Positions 1 to 64,000 of a stretch of DNA of 64,000 bases are shown here, one piece after another. Source of the stretch: Octopus vulgaris (taxonomy: Eukaryota); assembly GCA_951406725.2 (NCBI GenBank), contig OX597816.1, positions 5,642,001 through 5,706,000 of the forward strand, read 5' to 3'. The notes beneath the pieces were generated by a model. The model saw nothing but the letters and a program-made list of their open reading frames with translations, was not told the DNA's origin and did no database searches. The position numbers were made by a program, and so were the translations under genes. Positions within the stretch are counted from its first letter, which is position 1, and every line of letters starts with the position of its first letter.

Positions 1-450
1 TTTGAACTCAGAACGTAAAGACAGACGAAATAACTATTTCTTTACTACCCACAAGGGGCTAAACAAAGAAGGGACAAACAAGGCCAGACACACGGATTAA
101 GTCGATTATATCGACCCCAGTGCGTAACTGATACTTATTTAATTGACCCCAAAGGATGAAAGGCAAAGTCGACATCGGCGGAATTTGAACTCAGAACGCA
201 GCGGCAGACGAAATACCTATTTCCTTACTACCCACAAGGGGCTAAACGCAGAGAGGACAAACAAGGACAAAGAAAGGCATTAAGTCGATTATATCGACAC
301 CAGTGCGTAACTGGTACTTAATTTATCGACTACGAAAGGATGAAAGGCAAAGTCGACCTCGGCGGAATTTGAACTCAGAACATAAAGACAGCTGAAATAC
401 TGTTAAACATTTCGCCCGGCGTTCTAACGTTTCTGCCAGCTCGCCGCCTT
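1..450 (-). mobile_element. SINE family A multimer (tRNA-like head plus ~183-bp repeated bodies), truncated by the window edge
   Basis: Minus strand begins GGCGGCGAGCTGGCAGAA (A-box-like), then GAGTTCAAATTCC (B box) and GCCTTTCATCCTTTCGGGGTCGATAAA (resembles the Meta central domain). The body repeats with ~183 bp period. Confidence 0.85.
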
Positions 451-509
451 GATGAGAAGAAATTGTATTGTTCTAATTAGGCCCTATACATTCTGAATAA
501 AATTCGAAG

Positions 510-511
<2 letters not shown>

Positions 512-550
<39 letters not shown>

Positions 551-552
551 GC

Positions 553-617
<65 letters not shown>

Positions 618-639
618 TATATATATGTATATATATATG

Positions 640-720
<81 letters not shown>
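512..720. repeat. (TA)n microsatellite
   Basis: Direct reading. Confidence 0.98.
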
Positions 721-722
<2 letters not shown>

Positions 723-849
723 CAACAAAGTTTTTTAGCTATTTCTAATACTTAAAGAAAATTTCTCTCAGATAGTGTTTACTCAGAATAACCCACGAAG
801 GTATGGGGGTAAAAAACATTAAAAAAAAAAATCACAAGTGCAAAGATTA

Positions 850-912
850 TTTGAGAACGTTACGTTTCTAGATCAGCCAAATAAAATTCGACATTTCTTT
901 CGTCAGCCCAAA
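850..912 (-). ncRNA. Type I hammerhead-like ribozyme motif
   Basis: UUUGGG-CUGACGA-A-AGA..GUCGAAU/AUUUGGC..UCU-A-GAAAC-GUAAC-GUU-CUCAAA. Stem I is UUUGGG/CUCAAA; A.A sits at 10.1/11.1. Confidence 0.65.
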
Positions 913-1694
913 ATTTCTTAATTTGGATTTGGAAACACTGAAAGTAGGAACATACCCTTTTGGCGACTTAACACCTCAGACGACCCGCTCAAACTGACAG
1001 TGCCAACAAATTCAAAATATGCAAGCGAAGAATTCCTGTTCTCCCTTTCCACCCACGTGGGCTAAACTAGCAAACACCATATTTTAGCGGTGAAAACCGA
1101 GGCAATAAACAGAGAGAAATGAATTATAATTTCAACAATTGAGGGTAAAATTAATTAGTTAATTAATCAATTTCACCAAGTATTCAGTATGTAAAAGGAC
1201 CATTTAAGGCGAATTCAAAATATTACATTAATATAAAAGGGCTTAGTAAAATAAATTACTTTGCCACATACTGAACTCATTAGAAATAGCAGCCAAAAAA
1301 GTTTTTTAGCTATTTCTAATACTTAAAGAAAATTTCTCTCAGATAGTGTTTACTCAGAATAACCCACGAAGGTATGGGGGTAAAAAACATTAAAAAATCA
1401 CAAGTGCAATCCTTTTACATACTGAATACTTGGTGAAATTGATTAATTAACTAATTAATTTTACCCTCAATTGTTGAAATTATAATTCATTTCTCTGTTT
1501 ATTGCCTCGGTTTTCACCGCTAAAATATGGTGTTTGCTAGTTTAGCCCACGTGGGTGGAAAGGGAGAACAGGAATTCTTCGCTTGCATATTTTGAATTTG
1601 TTGGCACTGTCAGTTTGAACGGGTCGTCTGAGGTGTTAAGTCGCCAAAAGGGTATGTTCCTACTTTCAGTGTTTCCAAATCCAAATTAAGAAAT

Positions 1695-1757
1695 TTTGGG
1701 CTGACGAAAGAAATGTCGAATTTTATTTGGCTGATCTAGAAACGTAACATTCTCAAA
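1695..1757 (+). ncRNA. Hammerhead-like motif, inverted-arm copy (G>A in stem III)
   Basis: tttggg ctgacga ... gaaac gtaac att ctcaaa. Confidence 0.55.
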
Positions 1758-1953
1758 TAATCTTTGCACTTGTGATTTTTTAATGTTTTTTACCCCCATA
1801 CCTTCGTGGGTTATTCTGAGTAAACACTATCTGAGAGAAATTTTCTTTAAGTATTAGAAATAGCTAAAAAACTTTTTTGGCTGCTATTTCTAATGAGTTC
1901 AGTATGTGGCAAAGTAATTTATTTTACTAAGCCCTTTTATATTAATGTAATTT

Positions 1954-2006
<53 letters not shown>

Positions 2007-2089
2007 TTAGAATAACTTAGAAAGGTTTTGGCCAGTATTGGCCCAGGCCATGTCTAACTTAATAGCACCACCTGGCGAAGTCTTTCAAT

Positions 2090-3125
2090 TCAGGATTTGA
2101 GCACCAAGGCCCATTCGAGCAGAGAGTTATTGTTTGCGGAGACATTTCCGGGTGTGGGTGGTTTGTCCGAAACTGTTTGAAGGAATTTGTCAAAAGACTT
2201 CTTGAATTTTGTGTGGTCAGTTTCTTTTTTGACGTGTCCTGGTGTAATGTTGAAGAGAGCGGGTCCAATTGAGGTGAAATAGTTGTGCCGTATTGTCGTT
2301 ATGTGATGCGATTTAGATTTTTGTTGTGGACGGATGGCACGTGGTCCAAGCCTTGGATGTATTTTGAAGGTGATGCCAACATCATTCGGACAGTACTGAT
2401 GGAATATTTTCCACATCATACAGATAATGTAGTGTTCACGGCGTCGTTGGAGTGAATACAGTTTCAGCTTCTCTAGTCTACCCCAGTAGTCAAGGTCTGA
2501 CATGCCATCTATCTTTTTTGTGATTGACCTTTGAGGAGCTTCAATTCTCATAATATTTTGTTTTGTGTAGGGAGACCACAGTGGACAGCAGTATTCAAGG
2601 TGGGGTCGGGCAAAAGTGGAGAAGAGAATGATAATAGTGTGGGAATCTCTCGACTGGAAGGTTCTGAGAATCCAGGAACACATTCTGCGGGCCATGCCAA
2701 CTTTGCTGCTTATATGTGTAGCTCAGCTTATATTGTTGTCCACTGTTACTCCCAAGTCACTGATGTTGTTGGATGCCATGATAATTTCTCCAGAAGGAAG
2801 AGAGTATGGGAGTTTCTGAGCGTCCACCCTTCCAAAGTGGATCAGTTCGAATTTGTCTTCGTTTAGCAACATGTTATTCTTTTCCGCCCATTGGACAACA
2901 GCCAGTAGGTCTGACTGAAGGCTTATTCGGTCATCCACGCCATTGATGACCTTCTGGAGCTTGGAATCATCAGCGAAGGTTCTGATGTTACTGTGTTTGA
3001 TGGTGTCAGTAATATCATTTATGTAGATGATGAAGAGAAGTGGGCCCAACACAGTGCCTTGTGGGACACCACTGCTGACTTTGGCTGGGCTGGATTTGAC
3101 TCCTTCGACTACAACATGTTGGGTT
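2090..3125 (-). pseudogene. CR1-type reverse transcriptase, C-terminal half with one in-frame stop
   Basis: SGVPQGTVLGPLLFIIYINDI...FADDSKL...DLGVTVD...RPHLEYCCPLWSP...RLEKLKLYSLQRRR motifs. Confidence 0.92.
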
Positions 3126-4154
3126 CTTTATAATGTCATTTGTCCGACGAGTCCCCGGGAGATGGGTAAAGGGGCCATCCCTGTGCAAACACAATCTGTC
3201 TCGCTGGGAATAGCGGCAGATTTGGGGATTCCTTGTTTGAGATATTGGTGGTTTTGGTGGTGTTGTAATAGAGTATGTATTATGGTGGTTGCGGTTGTAG
3301 TTTGTGGGGATAGAGCGTTTTGTTCCAGGTGAATGGGTAAATTTGCAGTCTCTATCAGTGCATAATCTATGGCGAAGAGAATATCGGCAAACGATGGGGT
3401 TTCGAGTAGGTGTGTAGGTGCGTGTGTGAGTTGTGAGAGGTGTAGATGATAGTTTGTTGAGGTTTTGGTGACCTTTGTGACCTGTAGGAGGTAAATTCCT
3501 TGAGATAGCATTAGTAGTAGTAGTTGTAGTAGTAGTAGTAGGCAGAAGAGATGTTGACAGTGATAATGATTGAGGAGGTCGATTCCAAGACAAAGATCTT
3601 TGTGGATACATAGTGGGAGTAGTACTAGTAGTAGTAAGCAGAGGAGATGGTGTTGACAGCGATGATGATTGAGCTGCTGGGGCAGTGAAAGGAAGGGGTG
3701 GTGCTTCCTGCTGTGTGACCCTGATGACTGGGGGGTCAATCGTTTCGTTTAGCAAATCGGCCATTGTAGATGAATCAAGGAGTGGTTCATCCTGTTGTTG
3801 TTGCCGCTGAGGTTGTTGCTGCTGAAGTTGTTGTTGTTGGTGTTGTTGCCGCTGAGTTTGTTGTTGAGGTTGTTGTTGTTGTTGTTGTTGCGCCGGTGAT
3901 GCGTTCGAAGAGAAAACACATCTCAGTTTATCGAAGTGTTTATTTCTTAATTTAAAAGCAACTTCGATTTGTTTTAATTTATTTTGTATCTGCTGTTCAG
4001 ATCGAGTTTGCAAATGGTGAACTGCTCGTTTAGCAATTTCGTTCAGATACGAAGCACCTATGCTCTCTGTTTCGGTAAGGCCATGCCATGTGTTGATAAG
4101 AACGTCGACTTCATTATCAGACCAGTTTTTGTTGGATTTTTGGTGGCTAGCCAT
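3015..4154 (-). CDS. LINE ORF1-like protein: Myb/SANT-like N-terminus, polyQ, two CCCH-like fingers; C-terminus runs out of frame into RT
   Basis: 379-aa ORF containing NWSDNEVDVLINTW..RSEQQIQNKLKQI, CRYSLRHRLCTDRDCKFTH and a degenerate second copy. Confidence 0.7.
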   Translation of the reverse strand: MASHQKSNKNWSDNEVDVLINTWHGLTETESIGASYLNEIAKRAVHHLQTRSEQQIQNKLKQIEVAFKLRNKHFDKLRCVFSSNASPAQQQQQQQPQQQTQRQQHQQQQLQQQQPQRQQQQDEPLLDSSTMADLLNETIDPPVIRVTQQEAPPLPFTAPAAQSSSLSTPSPLLTTTSTTPTMYPQRSLSWNRPPQSLSLSTSLLPTTTTTTTTTNAISRNLPPTGHKGHQNLNKLSSTPLTTHTRTYTPTRNPIVCRYSLRHRLCTDRDCKFTHSPGTKRSIPTNYNRNHHNTYSITTPPKPPISQTRNPQICRYSQRDRLCLHRDGPFTHLPGTRRTNDIIKNPTCCSRRSQIQPSQSQQWCPTRHCVGPTSLHHLHK

Positions 4155-4623
4155 TCTGGTTGATATGTTTTATTAAATTTTATTTTGTTCGTTTGTTTTG
4201 TTGATTACTTTTAATTATTATTTTTTAAGAAGTATGTAGAATTGATTGTACAGAATGTTTGCTGTAATACTGAGAAATTTGTATTTGAATTATGAGCTTG
4301 TAGTTATTTTATCTTTCTTTTCTTTTCTTTTTTTCCCTCGTTTTCTAATTTTTAATGTGTGGGTGATCCTTTAGTTATCAGAAGGTGTTGGCGAAAAATG
4401 AATACTCTCTCATACGAGTGTGTGGTTTTGTTTATTTGGTCGTTTGAAAATTATGAAAATAGTTTGTGGTTAAAGAAAAGTCTACTCACGAGTTGGGAAA
4501 AAGTGAGGTTTCAAATATACAGGAATATATGTGATGGTCAATTTCGAATGTAGCCGTGAAGCTTGCTGCTGACCGGCGCGGAGAGGAGTAAAAACACGTC
4601 TTTATATTTCAGCAATCAACGGC

Positions 4624-4702
<79 letters not shown>

Positions 4703-5704
4703 TAGACGCGTGAAATCTACGGAGATTAAGTGCTTTACAAATCTAATATGTGTTACGTTTCAGAAATCTATTATTCATCTTATATACGAGTTGCTAATTT
4801 CTGTTGTAAACATATTTTATAGGAAGTGGGCGTCTCCTTCTTGCAACTAAACACAAGTTGCACTTTTTTACAACTTTAGGTTGGTTTTCCTATTATTTTT
4901 TTTTTGTTTAGTCTGTTGCTTTTTTTTTCCTATCACTTTTAGAAAGTTGTTATTTACTGTTTAACTTTTATGTCAGTCGGTAGTTTAAGCAAAGTACTTA
5001 ATAAATATTCTTGAATTATATTGCTACATTCCTTCAAATCCCGCTGAGAAACTCGTTATCTTATATTAATCCGGTCCGTTGAAATAAATTCTAATCTCAT
5101 ACTGATATCGGTGTAGTCCAACGGCAGATTTAGACTCCGTGAGCCACTAACCTCTATTCAGTCCAAAAGTTTTCACGAATTACTCGGCTTAACGGACTTC
5201 AGTTTTATTGTGTAGAGTACAAGCAATGTGAGTTCTAACGTTGAATTGTTAACGTTTTGTGTAGGATGTGGGTTGTCTAAGTCGTCTATGTTTTAGACTG
5301 TGTCGATGGAGAGCTCTAGTGCGGTTATTTCCCTTCTGCTCATGTCTTTACATTCTGAGTTCAAATTCCGCCGAGGTCGACTTTGCCTTTCATCATTTAG
5401 GGGTCGACAAATTAAGTATCAATTGCGTATAGGGGTCGTCTAATCGACTTAATTCCCTCCCAATAAAATAGACATGTCTTTGTATACGTTTGTGAGAACG
5501 TGAACGTATTAAGGAGATTTATAGAAGGTAAGATCCTAACGTGTAATGATCTGCTAATTAAATTCTGTGAGCTGGTTTCAATCCAGGTTGGACTCTCGTC
5601 ACACCTGTACATTCGATCTAAAGCAGAAAATAAGTCTGGATAGAAAAGAAGTTATTTTAGATAAGATGGGAAAAACCAGCACTGACATTGTCTTCCGGAA
5701 CATG

Positions 5705-6095
5705 GATGGATGGAAGCACTCCGTCGGTTACGACGACCAGGGTTCCGGTTGATCCGATCAACGGAACAGCCTGCTCGTGAAATTAATGTGTAAGTGGCTG
5801 AGCACTCCACAGACACGTGTACCCTTAACGTAGTTCTCGGGGATATTCAGCGTGACACAGAGAGTGACAAGGCCGGCCCTTTGAAATACAGGTACAACAG
5901 AAACAGGAAGTAAGAGTGAGAGAAAGTTGTGGTGAAAGAGTACAGCAGGGATCACCACCATCCCCTGCTGGAGCCTCATGGAGCTTTTTAGGTGCTTTCG
6001 CTCAATAAATACTCACAATGCCCGGTCTGGGAATCGAAACCGCGATCCTACGACCGCGAGTCCGCTGCCCTAACCACTGGGCCATTGCGCCTCCA
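5705..6095 (-). mobile_element. SINE family C (tRNA-Arg-like head), tail type 1
   Basis: Minus strand GGAGGCGCAATGGCCCAGTGGTTAGGGCAGCGGACTCGCGG..GGTTTCGATTCCC, ending in (CCAT)n. Confidence 0.8.
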
Positions 6096-6717
6096 CTCCG
6101 GAACATAACTCTTCTACTCAAATGAAACTGATACATCCATACTTAATCTTATTGACGTTACGATGTCGTTCCTTGTCACAGAAAATCCACAGCATGCGTT
6201 ATATAGATATTAGTTTCAAATTCTGGCACAAGGCCAGCAATTCCGGTGGCAAGGGTAAGTCGACTACTTCGACCTCAGTACACAGCTGGTACTCATTTTA
6301 TCGACTCCAAACTGATGAAAGGCAAAACCGACATCGGAGCTATTATAATATTAAAATGAAGATTGTTGATTTTTATATCGTTATACGACTTAAAGTCATA
6401 TAGATTTCGAAATAATTATACGGAGCAGTAGAATTCATTAATTTGGATAAATTGAGAAAAAATTCATAACTTCAAAAAAACCGCTTATAATTAATTTATG
6501 TGTGTTAAACGTGAATGAACTTTTAAAACATTGAAATTCCTCTTCAGTTAAAACTGCCACAACTTCAGTTAGAAAACTTAGCAATCAATAGGAATACAGT
6601 GAAAGAATTTTAACTTGTTTTCTTCGTCTTCGAGTGGATACATTGCTTCTGTGATGACGTATTGTATTAGGGAAGAATTTATTGAATGTGATCAGCTTTG
6701 TAGTTCTTTCTTTGTAA

Positions 6718-7083
6718 TCCCTATATATATAAAGCTGAAGTTGTCTGTGTATGGCAGGTTTGGTAGCCTTCAACTAAGACTATCTCCTCCGAGACCCTGC
6801 AGCGCAAGTTGACCAAAATTGACAGTATGATAGAAGAAGGCTTGCTCTTCGGAACATGTTAACACCAAAAATTATTTACATCAAAATATGCTTTTTTTCC
6901 TATGAAAATCCGTATTTTTTACGATATTTTGACTGCTGTGTCGCCATTTTTCGGCTTATTTCAAGCAGAAAAATGTTCACTTACAGAGAATAACAAGCTA
7001 CATAATGCAAAACTTTTACTTTTCAAAGATTCCAATTCTAATGGGTCGAAACAAACCCGAGCAACGCCGGGCGATACTGCTAG
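6718..7083 (+). mobile_element. Non-autonomous Helitron
   Basis: A|TC 5' end, subterminal hairpin CCCGAGCAACGCCGGG, CTAG|T 3' end. The 3' end is shared with 29980-30353. Confidence 0.75.
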
Positions 7084-7419
7084 TTAAAAAATATTTCTTT
7101 TCAATGTCACCGGGATACTCGGACAGTTCTATGGGCGTTGATTTACGAATAGAAATTAAACGTGAACTTCATTACATAAAGACAAACATATGACGTAGAA
7201 GGCCATAAAGTTAATCAAATTCCTTTAGATGCGATAAAAAGTTTAATGAAATTGTCGGAAAAGTCTTGATTATATGAGATTATGTCACTTGCACCAAATG
7301 TATCGATTTCTTTCGAATATTCTTGCCATGATGAGGAACTGGAAGTTTATGACGTTTATGTATTCTTTATAGATTTAGGTGTAGAATAAACAGGAAGTGA
7401 ATTACAAATTGGAATATTC

Positions 7420-7950
7420 ATTTCTTTATTGCCCACAGGTGGCTACACATAGAGGGGGCAAATAAGAACAGACCAAGGGATTAAGTCGATTATATCGACC
7501 CCAGGGCGTAACTGGTAGTTATTTAATCGACCCTGAAAGGATAAAAGGCTAAGTCGACTTCGGCGGAAATTGAACTTAGAACGTAGCGGCAGACGAAATA
7601 CCTATTTCTTTAGTACCCACAAGGGGCTAAACACAGAGAGGACAAACAAGGAAAGACAAACGGTTTAAGTCGATTATATCGACTCCAGTGCGTAACTGGT
7701 ACTTATTTAATCGATCCCGAAAGGATGAAAAGTAAAGTTAACCTCGGCGGAATTTGAACTCAGAACGTAGTGGCAGACGAAATACCTATTTCTATACTAC
7801 CCACAAGGGGATAAACACAGAGAGGACAAACAAAGACAGACAAACGGATTAAGTCGACCTCGGGGGAATTTGAACTCAGAACATAACGGCAGACGAAATA
7901 CCGCTAAGCATTTCGCCCGGCGTGCTAACGATTCTGCCAGCTCGCCGCCT
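7420..7950 (-). mobile_element. SINE family A trimer with 16-bp TSD
   Basis: TSD tacaaattggaatatt at 7403-7418 and 7953-7968. Confidence 0.88.
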
Positions 7951-8067
7951 TATACAAATTGGAATATTGTTCCGGTTCAAGAATTAATCTATGAAATAGG
8001 TAGCTACGGATTCCCTGTCTTCTGAAAGAACTGTAGCAAACTGAAGCTAATCAGTGTTCCTATAGCG

Positions 8068-8544
8068 CAGAGGTTCTCAACTATGTTTTGCCTATTGATC
8101 CCTTTGGCTCCCGCTTTAAACGGGTGGACCCTCACAGCAGGTTTAAAAACCGAATCCTGGTTATATTTTTATAAATAAATATTATAAGGAATTATATTTA
8201 AAAAATGTTGAAATAACTTGTTTATCGTAGCAGTATAACCAATTTATAGCACGCCGGGCGAAATGCTTAGCGGTATTTCGTCTGGCGTTACCTTCTGAGT
8301 TCAAATTCCGCCGAGGTCGACTTTGCCTTTCGTCCTTTCGGGATCGATTAAATAAGTACCAGTAACGCACAGGGGTCGACATAATCGACTTAATCCGTGT
8401 GTCTGTCCTTGTTTGTGCTCTCTGTGTTTAGCCCCTTGTGGGTTGTAAAGAAGTAAGTATAACCAATGTATTGCAGATAAATTTCAACAGCAAAGTCACT
8501 TATGAACTTCCAAGGGCCATACGGACGCTGGTTGAAAGCCACTG
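8068..8544. mobile_element. hAT (Charlie-like) MITE with a nested SINE A
   Basis: TIRs CAGAGGTTCTCAAC / GTTGAAAGCCACTG; imperfect 8-bp TSD ctatagcg/ctataact. Confidence 0.6.
8245..8456 (+). mobile_element. SINE family A monomer, 5'-truncated
   Basis: Family A sequence; TSD gtataaccaat. Confidence 0.85.
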
Positions 8545-8657
8545 CTATAACTGGAATCGAAACCCAATTGCAATTATTCGCCACATCATTACATAATCCT
8601 GATAGTTTTTTTTACTAAACATACGTCTCAGCCGAAGTCTTACAAGTGTGATGAGGA

Positions 8658-8734
<77 letters not shown>

Positions 8735-9239
8735 ACATACATGAATAAATACGTATATAAATATAAATATATATACACACGAACATCTATACACAGAAAC
8801 ATCTATACACACACACACACACACACATATACAGACACACACACACATTCACAAACGCACACGCATGTATATACATATTTGTGTGTGTGTGTGTAGGTGT
8901 GTGATGATTAATGGTCAATCATCGGCGCTTTTATCATCAGAAATCTTCCTTAATGGTTGGTTAAGTCTATTTATTTCAAGCGATGGCTGAATCAGAGTTA
9001 TGAAATTCATATGTTACCCAAGGAACATTGGCGCTCTATGTGAAACAGCTTCAGCGGAGAATCAGGAGATATGTTACAAGTTTGCTTGTCTGGAAGATTA
9101 ACATAGACATTGCGACGGTCGACGTTAGTAGATGCCATAAACAAATAGACGGATATTATTTCATCCCTTGGGTGGAAACAACAACACCAGCAACATAATG
9201 AAATATATTATTTTACCCTTTGCTAATACTACATATACA

Positions 9240-9304
9240 TACTTACATACACACACACACACTCAAACATACACACATACATACATACAAACATATATAC
9301 ATAC

Positions 9305-9357
<53 letters not shown>

Positions 9358-9467
9358 TGTATGTATGTATATGTATTAGCAAAGGGTAAAATAATATATT
9401 TTATTATATGTGTGTGTGTATGTGTGTGTAATATATATATATATATATTATGATATATATATATATA

Positions 9468-9515
<48 letters not shown>

Positions 9516-9671
9516 CATGTATATATATAAATATATGAATATATATATACATATATATCTATAAATATGCATATACATATATATGTATATATATAAATAT
9601 ATACATATACATATATATACATATGTATATATACATATATACATTTACACCCACATTGATATATATGTGCA

Positions 9672-9714
<43 letters not shown>

Positions 9715-9720
9715 GCATAC

Positions 9721-9771
<51 letters not shown>

Positions 9772-9776
9772 CATAA

Positions 9777-9853
<77 letters not shown>

Positions 9854-9910
9854 CAGATATACACATATATATATATATGTGTGTGTGTGTGCGTGTGTGT
9901 GTGTGTGTGT
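9240..9910. repeat. Compound microsatellite (CA/TA/TTA/GATA/GT)
   Basis: Direct reading. Confidence 0.95.
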
Positions 9911-10339
9911 AGAATAATAAAATACGAACACTGAAAGGAAAGTCTATGAGAGAATTGAACAAAATATGAAATGCTAGCAATATTTGTGTTTTGACACCGA
10001 TATCGGAACCACTCCTCTGTTCATCAAAAATACTTTGCTAGCAAAATAAATATATCTTTGTTACTGTTCTGAATCGGGATGAAATGGTAAACATTAAAAA
10101 GGAAAAAGATCTGTTTGGTGGAGGCGGTGGGTTGGTGGAGGGGAATTTCTGTTTCCAAATGAAATACGAGTGTTTGATCTCGGCTCGGAATGATATTGTA
10201 TTGAAATAGTTGGAGAGGAATATATCTCTCATTGGGATAGGACTTCGAAATTCACCAACCACATAGTAAGTGACTTTTTTTTTCTCTCACTATAGCATCA
10301 GGGATTCTGTCAGACGCATTCGCACCCGCTTGTATAGCT

Positions 10340-10580
<241 letters not shown>

Positions 10581-11594
10581 ATATCTACACACTTGCGCTG
10601 GTGTAATGATCAGTATTTTGTATGCAAAAAATGCATGCATACATGCATTTGCATGTATGTGCCTGTATGTGTGTGTGTGTGTATGTGTGTGTGTGATAAA
10701 TTTATCATGTGAAATACACGCACGCGCACACACATACATATACGTGGTGGTGTGAACTCCTATATATGAAAATATATGTGTGTATGTAAGTTATATATAT
10801 ACGTGTGGTTGTGTGAGTGTGTATATGTTTGTGTGTGTGCGCGTGCATATGCTGGGTAGTATCTCTCTATTATTTAGCAGGAACCCCACAGCCCTCACAT
10901 AGGTTTGTCGGTATAGTCGCCATGTCAGGAAAATTAATGAATGGAATATATTACGGCCTTCCCACTACAGGGAGGCACTGATACCTATTCTTTGTTTTGG
11001 CCATTTAGACCTCAGGACATATTCTTTGTAAGACTTTTGCATTCTAATCATATGCATTCGGCCTCGGTTCTACAGCGTCCACATTAGGAAGCTGTATTCC
11101 GCTAGAGACTTAGGCCAACCAAAAGCCTTGTGAGTGGATTTGATAAACAGAAACTAAAAGCCTTGCGTGCGTGTGTGTGTGTGTTTCCAACAACCACAGC
11201 TTGACAAGCTGTGTTCTTGTGTTTAAATCCCCACAAAGTTAGCGGTTCGGCAAAAGACTTCTGGCAGAATATATACAACGACTTTTGTAAAGATAAGTAG
11301 TGTAGCCCGACTATTATGGGTTGCATTTTATGAAGGGTCAAAACCGAGCAACAAAGCAGTGAAAGATAAAATCCCTAATGGAATGAAGGCGCTATGTCAG
11401 CCTGTGTGATAAGCTTTTTGACCAAATGCTGCAAACGGGGCCCATTCTTGCCCTATCTGCGCAAGAGAATGCAGATGTGTGGAAGGGATGAACAGTCACA
11501 TCTCTTCTGCACCTGTTTAACTGAGTCATCTATCAAAGGCACGTCTCAAAACTGAATTATAGCCACTGAATGTATGTATATATATATATTTTTT

Positions 11595-11960
11595 TTTTTT
11601 TTTTTACTTGTTTCAGTCATTTGACTGCGGCCATGCTGGAGCACCGCCTTTAAGTCGAGCAAATCGACCCTGGGACTTATTCTTTGTAAGCCCAGTACTT
11701 ATTCTATCGGTCTCTTTTGCCGAACCGCTAAGTCACGGGGACATAAACACACCAGCATCGGTTGTCAAGCAATGCTAGGAGGACAAACACAGACTCACAA
11801 ACATATACACACACATACATATATATACACATATATATATACATATATACGACAGGCTTCTTTCAGTTTCCGTCTACCAAATCAACTCACAAGGCATTGG
11901 TCGGCCCGAGGCTATAGCAGAAGACACTTGCCCAAGATGCCACGCAGTGGGACTGAACCC
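11595..11960 (-). mobile_element. SINE family B, 5'-truncated
   Basis: Reverse complement of the 19447-19863 family. Confidence 0.85.
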
Positions 11961-12144
11961 TGTGTTTATTGTCAGCATGGAAAATTCGTTTAACCGAACC
12001 CTGGGGAGCAAATTTACGTCAGAAACACGGTTGAAGCGACCTGTCCAAGGGTAGAAACTCCGGGTTCATGTGTAGAAATTTGTGTGTTGTATATGAATAA
12101 ATGAAAGAATGGAGTCGAACGAAGATGTTAAGAAAATTCCTTTA

Positions 12145-12226
12145 CTCTCGACATATGTTTCAAAGACAACATGCTTTCATTCCAAAGGAATAAAGGGTGC
12201 ATTATGCAATCTTCTCATCAGGAAAG
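12145..12226 (-). ncRNA. Type I hammerhead ribozyme within a repeat at ~12095-12465
   Basis: CUUUC-CUGAUGA-GAAGA...UCUUU-GAAAC-AUAU-GUC-GAGAG. Stem III is the palindrome ACAUAUGU; stem I extends via CCUUU/AAAGG. Confidence 0.8.
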
Positions 12227-12495
12227 AAAGGGAGCCCCTCTCGACAACAAGACAAAGAAAAATTTCGATGACTGCCTACATGGTAAGCAAAACGATAACG
12301 AGTGTTTTTTTAAAAAAACCGTTAGAAGAATTGACGTCAAAGATAGATAGTAGGAAGAGAAGGGTTAACGGAATAGTAGGTAGGGAACAAGTGGAGAGGG
12401 AAGGGTACGTTGATCGAAAGAATGTTCGAAGGCTTAGGAAAGAATTTCGCTATAGAATTTCGCTATATATATATATGTATATATATGTATGTATA

Positions 12496-12566
<71 letters not shown>

Positions 12567-12921
12567 TTTTGTTATATATTTAAATAATATAAATTAAATA
12601 ATCTTATGTATTGGCTTAAGTTTTTCATTGTATGATTTGCCTAATAGTGGTTTTGTCTCTAATTTAATATAATATAATATTTTACTATAAAATTGGATTC
12701 AATCCTAAATCTGATTTTTCCCTGTAAGTTTGGATTTATTCCCTAATATTTATTATTAATTATATATATATATATATATATATGTATACATACGTATATA
12801 CATATATACATATATACGCACACACATATATACCGCTCCTTCTAGTGTGTAAGGCTGCATGTTTAGGATCGCCTTAAATGTACACTAATTTTATATGGGG
12901 TATATATATATATATATATGG

Positions 12922-12954
<33 letters not shown>

Positions 12955-13809
12955 CATGTATGTATGTATTTATGTTTCTGTGTTTGTCACCCATCATCGC
13001 TTTGGAGCCGATGTTGGTGTTTTCGTCCCCGTAACCTAGGGTACTAGGGTTACAAAGAATAGGTCTCGGGTTCGATTTGTTCGACTAAAGGTAGTACTCC
13101 AGCATGGCCGCATTAAAGTAACTGAAAGAAACAAAATAATAAAAGAATATGTATATATATACATATATAGAGAGAGAGATGGCATTCAGATATGTAGGAT
13201 GATTTGAACACTTTTGATCAGAACAGATTAAAGCAGGTAAATATCAGTTTCAAAGTTTGGCACAAGGCCCGCCATTTCGGGGAGTGATACGTCGGCGGAT
13301 CTTCGAGTCGTTTTGTAAAGATGGACGAAATTCCACTACACATTTTTCCCAACGTGCTAAAGATACTACCAGCTCGCATCACAGGTAAATATTGCTTTCA
13401 AATTTTGCCACAAAACTAGTAAATTCGGGTAGAGGGGCACTCGATTACATCGACCCCCAGTGTTCAAGGGGCATTTATTTTTTCGAACATAAAAGGAAGG
13501 AAGGAAGGAAGGAAGGCAAAGTCGACATCGGCAGAATGCTACGAAATATCAACATGAAACAATGTCGCATTTGCTACAGTATGGGCCAATCTCAAGGCAG
13601 TCTAAATAAACATTTCAAGGGTCATCAAGATCAGACGCAACACCCAGTTCAAGCTACACCAAGACTGGTGCACACTTCATGCTGGCGTCTCTTAACAAAT
13701 ACGTCTGCTTCAAGAAGCCACATCAGATCTCATGCCAGAACCGTGCATCGTGTCTACGGAAGCGATCATTCTTTGTCTTTAGCAGACAGGCAACGTTCGT
13801 ACACATTGC

Positions 13810-13868
13810 ATACATACATATTAGATACACACACACACACACATATATGTGTATATATATATATGTAT

Positions 13869-13925
<57 letters not shown>

Positions 13926-13995
13926 TATATACCTATATATACACATATATTATCTATATGTATATATTTATATATATAAATACATATATATACAC

Positions 13996-14057
<62 letters not shown>

Positions 14058-14140
14058 ATATATATGTATGTATATATAAATATAAACATATAGATAATAT
14101 GTGTATATATGTATATATATTTATATATATATATGTATAC

Positions 14141-14189
<49 letters not shown>

Positions 14190-14287
14190 CATATATACCT
14201 GTGTGTATCTAATATGTATGTATGTATGTATACATACATACATACATACATACATACATACATACATACATACATACATACATACAC
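13810..14287. repeat. TA/CA/CATA compound microsatellite
   Basis: Direct reading. Confidence 0.95.
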
Positions 14288-15702
14288 TCTTGTGCGAAAT
14301 TAGCAGTTTATCACCTGCAAAGTATATGCGGCAATAGAAATCCGTTCGTTGCAGATATTTAATGTTTCCGTATTAGAAATTTCACACCCTCAGGGTAAAT
14401 TCAGACACTGGAATTGACAAATGGAAGCGGAGATATTTAGTTCTGATGAATGGTACACATTTATTCCAAGGTTAAGCAATGTCAATAGTCTGGCTTTGAT
14501 TAAAAGACACGAAAATCTCAGAGATTGCGACGGAATAAAGAGACAGCTTCAAAGTGGATGAACTCACACACGCACGTGTGGATGTGTGTGAGCATCTAAA
14601 AACGCACGCGCTAGCTGTTGTAACAGCGGTACGATACCGTTTCGATAAGCAGTCGCCTGATCACATTAAGCAGATGTCATTACAATATCTGACCATTGAC
14701 ATTCATTACCGGGTAACTTTAATCTGTTCTAACTAATGAGCTCGGGGGACGCCCAAATGTACACACATACGCACGTGTATCACATATGTCGAATTCTTTG
14801 GAGCAGAGCAAAACAAAGGCAATGTGTAGTCTTGGTTGTGGCAAATTGTTACTCCTCCCCCTCGTATATTTACGTTACTCCTCCCCTCATATATTTATGT
14901 ACAGTTTCAATTTGTGTGCTGCCATCCACTTAAATTAGTTGTATTTATTAAACAGCGAATCCTCAAAGTAAACACTAAGAATACATGAAAACATATCAAC
15001 AAGAAAAAAACAAAGATGGTTGTATGAAACGTAATTTCGAACAATAGTTCAATTATGCTGAAATTATGTACTTGATTCTCTCTCTCTCTCTATAATTACC
15101 ATTCCAAACAAACATAGAGAATTGATGATTTATGTTATGAAATAAACTTTCATAGCATCAAAATTACGTTGGCCATTGTTTCCAAAAACAATAAATTCAT
15201 TCGCGTGTAACAATATATAGATTTTGTTAAATTAACGCATAGAAAGAAAACAAAAATTATATTTGTCTGCGATGCAATTTTCCAAATTAGATTCTTGTCT
15301 GTGTATATATTTTTTTATTAGATTACACATGCGACGATTCCAAAACTTGCAGCATGAGAAAACACAGTCAACAGACATTTGTGGTTATTTGGTTTTTGTG
15401 TGTCTCTAAATATGAAACGGAATCAGCAAAGAAACCATTCCAGAAAATGTGGTATTCAGTGAAAGACTACCAAAGTCTCCATTTTGTTTTAGGATTTTAC
15501 GAGTAACAAAACTCACCTTACGTAACAGTGGCTTTCTATGTTTCAATTGTCGTTCATTGCTGAAGTGTGCGAAATATACATACATACGTATATACATTAC
15601 ATACACATATATATATGTCTATATATATATATGTATATTTATATATGTGTATATATATATATATGCATACATATGCACATACATATATATGTATGTGTGT
15701 GC

Positions 15703-15766
<64 letters not shown>

Positions 15767-15794
15767 GTATATATATACATATATACATATATAT

Positions 15795-15940
15795 TCCCTG
15801 TTTATTTTCTTGTGTTCCTTTCTGTTAAAGAGCGTAGGCTCGAATCGTAAAAGACTTCCACACTTTCTCGAGCGTTAAACCAATACATCTGTTTTTTGTT
15901 TACACACCTATCTTCGTTTTTTGTTTTTGTAAATTCCAAC
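15795..15940 (+). mobile_element. Short repeat with degenerate minimal hammerhead-like motif (15818-15853)
   Basis: cttt-ctgttaaa-gagc-gtag-gctc-gaatc-gta-aaag; homologous to the reverse complement of 38257-38453; TA-flanked. Confidence 0.55.
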
Positions 15941-16205
15941 TATATATACATATATAGGGTAAATTATGAAAAATCAACGAAAATGCAGATTGCAAATAAA
16001 AAATGGCTATTTATGACTGGTAACGACAAATATATACATTTAGATTGACTGTGGTAGTAATAAGAGTCATAAAAGTCATTATTATGAGATGATTATAAGA
16101 CGATAATAAAGTAAGAGAACAAAACGGACCATGGTTTACGCGAAGCTATTCATCGTATTTTATATTTTCTTTTCGTAACATATTTCTACTATATATATTT
16201 ATATT

Positions 16206-16250
<45 letters not shown>

Positions 16251-17137
16251 GAATGTCTAACGCCGATAACTGTTATCGTGCTACAAATACAAAGTAGTGG
16301 AGATTGCAGCTTTTATGGAGTTTGTAGAAAAGCGAAGAGAAAAGAACGAAAACAGAAAAAGGAAGAAAGGGCCTTTTGTTGAATGTGCAAATTGTTGCGA
16401 TGAGATAATGCTTAATTAGTTTTGGGATTAATATCTTAATCTTGGAAAGGAAAGATTATCCGAAGCTTCAGAACGGTGAACAACAGCAATAACAACAAAA
16501 GCATTATATTATTTTTTACAACCCTTCACCTTCTGTATCCTCATCCTGCTGAGGTCAGATTTGCGTTTCGTTTTTCAAGAAGTCGATAAATTAGGAAGGA
16601 ATCCAAAAGATTTTATCTCCCATATCTTTCACCAACTTGCTGATGGTCTTCAGTGTTAGAAATTATAATTATCATTTATACTTAAACAGCAGCATTATGG
16701 CGCGTGACTTAGGGATTAGAAGTTCTGCTCAGAATTATATGGTTGGAGGTTTAATTCTCGGAAGGATAGCTCAGTGTGATGTTGAGCAAGTTATTTCATT
16801 TCACGTTACGTCAGTCTACACAGTTTTAATACGTACCAGCTGGGTGCTGCTGTTTCGTCCCAATCTAGCCCCACCTGTCACATTGAGAATCAGCAAGGAA
16901 CTGAAGCAATTAACGAACACACGATGCGTATGGCGAGGCCATACGACGGGCTCCCACTGAACACTGCACTGTGGAATGCAATTGCTGAGATTGACGGGAA
17001 AAAGAGATCAGAATTAACAAACCTAACACTTCTTGATAACGCAAGTAGAAGGGCGCTGACTTCAACACAATTTATGTAATTTCTCTATCTATCTATCTCT
17101 CTTTCACTCTCTCTCCGAGTCTCTCTTTCTCTGTCAC

Positions 17138-17172
<35 letters not shown>

Positions 17173-17177
17173 ATACA

Positions 17178-17235
<58 letters not shown>

Positions 17236-17283
17236 GGCGCAGGAGTGGCTGTGTGGTAAGTAGCTTGCTTACCAACAACATGG
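17236..17283 (+). mobile_element. SINE family B 5' fragment (local duplicate of 19447)
   Basis: Identical to the 19447 head, including the private variant accaacaacatgg. Confidence 0.8.
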
Positions 17284-17307
17284 TATATACATATTTATAT
17301 ATATATA

Positions 17308-17354
<47 letters not shown>

Positions 17355-17632
17355 TTAATAAGGGTGAGAGAATTAGATACTAATTTAATAGTATATTTAT
17401 TCCACACCAAGTGGCCTAGTGCTACGAGAAACCTGGATTATTATAATATTTTATAACATATTATAATATTTTCACAAAATAAATATAAGAGAGTGGTCAC
17501 TATATTGATCACTCTAGCACCAGTTAATCCAAAAGGTTTCAACCACGAAAATACATGTTTCCCATGAAAGCCAGTACGACTGTTAGCTCACACGGACAGG
17601 GCAAATAAAAAATAACAAAAATACAGATTATT

Positions 17633-17708
17633 TTGGGACAATTGTTTCGCTATTAATGAATTAAATGTAATATTACTTACAATAATCCATTTGTAGCTCT
17701 TCAGCCAA
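17633..17708 (-). ncRNA. Type I hammerhead ribozyme
   Basis: Reverse complement of the 18618-18693 motif. Confidence 0.85.
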
Positions 17709-18165
17709 GACTATCTGGATGAAATCCACTCAATCACACGCCAGATTTTACCATAACGATAAATACGCGTGCGGTTCAATTGATTACATCGGACGTTATA
17801 ATTCAAATGCCCCAACCAACAGCGCGCCAAACTCACACGGAAAACAAATACAGCATTTAGAAATAAATGCAGCATAATTATAATTAATTAATAAGGGTGA
17901 GAGAATTAGATACTAATTTAATAGTATATTTATTCCACACCAAGTGGCCTAGTGCTACGAGAAACCTGGATTATTATAATATTTTATAACATATTATAAT
18001 ATTTTCACAAAATAAATATAAGAGAGTGGTCACTATATTGATCACTCTAGCACCAGTTAATCCAAAAGGTTTCAACCACGAAAATACATGTTTCCCATGA
18101 AAGCCAGTACGACTGTTAGCTCACACGGACAGGGCAAATAAAAAATAACAAAAATACAGATTATT

Positions 18166-18241
18166 TTGGGACAATTGTTTCGCTATTAATGAATTAAATG
18201 TAATATTACTTACAATAATCCATTTGTAGCTCTTCAGCCAA
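18166..18241 (-). ncRNA. Type I hammerhead ribozyme
   Basis: Reverse complement of the 18618-18693 motif. Confidence 0.85.
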
Positions 18242-18617
18242 GACTATCTGGATGAAATCCACTCAATCACACGCCAGATTTTACCATAACGATAAATACG
18301 CGTGCGGTTCAATTGATTACATCGGACGTTATAATTCTAATGCCCCAACAAACAGCGCGCCAAACTCACACGGATAGGCCACTTGGTGTGGAATAAATAT
18401 ACTATTAAATTAGTATCTAATTCTCTCACCCTTATTAATTAATTATAATTATGCTGCATTTATTTCTAAATGCTGTATTTGTTTTCCGTGTGAGTTTGGC
18501 GCGCTGTTGGTTGGGGCATTTGAATTATAACGTCCGATGTAATCAATTGAACCGCACGCGTATTTATCGTTATGGTAAAATCTGGCGTGTGATTGAGTGG
18601 ATTTCATCCAGATAGTC

Positions 18618-18693
18618 TTGGCTGAAGAGCTACAAATGGATTATTGTAAGTAATATTACATTTAATTCATTAATAGCGAAACAATTGTCCCAA
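18618..18693 (+). ncRNA. Type I hammerhead ribozyme
   Basis: UUGG-CUGAAGA-GCUA..(long stem II)..UAGC-GAAAC-AAUU-GUC^CCAA: canonical core, GUC cleavage triplet, palindromic stem III ACAAUUGU. Confidence 0.88.
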
Positions 18694-19150
18694 AATAATC
18701 TGTATTTTTGTTATTTTTTATTTGCCCTGTCCGTGTGAGCTAACAGTCGTACTGGCTTTCATGGGAAACATGTATTTTCGTGGTTGAAACCTTTTGGATT
18801 AACTGGTGCTAGAGTGATCAATATAGTGACCACTCTCTTATATTTATTTTGTGAAAATATTATAATATGTTATAAAATATTATAATAATCCAGGTTTCTC
18901 GTAGCACTAGGCCACTTGGTGTGGAATAAATATACTATTAAATTAGTATCTAATTCTCTCACCCTTATTAATTAATTATAATTATGCTGCATTTATTTCT
19001 AAATGCTGTATTTGTTTTCCGTGTGAGTTTGGCGCGCTGTTGGTTGGGGCATTTGAATTATAACGTCCGATGTAATCAATTGAACCGCACGCGTATTTAT
19101 CGTTATGGTAAAATCTGGCGTGTGATTGAGTGGATTTCATCCAGATAGTC

Positions 19151-19226
19151 TTGGCTGAAGAGCTACAAATGGATTATTGTAAGTAATATTACATTTAATT
19201 CATTAATAGCGAAACAATTGTCCCAA
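19151..19226 (+). ncRNA. Type I hammerhead ribozyme
   Basis: Identical to 18618-18693. Confidence 0.88.
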
Positions 19227-19377
19227 AATAATCTGTATTTTTGTTATTTTTTATTTGCCCTGTCCGTGTGAGCTAACAGTCGTACTGGCTTTCATGGGAA
19301 ACATGTATTTTCGTGGTTGAAACCTTTTGGATTAACTGGTGCTAGAGTGATCAATATAGTGACCACTCTCTTATATT

Positions 19378-19446
<69 letters not shown>

Positions 19447-19863
19447 GGCGCAGGAGTGGCTGTGTGGTAAGTAGCTTGCTTACCAACAACATGGTTCCGG
19501 GTGCAGTCCCATTGCGTGGCACCTTGGGTAACTGTCTTCAACTATAGCCTCGGGCCGACCAATGCCTTGTGAGTGGATTTGGTAGACGGAAACTGAAAGA
19601 AGCCCGTCGTATATATGTATATATATGTGTGTGTATGTGTGTGTATATGTTTGTGTGTCTGTGTTTGTCCCCCCGACATCACTTGACAACCGATGCTGGT
19701 GTGTTTACGTCGCCGTCACCTAGCGGTTCGGCAAAAGGGACTGATAGAATAAGTACTGGGCTTACAAAGAATAAGTCCCGGGGTCGATTTGCTCGACTAA
19801 AGGCGGTGCTCCAGCATGGCCACAGTCAAATGACTGAAACAAGTAAAAGAGTAAAAGAGTAAA
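19447..19863 (+). mobile_element. SINE family B, full length
   Basis: GGCGCAGGAGTGGCTGTGTGGTAAG tRNA-like head, body with internal TA/GT tract, (GTAAAAGA)n tail; many copies in the window. Confidence 0.88.
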
Positions 19864-19878
19864 GATATATATATATAC

Positions 19879-19917
<39 letters not shown>

Positions 19918-19918
19918 C

Positions 19919-19952
<34 letters not shown>

Positions 19953-19956
19953 ATAT

Positions 19957-20595
19957 AAAAAGTCAAAATGAGGGTGAAAAAATTGGATATTAATTTAATA
20001 ACATCAATTTAAACACCAGTGGCCTAGCGTATAAAAGACTGAGATTCAGTAAATATTATTAATACACAAATATGAGGGAGAATCCACTATGTGGACGCTC
20101 TTACGCTAGATATAGATCCACAAAGGGACTCAACCACTAAGAATTTTTCTCAAGAAAAATTTAGCACGCTAAGAACGTAAGCAGGCAGGACAAATGAAAA
20201 ATAACAAAAATATAGATTAACTCCATACAATTGTTTCACTGTTAATAAATTATGCAATTTTACTTACATAATTAATCCTCAGATCATCGGTGGAGTAAGT
20301 CAAAATATAATTTGTCGAACTGCACGCTATATATTAACACGAGGTCAGAGACACGAGCAGTTAGGCCGATTATATTCACAGTTACATTCTAATGCCCTCG
20401 TTCTAGAGCGCCAAATTTCCGAAAATAAATACTGCATAAGTAATTCACTGCAGTAGTTTACGCCGGTTTGAGAACATATTAATTTATAATTAAAGTCAAA
20501 AAGAGGGTGAAAAAATTGGATATTAATTTAATTTAATAACACAAATTTAAACACCAGTGGCCTAGCGCAAAAAGACTGAGATTCAGTAAATAGTA
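19957..20595 (-). mobile_element. Diverged relative of the 533-bp hammerhead element (1.2 units)
   Basis: 19961 recurs at 20494 (period 533). Shares agggtga..caccagtggcctag and other blocks with the 17346 family. Confidence 0.8.
20221..20295 (-). ncRNA. Hammerhead motif (core CCGAUGA, probably mutated)
   Basis: CUCCA-CCGAUGA-U-CUG..CAG-U-GAAAC-AAUU-GUA-UGGAG. Confidence 0.7.
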
Positions 20596-20611
20596 TTTCA
20601 TACACATTATA

Positions 20612-20710
<99 letters not shown>

Positions 20711-20749
20711 GATAGATAAATCGATAGTTAGATAGATAGATAGATAGAA

Positions 20750-22330
20750 AAGAAAGTTATTCCACACATGTAGAAATATATGAAACATGGAAGTTGAAAA
20801 TGCACTGAGGAGGGTCAAATAATTTTTTTGATTATATTTAAATATTCAACCAGTTTCAGTTTTCATTGATTTTCAAAAAGTTGAAACAGAAAAACGTGGC
20901 TTAAGTCGCAACTTTCATGCTAGTGTTTGAAGCTTGCCCTGTTTTTATAGGGAATTCATGTCTCAAATTAGTATATGTTTTGAATACGATTTGATTGGTA
21001 GAGGGTAGTCACATGACAGGTCTTAGAAATTTTTGTAGGTTCCCCGCTACGTCCGAGTGTTAGTTTCAAGTGACAATGTTGGTGTCCTAATTAAGGCTGA
21101 CATGGTTGACTGACCGTGTCGTGGCAGTACCAAACAATCAGTGTTCTGAATGTTTCCTGTCAAGAGTTTCTAGAGAATGAACACGAGATTAAGTTTAGAA
21201 CCTTTGTACGTTTTCCGCTACATCTGTGCGTTAGCGTCGCATGGCGGTATATTTTGCGCCTAAAATGAAAGCCGACACGGTTGAGTGAACATGTTTAGTT
21301 ATAGTCAAGGCACTCCAAATATAATCTGTGGATAACAGTCGTTTTTATGTAGCCCAGTGGCTAAAGTTTAGGTTGTTAGCTGTGTAGGTTCCTCGTGTTA
21401 AGTCGCAAAATGAGTTTTGTGTGTGGATAGCTATTTGTGTATGTACCCTGTTAAAGTTTGTTAAGTCTTGAGTTTGTACATTTGTATAAAATTATTTTCT
21501 TTGTTTATCCATACTTCATCTGTGGTAATCACTGAACATAGGTAGAGTGGGAAGACCTGGAATATGGGGCGTTTATTTTTTGTGCATATGTTTATGTGTC
21601 CACTCAGTGGAATCTGTCTAGAACTGGGGTCTCGTATTTGTTGTCGATGAATGGTCAGTCTATTTGTTAGTGGAAGCTTTGCTTGACCTATGTAATCTTC
21701 ATTACATCCTTAACATTTGATAACGTATATTAAATTCCTTGAAGAACATGTAAAGTGATTTTTTGCAATAAAAATCTGTCCTGATTTGAATTTCTGTGAT
21801 GTGTCTTTAATATATTTGATGTAAGTCCCGCAATTGGGGAGTCCACACTTTTTGATTGTCAGTGTAGGAATTGTGGAAGGTAATTTAGTACTTGCGAGGA
21901 ATTTTTTGAGGGACTTTTAGTGCTTTTTACTTTTGAATATCCTGTGCGTTTTAAATGCTCGTTTCATTCTTGGATCTTGTTTTAGTTGTGGGATGTTCTG
22001 GTGGATAATATTGGAAACCGCTGTATTTTTGGGGTCGTGTGTTATAATAAACGGTAGAGTATTGGATGTTGCTATATATCTTTGAATCGATTTTTGAATT
22101 GATTATGTGATAGAGACAAGAAAGAAGCGTTAACACTGTAACCGCAACAAAACTCTTTCTTAACATTTAGACACAACAGAAAAGAGGAAAATTGAAATGC
22201 TACAGTTTGTCAACAGATCGTAAAGTGTAGTTAACTGTATTGCTTATTCAAACTAAAGTATTGTCTTCAAGCAATAAATTTCGTTCGTGTGATTATGGCT
22301 TCAGACGACAACTGCCTTCCAGCATTTATA
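20750..22330 (-). mobile_element. Decayed Penelope-like retroelement (Neptune-like); may extend to ~23800
   Basis: GIY-YIG remnant, 3' non-coding region and upstream decayed coding sequence. Confidence 0.75.
21461..21940 (-). pseudogene. PLE linker, Zn-knuckle and GIY-YIG endonuclease remnant
   Basis: Manual translation: SKKH*KSLKKFL..KKCGLPNCGTY..FTCSSRNLIYVIKC*GCNEDYIGQAKLPLTNRLTIHRQQI..KENNFIQMYK. Confidence 0.85.
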
Positions 22331-22786
22331 CATGATTTATATAGACAACAGGGGAGTCCTTCTTCTGTTTATCGTTTGTCTTGACTAGTTTCTGCCGTTA
22401 TACCAGAGTGTTTTCAATGGTTGTCATCGTAACATTTGCCAATGCATTGGCTCTATTTTTTTTTATCACTGTTGTTAATTTGTATTATCTTCTTTTGTTC
22501 TAACGCCGTCATTCTGAAAATTGTTTATGTATCGTATACCTCGTCCATTTTAGCAGTAATTTTGATCTTTTATTTCGCAAACAATTTCTATTTTCGTAAA
22601 GTGTGTCGTGTTTTACTGGAAATATTAATTTATTTAGCAGGTACTGATTGGTTACTTCAATAGTTGTCCCATATAAGCTTGCTGCTTACATTATTAATAT
22701 CCTGTTTTTCAAAAGTTATCCTTCAGTCTAATTCATTTGCTGCTTGGACATGCTGGAGATATTTTTGATATAACAATTTTTTTTTT

Positions 22787-23018
22787 TATTTCTTTACTAC
22801 CCATCAGGGGCTAAACACAGAGAGGACAAACAAGGACAGAAATAGGTATTAAGTCGATTATATCGACCTCAGTGCGTAACTAGTACTTAATTTATCGACC
22901 CCGAAAGGATGAAAGGCAAAGTCGACCTCGGCGGAATTTGAACTCCGAACGAAACGGCAGACGAAATACGCCTACGCATTTCGCCCGGCGTGCTAACGTT
23001 TCTGCCAGCTCGCCGCCT
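22787..23018 (-). mobile_element. SINE family A monomer
   Basis: Family A sequence; TSD-like gatataacaatt / tataacaatt. Confidence 0.88.
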
Positions 23019-25039
23019 TAGATATAACAATTGTTTTATTCGCTATTTGTTAATTTCGATGCTGTGTATCTCTTTACCATTCGCAGACCTCCGCATCCTG
23101 AAATTGTATTTTTGTACAACTTGTTTATCAATATATTGTATTCCATTGTCCAATTCAGATGTCCTTCTTCTCTGCTAATCCTTTACGTAATGGCAACGTG
23201 ATTTGATTACGCCATTCATATTCTGTTTTTCTAAAGTTATCATTCTGTCTACCTTATTGTTCCTGAAGTACTTGCAAACCACTAAAATTCCTATAGCTAT
23301 ATTCTCTCACTATACGCATTTGTATCTCTCCTTTTATTATTTTCCGTCAGTTAATTTGTTTTGCTACTCCGTTTGTGTAGTGGTATGTTTCGGCTGCTGC
23401 GACTTCTGTAGAACTTTCATCATTACCCTGTTCGAAATTCCGACATAATTGATTCTGGTGTCTGCAAAGTAAAGTCACGCCATATCCTTTGTCGAGTAAG
23501 CATAGTTGAAATATTTTATTCATTCGTTATGTTTTTTTTCCGCCGTACACAGGCAACACATCCTGAAGTCGATAAAATATGGCACATTTTATTATTTATA
23601 TTTATATTATTCACACCGCTAAAGCCCCACAAGAACTTCGATGCGGAGTTTAGGTTATTTCTGGAAATATTACACAAAGCGGGTATGTGTTGTGCGCAAG
23701 AAACATATAACAATAAACTTGCTGTTCCCAACGTAACTTTTATTGGTCTGTTTTTTTTCCTGCAACGCTGCTACCTTGTAGATTTCTTCTCTTGGGAATT
23801 TTTATTTGAAGAATATTGCTTCGACCAGGTGTATTTGATTGTTTTTAGGATAGGGTCTGTGAGATTTTATATGCATAACTCTCTACCTATCTGCCTATCT
23901 CTATATATAGTTGACTGTATGTGTGTATGTGTGCGTGTTTGTGTCTATCTCTATGCGAGTATATTCTCTTTTAGTTTTAATTATTTATTTGAATTCTTCC
24001 TTTAAGGAAGGAGATGAGTTCTAACAAAGATACAAAACTCCTTCGTTGGAATGTAGACAACCAAAACTAATTCACAAAGTGAACTTCAGAAAGGTCTTGG
24101 ATATTTTTACTGTTCCACTAACAGATTGAACTCGTAATGTGCTTGGCAGCGGGACGATTTCTTTTTACTAAAAACATCGTCTTTTTTCCAAGTTGTCACT
24201 CGGGCATTTATCCACACAATAATATTCCCCCAGGTATTACAGGTATCAATGTGAATATATAACCTGGATACAGACGTGGATTGTTTCCAAGCAGTTGTCC
24301 GTTCTCAAAGAGATATTAACACCAGCAGAGTAGCTGACCATGTATGCATGTATGTTTGTGTTTATGTATGTGTAGAAGTGTTTATATATCTATGTGTGTA
24401 ATTTTGTATGTGCAGACGTGTTTAAGTATGTATTTGTGACTATATCTCTACTTAATCGCTTGTTTCTACACGATGACAGCACTATATCCTCACACCGAAA
24501 AATCTCTATTTTTCTTTTCCAGGTTGAATTAACAAAAAATATGCAAGAGTTCTTTGAGTCTATTCTGTTTACTGTTATACGCCAATAGTCGTCATATTTT
24601 TGCAAACTTCTGCGATTGTGTAAGGATTGCATTTCCGTTCGACAGGAAGTAATCTGAAACATCAAACTGCATGATCTTATGTGGCATATTGTAAGATAAT
24701 TGACGCAATCACAGAAGGACGCAGTGATATCGCTTTTATTAATCTCGTCGCTTGTCTAATTTTGGATGCAATACCTTCAAAGATTATTTCGCAAACTGTT
24801 CCAAATTAGCTTTTTATGCTGAGATGATTAATCCGATTAATCTTGGCTCTGATAAGAATTTGGTTTTCGGAAAAGTCAGTCTGATCTACGTGGTAACTTT
24901 CCTTGTCATTCTGCTTGGACTTTTTGCATAAATATCTTTTGTAAATATAGAGTTCTTCCCTTGGCGAACATTTATTTCCCGTTCGTCTGCCATGGAATCG
25001 TTTTATGCCTTAGCGAGGTTTATTCCACAGTTGAATTGG

Positions 25040-25335
25040 AACAGTCAAAAAGACTGGTAGGCGTGAAGAGGACAAAGATTAAGTGGCAGAAAGCAAATGA
25101 CGCAGCGAGTTATAAAAAATTCGACAACGAGGTAGCAAGAATGACCACCAAATTCAAGGACACTCGTTGACGCTACATCGGAGAAGCCAGGGAACAGAAG
25201 AAAGAAGACATGCACCCAACACCAGAGCTGAAGACACCCCCGAAAGGCGTGGAGCCACGTCAAAGCGGTAGAGGATTAGGGACCGAAACCGAACGTGATC
25301 CCTCCTGATGTCTTGAGCTAACTGGATCCTATAAA
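25040..25335 (+). mobile_element. Possible RLE-type LINE (Hero-like) remnant
   Basis: KRTKIKWQKANDAASYKKFDNEV resembles the pre-RT region of Hero elements (from memory). Confidence 0.35.
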
Positions 25336-25942
25336 GGAGCTATTGTGGTAGCAGACCGCGAAACACGGTTGCAATTCTCCTATGGGTTCTAAAATATTAT
25401 AACTTATTCATTAAAGGTGGGACATTTGACACTAGAGCACCGGATATAATGAGTTGCTATATTTGATCTTCTCTTTGAGTTCAAATCACCTCTGAGTCAA
25501 CTTTGCAAGATAAATTCGCTTGGCTGTGTAGTAAGAAGTTTGCATCTCAACCAATTGGATTCAGTTTCACTGCGGGCACGCATGCGTATGTGTGTATTCC
25601 ATTACAGCTTGACAACTGGTGGCAGTATGTTTGCGTCCCCATAACTTAGCAGTTCTGCAAAAGAGACCGATAGATTTTAAAATGTAAAAGAGACTAAGCT
25701 TTAAAAATGTCCTGGAGTCAGATTGTTCAAATAACACTTTTCAAAGCAGTGCTCCAGTAAGGCCACAGTCTAATGGCTGAAGCAAGTAAAAGATAAAGAT
25801 CATAAAAAAGAAGCAGAAAAATTATTAATTAAATCTATTTTATTAATCGTGAATAAGCAGCAGATATTTTCAGGTGAGTATCCGTGAAAGAAAGCAGAAC
25901 AGATCCAATGCTTTGGTTTTATACGTCTGTAAACAATATCCA

Positions 25943-26255
25943 GTGGAGGCACATGGTCTAGTGGTTAGAGCAGCGGACTCGCAGTCGAGGGATCGTGGGT
26001 TCGAATCTCAGACCGGGCGATGTGTGTGTTTATGAGCGAAACACCTAAGCTCCACGCGGCTCCGGTAGAAGGTAATGGCGAACTTCTGCTGACTCTTTCG
26101 CCACAACTTTCTATCACTCATTCCTCCTGCATCTTGCAGCTCACCTGCGACGGACAGCGTCCCGTCCAGGTGGGGAACCTATACGCCAACGAAAACGGGA
26201 AACTGGCCCTCATGAGCCAAGCGTGGCTCGAGAAGGAACAAACAAACAACAACAA
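25943..26255 (+). mobile_element. SINE family C, tail type 2 (V-domain-like)
   Basis: GTGGAGGCACATGGTCTAGTGGTTAGAGCAGCGGACTCGC head; CCTGCGACGGACAGCGTCCCGTCCAGG; (CAA)n end. A partial copy lies at ~55880-55990. Confidence 0.8.
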
Positions 26256-26735
26256 TATCCAGCGACTGGTGTCGTAAGACGTAATGAGACAAAAAAGAAG
26301 CCATAGAAGAATATTGATGCAGAAACATAGCTCACCGTTCTGTTCGTCGTTCTTCGAGATAATTTCACGATGCGAAAGATTTGCGAGAATTCGACAAATG
26401 GAAATTTAAATTTGAACAATTAACAAAATAAAACGTATTGTGTGCAATAAATCGTTTTCTCTAAAGAATAAGTTTAACAGGGATAGAGTTTTATATAGCC
26501 ATCTGAAGTGGCATTTATGAAATAATGCCATTATGTTTTATGTCTTTGTGATTTATTTGAATCAATATGGCCGATTAATTCCATCGTTGAATATGCACTG
26601 ATATTCTTAGTTAATTCTAAATCATGTACAGAGTTATTCCAATCATGTTGACTCCCAAAAATAGGGATTCTTCGCGGGTTCGTAATTTGCCTCAAACTCA
26701 CAACTTCAATATATTACTGAAGTCCAGTTCTATAT

Positions 26736-27327
<592 letters not shown>

Positions 27328-28266
27328 CTGAATGAATTGTGGTAGCGGTAAACATAATAGTTGGGAGTGAGTACATGTATGCATTTTATATCTGTTTGTA
27401 TGTGTGGGTTTGTATATGTGTCCTGCATCAGCGGAGAAACCCTGTGCCGTGATCCATAACTTCTATTGAGTAAGACACATTTTCCTTTGAAGACCACCTT
27501 CTAATGTAGTTTGTGCAGATCAGAAAGTATACAGGTGATAGCCACTCTTTGTAATAATCACCTGAAATAAGCATAATAAATCTCCTTAATTCGCTCTGCT
27601 ATGTTCATTCAGTTGCTGATAAAACCTGTTCACCATAAATATAGCAGAAATGGTGTACAATCCTCTTGCACTCACGATACCCTAGGTTGTAGAGAATTAC
27701 GTAAATAAAAGAAAATTCGATTATTTGCAAACAAAACTTGATAACAAACGCCAGCAAATATTTTAAATTAATCAGAGAGAAAGTATATTTGAATCGCTTC
27801 TTGGTAATTAAATTACACCTTATCAAGTGCCTTTATTATTGAAAGTGACCATATATTAAATATAGGTTTTATGAATTATTGTCAGCTTTCAGAAAATATA
27901 AGTGTGAAAGTGAAAAATGGCGATCGGCGTTGAGAACCGAGCTTTGAATAAATAAGTAGTCAGTGACGAACTCGTAATAATTTGCTTTAACTTTCAAACA
28001 GGTAAATCAAGTAATCAATCGTTAGCTGGATAGTGACCATAAATCTTATTCAAATAATTCTATTAAATGACCTTAATTCGGTTTCCATGGCAACTAATTT
28101 CACACTTCGAGATCGTACGGGGAGATGTTAGTGATGGAAAAAAAAATGTACTAAATACACACACACATACACATTTACTTACAAATTCATAACTACTTGC
28201 ACTGACACAGATGAACACACACACACACACACGCATATATATATATATCATCATAATAATAATAAT

Positions 28267-28580
28267 CATCATCGTTTAACGTCCGTTTTCCATGCTAGCA
28301 TGGGTTGGATGGTTCAACCGTGGTCTGGGAAGCCAGGAGACTGCACCAGGTTCCAGTCTGGTTTGGCAGTGTTTCTACAGCTGGATGCCCTTCCTAACAC
28401 CAACCACTCCGTGAGTGCAGTGGGTGCTTTTTACGTGCCACCGGCACAGGGGCCAGAGCTGGCTGTCAAACAGCCACGATCGGTTGGTGCTTTTACATGT
28501 CACCGACACGGACGCCAGTCAGGCGGCGCTGGCATCTGCCACATTCGGACGGTGCTTTTTACGTGTCACCGGCTCGGGTA
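28267..28580 (-). mobile_element. RTE-tail-like retroposon fragment with three internal GTGCTTTTACGTGCCACCG-like repeats
   Basis: (GAT)n 3' tail on minus strand; internal tandem motif. Confidence 0.55.
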
Positions 28581-28615
28581 TCTTAATTACAATTTCATAT
28601 ATATATTATATACAC

Positions 28616-28710
<95 letters not shown>

Positions 28711-28749
28711 TATAATGTTTGTGTATGCGTTATATATATATATATATAT

Positions 28750-29561
28750 CATTGGCGACTCCGGCACTCGGGCTGTTCGGACTTAGCCCGAGTATAAATT
28801 TAGTAAAGTGAACATGTATTTTGAAGCTGATTTAATTTCTGCCAACACTGACTTCAAGTATGTAATTGCAGCCAATAACGCAGACTCCTTTTATCGAGCC
28901 TGGTTGCAGTTAATTTATTTTCGTTCAGTGTCTGGTGGTCGTCCTAGAGGCGTCCTGTATCAAAAAATATCATTCAAAGCAGACATTCTCTCGACATCGT
29001 TCAAACGTGCTTGACTCGGCCTCAGAAGTTACAACTCGAGTTGTTATCAATAATCGTAAAAATTAAAAGTAATTCGAATTCAATGTTTTCTTCAAACAAT
29101 AAGTTTTTATAGAGATTAGTATTCAAATTCCAATCTATGAAAAGTTTCCTTTCTACAATATTATTATTAAAGGAACGAAAAATCATCCAGCAACTCTGGC
29201 TAATACGATCGAGCCTGTTATGTGCAAAGGACTAACTGGCATCTCTTGTCAAGAGTACAGGCGACAGTCAGATCACTGATGTTTGTTGTGCACTCTGCTG
29301 TCGTTATTTGATTGCTGTTTTCATGTATAAAGATCAGTTGTGTTTTGCAGGGTTGCTATATTTTTACTTATAATTTAGAAATGGTGAGAAACATAGGTGC
29401 AGGAGTGGCTGTGTGGTAAGTAGCTTGCTAACCAACCACATGGTTCTGGGTTCAGTCACACTGCGTGGCATCTTGGGCAAGTGTCTTCTGCTATAGCCCC
29501 GGGCCGACCAATGCCTTGTGAGTGGATTTGGTAGACGGAAACTGAAAGAAGCCTGTCGTAC

Positions 29562-29603
<42 letters not shown>

Positions 29604-29947
29604 TTGTGTTTGTGTGTCTGTGTTTGTTCCCCTAGCATTGCTTGACAACCGATGCTGGTGTGTTTACGTCCCCGTGACTTAGCGGTTCGGCGAAAAGAGA
29701 CCTATAGAATAAGTACTGGGCTTACAAAAAGAATAAGTCCCGGAGTCGAGTTGCTCGACTAAAGGCGGTGCTCCAGCATGGCCGCAGTCAAATGACTGAA
29801 ACAAGAAAAAGAGTAAAGAGTAAATAAAAAATAGCCATTTGTGGCTAGAAATAAAGCGAGAAAATGTAAAATTCTTCGAGCAGGCAGGTGTCTTTAACGA
29901 AATCTGTGATGAGCCCGAGTGACGCTGATGACCTGGAGTCGCTTCTG
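28750..29947. mobile_element. Probable hAT-derived non-autonomous element with nested SINE B
   Basis: Imperfect TIR CATTGGCGACTCC / GGAGTCGCTTCTG, subterminal CACTCGGGCT / AGCCCGAGTG, 8-bp atatatat/atatacat flanks. Confidence 0.45.
29396..29820 (+). mobile_element. SINE family B
   Basis: Matches the 19447 copy. Confidence 0.88.
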
Positions 29948-29979
29948 ATATACATACATATATAAAATTTTAATAATAA

Positions 29980-30353
29980 TCTCTCTATATATAAACGGCA
30001 GTTTGTCTGTGCGTGTTTCTGTGTGTCTGTTTTCTCGTACCCTCACCCTGACCACGGCTTTCAACCGATTCTGATGAAACTTGACACACACATAGCCCAA
30101 TGTCATAATTCAAAACTAACGCAGCGAAAATTTTGAAAAGTTCCCCCAGTTCTGAAAAAAATCGATAAATTCGACATGGGGTCGAGAATCAGAAACACAA
30201 ACCGCAAACTGTCTAGGGGACGCAACTCCACCTTTTTTTACTCTCAAAAAAAATTTACCATCATTTTTTTGCTATTTTTTGGCTATAACTCTCTAAAAAT
30301 GCTTTATAGTTATTTCCCTTACAAACCTGAGCAACGCCGGGCGATACTGCTAG
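29980..30353 (+). mobile_element. Non-autonomous Helitron
   Basis: A|TCTCTCTATATATAAA...CCTGAGCAACGCCGGGCGATACTGCTAG|T. Confidence 0.75.
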
Positions 30354-30357
30354 TAGT

Positions 30358-30525
30358 TTTATATAAGCTTATAGCGACCAGCGCGTAATGACTAAGGAAA
30401 ATAGTCTAATAATGGGGCATGGGAACCCTCGACAGAAAAAGTAAGTTTTCCTCTAAGCGCGGGTCTCGAACTCACATCATGTTGTTTACGCGACTAAGTT
30501 AAGTGTGTTACCGATTACACCAGCG
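30358..30525 (-). mobile_element. Decayed tRNA-headed repeat; its tail recurs at ~30932-31030
   Basis: Minus strand GCTGGTGTAATCGGTAA...GAGTTCGAGACCC; gactaaggaaaatagtctaataatgg occurs twice. Confidence 0.5.
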
Positions 30526-30699
30526 AACTAACCTACTGCTTCCTCTCAAATTAAAGAACTAGATTAGTTCGTAGTTGTTTTTGTAAACAAACTTTCTTAT
30601 GCTTTCACTGTGAATGGTTTTGTTAAGCAGCGTCGAGTTTTACAATTGTGTAAATACTAATAATGATGCTATGTTTATATAAGCTTCAAGCTTATAGCC

Positions 30700-30930
30700 A
30701 TTTCTTTATTACCCACAAGGGGCTAAACATAGAAGAGACAAACAAGGACAGACATAGATATTAAGTCGATTACATCGGCCCCAGTGCGTAACTGGTACTT
30801 AATTTATCGACCCCGAAAGGATGAAAGGTAAAGTCGACCTCGGCGGAATTTGAACTCACAACGTAACGGCAGACGAAATACAGCTAAGCATTTCGCCCGA
30901 CGTGCTAACGTTTCTGCCAGCTCGCCGCCT
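30700..30930 (-). mobile_element. SINE family A monomer
   Basis: TSD ttcaagcttatagc. Confidence 0.88.
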
Positions 30931-32739
30931 TCAAGCTTATAGCGATCAGTGTTTAGTGACTAAGGAAAATAGTCTAATAATGGAGTATATAAGCCCTTGA
31001 CAGAAAAGTAGGTTTTTTTCCGTACGCGTGGGTAAATTGTCTGCTTGGACCCCATCCCTCTGACCGACTGCACATAGTCTAAAACCCTGCAATATAGATG
31101 TTTTAGGGAAACCGATCCGTCTTATTGTTACCACCTGCCAATGAACTAATAACAAGTAGCTGCTGATAACCAAGATATACCATCTAAGCCTTAACTATCT
31201 AACACTTAGTGATAAGTTATATAAATCCCGGCTGCTTGTAGAGATTAAAGCCTTCTATGCACCATTCTGGTCTCGTAAACTCAGATATAACCTGACATTA
31301 GGAAATCAGTTACGTTCAACAAATGCAGAAACCTTTCATACGCACCTCAACATTTGCGCAGAGATGTGGACTAAATTCTCACTCCTGCCTAAGACAATAG
31401 GGTACCTAGCGCAAATATCTCCGAGAGGACTTCGAACCCTACCATATTCCCATGCCAGTATGATAATATCGATATCGTTCTACATCCCTATCGAGTTGTA
31501 TTCCAATAGAAATGGTATATGTTGGTTTTGCTGGTGCTGGTAGAAAAGTGTAAGAAATAATATCTTTGGTGCTGCTGCTGCTGTTGTTGTTGTTGTTGTT
31601 AAGCAACAAGACGGGTAAGGGTGATTAGGTGATGGTCTAGGGCTTAGGGGCCGGAAACCCCAGACCTTGGAAAAAAAAAAAAACTTTGGTCGTCTTGTTG
31701 TAGTCGAGGGCTCTTCATGACGCCCGACACCACTGGGAGGTGGCCCTCGAGGTCGCTGGAAATAGAGATCTCCAGGTCCATTTTCTTGAACGGCTGCTGC
31801 TGCTGGTGGGGATGGATTCGGTGTTTGTGGTAGCGTTGTTATTGCTGTTGTACCTCTCACTACTGCTTTCCCTTGAAAAGCGAAAATCTTTCATTATCAT
31901 TAATGATAACTGAATAACATTTCATTGATATTGTCGGTATCGTCATGTTTGTTGTTGCTGCGTTGCTTAGAGCCTTGAAAACGAGGCCAGTCGTTGTTGC
32001 CACGCCTCCCAAATTGTAACTAACAAAAGGACAGAGAGAGGCAACAACTCTTTTCTCTGGTTTTCTGTCTCGAAACCTTCTCTTTCTTCCCGCTCCAACA
32101 ATAATCCATATCGAACATTATTATTCCTTAACAAAGAGACATATCGTTTTACAGAAAATATGCATTGATACAAATACAATAGCAAACGCAGATAATTCCC
32201 TTCGATGGCAGATTCTATAGAAGAGATAACCAAAGATCCTTGTATTCACTTTACCATGTGATAGACAACTGCTCTCTCTTCTCTTCTTACAGAGAAGGAT
32301 CTCAAATCATGAAACACTCACGCGACTATTATTGTTACACATGTTATAGCATGGGATCCTGTCCTGCAGCATCCATCTCGTTACTTCTCTCGCCTGACCC
32401 TACAACGAACGCATCTTCAGAATAGCATAGCACCAGTTAGAATATTCATTCAGGCCTCTTCTGAAGGCAATTCTTTTCTAGTGATTTCGGCACTCACCTT
32501 CTCCCCTTATTGTTCCAGAAAGATAAGAAGAGCAAGGGATTAATATAACCAACACTATCTTTCACTGTGTGTCCCGTGTTACACATCCTATCTATCGCAA
32601 CAATATACAATTGATAGAAGCGAGGGCGCCCCATCTTTAGTTTCAAAACCATGTATTTGATCCTCTAAGCATTACACTCCCTGATGTAGATTATATCATA
32701 TCATACCCCAGGCCAGTTGTTGCTTTGATGGCATAAGTA

Positions 32740-33090
32740 AATCCCCAACATGTTCAGAAATATAGAGGTAGGTATATGAGCAGTACTATGTGCAGAACTT
32801 GTCAGCACAATCTTTTAGATTTCTGAGGCATGGTTCTCCAGGGATCTTATCTAGATGTTTCTGACATCCCTTTTTATCATACCTAGGGCACCTACAATAA
32901 CAAGAACAGTTCTCGTTTTAAGACGCCACATCTTTTGTATTTCAATTTCCAGTTCCTTATATTTACTGAGTTTGTCAAATTCTTCGACATATTTTTATCA
33001 AGACTTTTTTTCCGTTTTTAATAATTATGTCTGATCGATAAACCTGGATTGTTCTGTCAGTGTTGACTGGAAAATTCCAGAATATAATCA
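32740..33090 (-). pseudogene. R4/Dong-type LINE RLE-endonuclease fragment
   Basis: KLSKYKELEIEIQKMWRLKTRTVLVIVGALG. Confidence 0.8.
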
Positions 33091-33229
33091 TGATATATAA
33101 TGTTAGACAGCCTTAAGTTATAAGGGAAATAACCTAACAACCTTAAATAACCTCATCTATTCCACGGCTAAAGTTGTAACTGCCCAACCAGCTATCAGGA
33201 CGACACAGAAAAGGACCGACCATGTAAAT

Positions 33230-33990
33230 AGACCTCCTAAGTGGAAAGTAACAATACAAAAAGAGGTCGAATCTCTGTGGACGGATGTGTCAGTTCTCGA
33301 TTAACTTGGTTGAGGAGTAAATGTTAAGACGAAGTGAGTTAGAATCTTTAAGCAAAAATATAAAATCAAAGATTTTATACACCTCCCTGCAACCAAAGAT
33401 CAATTGAAACAAGGAATACAACGGAATACACAACAAAGAATACAAAAGAATCAAATTTTTTCGACAAAACAATATATTCAAGACGGATGCAAACATATTT
33501 TATAAGGAAGTTGGCAAAAATAAGATAGAAGGAATGGAACCACCTAAGACTGAGGAAATGGAAGAATCCTGGAAGAAGATATGAAGCAACAAAAAAGAAT
33601 ATAATGCTAAAGCTGATTGGATAGATCGTGAGAAAGTGAGACTCGATGAAGTCGAAGAGCAGAAAAGGGAGGCGAGAGGAATAGATGAGCTAAGATGTGT
33701 TCTTGGGAAGCCTCACAAATGGAAAACACCAGGACTGGACCGAATTCCTAACTTCTAGATAAATTGTACAGAAGTACACCAAAATGACAGAAGTACACCA
33801 AAATGCGGCTGCATCTGAGATTGATGCCATCCAGAATCCAGAGTAAATACCTGCCTGGCTGTCTGCAGGAACAACATACCTTCTACCAAAACCCGAAGAT
33901 ACGAAAAAAATCCAAAGAACTACCGACCAATAACATGTCTCAACACCTACAAGATTCTCACATCCGTATTTACTGACAGAATATACGCTT
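33230..33990 (+). pseudogene. R4/Dong-type LINE pre-RT and RT N-terminal fragment
   Basis: WKTPGLDRIPNF, WLSAGTTYLLPK, KNYRPITCL, TYKILTS, with stops and frameshifts. Confidence 0.78.
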
Positions 33991-34182
33991 TCTTTATTAT
34001 GGCTTTTGGTGTTGTTGCTGTTGTTGTTGGAGCTAGACTTTAGCTTTCCTTCTAGCTGAACACTGAGGTCGAGGTAATCGACTCAACGCCGCTGATAAGA
34101 TCGCTGCCCTTGTGGCAAAATTTGAAACGATTATTATCAATTTTATCATCGTCATCCTCATCATCTTCATCATAATCATCAT

Positions 34183-34234
34183 TTGAAGAAGAAGAAGAAG
34201 AAGAAGAAGAAGAAGAAGAAGAAGAAGAAGAAGA

Positions 34235-34272
<38 letters not shown>

Positions 34273-34689
34273 GGAGGAGGAGAAGAAGAAGGAGAAGAAG
34301 AAGAAGAAGAAGGAGAAGAAGAAGAGGTAGAATAATAATAAGAAGAAGAAGCAGAAGAGGAAGAAGAAGAACAACAACAACAACAAGAAAGAAAGAAAGA
34401 AGAAGAAGTAGAAGAAGAAGAAGAACAAAAAGAACAAGAAGAACAAGAAGAACAAGAAAGAAAGAAAGAAAGAAAGAAGAAGAAGAAGAAGAAGAAGAAG
34501 AAGAAGAACAACAACAACAACAACAACAACAACAAAAAGAACAAGAAGAACAAGAAGAACAAGAAAGAAAGAAAGAAAAAAGAAGAAGAAGAAGAAGAAG
34601 AAGAAGAAGAAGAAGAAGAAGAAGAAGAAGAAGAAGAAGAAGAAGACAAGGTTAGAGGTATAGAACAACTTGGCAAAAGAAAGAAAATG

Positions 34690-34724
<35 letters not shown>

Positions 34725-34725
34725 G
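34183..34725. repeat. (GAA)/(GAT)/(CAA)/(GAAA) purine-rich compound repeat
   Basis: Direct reading. Confidence 0.95.
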
Positions 34726-35363
34726 ATAAACGGTAAATGTGGAATTGCTTCCTTTCTGAACGTAACAATGTTTCAAGGATAGTTTAAAATCAATTTGGGA
34801 GAAAATACAATTGTTCCATCGCAATGTTCGGCAGAAAGGTTTACATTCCGTTCCGAAGATATTCTCACTGGCGAGTATATTGATTGGGTTGTATCTGTAA
34901 GTCCAGCGAAGCATTTTACGCTATCCGCAGGAGACATATGTTCCTATCGTGTTGCGAAGCAACAGAATCGGGTCCAACATCATTGATAAAAGCTGATAAA
35001 TAGACAGAGAAACATCCGATATCACAGCGTCGGAATAATGATGTCAACTGGAACACATGCACATACATACATATGTATCTATGTACGTATGTGTGTTTGT
35101 TCCACTGTGTGTGTCTGTGTGCCATGCGTATAAATGTGTACATATGCACACTGGATAAAGATGTATGGACATGCATACCAATGTACGCCGCCTGCGTAAT
35201 GCAGCAGATGCAATGAAATTGAAAATACGTATTGGGTATATGTATACATATATATCTCTATACACACAATGCGTATATATATGATAACTTGCACATACGT
35301 GTGTATGTAATATATAATAGAAGTATATATATGCAATTAATATGTATATATATTAATATATAA

Positions 35364-35460
<97 letters not shown>

Positions 35461-35943
35461 TGGATAGATACATGGATAGGTAAATATAATTATGTATATA
35501 TATTTATATACATATATAAATGTGTGCGTGTGTGTATATACATATTATATATATACATACACATATAGTATGTATATATGTGTGCATATATGCATAGACA
35601 TATAAGGAGAGGGGTGAATGAGTGACAGGGGGAAGGGGTGAATGAGAGAAGTGAGATAATTGGTATGTATGTGGCGCCAGGAATGTCTACGAGAAATCCT
35701 GTTTTAGCAGAAAATAACCATTGTTTGGAAATTTATTCCAGATTTCTCCTAAGCTTCAACTGATACAAGGAGATATCCAGGCACTAATTTAATTCCAGTA
35801 TCTTTTTCCTGAATTAATCCTTTCCCTTATCCATATATGTGTGTTTGTATGTGTGTGTGTGTGCGCATGTGGGCGTTCCTTTATATAAATACAGGCACAC
35901 ACACACACATATATATACATTTATATATAAATATATTTGTGGG

Positions 35944-35976
35944 TACAGAAATACATATTGCATGAATGTATTTGTA

Positions 35977-36030
<54 letters not shown>

Positions 36031-36063
36031 TACAAATACATTCATGCAATATGTATTTCTGTA
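35944..36063. repeat. Perfect 120-bp palindrome centred on (TA)n
   Basis: tacagaaatacatattgcatgaatgtatttg..(TA)n..caaatacattcatgcaatatgtatttctgta. Confidence 0.9.
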
Positions 36064-36089
36064 TATATATATATGTGTGTGTGTCTGTG

Positions 36090-36121
<32 letters not shown>

Positions 36122-36186
36122 CATACATACATTCATATATATATAAGTATATATATATATACATGTGTATATATATATTTATATAC

Positions 36187-36227
<41 letters not shown>

Positions 36228-37059
36228 GATATATATATATACATACATACATACATATATAAGTACATGTATATATATATTTAGATATATATATACATAC
36301 ACACACATATATATATGCATACATTTATATGTATATACATACATATATACTTATATATATATATATATTCACACACACATATATGTAAACACACACACAC
36401 ACACATACATCTCTCCGCTTTTCGGTTGTTCAATCTTTCATTTTTTTTTTTTGTTATTTTATTACTTATTTTGTTTCGCTCCTTGTTTTTCTTCTCATCC
36501 TATTCTTTTTTTTTTTTTTTCGTTTCCTCTGAGAATCCCAACCAAACACTCAACAGAAATTGAATCTTCCTTTATAAGTTTAAACAATACATATATACAT
36601 TATCATTTATTGCCGCGCTCTATCATTATTACGACTACTGCTACTACTACTACCACCACTACGACGACGACTGTTACCGCTGCTGCTGCTGCTGCTGCTA
36701 CTGCCACAGCTATGTTATATTCCCCGTTGTATTATTATTATTATTATTATTATTGTTGTTGTTTTATTATTTCAATCATTAACCTCACGCGTACATAGAA
36801 ACTTATCTGATAACATTGTCACTGAAATGTTAAAAAAAAAAAATAAAAAATAAAGAATTATCGAAGTAGGTTTTCGTTTTTTATAACACAATCACGAAAG
36901 CCTCATAATTATATTCACAGAAACGATTGTGTAACGTTCGACTCTCTTTCCCCCCCCCCCACCTCTCTCTCTCTCAAGCATATTAATAGAATTCTGGAAT
37001 AGGTGCATATCTTTACATCCGTAATATGTGGCTTTATGGGATTATGTAATCTTTTCTTT

Positions 37060-37290
37060 TTTATCTTTTACTTGTTTCCGTCATTGCACCGCGGCCATGC
37101 TGGTGCACAAACTTGAAGAATGTTTTAATCGAATGCACCGACTCCAGCACCCATTCTTTTATTTTTTTAAAACCTGGTTTTTATCTTATCGGTCTCTTCC
37201 GATAGCCACTAAGTTACAGGGATGTAAACACACCAACATCGATTGTCAAGCAGTGGTGGAGGACAAACATAGTCACAAAGACACACACAC
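37060..37290 (-). mobile_element. Diverged SINE family B 3' part
   Basis: ttttacttgtttc..gcggccatgctgg..gattgtcaagc. Confidence 0.7.
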
Positions 37291-37297
37291 ATATACG

Positions 37298-37328
<31 letters not shown>

Positions 37329-37428
37329 ATTCATATGTACATATATATATTTATACATACATTCACAAAAAATTCATATATATATGACTTTGTATGATTG
37401 TGTATAGTAGAATATATCAATCAATGAA

Positions 37429-37710
37429 TTTGGTCTGATTTTCACGTTTTATTATTCGCAATGTTTACAATTTTACAATTTTACAATAATGAAATAAAGT
37501 AGAACTTTCATGGGTTACACATTCAACAGTTTTATGCAGTGACAGTCGTGTTCCAAAATTGACAACTGTCACAGATGTGAATTATGGGATACGACTGTCA
37601 CTAGAAACACCTGATGATTGAGTAAAACATGAAAGTACTAGTTTACTTCAATGTTGTAAAATTATAAAAATTGTAAAAATTGCAAACAATAAAACGTGAA
37701 AATCAGACCA
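37429..37710. mobile_element. Old imperfect palindromic element with hammerhead-like motif at 37605-37644(+)
   Basis: ttggtctgattttcacgttttatt...aataaaacgtgaaaatcagaccaa; aaacac-CUGAUGA-U-UG..CA-U-GAAA-GUAC-UA-guuu. Confidence 0.65.
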
Positions 37711-37731
37711 AGTTGGAATTTCATTAATCAC

Positions 37732-37811
<80 letters not shown>

Positions 37812-38196
37812 AAGATTCAGTTGAATTAGGCACTTAAATTGAAGTAGCCAATCAATACTAAGTGAATATCAAACTCTGTGCAGAAGTATTTGCATCCCCC
37901 CCACCACCAGCACTGCTACTAACCCCTAAATCCCCGTAGTTTCGACACTACACAGGCTATTTTCTAAATTTATTCTGCCAAAGAAACAGCAGCAGAATCA
38001 ACGTAAATGTTTAGGATCCAGTTGGTGATATGAATATATCAAAGCAGCTGGTTGGTCCTTTGTGTTTGAAGTCTATGCAGTCATCTGACGAAAACGGTTC
38101 CTTTGTAATGATGGAATGTTTTCATTAATCAATTAAAGGAGTCACTTTATAAGTGTCTCTATTAAGTTGTCACCTGTACATCTTTCTTACCTATAT

Positions 38197-38256
<60 letters not shown>

Positions 38257-38260
<4 letters not shown>

Positions 38261-38451
38261 ATAATTCACAAAAAAAAAATCAAAAGACGAAGACAGGGGT
38301 GGGTGTAGACAACAGACAGATGTATTAGTATAATGCTAGGGAAGTGAAAAAGTCTTTAACGTTTCGAGCCTACGCTCTCCCACAAAAAGGAACACAGAAA
38401 TAATCAAGGAGAGAAAATAAAGAATACGTAGCGGCTAGCGATCTATCGTGG

Positions 38452-38453
<2 letters not shown>
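38257..38453 (-). mobile_element. Short repeat with minimal hammerhead-like motif (38354-38389), TA-flanked
   Basis: Minus strand cttt-ttgtggga-GAGC-gtag-GCTC-GAAAC-GTT-aaag; homolog of 15795-15940. Confidence 0.6.
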
Positions 38454-38505
<52 letters not shown>

Positions 38506-39314
38506 CAGGCTTCTTTTCATTTCTGTCTACCAAATCCACTGACGATGATTTATTCGGTCCGAGGCTATAGTAGAAGATACTTGCTCAAACTACATCGCAT
38601 TGAGTCTGAACCCGGTGCCATGCCGTTCAGAAGCAATCTTCTTACCACAAAGCCACGTTTCTTTCAAAGACATGTTAGTGACACATGTTAATATTTCCTT
38701 GCCCTATCAAATATTGAAACCGCCTTGGCTTTAATATGGAGATAATGTTGTGTGATATCAGCACCAACGTTTTCACAAAGATAACCATTCTGTATGCAAT
38801 CTCCTCAATCGATCTTTATACAATAACGGTGATCAATAAGATATAAAATGCCAATATTCTTTCCTAATGCATACAACACGGCATTCCAAGTCTCTGTTAT
38901 TGCACCGTCCTAGAATTAAACCAATGATTATACTTTATATTTAGTGATCGAAGGGAAATGCGCACATTACGTGATCTTGTTTGACACTACCTGCTTGACC
39001 TGGGCTGTCTTTCACAGAGGTAACTCCGTTGTACAAATGCTCTTTCTTCATAATTACATGTCCAAATCGAAAATATATTCGCTTACACAATTTTCTGCCT
39101 CTTTTCTAATATTCATGCACTCAGATCCCAAGATTCCGGCCAGCCTTTCACACTACGTCTAACTAACTTACACAACACGCGAACCTATTACACAGTGAGA
39201 TTCAAATCTTTCTAACCTCTCAATCTCTATATTCCATATCTACTGCTTCAAAACTACACTCTTTACTCGAACTTGACCCTTAAAGGTAGTTTCATTGCGT
39301 ATGAACGTTCCTTA

Positions 39315-39692
39315 CTCCTCTCTGTCTCTCTCTCCCTCCCTCTCCCTCCATCTCTCCCTCTCTCCTCTCTTCTATCTCCCTCCCTATCCTTCTCTCTCCT
39401 TCCCTCTCCTTTTCTCTCTCCCTCCCTCTACCTCTCTCTTTCTCCCTCTCCTTCTCTCTCACTCCCTCTCCTTCTATCTCTCCCTCTCCCTGTCTCCCCT
39501 CCCTCTCCCTTCTCTACTCTCTCTCCCCTCTCCCTCTCCCTGCAACCCTTCCTCTCACTTCTCTACTCTCCCCCTCGCTTCCCCTCCCGCTGCCTCTCCT
39601 TCTCTCTCTCCCTCTCTCTCCTTTTCTCTCGTCCTACCTCTCCCTCTCTCCCCCTCCCTCTCCCTCTATCTCCCCCCTCCTTCTCTCTCTCT
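39315..39692. repeat. CT-rich low-complexity tract
   Basis: Direct reading. Confidence 0.95.
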
Positions 39693-42600
39693 CACCTGGA
39701 TATTATCCACATAGACATCCAAATCGCCCTGACTCTCCCTCGTACATCTAAATACATCTACTCCCACTGATACTCTGAGAATTGCTACATTCACCATCGC
39801 CATTTCCACTACATCTCTTCCGTCACCAAGAACACGTATATTACTCCACCCCGCCCAGAAATTATCATTGTCGGTGCTATCATTACCGACACCACTTATA
39901 CGATGCTACGTTCATTCCATATTAATATCGTTGGTGTAGAGACAATATCTTTCAACTACTTTCTCGACTCGCAGATTTTCCAATGATCCTCATGTTTTCC
40001 CTCCTACAACCACAACCTCTACATCAGATATCACGGCAATTTTGTCGATGGAATCGTGCAGTCACTACCTTCAGATACGACACAGCACTACCATTATGTC
40101 TTACACTCTGAGCTACTTCCCGTTAGCTGTCTGATTCTATGGTACATATTCCTTAGAAATATATTTCATCGGTAATTAACCTAAACATCATAAAGTTGAA
40201 TTAACAGATAACTGCAGCAGAAAATCTCACATGTAGTTCAGTCATCTTGGCAACAGTTCAGGGGAAGAATGAATAGAGAAAAATAAACCACAATCCTGCA
40301 TTCCTATAAATGGCATTTATTGTTCACCGAAATTCATGTCTGGCCAATATCTAAGTTACAATAGATCTGTCTGTGATTTACAGAGTTTCAAATATCTCCT
40401 TTCTAAACGGCTGTCAGTCTTTTTGGTTCCGTAACATTTGGATTCCTAAAAAAATTTTAGAAACCGCCTTTCCTCCGCTTCTAAACCATGGTCATCTTGT
40501 CATCTAAACTCCATCAGATTTAGGGCCCCGACATTACCTCTCGCTTTAAATCATGTTCCACATGGAACATTCCAGCGAAACCATTTCCTAAGCTACCATC
40601 TCCACTCCACCAGAATCATGACAGAATACCCTATACAGGTCACCCACGAAAATACCAACAATTACTCTAAACGAATCTATGAGCCCAGAAAATGTTCATT
40701 TTGTTAATTCTAAAAAATGTCTCCCGAAGCTAGCGGTGCCTATTGTCGCCTAACCCCCTTCATGTCCCTCTTTGGGGATATACTCGACCTTTGCCAATAA
40801 CAACACGAAAACGAACTTCTTTTCCTCCTTCATGTCTATCAATACAGCTTTCATAAAGTGTGATGTTACAAAGACCAGTCTCCCTATGTTGCGTGGTACT
40901 GAACTTTCACCCTTGAACACTTTGTTAAAAGCAGTGGTATTGCTTCCAGGAATAACAAGACTGAGTCAAACATACAAACCTTGTCGCCATTTCTGCTAGC
41001 CAGTAAACTTCATCCGCCACTCTGCTTTGGAATGACAGAGATCATTCTCTCTCCCTATAACCCACAATCTCTTAACAATAAGGTGTTCCAGGGTCCGGTT
41101 TCTAATCTCTTTACATCACCAACTTATTTTCCATTCCGTCCAGGAATGCTCACTCTTAGCCAGACGATACAACCCTCCTTAAGTTTCCACATTCAATCGT
41201 CATCTACAAGCAACCCTGACACTTCAGCTAAATCTCTATCCACTCTAAATAGAATATTGATTTAAAATATCTGACACAAAGCCAGCAAATTCGGGTGGTG
41301 GTGGGTTAAGTCTATTTGAAAATTTGAAACCAATATTTTGTGTGGAAATCGTAAATTCCATCTTAGTAAAAACCACACTTAGTAAAAACCACACTTAGTA
41401 AAAAACACAAATAAATATTGATGTGTGGTTGAGGAAAACATGAATGTTGCAGACTCGTGGAGTTTTACTTAATGAAAATAAACCGATATTTCCGATGAGA
41501 GAGCGACGTCGCATCAAGGAACACAAAATCCATCCATCTAAACTTGATCTGCGATTTCTATACTATTTCGAATTTTTTTCCCTTCCAAGACGAATATAAA
41601 ACATTCGAACCCGAAGTGAACCCACAGCGCCATGTGATTGGGAAGAAAACTGCTTACTACATTGCCACGCCTGCGCCAAAATTAGAAATATGTTTTAGAA
41701 ATATCAAATAATTTTCATAGACAACTCAGAAACAGAATGAATTATTTTGGTCAGAAAAAAGATAAATTGGTTCAGCATGGATAACATCGACCGAAACTAA
41801 AACTTTAAAAACGAGTTCAGATGTAGGATCTCCCCGCTCCCCACCCGATGGAGTACTGCGTCCCGGACACGAAGTCTCTGTATAATTGGTTGATAATTGC
41901 TGATTAAATTACAGCCTTTATTTCTCATTTATTGTCCAGAAAGCGAAGAAGTCAATGATGTCATTATGACACAAACATTGTGTGATTAACACAAACGCAT
42001 AACATCACGAACACCGCCACCACCACCACCACCATCAACAACAACAACAGCAACAACAATAGGACGAATAAGGATGAAATAAATTCTCTTATGATTCCCA
42101 AACCTGCTCCGTTCTTAATCGCTGCTCTTCCCTGAGTGTATTTTCTCTCTCTCTCTCTCTCCTTTCTCAGCTCTATCTGCAGCTTCCATCTTTGGTTCAG
42201 ACCGTCAGTGGGTGGCTTCTACTTTAACTTAACCCGATGGCCCATCACGCATTTTCAGTCCATTAACTGTAGATTTCCTGTAAGAACATTAACATAATAA
42301 AACAATAACAACAACAACAACAACAACAACAACAATAACAACAACAAATTTAAATAAAGCAAAAACCGAAAGATCACTTTCAAATCACTCTTCCATTATA
42401 TTCATATATCTGTATATACAGAATATGCTTTTTCGCAGTCTCTCTCCTTCCCTCAAACACACACTCATTCCTCTCTCCATTTTGATGTGTTTTAGACTAA
42501 AGATCGTTGCCGCTCTCTTCCTTCCTTACTCTCCATTCTCTCCTTCCGATTCTATTTTAATATCTCTCATCAAATCTTTAACCTCTTTAACACTCCAGAT

Positions 42601-43257
42601 TTTTCTGTCGTTTCTTTATCCACTTCAATTTCATTCATCCTGTTTCTGCGCACCTTCTCTAAATCCCACCACGACCACCACCACTATTTCCATCTTACTG
42701 TCTTACTCTCTCTCTCTCTCTCTCTCTTTCCTCTTTCTACCTCTCTCATACTTTCTTTCCCGTCACCTCTCTCACGTTCTCTTAAACTTTTACTTCTAAA
42801 CAAATATTCACAATATGTATGTATGCATATATGAGCAGTAACCATTCTCACACACACCACAACACGACAATCACATTGGGGCCGCATACAAGCCAAGACA
42901 TAGAACCATACACTTAAATTCGCAGAGCTGACTGTCAGATGCAGCGGCATTTAAGTTTGAATCAAAGATAATAATGTAACGCCATCAAATAGGATTATAT
43001 GGTCTTGAAAACTGAAAGACTAAGATAGAATTTAAATTTGCTGTGACTCACCACATTCGCTCAGTCCATTGACTATATCGATCTACTTTAGACATCAATA
43101 TTAACATTACAACACTTCCACTTTCGTAGGCGCTTCTGCATCTTTCACACGCATACACCCCCGCATACACGCACAGTGGTATACACACACACACACACAT
43201 ATATATGTATATATATGTATATGTATATACACATATATATATATATATATACACATA

Positions 43258-43315
<58 letters not shown>

Positions 43316-43927
43316 TATGTATATACATGTATATGTATATATATATATATATAATATACATATAAGTATGTGTTAGTGTGTGTGTGTGTGTGCATGTGCG
43401 TCTCTCGAACTGACATGCCGCCTCTTTCTTTCACTCATTTGTACTTATCGATTATCTGTTTATCTACCATACATCCAATCACTCATTCAATTTGCTCACT
43501 TTTGCTTGTCAAATATTTATTTCCCGCCTCTCCCTCGTACTCCGGCTTTTCATCCGTAGATCTCTAATTTATCATTCATTTATACATACATACATGTCTA
43601 TCTGATTGTATATATATATATATAATATATATCCTGTGTGTGTGTGTATTATTAAGTTTTATTTCCAGCTTTTATGTAATTGTACGTTCTTTTATTTCTT
43701 TGAAATTTTGAGTTAATTCTGACCAGCCACCTGCTTGATCTCAAAATTTTGAAAGGAATCATCTTGTTCCATTCCTCGTCATTTAAATCGTAAGATGGTC
43801 TTGCAGGTTTGAATAGTCTCAGACAGCATGGTCATTTGTTGTGTATTAATTAAGAACTCGTATTCGATCCCCAAAACTCATGTTCAACCATACTTTGCTC
43901 CAGACTGATTGGTATGTACTCTGTTGA

Positions 43928-44345
43928 AGGTGGCGAGCTGGCAAAAACGTTAGCACGCCGGGCAAAATGCGTAGCCCTATTTCGTCTGCCGTTACGTTCT
44001 GAGTTCAAATTCCGCCGAGGTCGACTTTGCCTTTCATCCTTTCGGGATCGATAAACTAAGGACCAGTTACGCACTGGGGCCGATATAATCGACTTAATCC
44101 GTTTGTCTGTCCTTGTTTGTCTCCTCTGTGTTTAGCCCCTTGTGGGTAGTAAAGAAATAGGTATTTCGTCTGCCGCTACGTTCTGAGTTCAAATTCCGCC
44201 GAGGTCGACTTTGCCTTTCATCCTTTTGGGATCGATAAATTAAGTACCAGTTACGCACTGGGGTCGATGTAATCGACTTAATCCGTTTGTCTGTCCTTGT
44301 TTGTCCCTTCTGTGTTTAGCCCTTTGTGGGTAGTAAAGAAATAGG
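43928..44345 (+). mobile_element. SINE family A dimer
   Basis: Head plus second headless body; imperfect TSD ggtatgtactctgttg / ggtatgtacccggttg. Confidence 0.88.
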
Positions 44346-44633
44346 TATGTACCCGGTTGCTCTAATGATAATTTGTATGAAGGGGGAGTTGTTTGCTGAG
44401 TAATGGATTTGGAAACACCTTATCAAGGGTCCATCGATATCGATTTTTCCTTGTACTTTTCTAACCACATTGGTGTCAAGTGGGCTGCTGACTTCCACAA
44501 CTGAATATATTTTTTCCATGTAGTCCCACACATTATCTAACATGTGTTTTAACTTGGTGGCTGTTTTAATTTTTAATTTCCTCGAATATTCTTTTGGTCC
44601 AACGGTCTAAATCTAATCAACTTCGTCTGTGGA

Positions 44634-44950
44634 TGTTATTTAGCCCTAGGAAACACCGTTTCCTGTTGTACTTGACACATTTCTTGTGTTCTTATGTTTT
44701 CTTCAAAGTGAAGATAAGTACCTCCACCCAGCATAAACCAGTGAATGTATTCCACTTGAAATATATATGTTTTCAAAGGCATCGACAGCTATCAAGCCAT
44801 GCTACTCCAGACTGATGATGAGCAATGACTCTGAAACTAGTCTCTGGATGCTGGCTTTGTTGGGTGGAAGTGCGTATCTTCACTTTGAAAACTTAAGGAC
44901 ATAATGTGTCAAGACAAACAGGAAACGGTCTTTCCTAGGGCTAAATAACA
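44634..44950. mobile_element. Inverted-repeat element enclosing a hammerhead
   Basis: tgttatttagccctaggaaa...tttcctagggctaaataaca, ~105-bp imperfect arms. Confidence 0.8.
44806..44848 (+). ncRNA. Type I hammerhead ribozyme (U.U at 10.1/11.1)
   Basis: UCCAGA-CUGAUGA-U-GAG-caauga-CUC-U-GAAAC-UA-GUC^UCUGGA; palindromic ACUAGU stem III. Confidence 0.82.
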
Positions 44951-44966
44951 GTAGCATTCTTTCCTT

Positions 44967-45370
44967 TCATGGGACTAACATACTATCACAGTTAACATTT
45001 TGTTTTGTTCTACCTTGTAAATCAGATCGGGTTTTCACCCCGTCACCTATGCCGTTTGTACTTCTCTGAAACTTAGATTCATCCGGAAAATCTTTTACCG
45101 TGATGTGCTTGATCTTTTTCATGATACCAGTGATGTAAATGATAGATATTGGTGGATCTAACAAAGTGCAATGTGGGATAACACAATTGAATTCGTATGA
45201 TCTTAAGTGCTTACATCGATTACGGCCTGTTTTGTACCGCTTACAACAAGACATCTTAAACCAGTGCAATATTTCTTTCACAGATCCCGACTCCCTAACG
45301 TTCGGTGGTCGTTTCAAAAGAAAACTGTTGTCGAATCTGTGAAAAGTCTTACTAAAATCCATATATATGT
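44967..45370 (-). pseudogene. Decayed CR1-type RT fragment
   Basis: MDFSKTF..., IPHCTLLDPPISIIYI, DFPDESKFQRSTNG, collinear with the RT at 2723-3125. Confidence 0.7.
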
Positions 45371-45496
45371 GACAAGTGTCGCAGCCCCACTCCTAACGCT
45401 TCGGCTACGTACCATACATCAAGCAATTTTGCCAGTGATTTGTTACAGGCGATGGCAGATCGCTTCAACGTCATTTAGGTAGCTAAAGGAAAATAT

Positions 45497-46348
45497 TCGA
45501 GGTCTGATCAATAAGTATCCGAACTGTTGCCATAGTAGCAAAGTTAAAGCACACAGAGTGAAGCTGCTTGGCAAAAAGCAACCTTCACCACTACGTTTTA
45601 ACGTCCTAGCTCACTTCCACTGTTTACAGCAGTGCTTGGAAGGAAGGTGTGTAGCGTGTGATCATCGAATTGACCATGACAGAGAATATTGTCAAGGTGA
45701 TACCTGCTCAGAGGCCAGCACAAAGTTATAGAAAGTGTATGAAGAGGAGTGTATGAGTCGAACACAAGTGTACGAACGGTTCAGATGTTCCTGAGATGGC
45801 CGAAAAGAATGGGAGATCCGCAACCGGCAGAACTGAGAAAAACATCGCAGATGTGCATGCAGTTGTGAGGGGAAATCATAAAATCACAATCCGGGATTTA
45901 CCAGTGGACCTGCAGATTAGCTACGGTTCAGTTCAGTCCATTATCATTGAAGATTTGGGTATGAGACGCGTGTCTGCCAAGTTTGTGCCAAAACTGATTT
46001 CAGCTGACCAAGAAGACACTCGGGTTTCGGTTGCACAAGATCTCCCTGATTGTTATTGGAAAGTTTTTGAAAACCTTGCGTAGGCCTCTGAGCAGGTATC
46101 GCCAAGCGTTTGGCAAAACTTGATGCAGATTCTCTGCTCATCCTTCTCTGTCATGGTCATTGCGACGATCACATGCTACACACCTTCCTTCCAAGCACTG
46201 CTGTAAACAACGAAAGTGAGGTACAGCATTAAAACCTTGCGCGCATGCACAACATAGTTCAATGCCAATCTTTATTTAGCGGCTTCACTCTAAGTCCTTT
46301 AGCCTCGTTACTATGGCAACCATCCGGACACTTATTTCAGACCTTGTA
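45497..46348 (+). mobile_element. Deleted mariner element with long inverted arms
   Basis: TIR CGAGGTCTGATCAATAAGTATCC / GGACACTTATTTCAGACCTTG; transposase HTH remnant TIRDLPVDLQISYGSVQSIIIEDLGMRRVSAKFVPKL (45796-46083). Confidence 0.85.
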
Positions 46349-46511
46349 TACACATTTTTATGTATATTCTCTCCTATATATTGTGTGTATGTTTATTTAT
46401 AGGAAAGTTCTGAAGATATAATGACTAATTTGTGGGGGTTGAAATATATATACACGTTTCATTTACATTATTTACATTTGACGGATATTTGTCCTCATCT
46501 TGTTTGTTGTT

Positions 46512-46557
46512 AACACAACGTTTCGGCTGATATACCCTCCAGCCTTCATCAGGTGTC
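46512..46557 (-). ncRNA. Minimal type I hammerhead motif (best copy of this family)
   Basis: GACAC-CUGAUGA-A-GGCUG-gaggguauau-CAGCC-GAAAC-GUU-GUGUU. Confidence 0.8.
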
Positions 46558-46841
46558 TTGGGGAAATTTCGAACTTGGGTTCTCATTCCTAAGGAATTTT
46601 TAGATGTTATTATCATTGCGAGAGCAGTGCATGCCATCAAAGTGACACTGGGGTCAAATATACGAAGCCCAGTATATCCATCAGGACTACCCGTCTGATA
46701 AGGGTACACTAGGCACATGCATCACAACCATATGTGCGCAACATGGTGATCTCATATCAAGATAAACAGCGCATGACCTTGCAGGTGGATCCCAGTTAGA
46801 ATTTTCTTCTGGTCGAGTAACCCATTAGATGTTGTTGTTGA

Positions 46842-46921
<80 letters not shown>

Positions 46922-46923
<2 letters not shown>

Positions 46924-48385
46924 TTTCAGTAGTTTTATTTTTACAGCGTGCTTTCACTTCACTACCGAGCGCAGCTCTGTGTGCCTTAGATATGTGCTGT
47001 GATTTGTTGTGATGCTCTGATGGTTATTGTATGGAAAGTGTTCTGCATAGGATGTGTGCAGTGCCTAGTAGTGCAATTTTCTGTATGTTATATGTGTTTG
47101 TAAGTCCTGGTGTTTTTGTTATGTATTAGTCTGAATATTTTTTTATCATGCCTAATGCACCTACTATGATAGGAATTGTTTCTGTTTTTAGATTCCACAT
47201 TCTGGTTACCTTTATTTCCAGGTCTTTGTATTTTGAGAGTTTCTCCATTTCTTTTAGAGACACGTTGTCATCTGCCGGTATTGATACATCAATTAGAAAG
47301 CATTTTTTTTCTTCATGATCTCTGACAACTATATCTGGTCTGTTGGCCTTAATTTCTCTATCTGTGTGTATCAGCATATCCCAGAGTATGGTTGCTTTCT
47401 CGTTTTCTGTGACCTTTTCTGGTGTGTGCCTATACCATCTTTTTTCTGTTGTTATTCCATAATGTTGGCATAGCTTCCAATGTATGTAGGTTCCAACTCT
47501 GTCATGTCTGTGAATATATTCCTTCTTAGCCAGGACTGGGCAGCTAGAGATAATATGATTTATTGTTTCTTGTCCATCTCCACATATTCTGCAGTTATTT
47601 GTTATATTTCTTTTCATTACATGTTTTTGGTAATTTCTGGTGGGGAGGCTTTGGTCTTGTGCTGCAATTAAAAATCACTCTGTCTTTGCTTTGAGTCCTG
47701 AGTTTCTCAACCATTGCTGGGATTTTTCTTTGTCTATTCTTTTGCTATTTCTTTGCCTATTTCTATTTCGTTTAGTCCAGTATTTGCCATGAAGGGACTT
47801 TTCTTGCCATCGTTTTATCATGGTTCGTTGCTGTTCTATTTTTAGTTTGGATTTCATTTGTTTTATAGCTTTTGTTGTTTCTTCTTCTTCTTCTTCTTCT
47901 TCTTCTTCTTCTTCTTCTTCTTCTTCTTCTTCATATTTATTAGGTGGTATGGTTTCTTGTTTGTATTTGTCAGCTTCCTTAAATACTGAGAACAGTTTTT
48001 TGTTTTGCTCGTGTTTTGCCGCTATTTGTATCAGTTTTCCTTCATTCTGAAGTAGATATTTTTGCAGTCCTATGGGGGTTATTTTATAGTAGTTTTCCTG
48101 CTGTATAAGGCCTCTACCACCTTCTATACGTTGTATATATAGTCTTTCTATGTCAGATTTTGGGTGATGCATCCTAGATCTTGTCATTATTTTTCTTGTT
48201 TTCCTATCTATTTTGGTCAGTTCATTTAGTGTCCAGTTAAGGATATTGTAGCTAACTTATAACTGGGACAGCTAAAGTGTTAATACCTATTATCTTGTTT
48301 TTAGTATTGATCTAACTTCTCTATAATATTCTTTTTTTATTTTCTCTTTCATTTGTGTGTGTTGTGTCTTATCTAGTTCAATTAT
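46922..48385 (-). mobile_element. 5'-truncated R4/Dong-clade LINE in (TAA)n
   Basis: HPKSDIERLYIQRIEGGRGL; CCHC CRICGDGQETINHIISSC; RLE NRPDIV..IDVSIP..EKLSKY. (TTA)n tracts lie on both sides. Confidence 0.9.
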
Positions 48386-48397
48386 CATTATAATTAC

Positions 48398-48459
<62 letters not shown>

Positions 48460-50092
48460 TCACTGCCTGGAATCGAACTCGGAGTCGTGGGGTTAGTAAC
48501 CCGCGCTCTTAACCACTACATTATATGTCCATGGGTATATGGCGTAGTGACCTGAATAGTAATAACAATAATAATAATAACATCGAAAAATACCTTAGGA
48601 ATGAGAACCCAGGTTCGAAATTTCCCCAAGACACCTGATGAAGGCTGAAGGCTGGAGGGTGTATCAACCGAAACGTTGTGTTAACAATAAACAAGATGAG
48701 GACAAATATCCGTCAAATGTAAATAATGTAAATAATTCCTCATCTCTTAGATATAGAACTATAAACATGTTTTATTATTACTGCTGGACATTGAATATGG
48801 TCAGAGTTGAGTACGGAATAAAATTGATATAAGTAATTATTGATTTCAAATTTTGGCACGACCGGCTATTTCGAGGAGGGGGATGAGACGATTCCATCGA
48901 CCCCATTTCTCAACTGGTACTTATGTTGTCGATCTTGAAAGGGATGAAAGGCAAAGTCGATCTCAGTGGAATTTGAACTCTGAACATGAAGGCAGACGAA
49001 ATGCAGCTAAGCATTCTGCCCGTCGTGCGAACCGTTCTGCCATATCACCGCCTTTATCTAATTAATTATTAGCAAGTATTATTGTCGGCAATCTCATTTG
49101 TTTCTCATCAACCAGACATGTGAAGATGTGCATAATAAGGATTCTTAGCATAGAAATTGGTTCACTAATTTTTGTGGTAAGAAATGAATTATATTAAACC
49201 CGATAATGTGCAAAGTAAAAATAATTGATTTCGACAAGGTTTGAATATAAAAAGACGCGAGTAAAGAACACGTATCAGTTTATTTAGCAACACTTTAACG
49301 ATTCTACCAACCAATTGTAATTATAACAAGCAATTTCTCGAGCTGCAAATACAGTTATTCCCCAATTTCTATTTTATGCTTCAGTTCGTGGAATGACAAA
49401 TATATGCACGCTTTAATAGTCTGGAAACTTTAGAATCCTACCAAACAAGTGAATATTATGCTATCCATACATAATAATAACAAGTTAAGTTGAAGACGTT
49501 ATTTTTATAATTAAACTCGGATTGAAATTTCTATAGTAGCGTTATATAATGTTCACATTTACATAAATGTGACTTGGAGAAAAACTGAAAATTTAACCAA
49601 TAACTTTTATCATTAATCTTCGTATGATCGTTTCTATCTGAAATGATATCAAAATAGCGTTGGCCGTTGTCTAGAATTCAACGATTTTAAATATAAGCGA
49701 GACGTGCATCGTTATTGGAAATAAATATCTCAGAATTATAGATCAATAAGGATATTTGTTGAAATTGCAATCATAATACGAAAGTTACGTGGGTGTTCAA
49801 TTTTAAGCCAGCATTAAAATAAATAAATATTCTGAAACTAATGTTAAACAATACAATTCCACAGACTTCATCGGAGTAATTCTTACAATTATATGGAAGT
49901 TAACTTTCAGACACCGGCAGCATGTTACAAGAACATTTCACTAGTAAGTGCATTAAAAGTTGCTATGACTATAATTTAAAACATTTAGAAATGTTCATTT
50001 TACTTCAAATTTGTAGATTTATAAGAATATTTCAGTGTACAAGAGAGGAGGACTGGTTAGCATCTTTCAGAAGCTTTGCATAATGGAATATA

Positions 50093-50700
50093 AGGTGGCG
50101 AGCTGGCTGAACCGTTGGCACGCCAGACGAAATGCATAGCGGTATTTCGTCTGCCGTTACGTTCTGAGTTCAAATTCCGCCGAGGTCGACTTTGCCTTTC
50201 ATCCTTTCGGGGTCGATAAATTAAGTACCAGTTAAGCACTGGGGTCGATATAATCGACTTAATACCTATGTCTGTCCATGTTTGTCCCCTCTATGTTTAG
50301 CCCCTTGTGGGTAATAAAGAAATAGAAATAGGTATTTCGTCTGCCGTTACGTTCTGAGTTCAAATTCCGCCGATGTCGACTTTGCCTTTCATCCGTTCGG
50401 GGTGAATTAAATAAGTACCAGTTACGCACTGGGGTCGATATAATCGACTTAATCCGTTTGTTTGTCCTTGTTTGTCCTCTCTGTGTTTAGCCCCTTGTGA
50501 GTAGTACAGAAATAGGTATTTCGTCTGCCGTTACGTTCTGAGTTCAAATTCCGCCGATGTCGACTTTGCCTTTCATCCGTTCGGGGTCGATAAATTAACT
50601 ACCAGTTACGCACTGGGGTCGATGTAATCGAATTAACCCCTTTGTCTGTCCTTGTTTGTCCCCTCTATGTTTAGCCCCTTGCGAGCAATAAAGAAATAGG
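50093..50700 (+). mobile_element. SINE family A trimer
   Basis: Head plus two headless bodies; TSD ggaatataa. Confidence 0.88.
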
Positions 50701-50896
50701 AATATAAATGTCTTTTGAATACCATGACCACACGGCTTTCACAATACGACTTCTATAAAAATCCACCTACTCATTTGTTTTTTTTACAAATGACACTGTT
50801 TTGACAAACTCTGCTAAATGTTATAGTTTTAATATCTCTCTTCATTTAACATGAATTACAATTAACAATAGTTATAATCGATAATAATTGTAACCA

Positions 50897-51210
50897 CATC
50901 ACCGTGATCACTGTGATCGACCAGGCTATCAGATGTTGCTACACATCGCTGGTCCCAATGCGCTTTGCATTGTTTTAGCCTTCAAATGACGCCACCCCGC
51001 TGGCTAAGCGAGCAGGCCGCAGGAAGAAAGAGTGAGAGAAAGTTCTGTCGAAAGAGTACAGCAGGGATCGCCACCACCCCCTGCCGGAGCCTCGTGGTGC
51101 TTCGGGTGTTTTCGCTCAATAAACACTCACAACGCCCGGTCTGGGAATTGAAACCGTGATCCTACAACCTCGAGTCCGTTGCCCTAACCACAGGGCCATT
51201 GCGCATCCAC
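50897..51210 (-). mobile_element. SINE family C, tail type 3 (RTE-like)
   Basis: Family C head; tail homologous to the RTE 3' end at 54725-54770; TSD tgtaaccaca. Confidence 0.82.
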
Positions 51211-51316
51211 TGTAACCACACAATTGTTACAATTCATACAGGGTTTAGGGGATGGGGAACAAATAACCCCATCTAAAAATATCGAAGTCTGCAAAGCCAC
51301 GTTTGATCTTTTTAGT

Positions 51317-51713
51317 CTTTACTCTTTTACTTGTTTCAGTAATTTGACTGCGGCCATGCTGGAGCACCGCCTTTAGTCGACCAAATCGACCCAGGGACTT
51401 ATTCTTTGTAAGTCCAGTACTTATTCTATCGGTCCCTTTTGCCGAACCGCTAAGGGACGGGGACGTAAACACACCAGCATCGGTTGTCAAGCAATGCTAG
51501 GGGACAAACACAGACACACAAACACACATACACATAAATATATATACACATATACGACGGGCTTCTTTCAGTTTCCGTCTACCAAATCCATTCACAAGGC
51601 ATTGGTCGGCCCGGGGCTATAGCAGAAGACACTTGCCCAAGATGCCACGCAGTGGGACTGAACCCGGAACCATGTGGTTGGTTAGCAAGCTACTTACCAC
51701 ACAGCCACTCCTG
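51317..51713 (-). mobile_element. SINE family B
   Basis: Reverse complement of the 19447 family. Confidence 0.88.
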
Positions 51714-53429
51714 CATTCGATCTATTTGAAACAGTCGGCAAATTTCCCTCTACTCACACGCAGTCATCTTAAAAGAGAATAATGCATTGAAAAATGTTTC
51801 CCTCCTAATTGAAATAGGCAGATTGGCCACAGTTGGAATGGTTTGGATCAGAACAGACTGCGGGCAACAGTAATAAAAGTGAAATTAAGTTGAATATTTC
51901 AAAAGGATGATTACGTAATAGCGTCTTGTAAAATAAATCTATCGCCCTTCAAAGCGAAATAAGTCACTTTTGATAATAATTTATCTCCTTTCATTTCACC
52001 CAAATCCTTTGTCTTGCCGAGAACGTAATGAACATCACAACATCATATACACTTTCGCTGTTATCATCAAACGATAAAAACGCACAAAGTAAGAGATGTT
52101 TGATTGATATTTGTAATTCGTATTTAAGAAAAAAAATAAATTCTTTATATTTGTCCAGAATTCACGATGATCTAGTACTTCTTGTACTTACAATCTTGGA
52201 ACTGGTGTAAAAAGGGACAAAACTACTTGAACTGATGCCAATAAATCATGCGTTCTTCGGTTCGATTGAGCACAGTATGCCGTTACCTCAGAAAATGTAA
52301 AAAGTTATATCTTCGAACGCCGAATAAAATTAACATTTCAGAAGATATTTATGATTGATTGAATCGACTTCTAATTATTTTATCGATTCAACGGCTGATT
52401 AATTTTTCAGAACTTTCAAGTCAGAGGGAAGAATCGCTAATATTTTTCTATTATTTACTTCACTGGTCTTATGTCCCTACAAAATCCACCATATTGTTAC
52501 AGACTAAAAATATTGGTCAAAGTGCTATTGTTTTCTGTGGAAACTATTGATACTTTAATTGGGCCAGCAGATTACTGGCATTTATTAAAAGATATTAGTT
52601 TCCATGGTATTTAAATGATAATGTTGGGGGTCGAAATAAAGCATCAATGTGCGAAACACCTCTACCATTAATAAAAAAAGAGGGAGCCTCCATTGGATCA
52701 CTCAATCGGCTAAAAAGTAACCGATCTTCTCTCAAATGGAATCTTAATATCTCTAAAAAGAACGACACTATTTAGATAGCAGTATTAGATGCACTGCCTG
52801 AAAATAAGAAAGGACTGTCTTGGCTGGAACGCTCCGCGATCTTAGATACAGCAGCGAAATATATCTCAAGTCCAGCTTCAACCATCTATCAAAACTGAGA
52901 ACAACTAATTCGAATGTGTAGTGCTAGAAACCCCGAAAAGGTCACAGATTAAATGCTTTCGATTAAAAATATTAGGAGAAAACAAAGGCAGCGATCTGGC
53001 AGAATCTTGAACACGCTGGACAAAATGCTTAGCGCCGTTTTGTCGGGCTTTATGTTCTGAGAATTACACCGAGGTCTTCTGTCCCCATCATGTTTTTGGG
53101 GTCGGTGAATGAAGTATCAGTTGAACATATGATTACTGACCAAGTGACAAAATTTGAAACTATTATTACGAGAAAACAGCAGCAACTTTCACAAACCGCT
53201 TCGGAACTAATATTCTACGTAATGTTGGAACACAGCCAGGAATCTTGTGCGAGGGTTCAGTCGATTATCTCGGAGCCCAGTGCCAACTGATTTTATCGCA
53301 GTGAACGAATGAATGGCCAGGTCGACTTCGGTGATATAGGAATTCACAATGTACAGAGCCAGACTATTTGCCTCTAAGCATTTTGTCAGCTCGCCGCATA
53401 CTTTCCAACTATTATTGTGTACTCCTGTG

Positions 53430-53845
53430 TTCAACTGGTACTTATTTTATCGATCCAGAAATGATGAAATTGCAAAGTCAACACCGGTTGTATTTGAAAT
53501 CAGAACGTAAAAACGGACGAAATACCTATTTCTTTACTGCCCACAAGGAGCTAAACACAGAGAGGACAAATAAGGACGGACAAGCGGATTAAGTCGATTA
53601 CATTATATCGATTCCAGTGCGTAACTGGTACTTATTTAATCGACCCCGAAAGGATGAAAGGCAAAGTGGACCTCGGCGGAATTTGAACTCAGAACGTAGC
53701 GGCAGACGAAATACGGCTATGCATTTTCGCCCGGCGTGCTAACGTTTCTGCCAGCTCGCCGCCTTTATAGACGAAATACCGTTAAGACGAAATACCGTTA
53801 AGCAATTTGTCCGGCATGCTAACGATTCTGCTAGCTGACCGTCCT
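53430..53845 (-). mobile_element. SINE family A copy inside an older related SINE
   Basis: Young family A at ~53527-53764 embedded in a diverged homolog. Confidence 0.75.
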
Positions 53846-54711
53846 AAACTTTCCAATAAATAATACCAACCCGCACCTCATGATCCAGATGGTTATTTTA
53901 TAATATATATTATTATTTGTGATATACAGGATGGTTCAGAAATCGAAGCAATTCAAATGTTTTTGTAGACACCTATTAATCTCTATATATTCCACGCGTG
54001 CTTCAATGAAATCGATAACTGACAAGTATCAACAGACGCATTTCCCATAAACAACACAATTGTGTAGTGTTTATTTTAAGCATATTTTAAACACATCCCA
54101 AGTAAAGCATTGTATTTCTTCAGTAATTATGAATAATAAATTTTGTTGTACACATGTTTGGTTTTACACGGTATAGTTTTACAGCATTAATCGTAGTACT
54201 TATTCAATGACACAAATACAAAAACGAGAAGAGAGTAGGCTATTAAACCTGTACAGCTAACATCAATATACTGTCATTTTTTTTTTGTTGTAAAGAAGAG
54301 TGAGTTTCGCCGTGTCAATATATCGATTTTTCATTTTGCCCAGTTATGGCGGACATCATCACATATTTCATGGCCCATTAACCCTCACTTAATATGATTT
54401 GTGAATACACAATTAAATCTCAAATAATTAAAAACCCATTGCAAAAATAGCAGCCGAAATGGCTTTCCATTGTTTTGGAGAGAAGCAGCAGCAAACATTA
54501 TCTGAATGTTCTGCTGTGCATTGGAACCAATCCGTTGATTGATTTCGTTCTTGCAACGATATTTGCTTCACAAAATCCTACTCTATTCGCAACATTAGTT
54601 TTCCTATTGATATGCTGACGCTGACATTACAATGTATTTCTGAGTCCACAAATCGGATCCTGAAGCACACATATAAAATTAATGTTTCTCTTATTTTCAT
54701 TTTATTACCCC

Positions 54712-55240
54712 AGTATCATCACAGCTAGACCACCAGATGCTGTTATACACCACTGGTCACAATGCGCTTCCGATTTTATCTTGATTGCGTCATTCTTTTC
54801 TCTCTTCACCCGAATCGCTTAACTAAATCGTCTTCCCATCGTCTTAGAGGCCTTCCAGTTGGCTTTTTCCGATTTCTTGGATACCACTCTTCAACTTCAC
54901 TGCTCCACCTGTTGTCTGTGAAACTTGCGACATGTCCGAAACAGCAGAATTTGTGCTTCCGGTATTCTGCGATCGCATCGGTGACTGCGCTCCGCTCTCG
55001 AATTATCTCAATTCAAACATGGCCTCTTAGTGATCTTCTTGGCATGGGACTTTCCATAGCCCTTTGCATCATAGCCAATCGATGTTATATCTTCTTCATA
55101 GTTACCCACATCTTCATTGCATATAACAGCGCATGTAGGATGGTGCTACTGAAGAGTCTGGCACGCATGGCATTGTCCAGATTTGTTTGGAGTACACCCT
55201 TTAATGTGTTAAAAAGCCACATCTGGAAGATGTTTATATA
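54712..55240 (-). pseudogene. RTE-clade LINE 3' fragment
   Basis: Manual translation: LFSSTILHALLYAMKMW..MQRAME..FGHVASFTDNRWS..WYPRNRKKPTGRPLRRWEDDL, then a short 3' tail. Confidence 0.85.
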
Positions 55241-56049
55241 GATGTACCAAGAAAAATGATTGCACTTATAAAATATAAGAAGATGGTCTAACTTTTATCT
55301 CTTACATATTTCAGTCATTGGGATGCGACCTTAAAGATTTTAAGGCGAACAATTTTACTCCAGTACCTAATTATTCTAAAGACTGCCACTTATTCTTCCG
55401 GTCCCTTTTGTCGAACTCTTAATGCAATGGGGCACAACAATTCAACACTGGTTGTATATATATATATATATATATATATATTTGCCATCTAAATATGGCT
55501 AACCGCTAAGGGTGGATGTTACTGTAGCTTGTAGCCCCAGGTGAACATCTTCTCCAGATGGCTATTGACACACCTTCTGTGCCCTATCAAGTAGTGATTC
55601 CCGCAGAGAGTCGAATATGAAGAGCAGAAATTTAAAAGAAAACACCCAACATTAAAATACAACCAGCCTATTCCATTTAGTTTCCGGGGCAATGTGCGCG
55701 CGCCTATGTGTGTATGCGTGTGTATGTGTGTGTAATCGTTTCTATGTGTATACGAAGTAGGTGTTACATATATTCTTAATAACAATAACAGATTAACTCT
55801 GCTTCATATAACCTAGAGATTCGTGGCCGTGTGAACAGCACCTTCTCATCTGATATTAGGTCATCTAATGTGTGAAAGCTGCGACGGTTCGGTGCCCCGT
55901 CCAGGTGGGGAACCTATACGCTAAGGAAACCGGGAAACCGGCCCTTATGAGCCAGGCGTGGTTAGAGAAGGGACAAACAACAAACAACAATATGCGAAAG
56001 GTTGGACGTGGCCTACGCACTCGAAAATTTTAAGCTATATGGAGCTATA

Positions 56050-56145
56050 TATGTGTGCGTGTATGTGTGTGTATGTCTGTGTGTGCGTGCGTGCAATATG
56101 TGTGTGTCTGTGTGTATGTGTCTGTCTGTGTGTGTGTGTGTGTTT

Positions 56146-56219
<74 letters not shown>

Positions 56220-56240
56220 GTGCTGTGTGTGTGTGTGTGT
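56050..56240. repeat. (TG)n microsatellite
   Basis: Direct reading. Confidence 0.95.
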
Positions 56241-56727
56241 GAAATGAATATGTATTAGGGTTACGGCCGTTTCGAAACGGTAGTCGAGTACCAGGGTCGA
56301 TATAATCGTCTTAGCCACACCCATGAAATTTAAATCAATATTACTTTAGCATACAACTGAACAAGAAAGATACGTAAAGACCACGTGATACACAGTTTCC
56401 AGTTCCTCAGTGCGTTTGATTCTTCCATGTTGGTTTGTAACCTTTCTGTTTTCAAACAGTTTTGTTGTTACAGTTTAATTGCACTTGAAATAGAAAATCA
56501 GGTCCTCTCTCTCTCTCTCTCTCTCTTTCTCTCACTCTCTCTCCTTCTTTCTGTCTGTCTGTCTGTCTCTCCTCCTCTCTCCCTCTCTCTCTCTCTCTCT
56601 CTTTCTCTCCCTCTCTCTTCCTCTGTCTCTCTTCCCACTGTGTTTTAACAGATAAGCAATAAGCATTTTTTGCTCCACTCGCCTGGTCTATTGACCCAAT
56701 TCTGCTGATACCTATATTTTAAGTATT

Positions 56728-57510
56728 CTATGTATGTATGTATATATGTATGTATGTATGTATGCATGCATGTATGTATGTATGTGCGTATGTACGTGTT
56801 ATATATGTATGTATGTATGGGCGTATGTATGTGTGTATGTATGTATGTATGTATGTATGTATGTATGTATGTATGTATGTATGTGTGTGTGTATGTATGT
56901 ATGTATGTATGTGCGTATGTATGTATGTATGTATATATGTATTTATGTATGTATGTATGTATGTGTGTATGTATGTATGTATGAGTGTATGTATGTGCGT
57001 ATGTATATATGTATTATGTATGTATGTATGTATGTGTGCATGTATGTATGTATCTATGTATGTATGTGCGTATGTATGTGTGTATGTATGTATGCATGTG
57101 CGTATGTATGTGTGTATGTATGCGTGTATGTATTATGTATATATGTATATATGTGTGTATGTATGTATATATTTGCGTATGTATATATATATGTATGTAT
57201 GTATGTATATATGTATTTATGTATGTGTGTATGTTTGTATGTATGTATCTATCTATGTATGTTTGTATGTGCGTATGTATGTGTGTATGTATGTATGTAT
57301 GTATGTGCGTATGTATGTATGCGTGTATGTATGTATGTGCATATGTATATATGTATGTATGTATATATGTATGTATGTATGTGTGTATGTATGTATGTAT
57401 GCATGTATGTATGCATGTATGTATGTATGTAAGTATGTATGTATATATGTATTATGCATATATGTATGAATGTATGAATGTATGTATGTATGTATGCATG
57501 CATGTATGTA
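56728..57510. repeat. (TATG)n degenerate microsatellite, ~780 bp
   Basis: Direct reading. Confidence 0.97.
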
Positions 57511-58498
57511 AATCTCCCCTGCAATCAAATATGCTCTTTGCCTGTCTCTCAGCATCCCATTTATCAATCATTGACTTCGATCTTCTTCACAAACTACGAG
57601 TGCATCTACATTATAAACACAAGAAACAGAAAAAAACATAGAAATAAAACATCCCACACAAGCAATATTAAAGCGAAAACTAAAAGCCACCAATCAATAA
57701 CAAAACTCGAGTCACATAACGAGAAACCTGATTATGCTAACGTGATGCTAAACAATTTCACAGTGAGCATGAATGAATAAGCCAGACTCTTGCTCCTACA
57801 ATTCTCTCTTGGCTCTAACCCCACTCCTCTTTCTCCCAAGACCCCTTCCTCCCTTCATCAATCTCTTTACATATCTCTCCCATTAATCTTCGCTTTATGA
57901 CTTCGATGTTATACGTTATTTGTCTGAAGGCTGTTAAAAACCCGATACATTCTTACAAAACGATTAAGACATTTTTTTTTCTTTTTAAAATGGAGTCATG
58001 TGTGTATATAACTATGTTCTGTGAGGAGTGAAGAGTTGTCTTAATTCGTTAGTTTTTCGTTGCATTGCTTTGCTTAATTATTGTATTGTATTGTATTTGC
58101 TTGTTTTATTTTTGTAGTCCAATATTGTCTCTTTTCTTTCGAATAGCTATCACACAGTAATCAAATTCTATTCAATAAATATCTTTTAATTTCCTTTTGA
58201 GAATGATATGTATGAAAAACAAATAGTCAGAAATATAAGAAAGCAGAGAAATGATAAAAATAAAAGAAAGAGGAGAAGACGAAATGATACCAAGGAAAAA
58301 AAATTAAAGATAACAAGGCGGAATGATGGACTAAAAAAACAAAACAACAAAGAATGAAAGAAAGAAAAGAAGGAGAGAAGGCGGAGGAAGATGCAATGAA
58401 ACATAAAGTATTTCCATCTTTATATAGTTGATTGATTGCTCGTGTTGTTTTTGCCAGAGAATATCCAATGGCCATTGTTTGGTTGATATTGTTTATTG

Positions 58499-58499
<1 letters not shown>

Positions 58500-58534
<35 letters not shown>

Positions 58535-58591
58535 GTGTGATATATATATATGTGTTATATATATATATATATATATACCTATGTGTGGGTG

Positions 58592-58666
<75 letters not shown>

Positions 58667-58911
58667 ATATATATATATTTATATATAAATATTTAAATAT
58701 ATATATACGCATATATCTCAATTTATCTATCTATCAATCAATCAATCACTCTAGCTAGCTAGCTACCTCTCTGTCTGTCTGTCTGTCTGTCTGCCTGTCT
58801 CTCTCTCTCTCTCTCTATATATATATACATGTATACACACACACACAAACATATATATATATATACACATACATATATATGCATGTATATATGTATGTAT
58901 GTGTATGTATA

Positions 58912-58943
<32 letters not shown>

Positions 58944-58974
58944 CACACACACACACAAACATATATATATACAC

Positions 58975-59040
<66 letters not shown>

Positions 59041-59045
59041 ACATG
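58500..59045. repeat. TA-rich compound microsatellite
   Basis: Direct reading. Confidence 0.95.
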
Positions 59046-60976
59046 CCTACACCCGCACACACAAATTTATTTCTTCATATCATTCCGTTGTTCAGATGAT
59101 GTCTGTCTAGTTTGTAGTCAATGGAGTCTCGTACTGCTACGGAAATTATTACTTTGCGACTTGCATTACTTTGTCGGCTGCAAAGTTGTTTAGCAATTTA
59201 CTAACATCGACCAATTTACTACTAGACTGACCAACTACCAAGTGAAACACATCTGCCTGTACAATGGTTGGCTTCTTCGTTTCCATGGAGATATTCTTTA
59301 CGGATGCTGATCTGATATATATAAGAGTGCCCATATCACATTTCAACGAACCGTCGTCGGTCTTGTAATAGCAAAAGGAGAAAAGTTTTTGGTGGGAGAA
59401 AATCTGTCTCAGGAACATTTTGATTGTTTAGATGAGAGACGAGAGATGAGTGAGACATTGGAAAATGGAGTAGATCGATGCCAGGAATTGAGAGATAAGA
59501 TATGGAATAAAATGGAATTTCAAAATGTGTATGTAAATGGAAAGAAGAATTAATGGAATTTTAGCGACACAATTGTGCTGTGAAGTAAAAATAGACTTGG
59601 ATTAGATGCAATAATGAAATAGGAATAATGAATTTACAAAATAAAATTATATCAAACGGAATATTACAGAAGATTAATTATTTTTAAGAAAATGTTTTGT
59701 CTTCTTACTGCTTTTCGTTCGTTCCGTTTTCTCTGTGAGTCTTCATATAATTAGTAATTTTCATTGATCGATTCTGCTTGTTAAAAATAGTAACCATTGA
59801 GCAATATATTCTCTTCTATTCGAAAAATGCTGTCAACACTGAATACTCCGTAGAATATTCTGCAGTATAAAGCTCATAAACTCTAAGCTGTTCAGGTTCT
59901 CCCCCATCTCCCAAAACTAACAGTTATTCACTGGGTAAACTATTGGTGCATAAGCAATACACACTCGTTCATTTGAACTAGAATTAAAAGACTGTCTAAC
60001 GATGCATTGACTTGTGGATGGCACGATGCTCTGGGTTCTTTATGCTATCCCAAATAATTGAAGAACCATTATTTGGCTGCGATCCACAAACCATTCAGAG
60101 CGCCGTTGAACTATTGAAATGGCTCACTTCACAAATTCCGTAGAGTTGGAAATGCTTATTTTATTACTTGTTCTACGTTGTTCTCTGAAATAAGACACGT
60201 ATACCTCAAAGGTAAAATTGATGTAGACTGATATTTCCCAATTGAAAACGACTGTTATAAATATCTGGGGTGGAGATGCACGATGGGTAAACTAAGCAAG
60301 CGTCACTGTGACTTTTACAGCTTTGAATTGAATTCTACTTCGGAAAATATTGCTGTGAAAATCAGTGTCGTCGGCAAAGAGAAATGCATTTCCCATCCAT
60401 TTAATTCTACGGGAAATAACAACTTTTTTTATGGCATCTTGATAATCATGAAGTCACAATTGGACGAATTATTTAGTTTCACATTTACGAAGCATGTTTT
60501 GCTAGCAAACCAATGTTCCAATGGCTATTCTACAGGAAGCGTACAGTGTGGCTAGTCTTTTAACTAAGACCAGTTGTCCCTTTTTGTAACACACACACTC
60601 ACACACAAACACACACACAGGTACAAGCACACGCAGACACATAAACATACACACAAAGACTTCGGACCAACTTCGTGGAAGCGTGAAGGCACGCTGGCAA
60701 AATGCTGCTTCTCTAAATGGAAAGCTTACCTGTCCGTGTGGTTTTGCCGCACGAAGCAAAGCAGGCTTTACCGTCCACTCAAGAAAATACATTGTAAATG
60801 GTCCACAAGCACTCAAGTTAGCTGGGTCCTCAACTTGTTCCATTTGAGACAAGGCGTGCTCATAGAACATGATTCCTGCTTCATTTTAGTGAACACTCAT
60901 TTGTCGTTCCCGACAAGAGAATCCATCTTATAGATGCACACATACAATATACATCTTATAGATGCACACATACAAC

Positions 60977-61400
60977 AGGAGTGGCTGTGTGGTAAGTAGC
61001 TTGCTAACCAACCACATGGTTCCGGGTTCAGTCCCACTGCGTGGCTCACTTCTTCTATAGCTCACTTCTTCTATAGTGTCTTCTGCTATAGCACCGGGCC
61101 GAACAATGCCTTGTGAGTGGATTTGGTAGACGGAAACTGAAAGAAGCCTGTCGTATATATGTATATATATATATGTATGTGTGTGTTTGTGTGTCTGTTT
61201 TTGTCCCCTAGCATTGCTTGACAACCGATGCTGGTGTGTTTGCGTCCCCATCACTTAGCGGTTCGGCAAAAGAAACCGATAGAATAAGTACCGGGCTTAC
61301 AAAGAATAAGTCCCGGGGTCGAGTTGCTCGATTAAAGGCGGTGCTCCAGCATGGCCGCAGTCAAATGACTGAAACAAGTAAAAGAGTAAAAGAGTAAAAG
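60977..61400 (+). mobile_element. SINE family B
   Basis: Matches the 19447 copy, with a small internal duplication. Confidence 0.87.
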
Positions 61401-61472
61401 AGATATATATGAGTGTGTGTATGTATGTGTATGTGTGTGTGTATTGTGTGTGTTTATATGTTTGTATGTATG

Positions 61473-61538
<66 letters not shown>

Positions 61539-62439
61539 ATGTATACAACAAGCTTCTTTCAATTTCTGTCTACCAAATCCACATTATAATCTGTTTACGA
61601 ATCCAGTTAAACCGTTCATACATTATTAATGGTTCGAATATCTCGCCCACATCGCAATATTTCTGGTCCTTATACTCGTTTTCTGATCGATTCTCGTTGT
61701 TAAATAAGTGGAACTCCAGAAATCAAACACTTTTCATCTCAAAAGATATTAATTAGCAGGTCGTGAAAAGCAAGAAGGACCTGAAAAGTAAAAAGGAAAT
61801 TTCACGAAATGCACTTTATAGTCCCGTAATGATGGAATAAATCACTTCTGTGCTGAGTGTGTGTGCAGTGTTTCTATTATGCATTAGATGAAGAGGAGGC
61901 CATTTCCGACTTTCCGAAGCATTAGACAAACCGTGTGTTCCAGTCAGTCACTAAAGCATCAATTTGTTAGTCGAAGCATATGATGGATTACGTTTAATCG
62001 GATTTTGTACGAGAAAGGTTACTGCGAGAAGCATGTAAGATAAAATAAATGAATGTAAACCAGTATTAATTTTACTGTGATATATCCATTATTCGCAGAG
62101 GTGTTTGGTGAACTACGATATATCGGAAAGTTATCAGTACAACTGCAACGTTTTCGGCTTCTAAGAACGTCGCACAAGTTTAATACAGTTGTTAAGATGA
62201 GCAATTTATTCCGTAGCAACCAAGTGGAATTTTCTTGAAACTAATTTGGTGCTGTACACTCTGCCTCAAAAATATTGTCCATGAATTGCGATCACCATTT
62301 CTTACCTCTGTTGTAGAGAGCAGCAGTGAAATGAGGTCGAATCGTTTCAGGTATTGGACCATCGATCGGTATCCTTGATTTGTCACATATCGGTGAAGTT
62401 CCAGTTTACATGTTGGCTTCCAGTGACCATGTATATCTA

Positions 62440-63217
62440 ATTCTTTTTCTACCCACAAGGGGCTAAACATAGAGAGGACAAACAAAGACAGACAAATGGA
62501 TTAAGTCGATTATATGGACCCCAGTGCGTAACTGGTACTTAATTAATCGACCCCGAAAGGATGAAAGGCAAAGTAGACCTCGGCAGAACTTGAACTCAGA
62601 ACGTAAGGGCAGACGAAATACCTATTTCTTTATTACCCACAAGGGGCTAAACACAGAGGGGACAAACAAAGACAGTCAAACGAATTAAGTCGATTATATG
62701 GACCCTAGGGCGTAACTGGTACTTATTTAATCGACCCCGAAAGGATGAAAGGCAAAGTCGACCTCGGCGGAACTTGAACTCAGAATGTATCGGCAGACGA
62801 AATACCTATTTCTTTATTACCCACAAGGGGCTAAACACAGAGAGGACAAACAAAGACAGACAAACGGATTTAGTCGATTATATGGACCCTAGTGCGTAAC
62901 TGGTACTTATTTAATCGACCCTGAAAGGATGAAAGGCAAAGTTGACCTCGGCGGAATTTAAACTCAGAACGTAGCGGCAGACGAAATACCTATTTCTTTA
63001 TTACCCACGAGGGGCTAAACATAGAAGAAACAAACAAGGACAGACATAGGTATTAAGTCGATTACAGCGACCCCAGTGCGTAACTGGTACTTAATTTATC
63101 GACCCCGAAAAGATGAAAGGCAAAGTCGACCTCGGTGGAATTTGAACTCAGAACGTAACAGCAGACGAAATACCGCTAATCATTTCGCCAGGCGTGCTAA
63201 CGTTTCTGCCAGCTCGC
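62440..63217 (-). mobile_element. SINE family A tetramer with 17-bp TSD
   Basis: TSD cagtgaccatgtatatc at 62421-62437 and 63225-63241. Confidence 0.9.
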
Positions 63218-63619
63218 TGATATACAGTGACCATGTATATCATTAGGATTAGACAAATCTTACGGACCGCTATAACTTACATAAACCCCGTAGAAGTGAC
63301 AAACATTTTGTTAGAGTATATAACTGCAAAAATGTGTGCCACTTGGTAATAATAAAGCTCTATTCGAAACGCATTAAATAAAGATGAAGTCTTTAAGAAT
63401 TGTTCTTTCAGTGCTTGGCCTTTTATAAAACAGTGATGAGAAAAAAAGTTTTTTAAAGAACGTAGGAATCTTGTTGGATATTGTCGTCATGATAAGAGGC
63501 TTTGTTTTCCCCTCCCCTGAAAGGATTTCACTTCATCGAAAAGACAAATAATGATGCAGTTATTGCATACTGAAAAGGCATGAATAATACTACTTCCCAC
63601 TTTAGGCTTCAAACATTTT

Positions 63620-63810
63620 CTTTTGCTTCCTTCAGTTATTTGACTACGGCCATGCTGGAGCACCGCCTTGAGTCGAACAAATCGACCCCAGGATCTATTC
63701 TTTGTAAGCCTTGTACTTATGCAATCGGTCTCATTTGCTGAACTGCTAAGTTACGGTTGTCAAGCGATGGTGGGAGCACAAACACCGACACACAAGCATA
63801 TACACACATA
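63620..63810 (-). mobile_element. Diverged SINE family B 3' part
   Basis: ggccatgctggagcaccgcc..aaatcgacccca. Confidence 0.7.
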
Positions 63811-64000
63811 CACATTCATATATATTTTATATATATTATTTCTATTATTATATGATTGAACGCCACGCATCCTCTTCCAAGTAAGTTTTATCTAAATAAT
63901 TCTGATCCGCACTCTACTATACTTTTACGCTTTCGTTTTTTCTCTCTTCCTTTCTCCCCTTCTCCCCCTCCTGTTTTTTTCTCACTTATCCTATTTCCTC

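Follow-up and report, generated by a model that had tools for sequence, protein, structure and literature searches.

A dispersed 533-bp retrozyme family of Octopus vulgaris inserts as head-to-head arms with two fixed internal ends and is probably mobilised by Penelope-like elements

The stretch of Octopus vulgaris DNA analysed here (64,000 nucleotides, hereafter the window) contains an array that goes back to a single recent insertion of a non-LTR retrozyme, a dispersed repeat with a 533-bp unit that codes for no protein; the array is typical of its family. Most of the family's insertions examined consist of head-to-head arms, which nearly always end at two fixed internal sites of the unit, A on one side and B on the other. 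The retrozyme class and the Penelope insertion footprint are already known, and the family-wide end rule on retrozymes is what is added. We are highly confident that the family is mobilised by Penelope-like elements, and confident that priming takes place at two ends. The initial annotation of this DNA rightly called the array retrozyme-like, since it consists of tandem non-coding hammerhead units of a dispersed family. It overlooked that the family is dispersed, that its arms have fixed ends, that (TA)n is its target and that it is linked to Penelope. Array anatomy, the end rule, target bias, shared haplotypes, a conserved predicted fold and intact Penelope elements were all observed and are described below.

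The array covers 2038 bp, or 3.8 units, and contains two substitutions (Table 1). Unit positions are numbered from the base directly 3' of the hammerhead cut, window 18690. The period is exactly 533 bp in both arms and mismatches occur only at 18338 and 18350, both in the left arm, which bears out the exact periodicity and near-identical units of the initial annotation. Its four units prove to be 3.8 (1.93 + 1.89), although in a two-armed array as implied. The palindrome it described stands as far as the head-to-head arms are concerned. These are, however, out of phase, so the palindrome is imperfect, with a 909-bp inverted-repeat stem and a 110-nt loop. The great youth ascribed to the array agrees with two substitutions in 2038 bp and with identical units on three other contigs. 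The longest stop-to-stop frame lying fully within the array is 63 aa, in line with the reported lack of an ORF, and the RT + GIY-YIG ORF of an autonomous Penelope-like element, the feature tested, is absent from the array. GC content is 0.33-0.35 in the 2-kb bins covering the array.

Table 1. Coordinates of features at the array, of related features in the window and of one intact element elsewhere in the genome.
Feature	Position	Strand	Remarks
Left arm	17346..18374	- (hammerhead strand)	1029 bp, 1.93 units; inner (5') end at unit position 329; outer (3') end at site B, unit 291, at 17346
Right arm	18375..19383	+ (hammerhead strand)	1009 bp, 1.89 units; inner (5') end at unit position 219; outer (3') end at site A, unit 161, at 19383
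Head-to-head junction	18374..18375		0 overlap, 0 insert
(TA)n target run, left	17284..17345	.	
(TA)n target run, right	19384..19437	.	
Direct duplicate, 113 bp	17172..17284	+	98% identical to 19383-19495; TA run and head of dispersed repeat
Type I hammerhead motif	17624..17717	-	core start 17704; predicted cut after 17637
Type I hammerhead motif	18157..18250	-	core start 18237; predicted cut after 18170
Type I hammerhead motif	18609..18702	+	core start 18622; predicted cut after 18689
Type I hammerhead motif	19142..19235	+	core start 19155; predicted cut after 19222
Predicted 533-nt monomer, left arm	17637..18169	-	
Predicted 533-nt monomer, right arm	18690..19222	+	
9-nt motif C[TA]C[TC]CT[TC]AT	17358..17366	-	just 5' of site B
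9-nt motif C[TA]C[TC]CT[TC]AT	19366..19374	+	just 5' of site A
Older sister retrozyme insertion	19959..20606	-	1.22 units of 533 bp; ~61% identical to young unit
Decayed Penelope-like GIY-YIG end fragment	21473..22060	-	45% identical to intact family
Intact two-ORF Penelope-like element	L113:2244-7460 (contig C6)		479 aa + 781 aa

The full junction sequence is unique to the window locus among the best 40 of 828 candidates. Among the pieces listed from four public runs, the large run being covered to ~76%, none bridges the junction 18374/18375, which says nothing on polymorphism. Contigs of an independent public run contain seven other left-arm-to-right-arm joints, whose sides are just 25-29 nt long. 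A joint from 18907 back to 18375 is present in each of three runs guessed to be RNA, and X1 yielded a single 563-nt contig. Since tandem DNA yields the same, these observations permit no inference on transcription or circles. For the left flank, neither a second allele nor an empty site is present in the assembly.

The 113-bp direct duplicate is separated from the left arm by 62 bp. It may have arisen as a long target duplication to which further TA was added, or it may go back to a tandem duplication that predates the insertion. No duplication of this type was found as a family trait in the flanks of the 40 best loci. Among these, target duplications outside microsatellites are clear only at L043 (14 bp), and a ~100-bp duplication at L039 lies in a compound microsatellite. 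A SINE-like dispersed repeat occupies 19444-19860, directly right of the array, and recurs near 29393, 51714 and 60976. A duplicate of its first ~50 bases lies at 17233-17284.

One complete type I hammerhead motif is present per unit, as previously annotated, and the four motifs of the array are identical (CUGAAGA...GAAAC AAUU GUC). Their positions agree with the cuts that had been predicted after 18689 and 19222. The assignment was made by inspection and constrained folding, which gives a canonical catalytic core, an extended stem I of 4 bp, a stem II of 4 bp prolonged by a long hairpin, and a stem III of 2 bp with a palindromic AAUU loop. The earlier description of the hammerheads as canonical thus applies to the core, but not to the long stem II hairpin or the 2-bp stem III, and Rfam returned no hammerhead match at the gathering score or at E up to 10. 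From these motifs the 533-bp unit is predicted to carry a self-cutting hammerhead RNA. A segment of 533 nt lies between the two hammerheads of each arm, consistent with the unit-length monomer proposed before.

The monomer circle folds at -145.4 kcal/mol with 68% of bases paired (z -8.7 against 40 shuffles), and its reverse complement reaches only -112.2 kcal/mol. In one-arm transcripts the predicted active fold lies 1.3-2.0 kcal/mol above the minimum free energy (MFE). The antisense arm precedes the plus-strand hammerheads in a full transcript, and in the MFE fold both of these pair with it, with 95% of bases paired. Because of this pairing, monomers would have to come from transcription that begins within an arm, or from one-armed loci. 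Read-through of both arms should, by these predictions, bury the ribozymes in dsRNA with no monomer release, contrary to the earlier proposal that read-through in either direction frees monomers. A whole-array transcript would form ~0.9 kb of dsRNA.

The unit was searched against the 2.8-Gb assembly (227 contigs), yielding 819 candidates, of which the best 40 gave 236 matches. These 40 best-scoring loci (L031-L070, with the window locus as L070) were analysed; as top-scoring copies they over-represent young, long arrays that contain one unit or more. The window array is far beyond chance occurrence, and units 100% identical to its own are found on contigs C8, C14 and C26. Singleton substitutions number 54 in 90,682 bases over the 40 loci, and arm lengths span 0.1-8 units. 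Two arms are present at 28/40 loci, head to head in all 28. Head-to-head arms are also a known Penelope insertion footprint, and the palindrome is therefore no special property of the window locus.

The outer ends of the arms follow a strict pattern. In 26/28 two-armed loci one side ends at A (unit 155-165) and the other at B (283-297), and no A+A or B+B insertion occurs among the 28. The chance of 26/26 A+B under free 50:50 choice is 1.5e-8. The two exceptions are L034, in which an arm has an internal deletion followed by the letters of A, and L045, in which one arm stops at 272. Of the 12 one-armed loci, eight end at B and four at A. One of them is interrupted by a contig end, and at L054 the opposite arm is damaged, with many single-base losses, and falls under the identity filter. 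The inner ends are distributed uniformly round the unit (n = 56, Rayleigh p 0.66). Junction overlap is 0-4 nt in 23/28 loci, and 4-19 extra letters are found in the other five. Complex junctions with 8-19 extra letters were noted at L050, L055 and L068, and short fold-back pieces at the L041 junction (L041:2982-3032). The offsets between the inner end of one arm and the outer end of the other are scattered across the whole unit.

By eye, outer ends adjoin (TA)n or TA-rich repeats except at L043 and one end of L045. L043 lies at a non-microsatellite site with its 14-bp target duplication, and A and B are both still used. Since the sites are used there away from TA, they must be set at this locus by the RNA and not by TA pairing. 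The outward ends are at the positions expected if target 3' ends primed the copying of hammerhead-strand RNA, and on this reading each arm looks like first-strand cDNA. The distance from A to B is 130 nt, the counterpart of the Penelope tail. The 9-nt motif listed in Table 1 occurs exactly twice per unit in both the young and the sister family, a few bases 5' of each site; it was defined post hoc and is a lead only. Beyond the site-B end at L032 and L042 are apparent relics, recognised by eye, of older relatives ending at the same site, which suggests that the same TA runs are used repeatedly for insertion.

A sister family was found with 2648 candidates. The majority unit of 19 sister loci has the same length of 533 nt and is 61% identical to the young unit, with a hammerhead core CCGAUGA and a GUA cut site. 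In 20 sister loci the terminal arms stop at positions homologous to A or B. Among seven two-armed loci, five are A+B and in the other two the short arm ends at a third, AT-rich point. The tail is ~105 nt. The predicted folds of the two families have 87/180 pairs in common, with letters changed in 28 of these, including all of hammerhead stem I; this is a comparison of two predicted folds with no covariation statistic. The sister copy in the window is flanked by TA-rich runs and its end is the site-B homologue. Penelope fragments near sister copies, in the window and at L083, were considered as a coding body of the sister element and rejected, as microsatellites lie between.

Candidate enzymes are abundant in this genome, where a GIY-YIG search gave 6136 candidates. 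One Penelope family has near-identical copies with dozens of uninterrupted 781-aa frames matching RT + GIY-YIG, a 479-aa frame upstream and terminal repeats of ~500 bp. Its linker, CxxxxCxxC, resembles the cysteine linker described for Neptune in the available text of PMC8557442, and on this resemblance the family may be Neptune-like. Like the retrozyme it inserts in (TA)n, and it has two end sites and a 31-nt tail. Ends on both strands are present at 8/48 loci and all eight are A+B, with the arms adjacent in seven and 2.4 kb apart in one. The remaining 40 loci end at A in 35 cases and at B in five. A second young Penelope family (L121:2821-5983; L122; L061) has an inverted arm of 766 bp that is 100% identical, two end sites ~30 nt apart, and the same end pattern at L121. 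Comparison of the retrozyme unit with Penelope terminal repeats from 67 GIY-YIG loci, sampled from the 6136 and dominated by one family, gave no similarity beyond low-complexity matches, which leaves these families as candidate partners of the retrozyme. The terminal repeat of L113 contains, by eye, a possible variant hammerhead (UUGAUAA...GAAAC, ~7355-7390). At L048:1995-2355 the TA in which a retrozyme arm ends directly adjoins a Penelope copy, 96% identical to the intact family, at its 5'-truncated side.

On balance we favour a model that combines two-ended Penelope priming at A and B with rolling round a ribozyme-made circular template. A tandem transcript would cleave itself at GUC and the product would be ligated into a 533-nt circle. 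This RNA would be bound by a Penelope RT/GIY-YIG protein, probably dimeric, that cuts both strands of (TA)n. Priming would take place at site A (unit ~160) from one DNA end and at site B (~291) from the other. The RTs would then each make 0.1-8 turns of the template before halting at random, and the resulting cDNA ends would be joined via 0-4 nt of microhomology. The 130 nt separating A and B would correspond to the Penelope 'tail'. In this scheme we infer cleavage, circles, the protein partner and the order of events. A more specific form is put forward tentatively, as something that may well be wrong. The RT dimer might hold one closed 533-nt RNA at the two copies of the 9-nt motif, with one cut DNA end at each, and perform twin rolling-circle reverse transcription, producing a head-to-head array of up to 12 units per event. 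Internal initiation would permit the copying of circles that have no 3' end, and the tail would be the distance between two obligatory starts, one per strand. The genome would in that case preserve the step that is missing from the retrozyme cycle. The length of the tail, 130 nt versus the published 30-40, is evidence against the main model. So are the absence of similarity to the Penelope terminal repeats sampled, the third end point at two sister loci, the in vitro use of uncut RNA by the anole element, whose hammerhead is dispensable, and the failure of 8/9 Xenopus retrozyme dimers to cleave.

Each of the 40 loci carries a single haplotype. At L045, L046, L048 and L059, locus-private substitutions are present in every unit that covers their position, in both arms; at L038, L049, L056 and L058 the same holds for the one arm that covers them. 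Indels within 3 nt are absent from all 172 cut-site crossings. Private variants in all units and indel-free crossings fit a one-unit template copied seamlessly many times. A rather unlikely alternative is that the same two-ended priming acts on a long uncut tandem transcript, with no circle, and that the arrays are later re-lengthened or homogenised by unequal exchange. Copying with truncation offers no way to lengthen arrays, whereas arms of up to 8 units occur, and fixation of private variants across all units of both arms also argues against it. Uniform daughters would, on the other hand, be expected from the transcript of an already uniform linear array, and unprocessed RNA is the main in vitro substrate of the anole element in the available text of PMC11167929. 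Some variants are found in two adjacent units only (L055, L058, L059), and L060 and L046 are mosaic. Such partly shared variants, with L060, favour the linear template, as they do not arise from a single monomer circle without later unit duplication or conversion. The fold of the RNA speaks for the circle: it is strong on the hammerhead strand only, and is kept, with changed pairs across the cut site, in the 61%-identical family.

Two-ended priming itself could be replaced by a scheme in which one arm is target-primed and the other is cDNA or antisense RNA that folds back to copy itself, with endonuclease trimming at a fixed site. The ideas of self-priming and endonuclease resolution behind it appear in the available parts of PMC3846280 and PMC8557442. 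We consider it improbable, although it would account for shared haplotypes and two differing ends. One arm lies within the other in 23/26 A+B loci, as fold-back would have it, but neither contains the other at the remaining three (window, L048, L066), where strict fold-back predicts 0 and randomly paired arms 4.6; later unit gain could explain these three. The fold-back pieces at L041 and the inner ends that lie at most 20 nt apart in 4/28 loci are in its favour, yet 2.2 such loci are expected by chance and there is no clear excess. The two left-arm substitutions of the window have no counterpart in the right arm, and the two sites match the in vitro start-site behaviour of the RT reported in the available text of PMC11167929. 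An anticorrelation of arm lengths (rho -0.46, p 0.02) was set aside as selection bias, since only loci with a full unit had been selected. Long reads are known to yield near-perfect inverted repeats as an artefact. That the array is such an assembly or read fold-back artefact, or else a host-selected hairpin-RNA locus, is very improbable: its out-of-phase arms terminate at sites that are fixed throughout the family, its flanks differ, and diverged sister copies share the architecture. The seven other left-right joints in contigs of the independent run also contradict an artefact. The ~0.9 kb of dsRNA expected from a whole transcript would suit a hairpin locus, but the insertion is too young to show selection.

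If the favoured model of two-ended priming on a circle is true, retrozymes are tied to Penelope by mechanism and not by mere co-occurrence, and a reverse transcriptase integrates concatemers off circular RNA. The end rule renders an open mechanistic question directly testable. Its predictions are at base level, with starts at unit ~160 and ~291, one per DNA end, in a (TA)n target; the RNA is short and defined, and an intact candidate for the enzyme lies in the same genome. Each insertion leaves a kilobase-scale inverted repeat, a possible source of dsRNA.

Other repeats were noted in the window. A unit of 183-184 bp forms five short tandem arrays of 2-4 copies (1-399, 7420-7857, 43978-44348, 50141-50704 and 62433-63174), with 85-95% matches between copies. 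It gave no tRNA call and, in the three arrays checked, no clear hammerhead motif; it could be another element inserted as ready-made tandems. A tRNA scan of the 64-kb window found none. No promoter was located; the scan for them was a bacterial one, which does not apply to an animal. ORFs at 2090-2722 (-), 47126-48256 (-) and 54729-55241 (+) resemble what we take to be fragments of non-LTR retrotransposon proteins.

In L1 twin priming both target strands prime on the RNA, which produces a 5' inversion. L1 copying begins at the poly(A) end, and its second primer lands at the stopping point of the first cDNA. The retrozyme shares with it the inversion and, probably, priming from both target strands. 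It differs in that both starts lie at fixed internal sites and that the position of an arm's inner end bears no relation to the outer end of the opposite arm. L1-type twin priming was rejected: the outer ends of the 40 loci have no poly(A) end, and there is no arm-to-arm continuity.

Non-LTR retrozymes of animals were defined, and Penelope elements named as their likely drivers, in PMC7229834. The available text of bioRxiv 10.64898/2026.07.22.740005 backs the Penelope link by distribution and terminal-repeat homology, leaves the mechanism open, and prefers local amplification through unequal crossover; the terms 'tail' and 'initiation' are absent from it. It reports no cleavage in 8/9 Xenopus retrozyme dimers. 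In the parts available, both sources state that the return of retrozyme circles to the genome is open. The octopus family shares with these retrozymes tandem non-coding, dispersed units of low GC with one type I hammerhead each, a highly self-paired predicted circle, a 2-bp stem III with a tetraloop, and a proposed mobilisation by Penelope. At 533 bp its unit exceeds the 150-450 given in PMC7229834 and the 170-400 nt of invertebrate circles, but lies within the 51-972 bp of consensus units in bioRxiv 10.64898/2026.07.22.740005, and so is not unusually long as the initial annotation held. Stem II differs in being a long hairpin. Head-to-head arms, fixed internal ends and (TA)n targeting do not appear in the available text of either source. 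Within an incomplete coverage of the literature we found no report of a head-to-head A/B footprint on retrozymes, of a cephalopod retrozyme family, or of a strict one-site-per-end rule; older work and supplements may already show parts of this. The portions available of bioRxiv 10.1101/2022.05.23.493040 and PMC12602865 contain nothing on the end rule.

The non-autonomous Chlamys elements, such as MRC1, are likewise non-coding dependants of Penelope with multicopy head-to-tail insertions, as described in the available parts of PMC8557442. They generally match the autonomous family at their 3' ends and mostly lack hammerheads, whereas the retrozyme has a hammerhead in every unit and no resemblance to the autonomous families sampled was found.

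The closest parallel is with Penelope elements that encode GIY-YIG (Neptune, Poseidon, Naiad), for which the available text of PMC8557442 states as open how tandem and inverted insertions and the tail arise. The retrozyme differs from them in having no ORF, in both arms being multi-unit, in showing no homology to the sampled terminal repeats, and in a tail of ~130 nt (~105 in the sister family) against the published 30-40 (PMC8557442). A strict one-site-per-end rule is unstated in the available text of PMC8557442, PMC3846280 and PMC11167929, and the terms 'retrozyme' and 'circular' are absent from that of the last. For the anole element the same source describes a protein, predicted to be a dimer, that cuts and extends both strands, two internal RNA start sites that bound the tail without target homology, and in vitro use of uncut RNA with the hammerhead dispensable. 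Penelope elements show inverted 5' copies, a tail of 30-40 bp at one end and a (TA)n bias (PMC8557442, PMC3846280). As far as the available parts of these three sources describe them, Penelope elements share with the retrozyme the inverted, 5'-truncated head-to-head copy, the one-end tail, the microsatellite bias, microhomology at the junctions, two internal start sites and a hammerhead in the repeat.

Follow-up and report, generated by a model that had tools for sequence, protein, structure and literature searches.

We report that a diverged, hammerhead-bearing repeat in the genome of Octopus vulgaris is probably a non-LTR retrozyme, inserted in (TA)n, copied by Penelope-like enzymes and carrying a ribozyme predicted to be weakened. 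The repeat occupies positions 19958..20606 of the window, the whole stretch of 64,000 nucleotides that was analysed (contig OX597816.1, positions 5,642,001 to 5,706,000); we refer to it as B, and to the sister repeat that begins at 17346 as family A. Because its predicted fold has been kept despite about 30% sequence change and its mutated core is shared with relatives, B likely belongs to a known kind of mobile RNA with a weakened ribozyme.

The features of B and its immediate surroundings are as follows.
19958..20606, minus strand: element B, 1.2 units of a 533-nt non-coding repeat.
19958..20490, minus strand: the full unit (33% GC; predicted fold -132.7 kcal/mol, z -5.2).
20491..20606, minus strand: a partial second unit, forming a pLTR-like terminal direct repeat 89% identical to 19959-20068.
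20220..20296, minus strand: a type I hammerhead, the only one in B, with the core CCGAUGA at 20290-20284.
20191..20219, minus strand: a U-rich segment that adjoins the hammerhead on its 3' side, hardly differs between A and B and marks the depth peak among relatives.
20020..20140, minus strand: a predicted 3' branched domain with compensatory pairs 20105/20028, 20103/20030 and 20102/20031.
20454..20484, minus strand: a 31-nt block beside the unit junction, present in B and missing in A, which offsets net losses of about 31 nt elsewhere.
19865..19957, unstranded: a (TA)n microsatellite adjoining the 3' end of B.
20606..20680, unstranded: (ATT)n followed by (TA)n, adjoining the truncated 5' end of B.

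In the inferred RNA sense the 3' end of B lies at 19958 and the 5' truncation near 20606-20612. The terminal repeat is a single duplication of about 115 nt (89% identity) and the sole basis of a period within the window; the offsets along it are 533, 538, 537, 538 and 539, of which 533 is correct for its start. Neither family has a long reading frame, the longest ATG-started frame being 54 aa in A and 30 aa in B, and nine stop-free frames tested against Pfam (five in A, four overlapping B) gave no match. No frame for a reverse transcriptase (RT) or GIY-YIG domain was found in or beside B; across the window, 105 of the 156 candidate frames were scanned against Pfam and gave three matches, none of them to GIY-YIG, and no autonomous partner of B was identified. 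The U-rich segment, for which a search returned five matches against none in 100 shuffles, is the most conserved non-catalytic segment. It contains AUUUUUG (U-rich on the RNA strand), which we take to resemble an Sm-binding site. The 31-nt block sits just past the end point of the insertions. As insertions of Penelope-like elements (PLEs) carry a 'tail' of 30-40 bp (10.1101/2021.04.23.441226), the block may, by its size and as a matter of speculation, be a captured tail of this type.

Family A lies next to B and has a more elaborate layout.
17346..19385, unstranded: family A, about 1.9 tandem units (17346-18374) joined 5'-to-5' with 1.9 inverted units (18375-19385).
C3 at 17704 and 18237 on the minus strand and at 18622 and 19155 on the plus strand: four identical hammerheads with CUGAAGA, G10.1-C11.1 and GUC.

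The four hammerhead units of A are 99.6-100% identical across the tandem and inverted halves, a layout consistent with twin priming on a multimer or a circle, or with the insertion being very recent. The inverted half ends about 130 nt before the usual 3' end. A 113-nt duplication (98%; 17172-17284 and 19383-19495), made up of (TA)n and the first ~50 bases of a SINE-like element, flanks family A on both sides and may represent either a long target-site duplication or an assembly artefact.

A and B are colinear, with 342 of 487 aligned columns identical and an alignment score of 299.5 against 57+/-14 for 100 shuffles (maximum 89.5); MAFFT gives 317 identical columns of 497, and overall identity ranges from 64 to 70% across alignments. 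Both families end at a homologous position beside (TA)n. The first-pass annotation had described B as a diverged sister family with the same 533-bp period. Homology and colinearity bear out the relationship, whereas the period itself, within the window, rests on one duplication and 1.2 units, with no array. The families are separated by 22 indels, amounting to 46 nt on each side, so that the net loss of B along the unit is made good by the single junction block.

The same annotation had raised the possibility of selection on unit length, which the comparison does not bear out: the match is a net zero of 22 indels, and relatives have junctions of other lengths. A net-zero outcome from 22 indels of random sign has p=0.010 and an outcome within 5 nt p=0.053, as a single post hoc comparison, and the B junction variants listed among relatives close at 532-533, with listed indels of 1-2 nt; these points speak for a length held near 533 nt. 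Against it, the offsets in B itself range from 533 to 539, the junction segment is 28 nt long in A and 57 nt in B and, as read by eye, 35 nt in loose-end relatives from two sequencing runs (X11 and X7), and published retrozyme units span 51-972 bp (10.64898/2026.07.22.740005). Since the match arises from offsetting indels and junction lengths vary among relatives, selection for length as such is not established, and we regard this additional claim as unlikely. Shared ancestry with offsetting indels is the most likely reason for the equal lengths of A and B.

The evidence that carries our reading of B comes from predicted RNA structure. The hammerhead strand folds more stably than its complement in both families (-150.5 vs -114.7 kcal/mol in A, -132.7 vs -108.7 in B), with z-scores of -5.9 in A and -5.2 in B and none of 100 shuffles as stable; the plus strand of B has a z-score of -2.9. 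Circular folds were no more stable than linear ones and are uninformative on circles. In a forward comparison, A was folded alone and its 161 confident pairs were mapped onto B by a sequence-only alignment. Of these, 26 have both bases altered in B, and pairing survives in 19 (null 45%, p=0.008), in Watson-Crick form for 18 of them where chance would give 8.2 (p=0.0004). Beyond the hammerhead, 14 of 19 such pairs persist against 44% expected (p=0.005); within it 5 of 7 do, with p=0.22 for the retained fraction and 0.008 for the number of Watson-Crick pairs. All four alignment methods retained 16-20 of the double changes. The reverse comparison, B fold onto A, is weaker: 11 double changes were kept against about 8 expected, which is not significant under three of the four alignments (p=0.13-0.22, linear), while the total number of pairs kept exceeds the null (p<=0.011). 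Such an asymmetry fits B being a decayed copy. The earlier proposal of covariation under selection for RNA structure therefore stands in the forward direction and less firmly in the reverse one, at the strength of two independent full sequences without phylogenetic control, which is below R-scape grade. An RNAalifold consensus and its pair counts are fitted to both sequences, and the evidence is accordingly taken from the one-sided mappings.

Decay of this particular copy is visible at nine positions where 90-100% of the depth of its relatives shows another letter. Placing the family letters in B improves the predicted fold at eight of the nine, and together they contribute -24.5 kcal/mol, where random changes of matched type give +0.3+/-5.9 (p=4e-5). 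Furthermore, the family polymorphisms at 20170 and 20405 are complementary, changing A-U to G-C. Taken as predictions, these results support selection on RNA structure that reaches beyond the ribozyme.

At the level of single stems the picture is mixed. The counts for stems I and II derive from a structure typed by hand from the RNAalifold consensus, with one stem I pair added. Three of the four stem I pairs of A have changed on both sides and are still paired, one is unchanged, and B gains a fifth, which agrees with the initial description of a replaced stem I with pairing kept. Stem II had likewise been described as replaced, and here the description fails: in its long helix of 16 pairs, 12 never vary, three vary on one side and one on both, while the first pair has gone from G10.1-C11.1 to U.U. 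GAAACAAUUGU, noted earlier as invariant, is indeed identical in all five hammerheads of A and B.

The B hammerhead reads, on the minus strand, ACUCCA CCGAUGA U CUG ... CAG U GAAAC AAUU GUA UGGAGU, and consists of stem I (ACUCCA/UGGAGU), a 46-nt stem II, GAAA and a 2-bp stem III closed by the palindromic loop AAUU. By descriptor match it has the type I arrangement, with three stems round the core and stem I open. It departs from the canonical core (CUGANGA ... GAAA ... UH), which A retains as CUGAAGA, in that CCGAUGA carries a U4>C change at 20289. The 10.1-11.1 position, usually a G-C pair and G-C in A, is a U10.1.U11.1 mismatch in B. Nucleotide 17 is A in B (GUA) and C in A (GUC), so that the cleavage triplet of B is GUA and not GUC; cleavage of B is predicted after A17 (20226). 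Rfam returned no hammerhead at gathering score in the window and none at E<=10 in 17300-20700, and its E-value matches all lie on or beside (TA)n or other low-complexity tracts. Since the canonical-core family A was missed as well, the Rfam blank is uninformative on the core of B.

In the isolated motif, stem I of B is predicted to form with probability 0.89 and stem II with 0.70, and the presence of C4 tips the core towards an alternative pairing with loop III (0.66, against 0.06 with U4). In the whole predicted unit stem I forms with probability 0.02 in B, 0.24 once the nine family letters are restored and 0.84 in A. A natural U4C variant is reported to be far slower in vitro but still sufficient for viroid infectivity, and U10.1-U11.1 is the best tolerated mismatch and also occurs naturally (PMC3088659). 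Given the predicted misfolding of stem I and core on the one hand and these tolerated variants on the other, we read the B ribozyme as likely weakened, not certainly dead. The 2-bp stem III is present in the sequence, with a predicted formation probability in monomers of 0.00-0.03, and the invariant palindrome ACAAUUGU is predicted to form an 8-bp self-duplex (-8.4 kcal/mol). Both predictions are in line with the dimeric mode of cleavage described for animal type I hammerheads (PMC4209133; PMC7229834).

Relatives of B were sought among the contigs of 24 listed sequencing runs, none of them on record as RNA (X11 may be RNA), in which strand and circular forms are not readable. Part of B is present in 20 of the 24 runs, from four organisms, the best run holding 38% of the words of B, and four runs from three organisms (X2, X3, X7 and X11) were mapped on one B unit. 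In all four, contigs link 20490 to 19959 across a single T, which gives a closed unit of 533. In X3, (TA)n directly precedes 19959 in 23 contigs, at the same point where A ends. A loose contig end in X11 matches the A hammerhead. Three scans of collections of metagenome and viral contigs gave no match to the family motifs.

At 20289, C4 accounts for 59-71% of the depth in three runs from three organisms, and U4 for 32% in X2, 29% in X3, 41% in X7 and 0 of 17 in X11; these shares come from contig depth, favour reference-like contigs and concern the close subfamily. Total depth at this position is 2,690 in X2 and 5,157 in X3, against 20-78 for each listed single contig of X2, and a total so far above single contigs argues that numerous copies carry C4, even if copy number cannot be read off from depth. 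The first-pass annotation had noted U4>C as a mark of this copy and asked whether the consensus restores CUGAUGA. The substitution is present but is no private lesion, since C4 is the majority in the close family, and with that majority the consensus of the close subfamily keeps C. Depth at the core in X2 is about 90-fold below the peak at 20192-20209, so a wider superfamily must be larger, and it includes forms with CUGAUGA that are seen as loose contig ends. Among the relatives, GUC replaces GUA in 12-41% of the depth, and the stem I letters 20222 and 20224 vary; 40 of the 79 variant positions were listed. A-to-I editing was rejected as a source of the family variation, as the changes in X2 are balanced between the strands (10 T>C, 9 A>G). 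CpG decay is not favoured as the origin of the U4 copies, since CpG sites account for only 3 of the 18 C>T or G>A changes listed; the CpG partner position 20288 does not appear among the 40 variant rows listed of 79.

An abundance of C4 copies could also come about if the B lineage were a dead relic, its pairing selected before U4>C arose and the C4 copies multiplied as satellite or segmental DNA duplicates. Three departures in or near the core (C4, U10.1.U11.1 and A17) occur together, CUGA mutants are poorly active in a mutational scan (PMC9901934), the C4 letter favours the alternative core pairing in the isolated motif, and the B locus has one hammerhead only. However, the family-majority letters stabilise the predicted fold, the polymorphisms at 20170 and 20405 remain complementary, and many copies have one common starting point next to (TA)n, a pattern that independent insertion events would be expected to leave; moreover, U4C and U10.1.U11.1 are each known in active natural hammerheads (PMC3088659). 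We consider a dead relic very unlikely.

The coexistence of C4 and U4 forms also invites a model in which catalytically poor C4 copies are cheaters whose cleavage is carried out in trans by sister RNAs that have U4 and an identical stem I. A double hammerhead would take its core from one RNA and its cleavage site from the other, and the divergence of stem I would insulate B from A. The invariant self-duplexing palindrome, the near-absent monomer stem III and the dimeric cleavage of animal type I hammerheads (PMC4209133; PMC7229834) accord with such a model, as do U4 shares of 29-41% of depth among close relatives in three runs. Yet stem I letters 20222 and 20224 vary, linkage of U4 to the CUCCA arm cannot be read from the contigs, and RNAs of different loci may never meet; we hold the model to be quite unlikely.

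The retrozyme reading, which we prefer, agrees with the known class in most respects. Tandem type I hammerhead units are known as retrozymes, which have been proposed to derive from PLEs, and the animal non-LTR retrozymes share with B head-to-tail non-coding units that each bear a type I hammerhead, low GC, highly self-paired predicted RNA, a short stem III with a tetraloop, co-occurrence with PLE-type hammerheads and proposed mobilisation by PLEs (PMC7229834; 10.64898/2026.07.22.740005). Both in the window and in all four mapped runs, the units of B, a few hundred bp long and bearing a type I hammerhead, succeed one another head to tail; B is also non-coding at 33% GC, below the 50% of the class, and its RNA is highly self-paired by prediction (z -5.2). 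Its unit of 533 nt is longer than the 170-400 nt RNAs of PMC7229834 and lies within the 51-972 bp of the preprint (10.64898/2026.07.22.740005). Unlike those retrozymes, these families have a very long stem II (46-49 nt), and most close relatives of B a U4>C core. The preprint's rule for 'active' elements asks for two consecutive complete motifs; family A has them and B, with a single hammerhead at its locus, falls outside the rule. Lacking both the canonical core and the second hammerhead, B is best filed as a retrozyme variant. A close parallel is the axolotl HHR_Amex2, which also has a 2-bp helix III with a tetraloop and U.U at the base of helix II and is weak as a monomer and better as a dimer; it differs in its unit of ~350 bp, its vertebrate host and, in the passage describing it, the absence of a reported U4 change (PMC7229834). 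The natural U4C and U10.1-U11.1 variants each keep some activity and were reported separately (PMC3088659), whereas B joins both with GUA, and its C4 is common to many copies. Within the open-access literature we found no paper that describes retrozymes of cephalopods or a retrozyme family in which U4C is fixed, and neither 'hammerhead' nor 'ribozyme' appears in the available text of the O. vulgaris repeat paper or its one supplement (PMC13282606).

The proposed link to PLEs is one of layout and target. PLEs are characterised by partial tandem copies, an inverted 5' copy and a bias towards microsatellites (10.1101/2021.04.23.441226), and A and B resemble them in the partial pLTR tandem, 5' truncation, microsatellite insertion, a type I hammerhead and, in A, the inverted 5' copy (10.1101/2021.04.23.441226; PMC4209133). 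Together with the 3' end shared by A and B next to (TA)n, this is the layout of a non-autonomous PLE. Naiads favour (TA)n as well but are without hammerheads (10.1101/2021.04.23.441226; PMC4209133). As an autonomous PLE would encode RT and GIY-YIG domains, for which B has no frame, and as the B hammerhead is not the PLE minimal form, B differs from autonomous elements. A related possibility is that B is the truncated terminal repeat (pLTR) of a longer autonomous PLE. PLE pLTRs do bear type I hammerheads (PMC4209133), and some long contigs fit part of the unit (X2 record 12, of 1288 nt, and X3 records 21 and 23). On the other side, head-to-tail succession of the unit is seen both in the window and across four of four runs, searches by ATG frames and Pfam found no coding remnant, and the B core lacks the PLE minimal pattern of an extra nucleotide with G10.1-C11.1 that is seen elsewhere in the window; a pLTR origin therefore seems highly improbable to us.

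The window holds further hammerheads and mobile elements.
46461-46617, 26762-26918 and 48570-48733, minus strand, and 27164-27322, plus strand: four copies of a PLE-type minimal hammerhead, each of ~160 nt and 87-93% alike.
1-399, 7420-7857, 43978-44348, 50141-50704 and 62433-63174: tandem arrays of a 183-184-bp unit, 2-4 copies each.
2093-4169, minus strand: a broken LINE-type element with an RVT_1 match at 2726-3127 and a weak Myb-like match at 3018-4169.
47129-48256, minus strand: a broken LINE-type element with a zf-RVT match at 47129-47674.

The four PLE-type copies have an extra A before G10.1-C11.1, the palindrome AACGUU and a trinucleotide microsatellite ahead of each; the copy at 26853 has U4>C, and that near 48640 a 7-nt core duplication. 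The named relatives of a neighbouring LINE, ~54-63% identical to it, come from sea cucumber, shrimp, corals, an anemone and a tunicate. A fold-back element at 44630-44955 on the plus strand (108-bp inverted repeats, 81%, z -17), single-copy in the window, contains at 44812 a hammerhead-like type I motif with CUGAUGA, U10.1.U11.1 as in B, the palindrome CUAG and a 5-bp stem I. The motif alone folds near chance (z -1.0), and a MITE-like outline that encloses a ribozyme motif is unusual. A further hammerhead match at 12221 folds no better than shuffles (z -0.76) and is probably due to chance.

For B as a retrozyme the following course of events may be envisaged. A and B descend from one colinear unit whose predicted fold has been kept on the hammerhead strand. 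The minus strand would be transcribed through head-to-tail units, and the hammerhead would cut slowly, probably as a dimer through the ACAAUUGU palindrome since stem III is not predicted to form in the monomer, yielding a 533-nt monomer or circle or leaving much of the RNA uncut. A Penelope-type endonuclease would nick (TA)n and its reverse transcriptase prime at the AU-rich unit junction, found downstream of the cleavage site at a distance of 268 nt in B and 291 nt in A; such a step would yield a fixed 3' end, variable 5' truncation, copies of more than one unit and the inverted 5' piece of A. C4 occurs in many copies in three organisms, and the lineage would have been amplified with it, in which case fast self-cleavage would not be required. 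The B copy described here has since decayed by at least nine private changes.

The role of the hammerhead in Penelope-type elements and retrozymes has been called unclear (10.1101/2021.04.23.441226), and eight of nine frog elements tested did not cleave in vitro (10.64898/2026.07.22.740005). We put forward, as a tentative and on balance doubtful extension, that the B lineage spread to many copies in several related animals after its core had been crippled (U4C, U.U and GUA) while keeping its 533-nt fold, dimer palindrome and cleavage site, either as a substrate-only cheater cut in trans by U4 sisters or because mobility needs the fold but little or no self-cleavage. The element class to which B is assigned is already known. 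With compensatory changes spread over the whole unit, selection seems to act on the RNA in its entirety and not on the ribozyme alone. The presence in one genome of A, with a canonical core, and of B, amplified with a weakened one, offers a natural test of cleavage rate against spread.
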